From: Raillietiella orientalis
Taxonomy: Eukaryota
Assembly: GCA_036172245.1 (NCBI GenBank)
Contig: JAYWIR010000001.1
Coordinates: 10,726,001 to 10,790,000, forward strand
Direction: 5' to 3'
DNA: 64,000 nt
Below are positions 1 to 64,000 of this stretch, one piece after another. The notes under the pieces are model-generated. The model was not told where the DNA came from and did no database searches. It saw only the letters and a program-made list of their open reading frames with translations. Made by a program: the position numbers and the translations under genes. Each line of letters opens with the position of its first letter. The stretch's first letter is position 1.

Positions 1-35
1 ACAAGGATATCAACAAAAGAGGTTCTGCAACTTAC

Positions 36-2697
36 GATCTGTGGTCTCCAAGGGTTCTGGGATCAAATCAGCTGGGCATGAACTGGACTCTTTAACCTCT
101 GTAAAAGAGGTTGTTCTAGCAATAGTTCTCTTTTTCAGCCTGTTATCCACGGGCTTTGGTGCAGGTTTCTGTCCAGGAAGTGGTACAGACACTCCTTGAG
201 CTTTTAAAGCCTCCAGCATGGCTAAGGCACGAGCTTTGTCAACCTTCTGCTTAGATGTCAACAATTTCCCTTCATCCTTCATTTTCTGCATCCGTTCTTT
301 TTTCTTCTGCTTCTCCCTTTCTTTACGCTGCTGTTGAAGTTGGGCCTGAGCAGAAACCAGTTACATACTGCTGGTTATCAACAAGTCTAACGCAAACCTG
401 CAGCAACTTTTTCTTTTCGTGTTCTTCTTCTGCTCGGATCCTTTCTTCTTCTTGCTTTCTGAGGGCATCTTCTTCTTCCTGAATTTTTCTTAATCGTTCT
501 TGCATAGCAGCTAGCATTTTCTTGCCCGGTCCCTTTTTTTTGGAATCAGCTTCTTTCTCTTCCTTTTCTTTCGTCTTCTTCTTTTTGACATCTTTTTTTT
601 TAAGCTTTTTATCTTCTTCGGAGACCATAGCCAACTAATTCAGAATCCCAAGTTCTTACCTGACTCATTTTCATCTGTTACTTCTTCTTGTCCTTCTTTC
701 TCATTCCTTAAATCAATATCTTCAGCTACACTTGAGGGCTTGGAGGTTTCCTCTGGAACTGATTGAGATTTCAAAGGTTTCTTAGGTGCTGCTGCCTTCG
801 AAAATTTTTCAGATGGTTCAGTAGAAGGCACATCCTTCTGTAAGGTTTCTTTAGAAAGCTTTTCTTTGGGAGGCTTTTCCTTGGGTTTCTCTTTTTGAGG
901 TTTCACTGTATCGCTTTTTTTTTTATTTTGCTTATTCTTGTCTTTGACTTGATCTTCATCTTGCTCAGCTGCTGGTTCGTCTGCTTTTTGCTTTGTTTTC
1001 GAAACAGGCTTTTCTCCACTGTACTCCAATTGCAATTCTGCTAAGATTTCATCAAGATCTTCTTCCTGGATATCCTTCTTCTTTCTGGTTTTCTTTCCTT
1101 TAGTCTTATTGCTTTTTTCCTTATTTTTTTCATCAATCAGTTCAATGATATCCAAATCGCGAGCCTCCTTGGCTATTTCACGTTTGGGCTTAGTTTCCAC
1201 TTTGAAATCCAGATCTACTTCTTTCACAGGCGAACCTTCATGTTCGGAGTCAGAAACGTGGTAATCTTCCACATCAAGCAAAGTGAAGACAGATTTTTTG
1301 GAACTTTTATAATTTGCTTCATCTGCAAAATCCAAAGTTTTGTGTTTATTAAGTTGAGAAAACACATCCAAATCATCATCATCTTCATCTTCTAAATGTA
1401 CTTTTTTCTCCTTTTTCTATTAACAGAAAAAGCCAATCAAAGGAGTCCAACAAAGAGAAAAAATATAACATGATACATTTATTTTAAATTTCTCAAGTAA
1501 TACAAATTATTCAGAAAATGCTGTTTAGATTGCTGCATATGAACTGCCACTTCATTTTGTTATTTGAATGTATTAACAAATACACTCAGAAGCCTAAAAT
1601 GGAAAATCATATTTGCTTTGATTCATCCGCCATTCCTGCAAAGAATCTCAATAGACAGACCAATACATTTCAATCAGCCTGCCAACAATCCATTTCCAAG
1701 CTAAAAAACACAGTAGTTTCAAACTACAAAGTGGAAAATATGACTTGAAAATTTTCCTCATTCAAATCTGGTTGATCAACACAGAACCTTCTTGTATGAT
1801 GAGAAATTGACCATTATGCATTGTGGCATGGCAGAGTTACCTTACAAGAATGAAAGGACCAACCAACCGATATCCATGTGTAAAGGAACAAGTATTGAAA
1901 ACATTCCATTTCCCCGTAATACAGAGGTTTCACACAGAAATGAAAATCATCAGAACAAAAAACAGTTTGCAAAACCTCTGAAAATCACACAAAACATCAC
2001 ACAGCAAATCACACAAAACATCTGAAACGCAAATCAGACTAATAAAATTCTAAAGCAAAGAGCATACGTTAAATAACGAGAAAAACAATCATAAACAATT
2101 TGAGAATACATTATTTAAATTTCAATGTACAGAAAAAGGTGGTGGTTTAAAAGAAATTTGTACATGCTTTTGACAAAGTGCACCCTCAAATGAACAATTT
2201 AACAAAGCTTCAATTAGAGAACACTACTCAAGAAAAACATCTTCACAGAAATAAAAGTCACTGAATTCCAACAGAATAAGACTTATCTTTGATGGACAAA
2301 CATTACTTTTGATCTTTTCATGTTGAAGGCATAAAAGGGTACAATGAATACTGGCAAAAAATTGACATGCAGCTGTAATTTTAATCAATAAATAATCTAA
2401 GTCCTCGGCATGAAGAACAAGAGAATACTTTTCATTTACAAAATGACTCTGGAAATTAAGGTACCTTTTTCTTTTTTTCCTTTACAGCATGTGACAGCAA
2501 ATTTTCTGTATTCTCCAAGTCCTCACTTTTTGATTCCTTTTTTTTCTTGGATTTAGATTTTTCCTTTACATTGTCTTCAATTATGGCTTTATTATCTGGC
2601 ATGTCATCGTCACTTCTAAAATGTGTGCTTTTAAACAGTCTCTGAAGGAACAGACTTACGTATCTTTTTCTCGTTTTCCTTTTTTTTGCTTCACCAT
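36..2697 (-). CDS. eIF5B: Eukaryotic translation initiation factor 5B, N-terminal charged region (partial; gene continues beyond window start)
   Basis: Exons with GT-AG boundaries and consistent phases: 2697-2660 (MVKQKKGKREKDT), 2615-2465, 1416-660, 615-398, 345-36. The translation is K/E/D-rich and includes KKKGPGKKMLAAMQERL and RKEREKQKKKERMQKMKDEGKLLTSKQK..RALAMLEALKAQG, which match the conserved pre-GTPase segment of eIF5B. The GTPase domain lies outside the window. Confidence 0.85.
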
Positions 2698-2738
2698 TTT
2701 CAATTCAAGTAACTCATGCAGTAGGAAATAATTGTTTT

Positions 2739-2784
2739 AATTTACATTAACTGAAAACCTCAATTTACATTAACTGAAAAGCTC
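2739..2784. repeat. 23-bp tandem duplication upstream of the eIF5B start codon
   Basis: AATTTACATTAACTGAAAACCTC followed directly by AATTTACATTAACTGAAAAGCTC (1 mismatch). Confidence 0.9.
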
Positions 2785-3072
2785 AAACCACATGTTTCAG
2801 GTTGATTTTGCTTAGAATCTCCGCTGTATCATAATGAAGCTTTTGAAAAAACAGTTTCTGATGGAAAACTCAACAAAAAGAATCTTTTAATATCATTTTC
2901 GTGAAATCAGACGATATTAAAATGTCTCCCGTTTTTGTATCATAATGAATATAATGCATTACTACATATCTAAAGAAGCTGTCTACAGTCATCTAATTTA
3001 AGATATGCAATGAAGTAGTATTAAATCTAAAAATGAAATTCATATATTAAAACAAATTTAAAAGCTTATATA

Positions 3073-3073
<1 letters not shown>

Positions 3074-3102
<29 letters not shown>
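3074..3102. repeat. (CA)n microsatellite
   Basis: Uninterrupted AC/CA run. Confidence 0.95.
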
Positions 3103-3107
<5 letters not shown>

Positions 3108-4027
3108 AAATAAAATAAATACTGCAGTAATCATCAAAACCCAGCGCTTTAGTCACTAGGTCAGGACTACATACTGTGCTTTTTAGTATTACAAGTTTCA
3201 ATGTTTCACACTGATGGAATGCAGAAAGCTGTTCTCTAAATCTATCTAATAACGAAATGGGTGAATGAAACGGCATGCACAAGATGGATCATTGACTAAT
3301 AACCCGCTGCAACATGAATAAGCCGTGGTGTATTGAACTGATGTAGGATGCTATATCTATGATACATAACGACTAATCAACGTGAACAACAGAATCTGGA
3401 AGATATTTCCTGGGTGAGTACTGAGCTAAAACCGCTTCCGCAGCACCACCACACCGTGAGCTGCCACACGTTCCGCGTACTAAGGTTTAGCTTTTATAAC
3501 ACGTGGAGAATTACCACCATCACTGTTTCGGGATGGAGACCTTTTTTGCACATAAAATATGAAATTGGCGGTTTGGTCTCGAAGATTGGAAACACGACAC
3601 TAAATACTCGAATATAGACGAGATAAAAAAAAAAGGATAGGAAAAAAAGTGAAACGGTGCATCGATGAATGATGGGTCAATCTACCCAGAGTTGTGAAAG
3701 ACCAAAATTGAAATGAAAATATGAAAATCTTCAACAGGAAAAGAGAGCAGAATTTAGATTTTCAGCTTTCAAAATTTCATTTTGCATATATAAAGAACTT
3801 GAGAAATTAGGCACGATATCCAACCTAATTTTCATTTGTACATTGGACACTATAATGCATAACACTCAAGCAAAAATTGACTAGCTTTGAAATATGTTCT
3901 GCAGGAAATAGTTCTTCCATGACTTTTAGCAATTCTTTATAACTTTTAGGTAAATCTCCATTTATTGCAAAAATTCCATTTTCCATTCCCCTTGATACGT
4001 CTGTTGTGAAATCAAATCACAAAATTT

Positions 4028-4061
4028 CCACTGTCAAAATGACCTCTCATTTTGACAGTGG
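4028..4061. repeat. Perfect 15-bp inverted repeat with 4-nt loop
   Basis: CCACTGTCAAAATGA-CCTC-TCATTTTGACAGTGG. Confidence 0.9.
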
Positions 4062-6197
4062 TTTCTTATAGTTTCCGATATCCATTTTCGTAGAAGAAAA
4101 AGATGAATTGGAATTAGAATTTCTCATTTTGTTTTGTTTTGAAACAGATCTCCCGAAAATTCAAAAGTGAACTGGTTCACTTGGCCCTTACCAAATACAG
4201 GTCTTTCTTTTCTGCTGTTCCTGTCTTCTTCCAATTCTCAATCTTTTAGTTTGAAAAAAATTAAAAATATCGGAATGATCCCACGGAGAGTTCGTCTACC
4301 AGCCGAAATTCATTCAACTCGAAATTCTGAATTAATTTCAGTTATTCGGTGAAATCAGGAAACCAGTTAAACTGAGGTTTCTCTGAATTTCCAGGTTTCC
4401 ACACTGGTAACAAGTGAGCACCTCAGAGTTGAAACCGAAATAAAAGTTCGAGATTTCCAAGCAGGAGTTTGACCATAAATCCTAGTTTCGTATGGAACAC
4501 TCTGCCATTTGCTGTCTCATTGCGGCTCGTGCTAGATAGTTCTGGGTCCCGATAGTTTTTGTGTTGCTAAAAATCCTACCGAATCAGATATTCCACTTAC
4601 CTGAGTAACTGTGAACAGCGGAAACTCGCTTAGTGTGCGTTCATGGCACACTTGAACAAAGTATAATGGTACTTTATGGCAAGTGCCAAGGTTCTTGCAG
4701 TTGCTTTCATTGATCCCCAAGTCATCTCCTTTGTAATGGGCAGCAGCTTCCAGTGAGGAAGCGAAGGAATTGGGAACACGAAACATTAAATAGGGAATTT
4801 TTCCCATTGATAAGCAACTGAAATTCTGGCACTCCTGGAAACAATCTTTGGAAATCCTTAGTATGAATCTGCGGGTGATGGCACCGTTATAAAGAAAAAA
4901 GCTTCCACAAACGCATCCCTCTGCAGCTTGCAGCGCCTTGTCTTTCGGTAAGGACTGTGATGAATGAAACAGGTGAGCGGACTGCAAGAATCATTCAGAG
5001 TTCAGCTACGTGTACTCGGAAAAAGAGGAGGAAGGGGGAGAAGTGCCCAGAAAATTATTCTGCATCTTTCCCTCCTCTACGTAGCACGTGCCTTGGAAGT
5101 GCGCACTTTCGAGCGCTTGCAGTAAACCGGAGGAAACGGGCAGGGAAGGAGCACGCAACATCCTCATCAGCTCTCAGCTGGAGTGTCCTGCGGTGGGATG
5201 CCGTGTACGACGGTTCGAGATGAGGGAAAAAGAGCTTAGAAGGAGAGCTTAGAGACCATTCCGGTCAGAAGCAGAGGCAGCAGGGGATTCATAAGAGTGG
5301 AATGAGGTCACTCCGTGGTCCGACGATGCCACTGCCGCCCTAATGGCGATCCTCTTCGTTCAGCTGACGCCTGGGAGCCGCTCCCTTCGAACCACTACGG
5401 AGGCGGCAAAGAGTCGCTGATTCCGGAGGAGGTCCGTCAGTCTTCGCCGAAAGCGTGCACGTGGTGAGATAGAGAGCGGGTTGGCAGGGAGAGGAACGAA
5501 GTCGCGGAGCTCATCCTGTGATTTCTTTTGGACCACCACATCTCTCCGGTTGGCGGCGTGTCGCGCGATCCACGCAGATGCACGAGGCTGCTGGAACGAT
5601 GTGGCCGCCTCCAGCAAGGGTTCCGCGGATGCAAGGGTAAGGGAAGACCCAACTCCCGCACATAGCAGCCTAGCACATACCCAATCCACAAACTTCCCTG
5701 GTGAAGGAAGACGCCAGCCGCGACGCTGCTCGCTCAGCTGGCATCCCGTGCAGCTTCGAGGATCCCAAAGCGACGACCCCGGAGCTGGAGATGCTGGCAG
5801 GGTTCCGTGAAACCCCGCCTTCTTCCAGCTGCTCGGCAGATCTCGCCTGTCTCCCTTCCCTCCTTGCCCTGGCTCTCCTGGGAGAGAGAGAGGCGTCGTC
5901 CCGCACGCCAACAGACGGAGAGGGCGGAAAGCCAGCTCCCGGAGTCAGGGTTTCCTTCCCACCGGGGCAAGGGAGGAGCCGGATGGAGGTTGTTCGCTGG
6001 TTCCCTGTTCGGAGCCGGCGATCTGGCAAACGATGCTGCTGCTGCTGCTTCCAGCGTCGGTGGCGGGACTCTTCATGAGGTGGAGTGAAGCGTCCTCGGA
6101 GCAGACGTTCCTCCGCCCGAGCAACCCCAGGAGCTCTGCCGGAATTGCCCTTTCTTTCGTCGCCTCCTTCCGCCTCTGGCGCTTTCGTTTCTTTCAC

Positions 6198-6203
6198 TTT
6201 ATT
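6198..6203 (-). terminator. Candidate polyadenylation signal of PEPCK
   Basis: AATAAA on the minus strand about 160 nt after the PEPCK stop, in an otherwise GC-rich context. Confidence 0.6.
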
Positions 6204-6237
6204 ACCTACTGCTCTTCGGGACCGTACAAGAGCGGAA

Positions 6238-6282
6238 CAGCAGCAGCAGCGGCGACGGCAACAGCAGCAGCAGCAGCAGCAG
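6238..6282. repeat. Interrupted (CAG)n / (CTG)n trinucleotide repeat in the PEPCK 3' UTR
   Basis: (CAG)4 at 6238-6249 and (CAG)7 at 6262-6282. Confidence 0.9.
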
Positions 6283-6359
6283 CGGGCGAGGGGCCGGCGA
6301 CGCGACGGGGCCGGTGGCAGGCGGGCGGACGCGCGAAGAGGCCCGAGGGAAAGACGCTC

Positions 6360-8842
6360 TCAGGGCAGCTGCATCACGCGCGCCTTCAGCTTCTCCAGCT
6401 CATCCCAGATTTCTTGCGGCAGGTCGTCTCCGACCTGCTCTTCGAAGTACTTCCGGTTTTCCTCGATCTAAGGATACAGGAAGGGGGAGAGGGTGGAGGA
6501 AGGAGGAAGGAGGGCGAGTCGGACACGGTCCCTTGGATGGCTCTGCCCTTACGTCCTCCAACCAGTAGTCCTTCGGTATCCGGAAGAGCTCCTCCAGGTC
6601 TATGTTCTTGTCTTCCAGGCCTTCCATGTTAAGGGAGTCCAACTTGGGGATGTATCCGATGCAGGTTTTCTGGGCAACGTCTTCGCCGCGCACGCGACGT
6701 ATGATCCAGTCCAGCACTCTTGAGTTCTCCCCGAATCCGGGCCACAGAAAGTTGCCCTGAAGAGAGAGGGTGAGCAAAGAGGAGGCAAAGCGAGAGAGCT
6801 CCCCAGCCCCGGGAGGGGAGGTGCCAGGGTCAGTCCACTCACCGCTTTGTCCTTGCGGAACCAGTTCACGTGGAAGATGCGGGGCAGCTTCAGCGAGGGC
6901 TTGTCCTTGAAGCTCAGCCAGTGCCTGAGGTAGTGGCCGAAGTTGTAGCCAAAGAAGGGTCGCATGGCGAACGGGTCGTGCATGATCTCCTTGCCCTGAG
7001 GGGAGGGAGAGAAGAGCAACCATCAGCTTCCGACTCTTCGTTTCTCTCCGCGTGCACGTGCAACTCACGTGAAACTCTGCTGCCGCCGTGGCCTCCGACT
7101 TCATGCACGCGGCTATAAACACCCCGTGGGTCCAATCGAAGGCCTCGTAAACGAGAGGGACGCCCGAGGGACGTCGACCGCCGAAGAGCATGGCGCACAC
7201 CGGCACGCCGTCGGGATCTTCCCAGTGGGAGTCGAGCATGGGGCACTGGGCGCACGGCGAGGTGAACCTGGAGTTGGGGTGGGCTGCGGGCTTCCCACAG
7301 CCCGGGGTCCAAGCCTCCTTCAACCACGAGGTCACGGTCACCCCCGGGAGGAGGTCCTCGCCCATGCCCTCCCAGTAGACTCCCCCGTCGCTGGTCTTGG
7401 CCACGTTCGTGAAGACCGTGTTGCGGAAGATGGTCTTCATGGCGATGGGGTTGGACTTCCACGAAGTGCCTGAGGGAAAAGATAAGGACGGAGGGAAGGG
7501 GACGATCGCTCGGGAGGCGGCGAAAAGATCAGCAGCGGGTCCGCTGCTGCTGCCACCGCTCCTTACCGGGTGCCACCCCGAAGAATCCGTTCTCCGGATT
7601 GATAGCGCGGAGCGCGCCCTGGGAGTCGAAGCGCATCCAGGCGATGTCGTCGCCCACGCAGGTCGTGTGGTACCCCTTGAGCACGGGGGTGATCATAGCC
7701 AGGTTGGTCTTGCCGCAGGCGCTGGGGAATGCCCCGGTGATGTAGCGTTTCGCTCCCGTGGGGTCGGTGATCCCCAGGATCTGCAGGATTGAAGCAGTGA
7801 GGAGGAAGCGGGGCGAGATGAGGAGGAGGACTTAAAGATGCGCGAGACGGACGAGAGATCGGGAAGAGAGGCAACGCGTCTCCCTTCTCCCTCCTCCTCC
7901 TCCTCCGCCACCGCGGCGTAGCCGCCTGACCCACCAGCATGTGCTCGGCGAACCAGCCCTCGTTCCGGGCGATGGTGGAGCCAATGCGCAGGGCGAAACA
8001 CTTCTTTCCCAGCAAGGAGTTGCCCCCATAGCCGCTGCCGAAGGACACGATCTCATCGGTGTGGGGCAGGTGCAAGACAAGGGTCTTCTCCGGATTGCAG
8101 GGCCAGTTCTGCCGCAGGGGCCGCTCCAGAGGGTAAGGCTCCCCCACGGAGTGCAGGCAGCGGACGAAGTGCCCGTCGCCAAGCAGCTGCAGGACCCGAG
8201 GACTGATCCTGGTCATGATGCGCATGCAGGCGACCACGTATGGGGAGTCGGTCAGCTCGATGCCGATCTTGGACAGCGGCGATCCCAGTGGACCCATGCT
8301 GAACGGGATGACGTGCATCGTACGACCTGGAGGAAAGGGGTGGCCGTTGCGGTCCCCCTGCTCGCGGCAGCGACCCCGCCGCCCTTCTCACCCCGCATGC
8401 ACCCGGGGAACCGTTCGTCCACGGCCTTCTTCAGGTCTGCCGGGGACAACCAGTTGCCCAGCTTCCCCTTGACTCCGGGCTTGAGGATAGGATGCGATTC
8501 CCTCTCCTCCTCGGTGCAAATGAAGGTCTTCTCTTCTACCCGGGCGACATCAGCCGGATCTGTGTGGACCAGCCAGCTGGGAAAGGGAAGAGGGGTCAGT
8601 TAAACCCCGTGGCGCGTCTCCCCCTCCCCTCACCAGTTCTCGTACTTGGGCAGGGGCTCGATGAGCCCCTGCTTCAGCATGACCTCGATGAGGAGCTTCC
8701 CCTCCGCCGGCGATCCGTCCGAGATGTGCAGGTTGTAGGGCTTGCAGAACTCGATATTCTTCGCCACGAACTCTTTTACGTTCGAGGGAAGCAGGCTGAC
8801 GTCACCGAAGACGACCGGAATGCCACAGAAGATGTTCGACAT
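6360..8842 (-). CDS. Pepck: Phosphoenolpyruvate carboxykinase, GTP-dependent
   Basis: Eight exons with GT-AG introns of 57-154 nt: 8842-8634, 8576-8392, 8326-7935, 7780-7567, 7469-7069, 6995-6843, 6756-6553, 6467-6360. Total 1866 nt = 621 aa plus stop. Diagnostic motifs are intact: [107 protein letters not shown]. Confidence 0.97.
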
Positions 8843-11800
8843 CTTGGAGCACGTGGTAGTTGTGGTGGCCAAAGGGTTGTTTTCTGTTGCTAGAAACACC
8901 GGCGGAAAATCAGCGGGGTGGAGGCCGCACCGTGGCGCCCGATACGTAGCAGGAGAGGGAGCGCCAGGGGGGGGAGGGGAAGAAGCCGAAGACAAAGTGC
9001 GGCGTGCGCAGCGATCCAGGTCAGATCCAGCGACCATCCGCCCTTCTCCCCCTCCCCAGCAGGGAAAGACGCTGCCAGGAGGATGCCGAAGCAAGGGGGC
9101 GAAAGAGAAGGGTAGGGAGAAAATCCTATGACCTCTGACCCTTCCCTCTCTCCCGTAAGTCTCCGCCCGGACGGTGTCTCTTCCGTTGCCACTACCACCA
9201 TCAGCATCACCAGCAGCAACAGATGGTCTGCGTAGAGGGAAGGAGCTGAGGTCGCAGGGACGCTTCGGGGCCGCTTTCTCTCTTGAAAGAGGCCACAGAT
9301 CCCCATCCCTCCCCTTTTCAAGGGGCCGTCGCCGCCATGTCAGACACACACGCACACAGACTGTACGTACAAGAAGGGAAGAGGCACGAGGAACCTTAGC
9401 TGCTCCCACCGGCCGCACAGGGAACCTCCGAGTGACTGGCACCTCCGAGTGGCAAAAGGCACCTTCCCGGCCTTCGCGACGCGCGCGCGCACCGCATCTG
9501 CTCAGAAGAGAGAGCGCGGCTGAGGGAAGAGGAACGGGAGGAGACGACGAAGAGACGATGGGGAGAGAGCGAGCGAGAGGTGGCGGGGGAGGACGAGGAG
9601 GAAAGGAAAAGAAGGTCGCGCTTCTCTTCCTCCTCCGATTCCTTCCCCTCCCCTTTCGCCCTTCCCGCCCGTCGTTGCAGCAGAGAGGAGGTTCGGCCGG
9701 CCGCGGGGTTTCCCACGCGGCCACCGCGCATGCGCGCGCCCGCTCCTCGACCGGATCGATTCGACGCTGCTCGAGAGGGGGCAGTGGCGAACCAGTAGCA
9801 ACTGCCGCCAGCAGACGCGCGAGCGCGTTCCTCTCCTCACCCCCTCTTCCCTTTTCCGCCGAGGCGGCTCCGGCAGCCAGCCTCCTGATCCCAGCGAGAG
9901 GAGGAAACGGAAAGTGGGTCAGGGCCAGCCCGAACAGAACCTTCCTGCTGCCCTTTTCCTCATTTTCGCCCTTGAGCAAGAATTCCCTTTGGCGTGCCAA
10001 TCACCCCCCCCAGCCCCGTCGATCTCTGTGGTGAGCAAGAGACACGGAGAGGGATGGTCCTCTTCCAGGATTGTCCTTCCTTCCCCTCGCATTCCCCCCT
10101 CCCCCTCCAAGACTTTTGGCGGCTGCACGTCCCGGGAGGAAGAAAAAAGAAAAAAGGGGACGCGGTGGGATCGAGCGGGCAAAGGAGGTGGATCCTGGAA
10201 TTCCCAGGGCTCCCTGGAACAAGCCCTCTGCTCCCCTCCCCGGACCGAGCTCTAAGGGGCTCGCTCCCCCAAGCTGATTCCTCCGGGCAAGGCACTCGCT
10301 CGCCATCCGGGGGGAGCTCAGGAGGGCTATCAAGGACATGGGATCGATCCCTCTTTGTGACATTGAAAAGGTCGGGAGGAGTAGGCGCCGACCGGCGGGA
10401 TACCCCAACGCAAGGAGACGGTCCAAGTACACCAAGCGAGGACTCTCTGTACCCTCCCTCTTTCTCCAGTGGGGAAGGAAAGGGGGACGCGGAAGACGAA
10501 AAAGACTTCAGCCAAGGAAGAGCGAAGGAAACCAACCCTGAGGGTGCTTTTGGATCGTACCCCCCTCCCCTTCACGTTCCGTGGATTCACCCCAGTCGCT
10601 GCATCCGACAGCGGCGGACGCAAGCTGCAGCTTACTGAAGGGCGGACCAAGCAGGTAGACGCGGTCTGAGGAGCGGGAGGACCCATGCAGAGTGCCCTCG
10701 GCAGTTTCATCTGGAACGGCTCCGCTGCCGGAGATGGCTTCTTCGTCCCTCTCCGTCCTCGATGCGTGGGGGGGAGGGGGATGCGAACCGGCACTGGGGA
10801 ACGAGGCAATCATCACCATCCGCGAAGGCTCCGTGGGCATCCCCTCTGCAGACCCGTCAGGGGCTCCGCGCGACGCCCCAGCGGAACGTTTCCCTTCCAG
10901 GAACGAAAACGCCAAGACTTTCCGGGGGATGAAATCTGCTGCTGCTCTCCCCTTTCCCGGGCGAAACTTCACCTTGACTCTTCGCCCGAGAGCGAGTTTC
11001 CGGGAAGCAGGTCCGCGCAAGGGGAGAACCGAGAAAAGGCCGAGGACGCGTCGAGCCAACGGCATGTCGGATGCTTGCACGGGTGCGCGGCACGCCAAGC
11101 CGTGCTTTGAAAGTCGTCCGGGATTGGATGGCGGGGGCGGGAGAAGGGGGGGGGGGGACTGCATCCCCCACTCTTGCAAACGGTGAAGACCGAGGCTTCT
11201 GACAAGCAGGCTGCATCGCCCGAACGGAGAGAGCAGGTCTCCCCCCCTGCCCCTCCCCAGAACCGAGGGGGCGCTCACACCGACTCCTGGTGCAACTCTC
11301 ACGAAAATGCTCCCTCTCTCCCCAGCACGTGCTTCCTTCGACGACTGCGAACAGATGATGCCTGGCGATGGAGACACCTCTCCCGCCTCGTTGGGTTCCG
11401 ATGCTTCTCGCTCCGAGGAGCACCCCGGCGGCCCCGGTCAGCCGGGGCGCGGCGCGCGGAGCGAAGCAGTGGCGGAGGAAGCCGCTCCTATGCATGCTGA
11501 CGGGAGGTATACTCTGTCGGAGGAGGAGGAGGAGTCAGCAGCTCGTTCACCCGTTTTGCTCACTCTTCGACGGGAAGCGCGCGGCCGGACAGCAGCAGCG
11601 GAAGTGTCGTGTCCGTCGCCTCCTTGCCCGCTGGCTTTTTTGTGTCCGATCCGCTTCCGCTGATTGTTGCAGGTGCTCCGCGTGCGAGGCTCGCCATTGT
11701 TGCTTCGCTTCGGCTCGACGCCATTTTTTTTTCTTTTCCCCCTTGTGTTTTCAGTGTCCTTCTGCAGGCAGAGAGCGTCTGCATTTTCAAGTCTCCGAGC

Positions 11801-12967
11801 GTCTGTTTCGTCAGGGGGGACTCCCGAGAGTCCGGGGTGCTAGAAGGAAGGCATGGGTGTCGCTCGTCAGCCACACGGGAACCGGAAGCGCCACTTGGTT
11901 CTAAGCTCTTCCGCGCGCACCTGCTGCTGTTTTCCGAGGCATTGCGCACGGAGGCTCTGCGGTCAACGCTCGTGTTGAACCGACGCGCTTTCTCCGAACG
12001 TAATACGGGAAGAACCGCTCCGGGGTGGCTGCCGGTCCGTGGGGTCCGTCGCTTCGCTGCAAGACACCAGCGGCGCCTAAACCAACGCGGAGGAGGAGCG
12101 GCATCAGCTCGAACTTTGTGGCTCTTGGCATTCCTGAAGTCTCATCCCCCTTGGGTTCGTCGGTTTCCAAAGCAACCTCCGCGCGCATCGGGCGATTTCC
12201 AGCGCGCTCCGCCGACCCCTTCCACCTCGAGATAAGCGTTCTTGCGGCCCCTCTCTTTCTAGATAAGATACGCATGCATCCTTTGGTTCAGATGCTACTC
12301 CAACCTTGCTTTCCGACGCAGATGGGGCCCATGCCAGTGGTTATTTATCGCCTTTAAAGAACTGCATACACAAGCTGCCCCGCGCAGCATCGCCTGCTCT
12401 TCACCCGGCGCCAGAGCTGCCACCACGTTCAGCACAAGGGAACGAAGCACAGGTCCTCAAGCGCGAAATCCGTTCTTGTTTAGCCTTCCCTCCTCAAAGG
12501 GACGGAATCTTGGCCTTCAGTTTCGAGAGCAGGAAAGACTCCTCTCCCCAAACTGGTTTTCACCTAGGGTGCGTCCTGAAAGTCGGGTGTTCCGTGAACG
12601 AAAATTCCTTGGGGTCGCAACTCTGAAGACTTGCCCATGACTTCTCGCCTCGTTAGTTCCAGCCGCAGCTTTGCCCATATGCGCACCTACACTCTTATCA
12701 CCAAGTGAATTTCCTTCTGAGAAAGAACGCGACCCCCTACAAAAAGGTTGCGTGGGGGGGGGGGGGCAGCACAAAAAACGGAGTTCTGCGATTTCAGGGT
12801 TTCAAGACATTCCGTCTGTGCTTTGGAATCTTGATACGGTCACGTGTTTCCGTTCAAGATACTTCGCCCTAGTGAGCAGAGCTGGTATATGAAACCTCGT
12901 CCGGGAAACTACACAAAACACCACGCACCAACCATTCACGCAATTCCGGGAATGAGAAACGAATAAC

Positions 12968-13002
<35 letters not shown>
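12968..13002. repeat. T20-A15 abutting homopolymers (self-complementary)
   Basis: 20 T immediately followed by 15 A. Confidence 0.9.
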
Positions 13003-13005
<3 letters not shown>

Positions 13006-16000
13006 TGGGGTAGGGTGGGGGACGGAGGCGTCCGAATTCGAAAAGATCCCTGTTTTCATTGCTTCGCGAAGGCAGCGTTAGTCGCGCATCCACGCAGCCT
13101 TGCCGCTGCCCAGAAATTATGGCAAGCCCTTTCGGGATGTTAGCATTCCTGTTCCAGATTGGTCGCTTGCCTCGGGGTGACCTCGGGAGTTCGCGAAGAC
13201 GTTGCACTACGGAACGTGCTCAACACGGCACCGATGGCCACAGCGGCTAACACTTGCGACTGGTGCGACCTCACTCGGAAAGGTGACCTCTGTGGATTCG
13301 GGTCCCTGAGGAAACTCGCAACCTCTTGACCACCATTCGGGTCATCGTTGGAATGGAAAGTTCGAAAAGTCACTTCCCGATGCGAAAACCGACGACACCT
13401 GCGTTTCAGGAAAGCACCGTGTGTACGGCCAGGTGTCCCCCCGCCCCCTCTAACGCCTAGAGCTGTTCTGTCCAGATTTGGTTTTTATTTGCCCGCGCAC
13501 TATTCGCCCGAGGAGGAAGAGGACTCCTGTTGCACAGGGTGTCCGACTCGTACGTGTTTGCCACGCACACAACCGTGATACAAGGTGTGGCTTCTCCGAC
13601 ACCTCACAAAGTACAGAATTGCCACTTGCTGTTGACAAAGGACACCTGGAATTGTTTCGTTTTCACCTGCCTGCTCCAAACAGGAAAGGGAAAAGGGGGG
13701 AATGAGAACACCACGGCTTTTTTTGCGTCTGGAGCAGTGAACCTGTGTGCGTGCGCGTGCTCTTCCAGAAACGAACGTTGCTCGGAAAATCCTTCCCACT
13801 TGAACTACACTCGAACCATCCAGTTGGTGTGCAGCCAACAGTGCCAAGGTGAACACTTTTATCATCGTTGTCAAGGTGAACACGCTCAAGATCACACATG
13901 AAGGTCAAAGGCTTCGTCACACCGCAAGTCGTCCTCCTCCAAAGCGTCCCCGGTTCCCGCACCGCCTGCAAAGTCGCCGTTCTTCGCTCTGGGAGGAAGT
14001 GCTTTTGGCCAACGCGCCCGCCGTCCTTTGGAGGACCTTCGGGTTCGCCCCGTCCGCCCGCGTCCGCGAAAACGGCACAACACATATCTGCAGGGTTTTT
14101 TTTTTTTGGTTTTCTTTTGTTTTTTTCCACGTTAAAATCGCATTACTTTCACACAAAGACACATAAATAGCATACCTTGCAAAATGTAAGGGAGCTAACG
14201 AGGTTTTCTATTAATAATCCTAACCGATAATGACGTCATGCAGCTCACGGAGTCTGCTGCTAGCTGCTCGTCTGGCGTTTACGTGCGCAGCCCCGGCCGT
14301 GTCACAGAGGAGAGTGAGTGCAGAACACAACTACAGCATGGAACCACTCGCCCTTATCGTCGAGATGGCATGAAAGTGACGTGCGAGTGCACAGACACGG
14401 AGAGGCACGCCACCCAGCACGTTCCTCCCGTGCAGCGCGATCCGCGCGAAACAGCGGCGTCTTCCCGGAAGCGTGCCGTGACGCGCACCCTCCTCCCTCC
14501 CCCCTCCCCCCGAACGCCGCATTCTCCCTGCTGCGCTTTCGTTGGCGTTGCTACGCCAGATGAAGCGAACTCGTCTCGCCACCCTGGATCGCGGCGGGGA
14601 GAGGCACACACATCGCACATACGGAAGGGGGGGGACTGTGATAGCCTTCCTTCCTTGGGTGCGCCAACGTGGAGCGCACCAGAAGCTCAGGAGCTGGTCG
14701 AAGGTCAGCCGACGAAAGGAAAACCAACAACAACAACAAAAAAAAAAGGCACACGGCAGATCAACGGCAGCCCCACATGACCGTCACGGGAGCCTCGGAT
14801 ACCGAGTGTTCTGCGGGGAAGAGGGGATGTCCACCTGCTTGGTTCCTGCACAGAGACCCTACGCGCACACGCCTTGCCTTGCCTCCACGGATGGGGCGCT
14901 CGTGCTCGAGGGTGACGACGCCGAAACACGGGGGCCGTCCGTCTGCTCCCTTTCTCGTTGCGTCTGTAATCCCGGACCGGAATTCCCACGGGAAAACTAG
15001 GATCGCCCGAGGCACGTCCGGGAAGCTCAGCGTTCGAGAGCAAAAGACAGAATTCGGGGAAAATCCGGGAGGTCAGGAGCCGTAGGGTGATTAGGAGGAC
15101 ACCACCGATGCTTTTTGGACTTGCAAGGAGGATGAGAAGAGAGAGATGCCGTCCACAAGGGAAGGGTCGTCCACAAGGCCTCGGATGGCAGCAAAGGCAC
15201 GCCTCCAGCCTGCAAGGTGGATCGGCCGCCATGTTAAGCCGACCGGAAAGGTCTCGTCTGTGGGGACCACATCGCCTCCCTTCACCCAGTAAGCTTTCGG
15301 GAGGTACACGGAGACCCGGCAAAACATCGCTCGGCTCTGGAAGCAGGAAGGGGTGGTCGCCGCTATGAGTTCCCTCCCAGAGGGCCGTCGCCATCTTCGT
15401 AAGTTCACACTCGTGCGCAGGACGGGTCTCCGCACTGGAGATGGAGCGCAACTTCCCCATCCTCGGGATGATTTGCTCCACGTGCGGAACTTCACCGCTT
15501 GCGGCAGTGGTGTGGGTCCGCTGCCGCAATCCCCCAGCCGCGCCCGGCAAGTCGAGAGATGAGCACGCGAGCACGCATGCCGGAGGGGAGGGCGGCTCCG
15601 GAAACAACAGCTGGGTCCCCCCGGGGAAGAGCCGCCGTCGTCGGAGAAACAACTCTCTGGTCGGGGAGGGGAAGGACGAGTCGCCATCTTCGCCTCGCGC
15701 TTTTTACATCGCGCCGCGTCGCAGCGCTCGCGCCCGCGGGCAAAAAGCCAGTCAGGCATTGTTCCCTCCGGGGAACGGCAGCCGGAGAGGGGAACGGTCT
15801 TTCCCTGCTTCTCTCCCAGCTCCACTGACGTCCGCGAACACCAGCACTCCTTTTCCGTCATGCCAGTGCCCGGCTCCAAGAGCACCCGTCCTGGGACGGC
15901 AGCCGCAGCAGCGCAGGGCCGCGACTTCAGGCAGGAGAGGGCGGAGAAACGAACAAGACACACCAGTCCCAGGAGAGTGGTTGCAGGCGGATGCTGCTCG

Positions 16001-19000
16001 GTGGGAGCATGCCACGCAACCTGGCAGACAAGTAGCTCTCTCGCCTGTTGGTGGCAGTTGCTGGCTTCTTGCTCGTTCTGCTCCCTTGCCCTTCTCTCTT
16101 CCTTCTCTCTCTCTCTCTCTCCCCCCCCCCCATCCTCTACGCGCCGACGGCAAAGTAACGCGCGTCGGCCTTCGCGTTCAGGCTGCGAAGTCGCAAGGAT
16201 GCGGGGACGGAGCTAGAGTCCTGCTTGAGGACCCAGCCACCTCTTCTTTCTTTCACCTCGACGGGGATAACTGCGGCGCCCTAAAGCACGCGCTCGGAGA
16301 ACCCCCCCAGGGTGAAACACACGAGGTGGGAACATTCCCGCTCCCACAACCAAGGCATAGGACAAGGGGGAAAAAATGACCGATTGGAGCCGGTCGCAGA
16401 GTCTCTACTCCAGGGAGAAGTAAAGAGATTTCCCTCTCTACACGCGTTGAGTCGGAAGCACGTTCGCAGAGTCGATCCGCCGATCCACATCGACAGCCTG
16501 ACAGGCTCAAGGACATCGAAAGGGAAAGTACATTGGTATCCCTTTCTCCCTCTCTGTACCCTCGCTCACTCCCCCTCCCCCCCGACATGCACATTCTCCG
16601 TATTTTCCCCTCGAAACACGCGTTCCCTGCAAACACACTCTGCCTCCGCTCAGGTGCCCCGCGGCGCAGAGCCGTGCTGCCTGCACTGGGACAAGAGCAG
16701 CATCAGCAGCACACTTTCGCTGGAGTTCTCCCCCAGGACACACCGCAAGCGGCTTGCAGGGGAGATGCCTCCCCCTCCTTCGCTTTCTCCCTTTTCACTT
16801 TCCTTCACTTCCGCAATCCTGAAGGGCAGCCCATCCATTGCAGAGGTTAGGGAGCTGCACCTCAGCCTCGGAGGAAACGTCACTCACGCGTTCCCACGGG
16901 AAGCGAAACGACGCCCATGGGCACTCGCGGAGGGCGTGTGCTTTTTATGCATCGTATCCAACTCCGAATCTACTTACCTTCTATCTCCAGTTCACGTTCT
17001 AATTCAATTTATTGACCCGAACCTTCGAGAACCCGTTCGGTTCATGGAGTTCCTGCACGGTGGCGCGCCTGCCAGCCAGGGGAAAGGTCACGCCGGACTC
17101 TAACGGAAGCGGCCACCGAAACGCGTTCCAATAAAGAGGGAATGAGCAAGTGCGACCTACCCCGTTGAAGCCGGAAATGTGCGCTGCAAGGAACACGCCG
17201 GGAACGGATTGCGTGCTCTTGCACGTCCAGCAGGGGAACGCAACTGTGGCGCCCGCGTGCTTCGTCCCTGCGATCCGCGACCAACTGTGACCGCGTGCGT
17301 CCGCAGGGCACGCGGGAGCGGAGCAAAGGGGGCGTCGAACTCTGGGGAACTCACGAAGAGCCGATGTCCAGAGGGAAGCAAAGCAACCAACGCTCTTTAG
17401 TGCCGGTGGCAGGAGGTGTGCGTCCTCACGAGCTCCAGAAATCTCCACTACTGCGAGCCAGCCATTCCCTTGGCGGACACGGCTAACGAGGCTAACCCCG
17501 CGTCGCCAGGCCCTCGCGACAAACTCGACAATGAGAACGGCCGTTGGCGTGGCGACGGTGGGGGGGGGGAGGAAAAAAAGCCTCGCGAGAGTAAAAAAAT
17601 CCGGATTGTCGCGGGTGGTGCCGCACGTTCAGAATCCACCGGCATCATCATCTTCCGGCGGCCAGTGTTCCCACGGCTCACGAATTGCGCGCTTCTCTGT
17701 TTGGAAAGTGCGCAGATTTTCCTCTGCCACGCGTTTACCCGCGCTAACGAATCTCTGTGAGAGGCAAAGAGTACGTGCGAAAGACGCAGTGCAGCCGCGC
17801 GGTGTGCGACTCCCGTGCTCCAGCACATGCAGTGGCACTCTCCAGACCTGCTTGCTCTCCGGATGGAGGCTCTTTTGTCATTAACATTCTGACTGCTTTT
17901 CGCAAGCAAGGTTACTTTTCCCAAGACGGGAAGGAAACGAATCATTCGCCATCCGGCAATCTTTTCGGAAACGCGCATGCGGAAATTTTCCATGCACGGA
18001 GAAAAGGCGCCCTGAGGCAGATGACTCGATAGCTGAAGGAAGGTCAGGTGATACGAGAAGTTCCTTGGCGGGAACGTGATACCCTCAGCAACTCCTCAAC
18101 GGCTAGCGATACCACTCTCGCGGAAGCTTCGAGGAGGATCGTCTCTGCAGCGGACGCTGGGGAGATCGGGAGAGCTGAATCGCGCGCGTCACATTTCCCG
18201 TTCTGTGTTTCCATCAAGGGGGAGGAATGCGCGCATCTTCCGTCGTCGCCACCTTCACTCCGTCGGATCCGCTGCCGTGGGACACGCTGCTCGCAAGAAA
18301 AGAAAGAAAGGAAAAAAAAAGAAGGGTTGCTTGGTGGAGCTTTTAGCGCGTGCCAGGTGTCGCGGGAGGCTAGCCTCCGACCCCTGTGCGTGTGCTTTCC
18401 AAATTCGCTCGCTCTTGGGAAAGCTGACCTCAGTGGCGCGCCTCCGAAGGGTCATGGAACTTTGAGGAGGGCTGAGAGAGAGGGATGGGTGGGGTGGAAC
18501 TGCCGCGCGCGCGGTGCCACAGGGTGAGCGTAGCGGAGGGAGCAGAACTCTTCGGGTAGTGGGCGTCAGCGGCGCTACCCCTGACTGGGAGGGGGGGAGG
18601 CGGGGAAGGAAGTTCATCTTCCGGTTTACGGTGCGTGTGGTGGTGCATGCGCGCCGTTTCGCTTTGCAGAGTCCCGGTGCTGCCAAGACACGGGCTTTGG
18701 AAAAAGGGGGAATTCAGCAGGGACCTCGCCCTGGAGCTGGTTGCCAAGTTACCGTGGGTCCCGAGGAAACCAGGAGGAAGCCGCCATCTCCCTTTTCTTT
18801 TGCGCGGCTGCTGCAGGAAATAAATAAAAGAAAATGATGGAAAGCCAGACGAGACTGTAGCTGGGATGGGGGTGCGCAGGTCGAGCGAGGACTTTTCGTA
18901 GACAGGGCTTGCAGCAGCTCTCGGGACTTTTTTTTTGTCGCTGTCGCTGTTTCCCTTTGCTATTCGGTCGTCGGAAATGCCCCCTGGAAACCAGGGTGTC

Positions 19001-22000
19001 TTCGGAGAGCGTGTCCGACGCGGCCTTCTCTCTCGTTGGAGGCCCGGGGCTGCCGTCGTCTCCAGGTGGTCCGGGACTGTCTTCACCTCCTGGGTCAGGG
19101 CCGTCACGTCCTGAGGCCCGCGTTGGGATCGGGGCGGCGGAGGTGTAGGGAGCTCCGTTCTCCTAGCCCGCGAGAATCTCCCGGCAGTCCTTGATCTCTT
19201 CTCTACCTCCCATCATGCGTCGCTCCATCTCCCGTTCCACCTGCGCAGGCGCGCCTGCGGGAGCTCCCGGAGCTACGCGGCAAATCGAAGGGCCCCTCCA
19301 GGGAATGGAGTTTCCGGGCTGGGGCGTGGGGAGTTTGCGAGGGGACTCTCAAGAAGAGCAAAAGGGCCAGAGGAGGCGAAAGGAGAAGGCCATGTCCCTC
19401 TTCAGGGCACAGAGTAAGGGTCGGGAATCTCTCGTCCCGCCGTCATGTTCCTCAGGCGCTATCTTGGAGAGATCTCGTCGCCGTTCGCGGAAGAGAGGCG
19501 GTGCGGCGTCCCGTTTGGACGCTGGTCCTTGCCTACGCGCAGAGGTCCCGAGCCTCTGAATAAGGAAAAAACAAACTCTCGTTTCTTTGGAAACGACTGA
19601 GCCTCTGGTCGGGTGGGGAAACGAGCAGCCGGAGCTGCAGACGCAAAGACCGCCTGCCCCTCACGGTAGGGGGCTCACCGCTGCCGGGGCAGAAATGGCC
19701 CCGCGGAGAAACGACGTTGGAAGGACTGCGGGAAGAAGAGTATGTGGGTGGGATGCGTTCTCCAGGAAAAGAGAGATAAAGAAGAAAACCGCCCTTGGCG
19801 CGCTCCAGGCACGTACACCGTTCTCGGAGACCGTGCGAAGCGCCGAGTAGCGGCAGGCATGAGAACTACGCTCGCTCGGAGGTATCTCCGCATTTGTCGT
19901 CGTCATCGACGTGCACGTGCGAGAGCGCGGACAGACCGAGGCGGTCCCGGGGGAAGAGATGCTGATGGGGGAGGCGGGGGCGAAGCAGATGGCGGAGCGC
20001 AAGCCCCGGGATCGTCGTGACTCATCGCCATCCCCTCGAGAACGCTTTTTTTTGCGGACCCCGCTCCATACCGGAGCGCTGCCTCCGCCTCCCTGCGATC
20101 CTTTCCATCCCCGGCCGCCTCCTCCAGGCGCGCACATTCTCGATGCACTCGCCTGGGGGGGGGGAAGGGTCCCCAGTGAGAGAGGCGTCCTTGGGTGCCG
20201 CGCGCACGCTTGTCTGGAGTCAGCATCCGCGGGTATGGGGGAGACTTGAGCAGGGTTCGCTGTCCCGCCTGCGGAGGGGGCAAGGAAATTGATCCAATAT
20301 AGCGGTCGTAGGAACGTGGCGCCTTTCTTCCCGGCAGTCCTCCTCGCTCGCAGGAGGGCACAAGGGCGCTCGAGAGTCGCCTACTGTTGCGCGAGCATCG
20401 CCCACCGGCAGCCCGGCAGGTCGGCCTCGCGGAAGGCGGCAGTTCCCGTCCGTTCCGGGCTCGTTCCCCTCTGAGGCCCGCCAAACAGCACGTCGAGGCA
20501 AAAAAGTCAGCGGCCTCGAGGGATTGCGGGTTGTCCTCGTAGACGGAAGCTGGACGCCATGACGACCTCCTTCTTCGTGACCACCAGGGGCTAAGAATTT
20601 TCAAGAATGCGGAGCGGACGCACCAGGACGGCAGGGCAGCTGACCAAAAAACACGTCTATCCGCCGAAACGAGCGGGGCACGCGAGCGTGCGCACGGTCG
20701 GCGTACGAAGGAGCTGCCCGCCTCTGGAAAACGGGACCGAGGAGGACCATCCGCTTCCCTACTCGCCCAGGCTGCCATCCTCCACGAAAGTACAAAACCA
20801 TCGGTGGCAGGGCATAAAGGGTGCTCAACACTTCAACTCGTTTCATCAGTGGGAAACAGGAAGTTCCGGTACCTTCCGTCAGATGTCACTGTACGGCCGT
20901 TCAAATGACTCGTCGGGCAGCAGCGGCGCCCTCGCAGGGGGTCATCCGCTATCCTGCTCACCCCGGCTTCCATCCTCCGTGCCAGACCTCTCCCGGAAGG
21001 TCTCCGGCGCTGCGGGCGGCAGCCAAGAAAAGGGTGCAAGCGTGTTTGCCAGCTGGAGAAGACTGGGGTGGATTCGCGTCTCCGCGGAGATCGATGCAAG
21101 ACGCAAGCAGCGGCGATCAGCGGGGATTCCAGACGGCACGGAGGCCAGCGCACCCTCCCCCCCCCCCCCCCAAAAAAAAAAAAAAATGAGGGAGAAATCG
21201 ACTCTCGAAAAGGAAGCGCCCGGAATCACACGTCTGGTGCGCGCGCGCGAAAGGAAGAGTGCTAGTCCGACCCCCAGCTCGGGAGCGACGCAGGACAGCG
21301 TGAACACCTTCAAGCGTGGAACACCCGGGTCAGGGGAAGGTCGCGTTCCTGCGTTGGGGCGACGCCGTTCCGTTCAGCGGCGAACGCCTCAGCGCCGTTG
21401 CTCCCCCGTGGACCTCCCTGAGTTCGAGAGGGCGACGGAACCTGCTCGACATCTCGGCAGACCTTCCCTGCTGGCATCCTCGCAGACCGGCCGCGCAGAG
21501 GAGTCGCCGGACTAGGATGGCGCGGGGAACTGGTGCCCCCGATGAAGAAACGAGCACTGGAGCAGCTTCTCACCCGTTTGTTTTACAAGCATAAACAAGC
21601 AGGGTGGGAAGGCAGTCCCCGGAACAGCAGTGACAACAACGGCAACTATGGCAAAGAAGTTCAAAGGGGAGGTTCGCAGGTCGACACGCAGGTCATTTGC
21701 TGAGGCAAGTCCGAAGAGGAAGGGGAAGGGACAACAAAGAAAGAAAAGGGGGGTGGGTGGGGACTGGGGTCTGCGTCGCTTCCCCGCGCTCAGGAACGGC
21801 GCAGAGTGCCGGCGGCCTTCGACTCGACTCCTTGCTATAGGTGAGGCCACCTCGCAGCCGCCTTGGCGTCGGTGGCTGCCACGCGGGTGGCCTCCCTTCT
21901 TTGAGTCCGAGACTCCATCCAATGGCGAACCGTGACGATGGCGCGGGTGCAGCATCTCGTCGCGATGAGGGCGCCTGTCGTGACTCTTCTTCCGGAGGAG

Positions 22001-24289
22001 AGTCGCCGCAGCCAGTCGTCGGAAGTGTCCGCGGTGTGGAAGAGTTCTGAAGCCACAGTTCCCCCCCCCTCGAGGCACGGCGGTCCAACAGCATGCGCGG
22101 GAACGATTCCGCCGCCTCGCACCTTGAGCAGAGGTGACGACGCCGGTTGCCCTGGAGACCCCAGTGCGCAAACACGAGGGCATCCTGCTTCCACTTCAAG
22201 GGGAAACGCCGAAGTGTTCGTTCACGAAGAAAGGACAGGGAGTTCTTCGGGGGTCACACCGGGCAGTATCGAAGCAGCCCCTTCGCCCGAGGGCACGGAG
22301 TGGCGGCGGTCTGTTCACCAGCTCGCACGTCTTCCAGCCTCCCAGGAGTTCGGTCGCTCCTGTCGTCGCGCAGCGGCACTCCCTGCCCCGCCGGCAGGCG
22401 ACTGTCTTTGCGTGGCCGCAGGGCAGATTGCGCTGCTGCGGCAAGGAATGAGGCGGCCGAACAGGCGAAGAGGACCAGCTGGACTCCACTGCTGGAGCAG
22501 GGGGTGCTTGCGACAGCCGTCCAGCGCATCCCTGGAAGGAGCTCCGAGACGAGGCCGGAGGCGGTGACTCTGCGCGCCGCCTGGCTCCGGGTGCGTCCTC
22601 CAGGAGCGCTGGGAGAGACTGAACGGAAGGTGGAGAGTGGGGCGCGCCGAGAACGTCGCCTCTAGGAAAGTACCCGCCGAAGTAAGAGGGGTGGTGGGAG
22701 CATCTCCAAGCTCTTGGCGGTGCCGTCGAGGGCGCAGCACGAAAAGAACCGAAAATTCTCTATGATCAGGTGCTCGAAAGCGAGGCGTGCTCGAAGGTGC
22801 GGGTGTTCCCGGCGTGCACATTATGGGCACGTTCTAGGTCGTCGTCTTTGATTATAGATTCTTGGACGTTTAAACCCTGCCACAGTGGCGGCGTTCGGTC
22901 TATTCTGTTCCCCCAAGTGCTTACACATGTTTTGTTTTGTTTTTTAAAAAAAAATACGCAACAGTGAAATCGAGAGGCGTATCTTGGTTACGTCACCGGT
23001 GGAGGGAAGTCGCCTTCCCTAATGACAAAACGGCTATTAAAATATTAAAAACGATTTAAAAAACATGGGAAACGAGAAAACGGGTAGAGAGGATGGAGGA
23101 AACCGTTCTCGTGGATGGGATCGAAAAATTCCTTTCACTTTTTTCCGTAACGATCGAAACGGAAGGAGCCATCGTGCATTTATCAGTGACCATAATGGAT
23201 CCGTGGTGGTCGCCAATGGAAACCCATCTTCACTCTGGTGGGTGGAAGTTGCGATCAGCAGCGGATGCCGTCCAGTGGTGGCGCGATGAGAGCACATCTC
23301 GTGAAACGACCGTTAGTTCGACACGTCCGGTCACGTCATTCGTGGCAGTGGACGCTTCGGACAGAACTTTCGAACGCGCACGGATCGAAAGCCGCGAGCT
23401 CTTGCAGCGGGTGACCTCCATCCTTCGGGACTCCACCCTGAAGCTCGTGCGCCAGAATTTCAGGGTCGCGGTCCCTCTCCAGCTTTCCGAAAACGGCGAT
23501 TTTGGTTGCACTGAAAAATCAAATAAAATGGAGAGAAAATCTCCCCGAAGATAAAAGAATGGATCCGACCTGCTGACTCCAGCTGCAGCGCTCGTGAAGC
23601 ACCCTGGGGGCTGCTTCCATAGAAGCAGCGAACGTGCACCCGCTTGCCCTCAAAAGGCCGAATCAGCGTTCGGTCCGTTCCTTGATGGCAATTTTCTCTT
23701 GTCGGAACGGGCTGTGCTGTGGAACACGTTTGTGGCTCCCCTCCTCTGACCCCCCTCCATCCCTGTTTTTTGTTTGCTCCCGCCCGGAAATGTGAAAGCG
23801 GACAGAGAACCTTCTGCGAAAAGCCATCTGGGGAAAGCAGAGGTCCTGGGTCGGCTTGAAGGACTTGTGCGCCCCGCGTCGGGACTCTGGGCACGGCGTC
23901 TTGATGCTGGAGAGGACGGAGCGTCCAGCTCCAAGATTAGCCCTAGAGGCGAAGTTCTGGACCACCCATTGGCGCATCGCAGCCGGACTACTGACCAAGC
24001 GAGCAGCCGGGGCACCTAGGGACTCGGTACGTTCCTTTTTCATGGTCACCGAGAGCTGCCCCGATGCGGGTAGTACCAACTCCGGCAAATGGTAACTCGG
24101 TCCAGGAGGGAAGGCTGTTTTCCTGTCGCCCCACCAGCTGCGATGCCTAGAAATAGGAAACAGCTCAGGATTGGGTGGGAAGAAACGGCACGAGCCCGGA
24201 GCCACCGCGATGCCTGAGATTCTCGAGCTGCGCTCGCTGCAGGAAATTGTGGACAGCCCAAGCAAGGCTACGCGGACTGGTCTCCTGGC

Positions 24290-27200
24290 GACGAATATCC
24301 CTGGCCCGTTGGAACGTTAACGGGCTACGGGACGTCATCAAGAGGTGAAAAATAGCGAACATCATTAAGCACTTCGATATCTGCCTACTCCAAGAAACCC
24401 ATGAGCTTTCCGTGAGGGACAGGGCAGACACCGAAGTATGCTCTGGTGGAACGCTACTTTTACAAAGTGGTGATAACCACGAGAGAGGAGTCGCCTTCCT
24501 TATACACCCCCGCCTGCTCCCCCTAGTCAAGAGATGTAGATTTGATAAGACCGGTAGAATCGGTCAGATCACGGTACCATGGTCCTGGAATATCGATCTT
24601 ACCATGACAAATATATATGCACCTCAGAAACAAGAGTGCATCGCGAACAGGGTCACCTTCATGAAGGAGGTAAAATCACGATGGATAGGTCCACCTAACC
24701 CAAGGGTGGCCCACATAGTAGCAGGGGACTTCAACACCCCCCTACATGCTGCATCGGACAAGGTGTACATACCACCCAGGAGGCTGCTAAACACGCTGGC
24801 GGGGTGGCATCTCTCCAATATTCTCTCAGGAGAGCTATGGACAGGAGAGGGCCATCGACCACATCTTCGTGGATGACCAACTACACTCGCAGGTAGGTAG
24901 AAGGGGGAGGATCCCCTCCTACCTTTCGAATCACCGGAGGATTGAGGTGGAGCTCAACCCCCGTGCTAAGTGTCCCTCCCCCCTGAAAATGTGGAGGCTG
25001 CCACTGCCCTGGCTGGAACATCCAGATACCAGGGAACTCATCAGGGACCTCATTAGGCGAACCACCAAGTCCGTCCATGATTGGGACTCCTTCAAAAGCA
25101 AAGTCGAGCGGCTGTGTAAAAGTCAGCCCACCCAAAGCCTGCCGAAAGGCTTTGGGGAAGGAGAAGATCTGCACTCCCTTTACCTGCAGACTAGAGACCG
25201 CAGCCACCATATTGATCCCAGGATAATTGCCGAATACCAGGCCAAAGCGGAGAGCCAAACCTGGCAGTCGGGGGTCACCACCCTGCTGAACGGGAGGGGT
25301 GAGCCACTATCGGACCTGGTAGACACCACGCAGGAAGTAAGTCGATTTTACATCTCTCTCTACTCCAGAAGTCCTCCGGACCAAGTAATCTTCCAATTAC
25401 TCCTACCGGAAGGTAACCCAGTAATCTCGGAAGAGGAACGGGAGAATCTAAACGAGCTATTTACTGGCGATGAAATTCGCCGTGCAATCTTATTGCTATC
25501 CGGGAAGGCACCTTGAGAGGACGGTCTTCCCGGAGAATTCTTCAAATGCTTTGCGGAAGACCTGACTTCCATGGTGCTGAAACTCGACGCGCTAATGCAG
25601 GGCACGGGAGACGTTCCTGGAAGCTTCCGCTCAGCAAAAATGAGGCTGATCCCCAAAGGGGGGGATTTAAGATTATTGAATAGCTGGCGTCCTATCACTC
25701 TGGTGAACATGGACGTCAAACTATTCTTCAAGCTGTGGACTGCACGATTAGGGACAGTAGCGGACCGATTGATCAGCTCGGAACAATCCTACGCGCTTCC
25801 CGGGTGTTCCATCGAGTCCAACCTCATGCTAGCGCAGTCCTGGTTCGGTCTACAGCATCTGCTGCAAAAAAGGAGAACCGCAACGGCATGAAGGACACCA
25901 CAAAACGAGGCTCTGGAGGGAGGCCTGGCGATTGCGGTCGATCTGCAGAAAGCGTTCGACAGTGTCGACCAGGACCTCCTTCTGCACCTCATGGGCAAAC
26001 TTGGCCTGCCTCCGATCCTTATACAATACCTACGCGCTACCTGGCTCTCTGCGAATCTAACATCATCTTTTGCGTCCGCCAGGTGCATGGCGTACCTATA
26101 AGAAAGGGGATCAGACAAGGGGATAGCCTCAGTCCGTTGCTCTTTGCCATATACTTTGAGCTGGTACTGAAGGCTTATAGATTGCCTTTCTAGACCACCT
26201 ATCCCATGGCGTCAGCCTATGCTGACGACCTGCTCAGCTTCGTGCCTCGGTTCACCCCAACCGAGAGGTTCGAATTCTTTTTGGACCTCATTCAGGAAGG
26301 GGCGAGCCTGAGAATCAACAAATCAAAGTCGACGATCAAAGTACCGTCAGCGTCGTTGTTGGCTGGGCACTCGGACTGGACGCGACTAAGTATCCCAATA
26401 CGGAAGCACCTAAGGTACCAGCGATACGACACCGCACCTAAGGTGCAAGGATTCCGTTGAGAGATTTCTCGGTTGAGGAAGCCTAGTCTGAATGCCTCGA
26501 TCGTGTAGAAAAGGCGCTGGCACCGTTCAGAGGCGGCAGGTTCTTGCTGCCCGAACAGGCCTTCATCTACAACACATACACTGCTCCCCTATTACGACCC
26601 CTCCTGTTCTCTTGCCCCCTCCCACGACGAAGGCCAAACGGAGAGAGGACCACATCCTGCGGAAGTTCTTGTGGGGAAAGGGTCGGTCCAGGGTGAAGCT
26701 GAAAAGCATCTGCTCCCCAAGGAACAGGGCCGGCTTGGGCGTCAAATCGCCCACAACCCGGCAACATGAGATATCCTTCCGAGTGCTCATGCACCACCAC
26801 CGACGGTGGAACGAGCATTGGTGTTGCCCAACAAAAGAACTTCTGAGGAGATCAACGGGCAGCCAAGGATTGGCTTCCTTGTGGTACACGACACATACAC
26901 AAGAGCCATTTACAACAACGTTGGCTATCCTCTAACGCAGCTGCGACGTCTACTCGGCAGATGCAGCTGGAAATCATGCAGAATAAGGAAGCCTGGAGCC
27001 TGGAGTCCCTAAACACATGGTTTCGGTTGCAGGGTGACCAGAACAGCCTCCCTCGCCGTCCAGTGCTCATCGGGCGAATGCCGCTCGGAGAACTCATGGT
27101 GGCCCCGGAAAGAGCACGCCGTTGGAGGAATTCCTCCCTAATCTTCTCTTGGCGGAATCAATAGAACCAAACAGACAGCCATCAGGAAGCGGCATGGGAC

Positions 27201-27950
27201 ATACTCTGCTGGATCAATGACCGGCATGTGCCCCTGCTAGCACTTAAGGCGAGTCTACTGGCCACACTTGTTGATTCCACACACATGGCAGAAGGACTAA
27301 GCCGCTGGACTGATTTTCTAGGCATTCCCCCGGAAAACTTGTAGTCCCTCAACGATATACAGACAACTCCTTGTCCTTATTGACGAGACACTACACCATC
27401 GGTTCCTCCATTGGGGACTACACACCAACGCCAGGCTGTCCCATGAAGGGTTTCTAAGGGTAGGATTTCCCCGAACTGTAGCCTCTGTGGCCGGAAGGAA
27501 ACCATGGAGCATGCACTGCTAGACTGCCCAGGAAAACGCCTCCAGTGGAGACGTCTAGCAAGAGCACTCAACTTACATAGCGACGAACCCAGGGACATCT
27601 TGTGACGCTTTTTCACGCGCAACGGGATTCCTGACGCTGCAGTGATCACGGTACTGTGCCTCATTCGAGACCTCATAAGCGCCAGAACCAAACTGGAACT
27701 GCACCAAAGGAAAGTGTCCGCGTGGTGCTTTACTATCCTACTGTTTTTTTTTTTTTTTAAAGGCCAGTGGCGACCCCCACGAGGAGATCGTTACTATTGG
27801 CCTAGGACGATGGAAATCCTTGGGTTCTTTTTTCTTCTATATGCTGTTTTTCTTTCAGCTTTTTTTTTTTTTTTAAGAGTTTTCTTTTTTTTGGTTCGCT
27901 AAGTACTTCAGAGCCGGTCGCGTGCCTCGCGGCGCACGTGGCTCTTTTTA
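24290..27950 (+). mobile_element. Degenerate non-LTR retrotransposon ORF2 (APE endonuclease, reverse transcriptase, C-terminal CCHC), L1/Tx1-like
   Basis: Motifs occur in order across frameshifts. Endonuclease: WNVNGL (24310), DICLLQETH, GVAFLI, NIYAP, IVAGDFN, IDHIFV, SNH. RT: KAP*EDGLPGEFFK, WRPITLVNMDVKLF, VDLQKAFD, GIRQGDSLSPLLF, AYADDL, LRINKSKS, followed by KFLWGK..RV. Zinc knuckle CSLCGRKETMEHALLDC at about 27477-27527, then a T-rich 3' tail. In-frame stops (e.g. 24346) and frameshifts show it is inactive. Clade assignment rests on motif style only. Confidence 0.9.
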
Positions 27951-27989
27951 AACATTAACATACTGTTTTGTTTCCACGCCTCTCCGCCC

Positions 27990-28833
27990 GCGGCAACCCT
28001 CAGGGAGGGCATGTAATTCTTCAGTGTAATTCTTCAGGATAGGGGGCACCCCGGGATGGGGGTCCGCCCTATGAATCCCGGAAGGGCTCGGAGTCCGTTC
28101 CTCTCACGCTTGGGGAGGGATCCCCCCGGACGGGGGGATCGCGCCTCCAACCCTGGTTGTCTCCGGAGGGGAATCCCGGAGGGAATTTCCTTCCTCATTC
28201 TCTCCGGAGGGACATCCCCTAATGGGGGGTGGTCCTCTCCATTTCAACTTCTCCGAAGGGAACCCGGAAAGGATCCACTTGTAGGAATTTCTTCTCCGGA
28301 GGGAACCCGCAAGGGAACCGCTCCTGTTCACTCCTCTGAAGAGAACCCCGAAGGGACACTTCCGAAACGCAGAAGGGGCGCTGCAGCTTCCCGCAGGGAA
28401 TCGCTCTCGCTTGCTTCCTTTGTGCACACTCTGTGAAGAGGCGACGACTCGGAGGGTCCCCCCCGCAACGGGGAGGGTCCGCTCCTTTGAACAACTGGAG
28501 AGGTGCCTGTGAGGGCTCTTTCTCCATCTTGAAACCGGAGGGGTCCCCCGGTGTGGGGGGGTCCGCTCTCCGTTGTACGACCGGAGGGGGAACTCCCCAT
28601 CCTTGATTCCTGGGAGGACCCGAAGGTCGACTCCCCATTGTTCCGGCCTTCATCGGGGGCCTCCCGGTTTAATCCACCGCCGGTGCCACGCCCGAATGTC
28701 TCGGCCAACCAGCGCCATTGTAGGAGAAACTCGGAACTCGACGACGCAGTGGCGTCAGAGTTTCTGCCGAAGTATTTGAACCCGCGACTCATGGTGCCAC
28801 ACGCGGAAGCCTTAACCACAAGACCTCCGATGC
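27990..28833 (-). mobile_element. tRNA-derived SINE-like repeat with internal hairpin-module array, copy 1
   Basis: Minus-strand head GCATCGGAGGTCTTGTGGTTAAGG...GGGTTCAAAT contains A-box-like and B-box motifs. Body and tail blocks are shared with 41605-42091 and 61210-61805, e.g. plus-strand TCTTCA..ATAGGGGG...CCCTATGAATCC.GGAAGG, and TCCTCTGAAGAGAACCC shared with copy 3. The tail boundary is approximate. Confidence 0.75.
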
Positions 28834-29199
28834 GGGCACTGCTTCCACTGCTTCGCCATGCCACGAGGCGATCAATACTCCCAACCGCTACCCGGGCGAA
28901 TCTGGCGGGAATTCTGCAGGATATCAATCGAAGGGGATCGGTCTAGTCAACCCACCCCAATTAACCCCCAATTCCCCCCTCCTCTCTCCCCCTCGGGCCG
29001 GCCCCAGTCCCACAGGCTAGTAACCCGACGAACTCTTCACCCACCCCCTACCCGATCCACCTGGACAAATGACGGGGAGTCCTCCCCTCCTCCTACGCAT
29101 CCAGTCACCATTAACAAGGCACACTTGTATGTTTATTGGTAAATAAACGGCCCGGCGTCACCGGGTTCAAACCCAAGCAAGGCTACCCGGGTGCAGAAC

Positions 29200-29810
29200 A
29201 CCACACTTGCAGCCACTCTCAGCACGATCCATTAAAATGGAACCAGTGATGGTCCCGCGAGATGGGAAGTATCCTGCAAGATCGCGGGAAAGAAGTAGCT
29301 GGCTTGCTAAACGGCGCGTCAACTGGCCGACTCATGTACTCTTGCCGCCCTCCCCAAAGGAATTCGTTGCTGGATTCCCTCCCTCTTCCTCCTCCTTCTT
29401 TCCTGACATTTTGTGTATTAGTCAAACTTCTATTTGGAAAAATTCAAATTGGCCCCTTCCTCCCGGAACTCCTGGGCATTCCCCTAGAAGAGGCAAAAAT
29501 ACCGCCAGTGTTTGTGGACAGCTCCACGCTTCCCCTGAAGGGGCAGGACTGGGCATTGAAGTAGTACCGGGAGATCCCATGCAACGCGCAAGTCCACCAC
29601 TAGACGAGGGGGAGTGCGACCCGGACTGTGCCAGGTGCGGGGAAATGGAAACCTTCCCGCAACTGCTGTTGGATTGTGTTGCTCTCCTGCGTGCCCGGGA
29701 ACGCTTCCCTGCAGCTCTCCCACTTCCCATGGGCAACGGCAGAGATGCCTTGCGGTGCCTCTTCGCGCGCGACTCGATGTCGCCTGCAGCTTCCTCCCTT
29801 GCAGCCCCGT
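29200..29810 (+). mobile_element. Decayed 3' fragment of a non-LTR retrotransposon (C-terminal zinc-knuckle region)
   Basis: ORF 29207-29812 contains PDCARCGEMETFPQLLLDC..L..AR, resembling the C-x2-C...ET..H...C knuckle at the end of LINE ORF2 with the His lost. Confidence 0.5.
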
Positions 29811-32800
29811 GATGCCTTCGTGGGATCGTGGAGGAGAGAAGCCGCGCCGAAAGAAGCCAGTCGAATGGTGACGTCATCGCAACCGTCTGCCTCCTTCGTG
29901 TGGAAGGCGACAAGATGGCCACATCTCTGTTAACAAAAGGAGGAAGTTACCAGCATCCTCCAGAGGATGCTGAGAACTCCAGGAAGAAATCTGTGATCCC
30001 TTCCCTTCCCTCCCAACATTTTTTTAAACTGAACTCTTGGACCGAACGCTGTGGATCCTAGGATATGTAACGGGAGCAGGAAGGGGGTGGTGGAAGTGAG
30101 TGACCCCGAAGCGCGTGGGTCTCTCCGACTCACAGTGACAGCAGCGCCTCGGCGCGCAAGGCTCCGGGAACATTGCGCCGCCTGCTCTTTGCCTTCTCTG
30201 CCGAGACGTTTGACTCGCTGATCTGCTATCGCCATGGAGACGTCAGCAGGTGATCTGCTTCTTCTGCAGGTTACTTTCAGCACCCACGAAGAAATGATGG
30301 ATGCTCTGACGAAGATTGAACGTTGGTTCCGTCTTCACTTCTTCATCATCGCGCCAACCATCGCACCATCTGGTTGCTATGGAATCTCTAGTTTCCTTCT
30401 CCTGTTAGCTGCGCATCCTGGGATCCACAGCATCCAGCCCAGGTACTCCATCCTCTTCGTTTCGTCCTGGTCGGTTGACGATCCTTGCGGGGTCTTCCCG
30501 TCCTCCTTTCTTCTCCTTCTCTGCTTCCCTGTTTCCCTGGATACTCGCTTCGGAGCGAATTTTTCCTCTTCTCCCTCCGAATAAATTGGGATTCCCTCCT
30601 CCCTCATACAGGGGTGTCAGGGAACCACGCTGCTCGCGCCGTTTCCTTGTTCCTCCAGAGGCTTTGCGCGCTCGTCCCTTCTCATCGCGTGAAAGTCCAG
30701 TCTGGGAACGCCTCCCTTCCTCGCTCTGACCTTGAGAAAGGGGAACGGGGATGACGGCACCATCTTTCGACGAAAATGTTCCAGGACATTTGAGCGAAGA
30801 AGCATCATCGAAAGACACGTCGGCCGCAGCCTCTGTTCAGCCGAGGAGCGCTCTCCTTCCTTCCACCATACTTCACCTCGTGCCCTGCTGCCCTGCAGGT
30901 AGGGGGAGAGGGAACGGCGGATGGAGATGCGAAAAGGGGGAGGAAGGGAGGAGGAAAAGGAAGGGAAGAGGAGAAAGAAGAGGAAAGGAGGAGAGAAGGT
31001 CATCCAGGAGAAACTTCGGCAGGGTCTCACGCGTGGTGCGGACTCCGAGCAGCTTCATCTGATAAGGAAAAGTGTCAAGAGACAGGCACTCACGACATCA
31101 AAAATCATCTCAAGGTCATCTCATGCTCATCCGTAGGGAGTCTGAGAGATGGGGAGGGGACCTCTTCGCAGGGAAGATGGGGGCTGCTTGAAATGCGGTA
31201 GCCCTGCCTGCTGCCTCTGACAGGCGCATCGCTACCGGTGAAGTTGCAGCTGGAGCTTGTTAGTCCTCAGAAGTGAAGAAGAACGGAAGCTAGAATCGAA
31301 CCTTGAAGATTTGCAACGGGCGTGCAAGGAGGCATGCGTGGAAGTCGCCATGGTTACGTGGCTGGTTTCCACCTCCCTTTCTCCTTCATTCCTTCCTGGA
31401 AATGGAGATCGATCAGACGGTCCTGTCGGAGATGGCGCCGATTCAAGGAAATCCAATAGGGTGGTGGTCATTAAGGGCGGATCACTCTTCTCCACCTTGC
31501 AGAAGAAGAGAACGCATGGAAGTCCCGCGATTTCCAGCTGAGGGATGCGGCGGCCATGGGGCAGCTACATGCAGATCCGACGGCAACTTCAGACAACCAC
31601 TCTTGTAGGAGGCCCCGAGTTCCTTCGGTCCGTTTCAAGCGCCCACCACCGCCTCCCGGTGGGGGAAGACAAAGGAGAGCGGTCGGATTTCCGACTTCCA
31701 GCCTGCTCCTTTGAGGAGTCGCGAACTGCTTGCTGGCTCAGGTGGGAGGCGGGCCGCATTTGGCCCATCTCCGCCTGGATACTGGACACCCTCCGTGCCT
31801 CCTGCCTCTCTGTGGGAGAGGAGGCTGAGGAAGGGTTCCGAATTCCCGTCCATTTGGCTGCTGCCGCCCACTTCCCCGTCCTCTCCCTCCGGAGTTCGAG
31901 AAAACCCATGCTTCATTCCTGCCATCTAGCCGAAGATATGGAAACTTAGAAAGGGTTGGATAATCTGACGAGAGATGGTATAAAACTGCGGTTCGCGCTC
32001 TTCTCAAGGCCTTCCACGTCGGTTTTGCACGAACATTTCGGCCTGTGGAAGCGACGGAAGTCGCTGCAGAATCCTTTTTAGGTGGTGCTTGGAGGTCTAT
32101 TCGTCGTTCTTCTCCCGTTCGTCCTCCCCTGCATTTCCAGAAGTTCTTCGGATGGTCTCACTAGCTGTGTTCAAGTCCCTTCTCCCTGCAAGTCAGGTCG
32201 TCGTTCCATCTCTCCTTTTTTTTCAAGTTTTCTTTTTTTCTTTTCTCTCCCCTCCCCATCCTGTGGTGCATACAGCAGGCAGAGGAGGAGATGCGAGCCC
32301 CCACCGCTGTTGCCCGAGCCGCAACCTCCCGGCGTGCCGTCACTCCTTTGTAAGAGCCTCCTCAAGGGGCTTCGAGACCGGCTACACGGAGCCGGTGAGC
32401 AGAGGAAGGAGGGAGGGGAACGATCTTGAAACGTGGGTCACTCCGGCTGACATTGACGGAGAGCGGCAGCAGCGTCTCTGCGCGCGAGCAAGGTTCCGGG
32501 AACTTTGCGCCTCCTTCTCTTCGCCTTCTCGTCCGCGCTGCTGTCTCCGTGATGTCAGCAAGCATCAGGGTGCCGCTGGCCTCTCGCGACCCTGAGCTAT
32601 CTATGTTCCATCGCCGTTGTGGGCCGCGGGCTCGGGTGCCTGCCAGAATTCCCCCCTCCCGTCCCGCGACGCATTCCGGAAGGAGCCGCTTGCAGGATGA
32701 GCGCGGAGGGCAGCGCCCGAGGGAGGAAGAGGGGGGCGGTGGTAGGGCAGACGGGCAGGCGCAGGAGCGGGGCTCTTCCTGGATCGACTGGCAGAGCTGG

Positions 32801-33799
32801 GAAGCATTTCGCGGTGTCCCTCCCCTCCCCTCATCCTTCCACGAGCTCAGACGCGGGGGATTCGCGCGCATCGCTACCCTCGCGAGGATGGACTCTTAGC
32901 GGCAGCACTGGTCAAGCAGTTTCTTTTTTTTCTGACCGATCTCTCAAGAAGTTCTCGCCGACGACTGGAGCCGGCAGCGCGCGCGCCTCTTCCCTTTACT
33001 TCCTTCTCCCCCCCTCGCGCTTCCTCTCCATGGAAAGCATCGGCTGCACTCGCGAGGTTTCCCTCCGGGGAAGCCCCGCCGTTATCACGGAAGCCATCGC
33101 GAGCCACGCAAAGGCGGGCGGGAGAGAGGAAAGGAAGAATTCCCCGAAGTCATCAGGATGCGGGCATCTTCTGGAGAACGCGGCGGCCGGCCCTCGCGAA
33201 AATTGCCAGCGGGGACCGCAAACCCGCCGCCTCCCCTTCTTCCGCTCCCCCCCTCCTCCCAGAGGTGAGCCTCGCTGCCCTCTCCGGGAACGGCAAGGAA
33301 AAATCAGCTTCCCGGCGGCTCCTCCGCGGCTTTTCGGTGGAAAAGCGACGGGTCTTCCTTCGCCTTACCGCGGTGGACCGTGAAAAGCCCAAGTGTTCGC
33401 GCGCGAGAAGGAGGATCAGGAGGAGGAGAGGGGAAAGACGCCTCCGCGGAGAGAGGGGACGCACGTGACGCAGGCGGGTTCGGCTCTTGCATGCGCGCCG
33501 GGCGGGCGAGGACCTCGCGAGGACAGCACAGGCCCATCTCCTCACATTCCTCCCCCAGGTTAGGGACCGCCGCTCTCGTCGTTCCCTGCAGACTCAGCTT
33601 CCGGACATCTTCCGATGAGAGCATGTCTGTCTCTCGGGTCCCAGGTGCGGCGTGCCTGCAGAGCGACTCGCTCCCGCTGGTTCCGCCTGCCTGCGTGAGG
33701 GAGCCGCCGCGGAAAAGCATCCACGAATGGGGAGGAGCCGGTAAGTGGCGACCGGAGGTCACGCTTCCGGGAGCGCGGAGGGGGAAATATCAAGCAGGG

Positions 33800-34560
33800 G
33801 AGGAAGATCCTATGAGGTCGGAGAAACGGGTTGCTGTTGAGGTCTCCAGGCAGCGCCGATCCCAAGGGATCTCCGCGAAGACGGAGAGGATTGCTTTGTG
33901 GAATAGAAGGGACGCAAAAGCCCGCCGGTGGCAAGCCAGAGGGGAAGGGAAAAGCGCTGGCGGCGTTTCTGACTTCCTGTGCTCCGAGTCCGCTTTGGTC
34001 CCTGATGAGGAGGAGCACCTTTCCTTCCGTGGTCCGGCGGAAAGCCTGGTGGTGTCACCTGCAGTGGTGGGCGAGAATTTCAGCGGGACGTGCGAAGGGC
34101 AACTACAAGGCGGGAGTGACCCGCATCCGGGAACCTACCAGTCGTCATCCCCCGCCTCTGGGACTCTCAGCAAGGACACGCGGATGACAATGGTCACGAC
34201 CTCGAGAGCCGGCGACTCCTCACGGATACTTCAGCTGGGGAGCAGCTATTTTGAGGTTTCGTTTGCGTGCGAGGCTGAGCACGAATCTCTTCGGCCACAA
34301 AAATTTCTTTGAGGAATGGGGAGGAAAGGGAAGCGGAGGGGTGGACGTTCCTCTTAAGATCCGCATTTTCGTCCCTCTGCAGCTCGACTAGTGGTCTGAC
34401 CTCTCGGTCGAAGGGAGGTCGCTGAACAGCAGGGATCCCGAAAGTCCGCTAAAGCAGCAAGGAAAAAAAGGAAAGTCGATCCATCTTCCCGCGGGAGAAG
34501 ACGGGAAGATGGACCGGCTGGTTTCCTGGACCTTGGAAAATGAGGTTCCTTAGGATGGAC
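33800..34560 (-). mobile_element. Highly decayed LINE reverse transcriptase fragment
   Basis: Motif remnants at RT-like spacing: RKPAGP (about 34515; cf. KAPGPDG), DTT.AF across a frameshift (about 34050; cf. D.SKAFD), RGDPLGSALPGDLN (about 33860; cf. RGVPQGSVLSP.LFN). Confidence 0.35.
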
Positions 34561-37500
34561 GGTTCCAACCCGGCAGGACAAGTGCGCATCTTCTGCCTTC
34601 AGGGGGAGGGCCCAGTGAGCATCTCTCTTCTCCTCTTCCCATCCCCAGCTCAGGAGTCCGAAGATGTCTCCAAGGATGCGCGAAGGAACGACATTCTATG
34701 GTCGGATCGAGAGCGCGACGGGTGCGCGGTGGTCTTCAGGGTGGTGCCTCAGATCCCTTTGCCATCGCAGCCGCCTCATCCACTTCGTCCTTCAGGAGCA
34801 GAGACCTTGCTGCCACTTCCGCCTTTAGCGGTAGGGTGGCCCCCGATTTGTCCGAGCGCAGTACTTCTCTAGGGTAATTGAAGATCCTAGACAGTACGAG
34901 ATAGCCTGCTTCCTAGGGACTCAGTACGAGACCGACCATGTGCCCCATCCTGCACCAGTTGGATGGAGAAAGGGGTGGATTATTCTGCAGGGAGAGAGGT
35001 AACCTGCCCTGTCACAGTAGTTTACCGAGCCCAACCCCTGATGGAGAACGCCACTGCCAGCGAGCGCCCAAAAACCTCGCTCAGAGGCAGCGAAGGTGCG
35101 TCGATTTTCTCGAAACATGCCCTGAAAACTTCGAGATCTCCTGATCGATGCCTCTATTCTTCCTCTGAGCTCCCCAGCTTGCTTGCTGGTGTACCAGAGC
35201 ATCCCTCCAGGAACGAGGACCGAACGCTTCCACTCCTCAGCGAGGAAGGTTCCCAAGAAATGCACCCGCTCAGGAGCAGTAGCTGCCTCATGTGCTTTTG
35301 GGGTGCTCTGCGGAGTGACACGCGCCAACCCTCCAACGGTGTTCTGAGGTCGCGTCCAGAAAGATGCTGATGTTCCTGAGCGCACCAGTTGCTTTTTTGC
35401 TGGCCATCTTCTGCCCTGTTTTTGAGAACAGCAGTGGTAGCCAAAAAGGCATAACAATGCTGTCGCTGCCCAAGAGAGTCTTTTGCAATCGCCACCTCCC
35501 TCGTGTGGTGGGGTGCGATCAAATGTCCCAAAATGGAAGACCGAATAAAGAAGAGAATTAGAGAGCTCTCCAGCAGACACGGTGGGTTGATGGAGCCTCA
35601 ATGACTCGTCTCTCAGCGCAAATCCGGAGAATTGTGATCACCATGCGGCCGGTCTATCCTAGCTGCCCGATTCATCTATTTATGGATTGGTCTATACTCC
35701 CTATCCACTACCTATAATTCAGTGACGTTCCGGTAAATTCATCCCTTTCTCTTGTCAGCAAACGTCTGGCCTTTTCTTTTTGCAAACTTCGCTCCCCCCC
35801 CCCCCCCCCAATAAAGTGGTCCGAACACTCGAAACGAGGTTAGCTTCCGAAGTGGTATGGATGACGTCACGTCGATGGTCCGAGAGGTGATCACAGTTCC
35901 GGATCGATTCCAGGTCGACAGCCCCGGTTCCATGTAGTACAAGCTCGCGGCCTCCCTCCTTTCCCTCCTTCTGCTCCTCAGAAGGATAAGGGATATGAGT
36001 GCGATCACTCTGTCCTGCGGCTGCCGCGCCGACCTATCGTGGCAGCGGGCCGCCACGCGCCGCCCCACCGGGGAAGTCGGTCCGTTCGCTCCCTGGATGA
36101 GCCTTCCGGATCGGATGGCCGAATCCAGGAAAGAATCTCAGGACGAAGCTTTGTCGACCTTGGAGAAGAATCGGGGATTCAAGAAGGAGGGAGAATTGCG
36201 GGAGGCTGAAGACAAGCAGCGAGCCAGATCTCCCCTCGTCAGAGGAAGCTGTCTCTCCCGGACCAGGAGAGTGCTCTTCTCTGGCGGCTGGATCTCTCTT
36301 CTGGAAGAAGCGCGGCTGGACGATTCCCCGGATGGACCAGGAGGCATCTGAAAAAAAGAGAAACTCCGGGATGGGGCTACTGCAGAAGCGTGGGTGCTAT
36401 CGAGTAAGCCGAGCAAGAATATTTGACTCCTCCTCTCGATCGAAGGGAGGGCACTAGGGGTCGCTCGACTGGCCAGACATCCTGGAAGCTTCTCTTGCTA
36501 AAACGTCCCCACCCCCCAGGCAGCTGCACGCCTTGGCGACTCATGAATCCTTCCTCAGGTTAGATTCGCTCTCCAAGTGGGGCACATCCGTCCAAGTTGA
36601 GACGGTTCTGTCTTAGGCCTGAGACCTGGATAACTCCTTTCCCGAGGCTGCCTCATCCTCCGCAGCTCGCTTTCTAGGAAACGCCTCCCGGACAGTGAGA
36701 ATCTCTTTTCACCCAAGAGCTCTCATGGAAAATCTTTCCCTGGAAACACCCCCGTCCTGCCTAGTCGCACCCCGGCATTCTGGAGAAGATGAAGAGCGAA
36801 AGGGTCCATCGTGGTTCCCTCCACAACTGGACGGAATGGATGCCTCCTTCCTGTTCCCTCGGCTCCGGAGCCGCGCCCGAGGAAAGCAGGGACATGGAGG
36901 AGGAAGAGAGCTGAGGTGACGGTTAAAAGATGTCGGACGGACGCACTCCATTGAGCTGGGCAAAGCACCCTCTCGCCACCGATAGCGCCTGCGCCGAGCT
37001 CTCCTCCCTTTTGGGAGAATCCTGCGAGGCTGCGGAGACCCAGTCGAGCACGGTTCGGAGGAGGGAGCGGAAGGAGGCGGTTCGGTCTTGCATCCCTTGG
37101 GTACCCCAGCGGCATAGCCCTTTCAGCGTTCCAGGTCCTCCCTTCATCCTCCATCCGAGGGGACGCTCCTATCCCCAGACAGCCTCGTCCTCGTCATCGC
37201 TGTCGCTGCAGCTGGCGTCGTCCGGTCCGGGCGACGCCCAGAGCTACTTGGGGAGGTGAAGGGCGTGATGGCACCCTGCCCTTCTTCCGGCTCCTCCCTC
37301 TGCAGATGCCTCCTGCGGCTCTTCGTGGCAGTCGCCGCCACCCTGGCGCGGAGTCGCCCTGGCATTCTGGAGGATGCTGCTGCCGGTAGGCCCAGAGACA
37401 AAACGGGAGGGAAAGAGGGGGATAGAATGCCTGATTCTCTGTCACTGTTCCCTGTTCCCTGAGTGGCCTGCGTCTTGAAGAAGGAACAGGGAACGGTTGC

Positions 37501-40500
37501 TCCTGGGTCTCCTTTGGCATCTCCCCGCATGCTTGAGAGGACTTTTCGATTCCTGAAGGGGAGGGAGGGGAAATGGGAGATAGCGTTCAGTCCCTCCTTT
37601 CTGAGCATCCTTGCTGCTGTTCGAGGAGACTTAAGGGAACTGCTGTGCTCTCACTATGCTTTCTTTCTTTCTCTTTGGAGAGAGACTGGAGGGTGGCTCA
37701 AGGGAAGGAGGTCCGAAAGAGAGAACCAGCATCCCAGATCCTCCCACACGCATCCCCCGGAGGTGTTCGTGAACCTTCCGGATCCTTGAGAATCTTATCC
37801 CGCACGCTCCTCCGTCTCAGCTTTCCTCCTCATGACGAATTTGCACATCGAGCTGCGAAGGTTATCTTCGAGTCAGATAAGATGTTTCCAGAAAGAAAGA
37901 CTTCCTTCCGGTTCTATTTGCATCCGATTTCGATTTTCTTACGTTTCGGCGCGTCCAAAGCCCTTTGTTTCTATTTTTTTTGTGTGTTTTCCTGCTGTAG
38001 CTACTGTTGTTTCGCCCTTCCTATCTCCCCACTCTTTCCTTTCTCCCTTACAGGCTAGCAGTAAGCAGCAAGACAGTAGAGTGACAAACCCTTCTCACCT
38101 TTTCCTCCACCTCATCCTTCGGGAAGAGCAAGGGAGATCTAGTCATGATTATCCAAACCGGCGAAGGATGCGGAGAAGTAAGAAAGAGGGGGGAATCCTG
38201 GTCGAGGGTGGGACATGCGGGTCGAGGAAAGGTGCTCCCTCCTCTTTCAGGAAGTGGGGTTTCCTTCCTCTCATCCTTGCTGCCTCCATGCAAGCGAAGG
38301 AGGAGGAGGGCATGGGGCAGGGATGTCCTCGGAGTCTCCCTTTACCCTCTCACTGGGGATTCTAGTGCGCAGAATGTTCCAGGGGAGGCTCTAGGAGACT
38401 GGGAAGAACGAACCGCCTCTGGAACTTCACTATCATACTATGGATCGGGCGCTTTTTTTTTTTCCGAGGCAGCGAGCAACTCATCCCCATCCGATTGAAT
38501 GGTCGCGTTCCATTCCTTGGCCTAACTCCCAACAATGGTCTCCCGACAGCGTGCCATCACAACCGCCGTTGCTACGAACGCGCGGTCGGGATGAGATGGA
38601 GTGGGTGACGGCTGGCCGTGTCGCGAAGCTCCCGTGATCTGATGCACCCTGCACAGCCGGGAGTTCTCTGGGAGGACGGGAACGACTCCCTCCGAAGGCA
38701 GGCCGGACGCAGAAGGGTTTCCTCGGTCTCCTTGCCCTCGTCCGCCTTCCTGTAGGATGGTGGGGGAGGTCAGATGGGAAGTTGCTCTCCTTCCTTCGAT
38801 CGACGGGCATGCGCGTCGCAGCATGGGGAGTCCCAACTCTTGCGCGGCTTCGCTTGGCTTCCTGACCCCGACCTGTCCTGACCCTGTCCTTCCTCCCGCT
38901 CCCTCTAGGGAAAAGCCTTGGATCCGGAGGTGTGGGAGAGGAGGATGCTCCCGGATCGCGCGGTTTTTTTCCTGCTCCTGCTCCTCCTGCTCCTCGGATC
39001 CTGCGAAGAAGCTCCAGGAGACGAAAATTCTGAGTGCGGAGGAACCGCGGCGGCAGTGGCCCTTCGAACTCGCTTCCTTCCCCCTACGCTTCCTGGGGCT
39101 GCTCCCCATGGCCGGAGAGGTGTGGTGGTCAGGGCTCTGACCCAAGGAGAGAGCTGTCAGGTGGCATACTGCCTTGGGGAGAGGAGAAAGAAGTCTCAGC
39201 TCTTCCTCGCACCTCCCCGCCCGCGCCCCTCACCTGGGCCGAAAGTACCTCGGGTCACTCCCGACAATGCTCCCCCCGACCACCACCGAGCAGCGAAAGG
39301 GAGCGCGTGCCCTCCGGAAACGCCAAGCGAGGCGCCACCGACAGTGCCTGGTGGTCGCTTGTTCTTGCAGCCCGGTTGGACCGCGGCGGTTCGGAAGCAA
39401 TTCCGTCCCTTCCTCTCGGAACACAAAGGCAGCCGCCTCCGGGAAGAGGGGGCAGGAGGAAACCCAGAAGGGCACGTCCATCCGGAGCTGTCTGAGGAGC
39501 GGGGGAAAAGGGCGCGCGTGCGCTTTTTCCGAAGGGCCAGCGTCCTTCCCACCCGCGCGGGACGTCGAGTGGGAAGCTGCCGACCGCTTCGCCGGCGAGG
39601 GCCCCCGCGGGACCGCAGCAGCCTCGCGGTCCGCCCCGTCGGGCGCCGGGGCACGGCGGAGAGAGAGGAGAGGCCCCCGAGCGACGGTCTTGCGAGTCCG
39701 TCCATCCGCCGGCGTCTTCCTCTTCGTCGGCTGCTTGTCGGTCGCCTAGCGCACGACCCGTGCCTCGAGAGAGAGGGAAGGGTTCGGACGATCCGCAGTT
39801 TTTCTTCGCGAATGCCCGATAAAAAGTAGTTCCGCACGAATATTGCGCGTTCACGCGGTACATATCTATTTATAGGATTCCAACGCGTTCGCGCTACGCA
39901 TCGATATTTAATATTTACGGAGTGGTTGCGATGTGACGCGCGACGCCGCGTAATTTGATGGCGGTTGCTGATGAAGATGTCCGAGACGTAATCAGCTGGG
40001 GAGGACTTGTCGACGTTGGTCTTTGCACGGCAATTACGCTCAGACGGATCACGCGAATGTTCCTCCTTTAAGGGCACCGCTGAGCGTGCCGCGGAGGGAG
40101 TCAAACTTGAAAGCGTGCCAGCGGGGAGGGGGAAGGGGGAACGGCGAAATCCCTGACCCGAACTTCTGCTCTTCTTCGCTTCCGGTACTCCTCCGCGACT
40201 GCCGCAGCCAGCTTCCCGGCAGCTCGCGCGCGTCGCGTTATCATCCTCATTGATCATTCGCCCCTTAATGATGTTTCCCGGGGCTTCCCGCGGAACGCCG
40301 CTGTCCACTGAAGGAGATCCGGGAGATCTCCCGACGGTTCTCCGCTCTTCCTCCGCCGGTCGCCCACGGCTTTCTCCCTGGCCGCCACGAAGAGGGAGGA
40401 CGAGATGGCCTCCTCTCCCATCGCCTTCGTGACCCCCCCTGCCCCTCGGCTCCTCGCCGCGCGACCGCCCTGGGTCGGCACGGTGACCCAGGGCGGTCGC

Positions 40501-41141
40501 GCGGCGACGGTGACGTCTCCCTCTGAAGGGTCGATCTCTCGGGCTGGCCGCTCGGTCCGTCCGGATGCGACCGTCGGACCCCGCGCATCCTTGAGCAGGA
40601 GGGGCGGCGTCCGGAATCCTGGGTGACCTGTGCGGCTTCTCGGCGCTCGAAGGTTTCCACGGCGACGCCTAGACGCGCATGGAGCTGCAGGCGTGAGCCT
40701 CTTTGCCGGGTGGAGGTCCGCGCGGCTGTCTCTCGGCCGTGCGTATCTCCTCGGGGAGTCTGGTGGTGGTCCTCTGGTGGATTGGGAGGCCATCAGGATT
40801 CGGCGTGATCCACCCGAGACCTGCACGGGTTCTCCCGCGTCTATCGCTTTGGTGCCGACCTGCACGTACTCCGGCGGCCGCTGAAGGCTCTCTCCTCCCG
40901 CGAGGAGGAGAATGGGGGGAAGGAAGCGAGCCTTCTGGAACGAGGAGAAAGCGGGCATCTCTCGACTTCTGCCTTTCCTCCCTTTCGCACCGGCGTTCAT
41001 GGGGACCCCCCAGCGTCCCACTGCTCTCTGCGGCCAAATACTGCTGCGTTCATCCTCTCTCAAGCGCCTTCTTCTCCGCCGCTTCCGTTCTTTTTTTTTT
41101 CTTGCCGAGAGCGAACTTTGCTCCAGCCTCTCCCAGCTCTC

Positions 41142-41521
41142 GGAAAATCCAGACGCTGTCCACCGCCTCCGTCTCGCGGAAGAGCAGCAGCATCTTCTCC
41201 CGTAGGTCGAGCATATGGACCATCCGACGAACTGATTCCTACGCGGGCCGAAATCCTGAGCGACCACCGAGGAAGCCCTCCGGCCACGGTCCTGGGCGTC
41301 TGCCCCCTCGCCGTGACTTTCGCCGGCCTCCCTCTCCGTCGATCCTCACAACTTGGGTCCATTCGTCTTCCGTTCACTGTGGGAGTGGGTCCGGAGCGTG
41401 TACAGGCCGGCGGGAGGAGCCGCAGCAGGCCAAGCGGGTGGCCAGCCATCATCTCGACCAACAAGAGAAGATGCTGCTCTTTTTCAAGAGGCGGAGGCGA
41501 TGGACCGCGTCTGGACTTTCC
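41142..41521. repeat. Imperfect inverted repeat, arms of about 77-85 bp, spacer about 210-225 bp
   Basis: Reverse complement of 41142-41218 (CCATATGCTCGACCTACGGGAGAAGATGCTGCTGCTCTTCCGCGAGACGGAGGCGGTGGACAGCGTCTGGATTTTCC) aligns to 41446-41521 (CCATCATCTCGACCAACAAGAGAAGATGCTGCTCTTTTTCAAGAGGCGGAGGCGATGGACCGCGTCTGGACTTTCC). Confidence 0.85.
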
Positions 41522-41604
41522 TCCGTCTCCTGTACCAGCCCTCTGATGGCCGCCTGCCTCCCTTTTTTCTTTCTAGTTCGCCCCGTAGGGGGAGAGGGGT
41601 CACG

Positions 41605-42091
41605 AAGCTCTTTGATGCTGCCCACGCACCCAGGAGTGCGTGTGAACTCTTCAAGTTATAGGGGGCAACCCCGTAGGGATCACCCTATGAATCCAGGAAG
41701 GCTCTGGAGGAAGGAGAAAGACCTCCGTTCCTCCCTTACTCTTCGGAGGAAAGCCCGATGGGAACCTTCGTCCTGATTAATACCCTCCCGGGGCATCAAC
41801 CAACTCCATGGTACGGTTCCATTTTCACAACCGGAGGGGCAACCCCGAAGGAAAACGGCCCTCTGACTCGTGGAAGGATCCCAGAGAGTCAGCTTCCAAC
41901 CCCGGCCACTCATCGGGGACATCCAAGGGGTTTCCGGCTCCCATCAGTGCCGCATCCGAAGTCCATGACCCAACCAGAGAAAGGGGGGGACTCGAAAACC
42001 ACGATGGCTTCGATGCTTCCCCGGGCGAGATTCGAACCCGCGACGCTCGGTTCGGCGCGCGGAGAGAACGCAGCCACACGGCCGCCAACGC
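41605..42091 (-). mobile_element. tRNA-derived SINE-like repeat with internal hairpin-module array, copy 2
   Basis: Head GCGTTGGCGGCCGTGTGG...GGGTTCGAATC (B-box). Shares the ATAGGGGG...CCCTATGAATCCAGGAAGGCT block with copies 1 and 3, and the CCGGCC..TCATCGGGG...CCAACCAG block most clearly with copy 1. Confidence 0.75.
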
Positions 42092-43276
42092 AGAGGAGGA
42101 TCACATCCATGTGAGGATTTGAGGCCGAGAAGATGTTCCGTGTTTCCAGGTCACAGGAGACAAAGCTCAGGGCCGCGATTCGAGCCCCGGACGAGGGACG
42201 TTCCGAGCGGCGCTGACGCCTCTGGGCAGTGTTTCAAAGGGCCTCCTCGAAGTCCCGTGAAAGCTCCACCTGAGTCAGCTTATATCTCCTTCTTTCCCGA
42301 CCCCTTCGTGGCTCCAGGATTTTCGGATCAAGTCACGTGGTGAAGAAGGAAACGAGTCCTCGATAGTCGCGTGGGCGGTCAGAAAAAAGGGGGCCGACGT
42401 TCCATCCTGCTTGCCGAGAGCACGCTGTCCCTCCAGCGTGCGCTCCGCAGGGCCTTCCACCCCTTCTAGGAGGCAGAGACGATGACATGGGGAGATTTGC
42501 AGGAGCGCGTTCTCCGGGAACGGGTCCATGTTTTCGCATTCCGCTACGCCCGGCGATCTTTCCGTGGAATCCCCGACGACCAGCACCCGAAAGTGGCAGC
42601 AGCCTCTACTTCGAGGGCGACTTCGCTCTGAAGCCAGTCAGTGCCATGACCCCAGTAGAACAATGTTTCTGGCGACGGTGGCTTGCAATTCTTTCCTTGT
42701 TCTCCCTAGAGCATCCCCAACCTTCCCATCTTCCCTCTGTTCTCTTCCTCTGTCTCGGATGACTCCCATCTCGAAGTCAGCCAAGGGGACCCCTTACTTT
42801 GGTGCGTTCGCTCGCTTGTCCTCCTCCTTCGCGGTATGGATCCCACCAGCACTCATACTGATGGATTCTCTTGCTTGCTTTGACCGTCTCCAGCGTAACC
42901 TCTAGAGGGGCCAATGGGATATCAGTGACCACTCTCCTACCCTCTTTTTTTACCCAGTTTTGTCGGGGCATTTCTTATTAAACAAAAAATAATAAAAGTC
43001 CACTAAAATGGTCAATAGCGATGAGACACTTGGCAGAATAAAACCGTAAATAAGTAGGGAAGGGGAGCGATCCAGCTGCTCTGTAGGCACAAGAACGCTC
43101 CTCTGAACACTCTCGCCTCTGATACCATCGTGCGAGGAAGAACTTTGCCGTCGACTCACCCTAAGGGAGGTCGGGGGGAGGGAGGAACACAAGAAAAAAA
43201 CTTTTCCCTATTCCCAGAAAATCTCAGGTGGACTTCTGCTAGGCCAGGAGCAGTGATTTTGTTGCGTCCGTTTCAG

Positions 43277-46200
43277 AACTTGCTGTTGAAGATCTGCTTC
43301 CCACTTTCGCAGAAGACATCCCGAACGTCACGGTGGCCCTAGGGAGAGATGTGATTCTTCCTTGCATCGTCGACAATTTGAGAAGTTACAAGGTTCTTCT
43401 TCTTCTTCTTCTTCTTGCATTTTCTATTACCTGACCGCGAAAACCCTCCTCGACCATTCCACCCCTCTCGACGGGACTGAACCCCTGGCACACGCGTCGA
43501 GAAACGTACTTTCATCGTGGCACGTTGACCGGTCTTGCGGCAGGCATTCATCCCGAAGGCTGCGCCGGACAGAGGGGACGTGCACATCTCCGATTGTTCC
43601 ATCAAGGGGGAACACACTCGCTTGCTTGCGAGAGGACGCTCCGCTCTCTGCAAGGTCAGGTCAGGACGCCTCCGTACCTGGAAGTCCAGAATTATGAGTT
43701 GCATGCTGTTTCGTTTCGTTGCACACGGTTTCGACGTCTTCGTCTCCAGACAGGAGTGCTTTCCAAAGCATGCCGATGCGCACCCTCATTATTTCACTTT
43801 GTTTTCTTCCCTCCTAGTCAACGTCGGCAGGTTTCTATTCAAAGAACGATAATTTCAAGCTTCCGACACAATTTATGTAATTAGCTTAGGCCTGTGAACG
43901 AAATCCAAAGTAACGGAATGCCCACAGACAAATCGAATCCCAGTCCAGCTTGTGAAGCGTCAGTGGTGCCGGATTCCAGTTGAAACCAAGCGCCTATCTG
44001 AAGGAGCAGTGGAAGGAATGAGGACATTGAGAAAAAATCTACATCAAATTGTCATCGAGGAAAATATTTCAAAATTCCCACTTGTGAAACAATCAGTGGA
44101 CGTGGTAGTGTTAGTTGTGGATCTTTACAGGTTCCATAAATCTTCGCTATTTTTGACTGAGCAAGAGGAACTTGAAACCACTCTTTCGAAGTGCTCAGAG
44201 AAAGACTTTTCATATCTTCTGAATTACCGGATCCTTTGTGCAGGACAAACCCACATGCATACAAAATGTTTATGTGTACCCTCATGATGCAAATCATGTC
44301 TAAGTTAGCTGTCAAGACTTTATACGATGGAGCAAGTTCTTGCAGAGGCAGCAGCTGGATACGAAGCCAGCTTAGCATAGATGGCTTGGCGAAACGTCAA
44401 AATATTTGCAAGGTGCATTTATCACACGCAATCTGCGAGACGCAAACTGTGAGATCTCGTCCTCGCATCCCGCACATCGGATGACCGAACTTGGAGGTAA
44501 GATCAATGACCGCGGATTCGTTTTTTTTCTTTTTTTTCTTTCAAATCTTGCGGGAGGGCACTCACCGTGCTTGCCTCAAACAAGGCACGGTGGGAACGTG
44601 GAGCACAAGTTTGAAAACTCCATCTCTTTGAAAGTTCCTTCTCATTCCCGTCTGCTTCAAGAGAAGGGAAGAGGTGCGCATAGCGCTCTCGTAAGAAGAG
44701 GTTTTCTTCTTACCTTTCTCCAAAGCTGTACTCGAGAATCATTTTCGTGTGCACTCTAAAAAACTTGAAATCCCGATCCGTTGGTTCCGTCTTGGTAACG
44801 TAGCCTGTGGTAGCTTGAAAGGGGGGGGGGGGGGAAGGCGATGCCTGGAAGCGGTCACATCGCTCCCCACGGAGGGGTGACCTTCCCGAAAGAGCTTCTG
44901 CTTGGAGCTGTCGGCTCCTATGGGCGGCGGTGACCTTCGACTGGTTTGTGGGAGGCTGGCATCTTAGGAACTTGTCAGGACTCGACTCGGCGAGCCACTG
45001 CTACGGATCGCCGGGGGTTGCCGGGGCAACCAACCGCCTGCCGAAGCATCGACCGTCGTCCGGTTCATTAGGCTCCTCACGCACCATCGCTGCAGGGGTG
45101 CGGTTTCTCGTGCGAACTGACCGCCTCCGACACCCAGACCCGAATCGAGTAGGCGAAGGATTTGCCCCGTTTTTTCCCAGCCTTCCTTTCTTCTCTCCCC
45201 TCCGTTCTCTCATCTATTTTTCTGGTGGCTGTCTGGATCCCCCTTCCGGAATGAGATCCAACGACCTCTCTCAGATAGGCTGGGTCAAGTCGGACAGCCA
45301 GACCATCGTGTCCGTGGGCAGCAAAGTAGTGAGCGAGGCCTCGAGGGTGTCCGTCCTTCATGACGACCCTCGCTCGTGGAATCTGCACATCCGGCGCGCG
45401 GGAGCGGCCGACGGAGGCTGCTACATGTGCCAGGTCAACACAGACTCCATGAGGAGCAGGGTCGGCTGCGTGGAAGTCCTGGGTGAGTCCTCCGGGAAAA
45501 GAAAAGGGGGTGGGAGAGGCAGGCCGGCCGCTCCTCACGGGAATCCTGTCCATGCTGCCGCTTTCCCTCGGGGAGAAGTGGATCTGGGTGCTTCCAGGAG
45601 AAGACTGGAGAGATGAGGCGTCCTCCCCCCAACAGACCCACCCGGGAACACACGGGGATGCCGGTCTTCCGAGAGGGGAAGACCGCAACCCATCGCCATG
45701 TGCGAGAGAAGGCCAAAAGGCGGGACGCACCCGATGAGTCCAGAGAAGCGCAGGGAAGAGAGGCATCGGGACTCCCATCCCTCCAGAGAAGAGAAAAAAA
45801 AGGAAAAGGGATTGAAAGGGGAACGTCCCTGGAGTCCCCTCGACAGAGGGAAAGAACTGCGGTTGTGGGAGAGGAGGCGGGAGATTCCTGCTCTCGGCAG
45901 ATGATGGTCCAGTTCTCTGCTACCCCGTAGGAGAAGAAAGGAAGTTGCGAGCTGCAGTCCCCGCCGCCGCATATCTCTGGGTTTTTTTGCCTCCCTGGAA
46001 CGAAGGGAGACGGGAAATTTCTTCAGCTCGGAATCGAGTGGGATATTCCGGGAAGACTGCAACGCGGGCGGAGGCAGGGATGAGGCGGGAATCGCCTCCG
46101 TTCTCTCCCCTGAATCCCCGCAGGAGGCAGCGCCGGCGAGGTGCCTCCCTCTCTGAGCCGCAAGGAGCATCTGACGGACGGCGAAGAAAACGCTGGCGCA

Positions 46201-48743
46201 GCCGCTTTCTCCTTCCCTCCGGGAGATGACGACGGCGCCAGAGGAGAGGTGGGGTGACGCGGAGGATACCTCTCGGCCCGGGAGGAAGAGGAGGTTCGCG
46301 CCCTCCTCGGGAAGGACTCAACCCCTGGCGATCACGTCCGACCCCTCCGATAAGACCATCGAGGCTGCAGAACCCTGACGACGGATGCGCGTGCGCGGCT
46401 GGGCTCGACCGAGGCGGTGGCCAACAGCGCGTGTCTCCTTCCAGTGCCTCCGGACATCCTCCTGGAGAGCAGCAGCAGGGATCTGCGCGTCCGGGAGCGA
46501 GAGGACGTCGTTCTCGTCTGCGAAGCCACGGGCAACCCCGCCCCGACCGTCGAGTGGTCTAGGGAAGATGGCCGGCCCATGAGGATCGACGAAGAGGAAG
46601 TCAGCAAGCTCCAAGGTCAGCTTCGCGCGGTCCCTTCCCTGGAGGGAGGAGCGAGCAAAGAACGCCGATCCCGGAGACCACGCCCGCAGCCCAGGGTTCT
46701 TTCTGGGGCCCCGACTCTGTTTGCTGGGAACGCCATGCCGGTGCACCTTAATCGGCGGGGTCCTCGTGGGCCGCGCGAAACCGGCCCGAGACTGTCAGGA
46801 GGCTCTCGACCTCTCTGCCACAACCACGTGGTCCCCGCCGAATGCTGCGCGCGAAGGGTTCGGGTGGGGGAGACGCCGGACGCGACTGCCCCATCCGCCC
46901 CCTTGCCTGCTCCGCCGGGAGAGTCTGCGAACTAGGCTAAGTTTCTCCGGCAGATGGCACCCCGCGGCCCTTCCGCCCGGGGAGAGACCGTCGCAGGCGC
47001 GAAAGGAGCGGGAGGAGGAAAGGAAAGAGGTCAAAGGTCTTCTCTCTGGGAACCTGGGACGCCCCTTTTCCCTTTCCACGGCCTTGCCGTGAGAGGAGGG
47101 GGAAGACAGAGAGAGCCTCCGGGCTGCCGGTGCCCCCAGTGACCTGCGCATCTTCTGCGTGCGCAACCGCCTTCCGCCCCTTCAAATATCCTCGTCCCTT
47201 TGGCAGGAAGGGTTGAGTGGGAGGGGTGGGGTTGTCCCCTTCGGCGGTTCCTCACACGGGAGAGAAAAAAAAAGAAAAAGAAACTTCCTGGAGGGATGAC
47301 CAAGGGGGAGGATACTGAATGACGACGCTGACTTCCTTCTTCATCTTGTTTTGCAGGTTCCACCCTGGTCCTCCATGATGTCTCCAGGGACCACATGGGG
47401 GTGTACCTGTGCGTGGCCTCCAATCAGGTGCCTCCGGCAGTGAGCAGGCGGATCCAGCTGGAAGTGCTGTGTATGGAGGGGGGTATGGGAAGGGCAGGGG
47501 ATGTCTCCCGTTCACCGGAGGGAGGGAGAAGGTCCCTCAAGCGCGCTCTTTCCCGGAACCTCGCCACTCTTCCTTCCTACCTGGAGCGGAGGGCCGGGAA
47601 ATCCCAAGGGGCGGGGTCGAGCCCTCTCCCCCGGTTCTGATGCCCTCGTCCAGGCATGCACCGGAGGGGAGACTTCCCGCTTGCTGCCTCCTAAGAAGAA
47701 CAAAGAGGGATAAAGGAAGGGGACAACCGCTTTCCTTCCCGGTTCCCTCCCCATCAGAGAGCGACCCAAGAAGGGGGGGAGGAGCGAAGAAGCACGGAGA
47801 AAAAAAAAACACCCTGCCTCCAACACATTTCAGTTGGCCCTCGCATCCGCGGCCCCCCGCGCGAGGAGAGGATTGCGGTCCTGGGCAGCTCCGTGGTCCT
47901 GTTGTGTGAAGGGGAGGCCTACCCGCTGCCCTTCGCGGAGCTGCGCAAGAGGGAAGCGGGAGGGGGCGCCACGGCAGTCAAGAGGTAGGGCCCGCCCGCC
48001 CTTCCATGTACCCCCTTCCCCTACGGGCCGAATCCCCTTCTCCCCTCCTTCCAGCGATCGCATCTCCGTCTCCAGAGTAGAATCCGGGCCCTACACTCTG
48101 TTTCTGGAGCTCCGCCTGGAGCGCGTCTCCCTGGATGACCTCGGCATCTACGAGTGCCACGTGGTCAACTCGGAGGGCTCTGCGGACAAGGTCATCGCCC
48201 TCGTCGGCAAGTCTCTCCCTCCTAGTGGGGTTGGTAGGGAGATTGCCCGCCTTCAACGGGGTCTGTCCGTTCCAGAGGGGCCGCCGCCGCGGGGAGGGCA
48301 CGAGGAACGCGAGGCGGCTCCACTTCCCCCGTCCGCCCTGGAGGGCGGCGCAGAAGCATCCGGAGGTGCGCCGGACAGAGAACCGGTGTCCCCAACAGCG
48401 GCGGCGCGGGAAGGTGAGTCCTCCCCCCGTGTCTTCCGACTCGAGGACTCGCCCTCCCCGATCAACATCTCAGTCTGATCGGCCATGCACCCCTCCGGGG
48501 GTGCCATCGCGCTGCCATAACACTTCCGGCGAGGCGGAGGAGGAGAGGAGGAAGGGCGCTGAACACCCCTCCCATTTTCCAGGAAAGAAGGGCCACAGCA
48601 GCAACCGCAGCTCGGAAAGTGCGCGATGCCACCAAGGCGGCAGCTACGGCTGCGGCAGCGCCGTGGATGCGGCAGCTCCCTGCGCCATCTACCGTGGTCC
48701 GTTCTGGCTGGTGGCCTTCTGGTGCGCTCTCGGGGCGAAATAA
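43277..48743 (+). CDS. DIP/lachesin-like (IgLON-type) cell-surface protein with three Ig domains and a probable GPI signal; signal-peptide exon not located
   Basis: Phase-consistent exons: 43277-43392 (PTFAEDIPNVTVALGRDVILPCIVDNLRSYK), 45275-45482 (IGWVK..WNLHI..DGGCYMCQVNT), 46445-46615 (VPPDI..LVCEATGNPAPTVEWSREDG), 47357-47470 (MGVYLCVASNQVPPAVSRRIQLEV), 47834-47984 (LLCEGEAYP), 48055-48206 (DLGIYECHVVNSEG), 48276-48413, 48583-48743 (ends PFWLVAFWCALGAK*). The orthologue cannot be named by eye. Confidence 0.9.
43394..43416. repeat. (TTC)n microsatellite starting inside the splice donor
   Basis: AAG|G followed by (TTC)7TT. Confidence 0.9.
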
Positions 48744-51081
48744 AGCAAAGCTCAAGGAGAGGAAGAGGGGGGAGTCCCGCCCTGCTCATCTCCGGGTATC
48801 TAACTCCTGCTCCATAGGGCCTGCGGTGATTCTGGGCACATAGAGGGTTGTCCGTACGGATGCGCTGCTTCCTGTCTGAATGGCAGCAGCAGCAAGAGGA
48901 GGGGAGGAGGAGAGGGACCCCGCACTGATCTAAATCGGGTAGGACTTCACGCCCAGAACCTACCAGCTTCTCTTGCCCTCTCCGGCCGTTTTCGGATTCA
49001 AGTCCGAGAGGCGTCTTTTTGAAACTCTCAAATTTCCTGCTCTTCGGGTCCGCTACCCTTCTCTTAGGCGCGATGCCCCGGCATTGGGCAGAGGAGTCGA
49101 ACCTGGAAACCAACCCATGCCCGCGCTTCTGGAGGAGCAGCGGAGTTACTCCAGCCTCCTGAGTCCTCCGGCAGGATGGGTGCGCTCTCGGACTGCGTAG
49201 TGGCAGGAAGAACGAGCAGGATCTGTGCGCGCTTCCTTGGGCAGAGGACGAGATTTTCCTACATGCCTCGCCTTCTCTTGGAAGGGTACCGCAAAGATGC
49301 AAGCTTTTCGTGAGCTCCAGCTTCCCGGAAATTGACCCCGCCACACTACCAGCAACAAACAGAGCGTTGCCAAGGCCTAGCTCGCGGAACGTGGCTCCTC
49401 GTCGGCAAGAGCGAACCCGTACTTGGAACCTGAAACTCATCTTCCTGCTGCGCGTCCGTCAACTCTCAGCTCCGATCCTCGAACCAAGAAATTTCACCTC
49501 TGTATACCTCGAGTTCACTCTGTAATCATTGTCACCTGGCGGTCGAAACCCTGACTGGCGTTCTGAAGATGCCCGAGCCGCTTGCTCCACTTACCGTAGA
49601 GTAGTAGTTCTAACCAGCTTCCGGCTGCGCCTATTTTCGTTGTCAGAAGGCTGACTTCGGGACAGCCTACGTCTGTCTCAACCGGTCAGCATGAGATAAC
49701 GGGAGGAACTCCTCCTCAGGTTAAGATAGCAGCGTTTTGATCGGGGAGGGTTGTTGGCTGCGTGCAGTCAACAGGGAGACTGCAGCCGCTTCCTTTGCTC
49801 TCTAGAACTCTCGTGACAAGTCTTTGGGGATGGCAGCATACGTGAAGTAGGATTCTCCTAATCCAGCTCTTCTGTGGTCCAGTCTGAAAAATCCTATCAG
49901 AAATATGAACGAGCTCAAGCTGTTTATAGGTGCTCTCTAGCTCTCTAGCTATGCCTACACTCCCCCTAACAGGGGTGTTATGCCTAGACTTCCGTTAGTA
50001 ATGGAATGAGATGGTCCAGAAAACTTGATCAGCTCTGCAGATCTCTCGTGAAAAGGGGCTTGTATTTTTAGTGAGACCTGATAAGAATCTCATTTTTTTG
50101 CTCTATTCTCCAGAATTTCCAAGTTGAACATCCTGCGTCAATATTTGCACAAGTCGGAGCTCAGGTCAGACTCGAGATTGGGGGAGCATGGGGAATTGTT
50201 TGCAAGCGATTTTTTTTTTCCTTTCTGAGAAAGTGCAAAAAGCAGCATTTGCGTGATGAAACAGAGTTTCTTCAGTAAGGAAAGAATTTTCTTGAAATTT
50301 TGCGTGATGGGAAACTACGAAGGAATAGGGTTGATTTCCAGTGAACTTCGAATTCTCTGGAGATTCAGAAATCATGTTGTGTTGTCTCAACTCTCTTTGG
50401 TTTGTGGAATGCTCTCCTCTTAAGCGAACGTATGCATCAAAAGATTATGTAAAAGCTTATTTAGTCACTGCTTCGAGGTATGCATCATGGAACATCACTA
50501 TATATTTATTGAGTGTTATATACTAATGTAATAACTGGCAGGTGGATCCTAGAAAAGAAGGGCTACCACAAGCGTTTTATATGAATACGGAACACTTTGA
50601 AATATCACACAGGTCGTTGAGTTCCTTATTTAGTGATTTCAGTTCACAAAAAAATGAATTGACTAAATAAGAAAAGATAGAAAGGATGTTTGGTTGGATT
50701 CTGTCTTGTGGTTTCCAGGAGCAGGATGAGGAGAGAGACAGGGGTATTGGGGTGCTCTTTCTGGGGTTGGATGGGTAAGGAAATGTGAGGGATTGCGGCG
50801 GATGGAAAAGAGTCGTCCAAAGATTCATCGTAGGAGGGCTAGGGAGAGAGATATGGAGAGATGGGCAGATGATGCAGATGTGTGTGGGAAAAGTCTCGAT
50901 AGTTCTCGGATATTCAATTTTTTCATAGTTAATGCAAAATTCCATTCTATTGAGTCGCTCACTATGTATCAGTATGTATTACGGTTCGCCTCGTTAAGTA
51001 CGGAATTTTCTGAATCGCTGTCCAGTTCAGAGGTCAGGTCTCTAGAAAACAAAGCGTTTTACAAATGCTCATACCCACATA

Positions 51082-51409
51082 CAGTGGTGGTGCCTCGGTA
51101 CTCGTCGGTAATTCGTTCCGGAACTCATGGCGAGTGCCGAACGACCCATGATTTAGGACCCATAATTAACGCTTAAAATGCCCAGAAAGCACACAAGAAG
51201 GAACGATTCAGGAGGCACTCTACGGAAGTGTTCGGCACTGTTCGCGAGCTACCATGAGACCATGAGACAGTGTTTACTTGTTTCATCATGAAGGTAGGGA
51301 GTCGAGTTCCGAGCGTGCGCCGAGTGCCGAAACATTTTTTTTCTCGCCAAAATGAGACGAGTTCTGAGTTGGACGAGTTCCAAAACCGGCGAGTATTAAG
51401 GTACCACTG
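51082..51409. mobile_element. MITE of the Tc1/mariner superfamily (pogo/Tigger-like termini)
   Basis: TA flanks both ends (51080-81 and 51410-11). Left end CAGTGG(TGG)TGCCTCGGTACTCGTCGGT versus right-end reverse complement CAGTGGTACCTTAATACTCGCCGGT. Length 328 bp, no transposase ORF. Confidence 0.8.
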
Positions 51410-53439
51410 TATAAGAATTTATTATATAACATGAATATCGTATTCAATCAGCATTATGAGGCTATTAGTACTTCATCTGATCCTGGCGTTCTTGCAAAAA
51501 GCACAATCATATCTCGACGAAAGAAGTCGAAACGCTGCAATGGGAATGCCACATGCATGCGACGCTTGCAACAGTTTGTTAAGGTCATCAAATGAGCAGC
51601 ACAAAATCATTTGAGCTTTCGGTCATGTCAACTTCCGCTCGGGGACGGACCCTCCCTTGAAAAAGTCGCAACCCGGGGCAGCGGACTAGCACCGGCGGCA
51701 GAGTAGGGGGCGGAAGGAACTTCGAAGCAGAGAATTCCAGCGAAGGACGCGCGTTCCAAAGGCGCGCAGCGTCCCTCGGCAAGATCCTCCGCATCCACCA
51801 ACGGGACCGATTTGCCATCCGGGAAAGGTGGCTGCTCGCCGATAGGTTTCGAAAGGAACCTCCCCTCTTTTGCGCGAGCATCCCGCCAAGCAAAACCCTC
51901 CGAAGGACCGACCTGCCTCTGCTCCGGGGGAATCACGAAAATCCGGCAGATCCATTCCGTGCGAAATGGATGGAGTGGAAGCGGAAGGAGCGAAACGGGA
52001 GCGGACCGGAAGCCACGACGCGCAACTTCCGCTCTTTCTTCCTACACCAAGGCAATTAACAGCGAAGGAAATTTAATAATGAAGAACTCGAGAACGGAAG
52101 CGCGCCTTCGCAGATTGCTCGAAGTGGACTTTAGCTGTCATCGGCCAATCAGGGGTACAGGGCGTCGAGAGCGTACGCAGCCTCGCGACTCGTAGGTCAG
52201 CGAGCAGATTTAGAGCGTTCGAACCCACGAGTGGGTTCCGGGCGGTCGAAGATTCCAGGAAATCCGACTTCTTGGAGCCCGGATCGGGAATGGAAGACGA
52301 CCGTTCCTGTTTTCCCCGATCTCGGAAATGGACACGCGGGTCGCCTTCCCGGAGGCAATCACGGGGAGAGGTCTGATCCCTCTTTCCAGCTCGTTGGTGA
52401 TCTCCCGAGACGGAGAATCCTACGGCCGGCTCCGCGCGCGCCGCTCTTGTCGAGACGCGTTGCTCCCGGGCGTCCCTCGGCCCCGGTGGTGGTGCGCACG
52501 TGAGGCGCGCGGCGGAGGGAGCCCCTGACGGGAATCACTGGCCGAGTCCCCCGCTCGAGGTGCCTAGTGGGATGTGGGTGCGCGCGCGCGACCCACATCC
52601 AGCAGGTCTCCTGAGGCGTGACCTCGTCGATGCACTGGGAGTCGCACTGTTGCTTGCAGCTGGAGACGCGGTTGAGACACGAACCTCCACCCAATCCACT
52701 GTTGCTTGCACTGGCGACGCGCAAGCAACAATGAGTTGGTTGGAGGGACGTCCGCTCGCTGTCCCTACAATCAACTTCTCGCTCGCTGCTGCAAAATACG
52801 CAGGACTCCACCGACTGAGGGCGCTGCGCGGCAAAGGTGGTAGAGGCGCGCGTGAGGAACGCCGGTCGCCGCAAAAGGAGGCTATGGAATTCGGCGCCGC
52901 CAAGAGCGGCCCCCCATTTTGGAAGCATCCAGACGGAAGGAAGGAGTAGGAGGTCAGGTGTCCGCGCTATGCGATTCCCATGGAGGGATCAAGTGCAAGT
53001 GCGACGGACTCTTTACGGGGGCTCCTGGTCAGCCTTTTCCGTGGACCCTCTGGCATCCATCCTCCTCTTCAAAGCGAGTTCCTTTCCGGAAATACGAGGA
53101 GCGCGGTGGGCGGTGTGCCACTTCGTTTAGGACGCCGCCGTCTCGCAGTGGCTTTCCGCCATGACCACTAGATGCTGCTAGTCGGCCATCGGGCGGGGAA
53201 GCTCGTCGTTCTGCGCAAAAGGCGCGAGGTGGAGGCAATCCTTACGCGTGTTGGGTGCGGCCTTCGTCCGTTCCGTCCTCCTCCTCCTCCTCCTTTCGTC
53301 GTCCCGTTGTAACCGGGTGGCATCTCCTCCTTCCGTTAACTCCTGGCGCCAATCCTGGCCAGGAAGGGACGACTCCCCGAGCTTCCACGCCGCGGCGACG
53401 GCGGTGCAGCAGGCGCCGGAAGCGGCGTGACTTGTGCGC

Positions 53440-54910
53440 GGCGCTCCCCCACACCTGTTTTTGTGTGTCATCCTTGCGCAGGGGCCATGCTAATCTTCTC
53501 TGTATGGTTCCAATTTCAGTATATGTACAGCCGAAGCGTGTACACAGCGTAGTCAGTGTTTTTGCTTGCCCTTCCCCTTATTCGGTGAAGATCCGACTGC
53601 AGCGCTTCCTAAGGAAAGCCTTGTGGGGTGCTGCAAGGTCCCGGATCCGACTGAAAGACCTGATGGCACCGCTCCCGGATCTTGTGGATGGTTAGACATC
53701 TTGACTATCCACAAGATCATGTTGCAAGTGCAGTTCTGACTCTTGCCCCTCTGTGGCAGGTTGCAGACTTGCCTCTGGTGTGCTCCGGCACGCCACATCC
53801 TCCGGCGATGTGCAGAAAGCGCAGGACTTCTCCCGCTGCTGCCGTGCAACCTACGCAGGAAGACTGAATTTGACTACTCCCTGAGGCATCTGTCCTCACT
53901 TCTGCTAGCTCATCCGTGGATCTCCTGCCGCCCCAAAAACTGGAACGGCCGGCGGCAAGAGAAGCTGGGGTCCCGGATTGCCACTTTGGAAGTGCGCCCA
54001 GAGGAACTGCGTCCGCTGAGGAAACTCTCATGCAAGCCACTGGGATATCTTTTGCAGGACTGGACGCAGTGGTCCAGGGTAGCCGTCAGCTCTGCCTGCC
54101 CTCCGGACAAACGATGACAGCAGCCAACCGACAGGGTGGGAGTTGTCCTGCAGCATGGCAGGGGACGAGGAATTCCTCCCGATGGTTGCAAGACGGTGAG
54201 ATGGACGACGCCACTCCTCGTTTTCGGGCGAAAAGACTCCGGCGGAGTGACCTGCTCGGTGTGCCCCCCTTCCCCCCGCACTCGCAGCCCCTCTGCGTGT
54301 GGACACCTCCGTGTTCCTGATCCATTGGAAACCGCAGGATGTTCTACTGCTTGTTCACTGGGAACTCCAGCGCAACCAGCGCAGGCTTCTGGTTTCCTGG
54401 GGAGAGTGGTGTCCCCGAACTGTTTGAGGTGAGGAGCGATAGGATCGTTCCCGCATCTCCTGTTGGACTGCGGTGCCCTGGAAAACATGTGGCGGAGGCT
54501 CCTTCGGGCGGTCCGTCGACCGCAGGAGGACTCGCTTCTTCACCGGAGGCGGGCTGAAGACAGATGCTGTGATCGCTAAGAACTGTTGCACCCGCGCCAT
54601 AGTGACAGCCCTCCATTTGTCGGAGTTTCTCGTTCGCAGTGAGAGGAGGCCACCAGCCTGGCAACCGCCTTCATGAGGATGGCTGCAAGGTGATCTCACT
54701 GCCAGAAGAGGTCGTCAGGGAGATCGCCATAGCTGCTTCTAGGAAGGAAGGAACAAATCATACCGCCCCTGTCATCACCCTCCCGTCTTTTTTCTATCTG
54801 TTTGTTGTTCCTCCCTTCCGCTTCTGACTCCTCTGGAAGCCGGCAATCCCCTGTTGTTGGCAGTGCCAGTGGTCATTCCCAACGAACTTCGTTTTTTTTT
54901 TGTTTTTTTA
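53440..54910 (+). mobile_element. Probable decayed LINE 3' portion (RT thumb / RNase H / zinc-knuckle remnants)
   Basis: RLQRFLRKALWG (about 53600), QW..(G)..A RNase-H-like remnant (about 54070), SPLC/ACG...LETA..C knuckle remnant (about 54290-54350), and a T-rich end at about 54890-54910. Motifs are fragmentary. Confidence 0.35.
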
Positions 54911-55768
54911 TCTTTTTCAAATCAAAATGCCGGCGTTAACCGGTGAAAAGCTCCACACCTGCTGCAAAGGAGATCCCTTCAGAGAACCTCCAGCGGCAAG
55001 GAAGAATCTGCAGCACCCGCCTCTCTCCTTCTTCCCCTAGAGGGAGGCTCCACGGCGACCAGAAGCCTATTTGAAGGTGTGAGTTTCTCCTCGGCAGGAA
55101 GTCTCTGCATTCCGAGCGAAGAAAAGGGGATGAGGACGGAGAAGAAGCGGAAAATGAGTGCTCCCGACCACGGCGCTGTCCTCCCGAAAGAGGTGAACTC
55201 GGTAGGTTCCTCGGTGTCGGTAACGTCACGCACCCTCCGGCCGCAAGGCCCGTCAGCCACTTCTCCTCCTCTTCCCCTGCCCGCTTTGGTCCCGCCACTG
55301 CCGGGCCCGCTCCCTGTCCCGCTCAGCTCCCTTCCTGAGTCCAACACCGGGAGAACGGGACAAAATAGAATTTTATTCCTATGGGCTTGCGGCTTCTAAG
55401 GGGAGGAGGAAAAAAAAGAAAACAAACAAGGAGAGGGGAGGGGCGAGAGAAACGGGGGGAAAAACATGGCTTCCCGGGTCCCGGACGATTCCGTTGGGTG
55501 CGTCTGTACAGGAGTGGGGTGGAATGGGAGAGAGGCAACGAACCTCTCCCCGTCCCGGCTTTCCCCTCCCCCTCTCGCTGTAGCTACGCGCAACTTGCAC
55601 CTCGGAAACCACCGTCCTCCTCGTCCCTCATCCGGAAGATCGCCCGGGAAGAACCTGGAAGACAGGGAGCGAGAACCACTAAGCAAGCCGTAGAGATGGG
55701 GAACGGAGGGGGAATGGGAATGGAGGGAAGGGATTACCCTTCTCTGGAGAAGGGAAAAGGTTCTCACC

Positions 55769-62498
<6,730 letters not shown>

Positions 62499-64000
62499 CT
62501 GCAGCGCGGGGGAGATAAACGTCAGAAAGCCGTGAGCGGCCTTCGCCCCCCTCGCTCTCCCTTCCCGGTTAGTGATGCTGCTCCCGGAATCCCCACCATC
62601 GGGACTTCCGCTCGCGTCCGTAGCCGGTGGGCGGGGGTGGATGGGTGAAATGAGGATGGGGGGTCGCTCTCCGGGAGAACCGCGCCGCCGCTGCTCCCGG
62701 CGGCGCCTTGCTGGTGCCGTTGTGACGCGAAGGGAGGGCCCCTTCTCCCTCCTCCCTCCGCTGTAGGATCCAGAGCGGAGGTGCGGCGGTGGTCGCCGTG
62801 CAGGCGCGCCCCGAGTCCACCTCGATCCAGTAGATACTACAAGCAGTGCCGGAGGAGGGGGGGGGGTAAGGATGGTGACGTCACAAGGGACCAGCAGCAG
62901 GGTGGAATGGGTGGGAAGGAGGGTCGCTTCCTGAACGAAGCCGGGAAGGAGGACACCCGCAGCACTGGTCGGCAAACGCTTTCGTCGCTCCACCCGTCAC
63001 TCGTCACTGCGTTCAGAGATATCGCGCGCGTCCCTCGTACTCTCCCGACATCTGGAAACTCTGCGACGAGCGCCGTCTACTCTCAACCGCCACAGGTGGG
63101 ACTAGTGGCTTCCTCGTCCTTCTTGGCGATTTCTTCTTCCTGACCGCTTGGCTGGGAAAGGAGGGGAAGGGGAGAGGAGGAATTGCGCGCGCTTTTTTTT
63201 TGTTTCATCCGAGGCGGACGGGGTGCATAACTGGCTCCCTGGACAGCTAGGGGTCCCTCCTCCACAGAGCGGGTCTTCGACCAACGCTCTCCCGTTTCCC
63301 AACAGCCTTCGGGGATCGGGTGCCGTTTCCCTGGAGACCTCGAAGGCATCGAGGCTGACCCAAAGGTCTCATCGAAGCTGAGGGTTCGACATCAAGAGGA
63401 GGCGCGCTCCGGACACCAGGAGCTTTCATGTGCTGAGCCCTACGACCGTATCCCAGCGACGGTCACGGGGCATACCTTATCGGTCGGCCTACCGCAGACC
63501 ACCTACCCGCTCTCAGATTCGGTTTCCAGGTCCGAGGAAGTCTCCGTCGCTATGGGAACGACAGCGATGCGGGGATCAGAAAGAATCTCGGAAAAGAGGA
63601 GACATGCCTCCAGGGCTCAAGAGAAAGAAGGTGACCAGTAGGGTAGGGGGTTACTAGAAACTAAACCACATCCTCCCACTTCCACTCTCTCCGCCAGGGT
63701 CGGCGCTTTCGAGGGAGAGGGAGGGAGAGAAGCGCTATCTGCGAGACGAATGACGAAGCTGAATCGCTGCCCACCAGTGCCTCCGCCTCTCAAGGAGAGG
63801 GCGCTGCTCTCGTTCACAGGTCACTCCGGCAGTCCCCTTTTCCTGTGTCCGGGAGGAGGAAAGGCTGGTTCCCTTCTTCGCACGAAAGGGGAGTGCGAGA
63901 TCCTCCGAGGGCGACTCTGATCGGTTTCCCAGACAACCAAGTTCCCCTTGAGAAAACGGGGGCGCACTTGAGTTTGGGGACGTGCCGAACTCTCCGCTTG

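Follow-up and report, generated by a model that had tools for sequence, protein, structure and literature searches.

The question raised by this locus is what kind of element a chain of hairpins following a tRNA-like sequence represents. An earlier note on the DNA, a stretch of 64 kb referred to here as the window, had described 12-13 tandem hairpin modules and considered them the best candidate for an undescribed system. The chain itself is readily recovered: about 13 consecutive GC-rich stem-loops can be read on the minus strand between 28040 and 28640, every core and linker quoted before is found in the array sequence, and the proposed (C/T)CGGAG-GG unit start, taken in the form [CT]CGGAG[GA]G, has 7 of its 19 matches in the window within the 601-nt array. 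Delimited by reading the sequence along the minus strand, the stem-loops are the following:

28636-28612, minus strand: m0
28598-28581, minus strand: m1
28571-28537, minus strand: m2
28525-28497, minus strand: m3
28485-28451, minus strand: m4
28418-28381, minus strand: m5, two weak hairpins
28363-28338, minus strand: m6
28324-28298, minus strand: m7
28276-28251, minus strand: m8
28240-28206, minus strand: m9
28194-28165, minus strand: m10
28148-28114, minus strand: m11
28101-28080, minus strand: m12
28072-28039, minus strand: tail hairpin

The usual module consists of GGAG, one spacer base, GG, 0-2 bases, a C-run and a loop of 3-7 nt, followed by the mirror half, in which a G-run, 0-2 bases, CC and CTCC succeed each other, often with GGAG directly after. 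Because CTCC so often abuts GGAG, the module junctions carry the 8-nt palindrome CTCCGGAG. Nearly all cores conform to GG-(N)-C-run/loop/G-run-(N)-CC, the length of the runs and the loop being the main differences between them, and the linkers between the modules are A/T-richer than the hairpins. Module length ranges from 25 to 35 nt, the spacing is irregular and there is no 3-nt periodic repeat. TRF gives no report in 28040-28640 at score >= 30, and autocorrelation of the array reveals no unit period, the significant lags being 1, 2 and 74 only (z 2.65). The units are thus consecutive without being periodic, and a minisatellite, with its head-to-tail units of constant period, was rejected.

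The proposal of an undescribed stand-alone system does not hold: what the array forms is the variable body of c1, one of three copies in the window of a dispersed, SINE-like repeat. With 27901-29000 as query, BLAST against the window detects similar sequence around 61.3-61.4 kb and 41.6-41.7 kb. Identity among the three copies is 69-83%, a range also obtained when c2 and c3 are compared by BLAST. The copies, delimited by BLAST, alignment and profile search (n=3, this 64-kb window), are:

~27863-28840, minus strand: c1, with a body of 525 nt
61120-61810, minus strand: c2, with a body of 284 nt (nhmmer E = 1.3e-205, with a profile that includes c2 itself)
41555-42100, minus strand: c3, with a body of 169 nt (nhmmer E = 1.7e-130, with a profile that includes c3 itself)

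Searched against the whole window with nhmmer, the family profile gives these three full-length matches and two others at E = 2.1 and 3.4. The flanks of the copies are unrelated, and in BLAST the homology has sharp limits, the head on one side and the A-rich end on the other. From 5' to 3', all three copies contain a head, a linker ending in GGGTCCTCCCA, the hairpin body, the box CCTTCCNGGATTCATAGGG and a tail. In this tail, the hairpin closed by CCCTAT is followed by CTGAAGAG, a second hairpin and an A-rich end of the form GCGAAC(T/C)A(n). The corresponding parts of c1 are:

28765..28837, minus strand: tRNA-like head, alignable with those of c2 and c3
28611..28764, minus strand: linker of conserved alignment columns; its box GGGTCCTCCCA (28621-28611) stands before the variable body
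28086..28610, minus strand: variable body of 525 nt with ~12 modules of the form GGAG-N-GG-(N)-C-run/loop/G-run-(N)-CC-CTCC(GGAG)
28039..28085, minus strand: conserved tail box CCTTCCNGGATTCATAGGG and tail hairpin ATAGGG..CCCTAT
27863..28038, minus strand: 3' region with a duplication, a hairpin (27910-27945) and the A-rich end

The duplication in the 3' region is a 13-nt sequence present twice in tandem at 28012-28037 (TRF), the A-rich end reads GCGAACC-A8-G-A4..A15 (27860-27899), and 27863-27920 matches 61120-61177 of c2 at 79% (BLAST). A search for relatives elsewhere by a 19-nt tail-box pattern returned 15 metagenome loci, 3 bacterial MAG loci and 0 viral contigs. The metagenome loci are regarded as chance matches because the family profile matches only one of the 15, and that one over no more than the 29 nt surrounding the pattern.

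The comparison of the copies also bears on whether the array could be a Gly/Pro/Arg-rich repetitive exon, an explanation so improbable that it can practically be set aside. Open frames of 139-204 codons do cross the array (28107-28649 and 28331-28942 on the minus strand, 28017-28433 on the plus strand), in a window whose high GC content gives rise to 286 stop-free frames of 110 codons or more. None of these three frames has a Pfam match and no Pfam domain is found in the ORFs over the array or c1. Moreover, modules of such variable length and irregular spacing lack the 3-nt periodicity of a coding repeat, and the copies differ from each other by many indels.

The array is probably the body of a ~1 kb minus-strand copy of a tRNA-derived SINE, that is, of a non-autonomous retroposon. 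As the variable-length middle of one SINE copy, it would be an odd-looking member of an ordinary class and no new system. The family has what SINEs have, namely dispersed copies with unrelated flanks, an A-rich end and no coding capacity. Typical SINEs are shorter than c1, and the ~1 kb of this copy, long for a SINE, counts against the assignment. SINEs are composed of a head, a body and a tail, with a role of the tail in recognition by the LINE reverse transcriptase (PMC11481361). The family in the window resembles tRNA-derived SINEs in its sub-threshold tRNA-like 5' head with a B box, its non-coding body, its conserved 3' hairpin tail with an A-rich end, and its diverged and dispersed copies, one of which is intronic. 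In contrast to typical tRNA-derived SINEs, its body is a chain of GC-rich stem-loops, the number of which varies about three-fold. The existence of the family and the layout of its parts are shown by the comparison of the copies; Pol III transcription, LINE dependence and the mechanism of duplication are modelled here on general knowledge of SINEs. On this model, Pol III would initiate within the tRNA-like head, at its internal A/B-box promoter, and transcribe the GC-rich body as far as the A-rich end. The reverse transcriptase of a partner LINE would then recognise the 3' tail, formed by the AUAGGG..CCCUAU hairpin, the CUGAAGAG box and the second hairpin, and insertion would take place by target-primed reverse transcription.

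The tRNA-like Pol III head described before is present in so far as the chain does sit behind a tRNA-like head, but this head lies below the thresholds by which tRNAs are usually recognised. In fact, ARAGORN at default settings finds 0 tRNAs in the window, and Rfam finds none at E <= 10. At 90% thresholds, in a search that covered 128 kb of strand, ARAGORN gives three matches in the window, of which two are the heads of c2 (61729-61809) and c3 (42017-42100), both on the complementary strand, and the third lies inside a LINE ORF. The c1 head first appears at 70% thresholds, where the window yields 300 matches, and is recognisable only by its homology to the heads of c2 and c3. Its B box is degenerate (GGTTCAAATAC at 28782-28772). 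The T-arm/B-box-like GGTTCGAATC is matched exactly by c3, while c1 and c2 have degenerate forms of it, and the A box of the heads matches at ~8/11 positions (by eye). The head of the family is sub-threshold but non-random. On the sense strand, T4 runs are absent from c1 and c2; because ~1 run is expected by chance, this absence is compatible with Pol III read-through and says no more. The two sense T4 runs of c3 are a further point against the SINE assignment.

The sub-threshold head leaves some room for a dispersed repeat that is not a Pol III SINE, in which the tRNA-likeness is spurious and the copies are fragments of a longer retroelement or of another type of non-autonomous element. On this explanation, which is unlikely, the hairpins would be quasi-palindromes purely at the DNA level, expanded and symmetrised by slippage and hairpin-templated repair. 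Two of the only three sub-threshold ARAGORN matches in 128 kb fall exactly on the 5' ends of c2 and c3, homology between the copies stops abruptly at the head and at the A-rich end, and there are no terminal inverted repeats. The same lack of terminal inverted repeats in any of the three copies led to the rejection of a MITE or foldback DNA transposon. A Helitron, which would end in a 3' hairpin followed by CTAG or CTAA, was dropped on reading the flanks, which are A-runs.

Unclear target-site duplications also favour a repeat other than a SINE. The candidate for c1 is:

28861..28873, minus strand: candidate 5' target-site duplication GATCGCCTCGTGG, with its partner at 27777-27789 (12/13 identical)

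This candidate is weak, as its 3' partner does not abut the A15 run but follows it at a distance of 70 nt; the match was extended by eye. The longest words shared by the flanks are 9 nt for c3 and 7 nt for c2. The 3' tail that would serve a SINE in its retroposition is, for its part, conserved. The tail box, CCCTATGAA on the plus strand, occurs three times in the window, once per copy. The outer stem of the tail hairpin, ATAGGG..CCCTAT, is invariant in 3/3 copies and located just upstream of the A-rich end, and A-rich 3' ends introduced by GCGAAC(T/C) are found in c1, c2 and c3. In stringent LINE/SINE pairs a 3' stem-loop is recognised (PMC5135761). The family in the window resembles these pairs in having a conserved 3' hairpin where the reverse transcriptase of the partner would bind, and differs from them in that no LINE with a matching tail occurs within the window. 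The LINE that adjoins c1 is:

24349-27602, plus strand: decayed LINE, frameshifted, with pieces of endonuclease, reverse transcriptase and zf-RVT

The family profile finds no LINE carrying the SINE tail in the window, and this neighbour shares only A/T runs with the repeat. It was ruled out as the partner, its 3' end being unrelated to the SINE tails.

Duplication can be traced within the body. Segments 28293-28363 and 28170-28273 of c1 both match 61339-61443 of c2, at 82% and 70%, respectively (BLAST), which means that c2 has one two-module unit where c1 has two. The homology is confirmed by aligning all four units (two from c1, one each from c2 and c3). Modules m2-m5 of c1 (~190 nt) have no counterpart in c2 or c3. 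Self-BLAST of c1 identifies module paralogs that are 69-81% identical over 26-80 nt. This likeness between modules indicates that the array grew by duplication followed by divergence, and that the number of modules varies in the family. The module motif CTCCGGAGG has 5/5 of its occurrences in the window inside the three copies. Variants of GGUUCCC-UUCG-GGGUUCC are present in m6, m7 and m8 of c1, in the c2 module near 61345 and in the c3 module near 41845, and judged by its sequence this module looks like the ancestral unit. All stem-loops of the body may derive from one such module, GGAG-C-GGUUCCC-UUCG-GGGUUCC-CUCC-GGAG, if modules were duplicated time and again, either singly or as two-module units (~80-90 nt). 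Such repeated duplication would account for the different body lengths of the copies (525, 284 and 169 nt). The palindrome CUCCGGAG at the junctions could provide the microhomology for slippage, unequal exchange or template switching.

Tandem amplification of an internal part has precedents among retroposons. In the primate SVA element, the VNTR region is an internal part of the retroposon amplified in tandem. Squamate SINE-derived tandem repeats arise from SINE parts, according to PMC11481361. The bodies described here are like the squamate repeats and the SVA VNTR in that amplification of an internal part produces copies of different length. They are unlike both in that their units are diverged (69-81%), irregularly spaced, invisible to TRF and each a hairpin. 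What is unusual in the family is the body, with its variable number of diverged hairpin modules, together with the fact that c1 reaches 1 kb. Full-text searches of the literature brought up no SINE described as having a body of this kind; the family may already be catalogued in Dfam, Repbase or SINEBase.

The next question is whether the hairpins are more than chance would produce. Folding of both strands shows that they are: the whole array has z = -2.5 on the minus strand and -2.8 on the plus strand against 20 dinucleotide shuffles, and its local fold (span 46 nt) has z = -2.98 and -3.20, respectively, with 0/100 shuffles as stable. After correction for GC content by regression, the array ranks 1st on the plus strand and 4th on the minus strand among 317 sliding 600-nt windows. 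Hairpins of the type GGAG..CTCC with dG <= -12 reach 3.6-4.0 per kb in the repeat copies versus 0.35 per kb elsewhere. The local-fold z of the c2 and c3 bodies is weak (-1.1 and -1.9 in sense, -0.7 and -0.6 in antisense). In c1, the plus strand folds better than the minus strand, with summed per-module energies of -154.9 versus -138.1 kcal/mol. The cUUCGg loops reported on the minus, head-sense strand are confirmed, with three in the array and eight sense versus one antisense over the three copies. Counted as CTTCGG on the sense strand of the copies (2,235 nt), the eight amount to 3.58 per kb versus 0.49 per kb outside, a ~7-fold enrichment, although they are partly inherited via module duplication and are not independent events.

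These results divide over the non-SINE repeat introduced above. That both strands fold equally well is what palindromic DNA would give, and so is the presence of the same base in both arms of several modules (A opposite A, UU opposite UU), which would be expected from direct GGNNCCC repetition and not from complementary evolution. The enrichment of cUUCGg on one strand only argues against it.

The idea that pairing is kept while the primary sequence varies can be upheld in part. On average, an arm does pair better with its own partner than with arms from elsewhere: in an arm-swap test on the minus strand the native combinations have a mean of -14.35 versus -11.6 +/- 0.7 kcal/mol for permuted ones (0/5000). 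The plus strand gives the same outcome (-14.88 versus -11.9, 0/5000). The test was applied to 13 modules selected by their clamps (nine from c1, two from c2 and two from c3); m1, m5, m8, m12, the tail hairpin and other hairpins of c2 and c3 were left out. Few modules carry the result, since only 3/13 rank their own partner first in both directions (minus strand), from which it follows that most arms are interchangeable C-run/G-run hairpins. The idea is thus only weakly true: own arms fit better than swapped ones, but the cores are variations on one scheme and the two strands fold equally well. In the second module of the two-module unit, the inner core varies in sequence and length and folds in 4/4 cases (-13.5 to -19.3 kcal/mol).

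The arm-swap test took the place of a module covariance model because MAFFT leaves the arms of the 13 modules out of register and RNAalifold returns for them only 7 generic pairs (clamp and CCC/GGG core), with a covariation term of ~0. Consensus folds over the three copies are not clearly better than those of column-shuffled alignments. For the tail, z is -2.0 in sense (5/100 shuffles as good) and -2.35 in antisense (3/100), and for the head and linker -1.2 (3/40) and -1.0 (8/40), respectively. RNAalifold counts for the head and linker appear favourable, with 85% of cells paired and 20 double-change pairs versus 4-9 in slid controls, but they are discounted because the structure was fitted to the same three sequences and the column-shuffle z is -1.2. 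G-U pairs in the module folds number 1 on the minus and 8 on the plus strand in c1, and 8 on the minus and 1 on the plus strand in c2 and c3 together, a distribution suggestive of strand-biased transitions that followed insertion, not of an RNA constraint shared by the copies. c2 is sense-oriented in a transcribed intron. Strand symmetry and the better folding of the plus strand of c1 do not fit simple selection on a sense RNA. With three copies compared, it is about equally likely that selection on the SINE RNA preserves the stems and that palindromic DNA gives rise to them as by-products.

A selected functional RNA, acting as a multivalent protein scaffold or as a small-RNA precursor beyond or independently of retroposition, is very unlikely, even if the hairpin excess, the fit of arm to arm, the sense-strand enrichment of cUUCGg and the second-module core that varies and still folds in every case are what such an RNA would show. 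The ~three-fold range in module number, the 69-83% identity and the A-rich ends resemble a transposon and not a conserved RNA gene, the consensus folds stay at z -1.0 to -2.35 with module covariation near zero, and folding has no strand preference. In addition, the stems, with 14 bp at most, fall short of the length of Dicer-type precursors, and no Rfam family matches the copies, as a check against Rfam established. A cluster of miRNA-type hairpins was rejected for similar reasons, with stems of 8-14 bp versus the ~22 bp or more needed and no miRNA model of Rfam in the array. A ribozyme-bearing retroelement was rejected as well, no Rfam ribozyme being found at E <= 10 in the whole window or at E <= 1 in 26000-31000; this includes a hammerhead, which CUGAAGAG of the tail could have indicated by its resemblance to CUGANGA and which has no Rfam ribozyme match.

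A related proposal keeps the element a SINE and takes the stem-loop chain for a modular RNA platform of its transcript, maintained by selection; this seems rather improbable. Each GGAG-clamped hairpin, ancestrally capped by cUUCGg, would bind a protein of the LINE or an RNA-binding protein of the host, and the self-complementary CUCCGGAG junctions would allow transcripts to pair with each other. If this were true, the number of modules would tune the efficiency of retroposition or a recruited host function.

For the tRNA-derived SINE favoured here, the significance is at present at the level of annotation, as a SINE family of a GC-rich, arthropod-like genome the body of which is an expandable chain of hairpins. 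If pairing proved to be kept by compensatory change genome-wide, the family would provide a natural retroposon RNA built from repeated structural modules, and with it a handle on the function of the SINE body, an open question for most SINE families.

The window in which the copies lie is metazoan and GC-rich (~58%). Its genes include:

6400-8770, minus strand: compact GTP-dependent PEPCK gene
minus strand: synaptotagmin-1-like gene, which hosts c2 in an intron, between the exons ending in ..LGRLQYK (61842) and beginning with LEYDFNNS.. (~60190)

The orientation of c2 within this intron is sense, and the element begins 10-30 nt past the splice donor. The best protein matches of the genes in the window are from arthropods, mostly insects, with no close relative among them; local identity is 61-69% for PEPCK and ~70% for synaptotagmin, including read-through intron. 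An Ig-domain ORF and a U6 snRNA gene (Rfam) are also present in the window.

Hairpin modules from the bodies of the three minus-strand SINE copies, c1 (about 27863-28840), c2 (61120-61810) and c3 (41555-42100), differ in the strand on which their folds accommodate G-U pairs. In c1 the folds contain one G-U pair on the minus (head-sense) strand and eight on the plus strand, whereas those of c2 and c3 together contain eight on the minus strand and one on the plus strand, so that the bias of c1 runs in the opposite direction. These opposed biases may stem from a transcription-linked mutation bias acting after insertion. The features that surround c1 and c2, together with the remaining annotated features, are as follows.

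Features of the window
61842-60190, minus: intron of a synaptotagmin-1-like gene, holding c2 in sense orientation
24349-27602, plus: decayed, frameshifted non-LTR retrotransposon with endonuclease, reverse transcriptase and zf-RVT matches
6400-8770, minus: GTP-dependent phosphoenolpyruvate carboxykinase (PEPCK) gene, compact, with few short introns
9553-9676, both strands: long hairpin with purine-rich/pyrimidine-rich sequence, located upstream of the PEPCK coding region
53454-53543, minus: U6 spliceosomal snRNA gene

The exon that precedes the c2-bearing intron ends in ..LGRLQYK and the one that follows it begins LEYDFNNS..; c2 starts only 10-30 nt past the splice donor. Within c2, a perfect 12-nt inverted repeat (61266-61277 and 61497-61508; CCCCCTAGGGGG) joins the conserved tail hairpin with a mid-body palindrome. 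Its two halves may pair with each other over a long range, or template switching may have left it behind.

The 3' end of c1 lies about 120-260 nt from the end of the non-LTR retrotransposon, in which the endonuclease, the reverse transcriptase (in three pieces) and zf-RVT occur in the correct order, as judged from Pfam matches that all fall under the gathering score. The tails of the SINE and of this element are unrelated. Immediately 3' of c1, at 27744-27874, a T15 run (which reads as A15 on the minus strand) occurs twice in identical form, the two being 101 nt apart. The stretch that they enclose has no match elsewhere in the window and may be either an independent small insertion or a continuation of c1 at its 3' end.

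The best matches of the PEPCK gene are from arthropods (61-69% local identity), with no close relative found in the protein collection compared. The hairpin upstream of it folds at -78.7 kcal/mol (z = -2.3), with 6 of 200 shuffles equally good, and its numerous weak matches to miRNA models, on both strands, are every one far under the gathering score. The U6 gene is matched with 84 bits (E = 6.5e-20; gathering score 44) over model positions 1-88 of 105.
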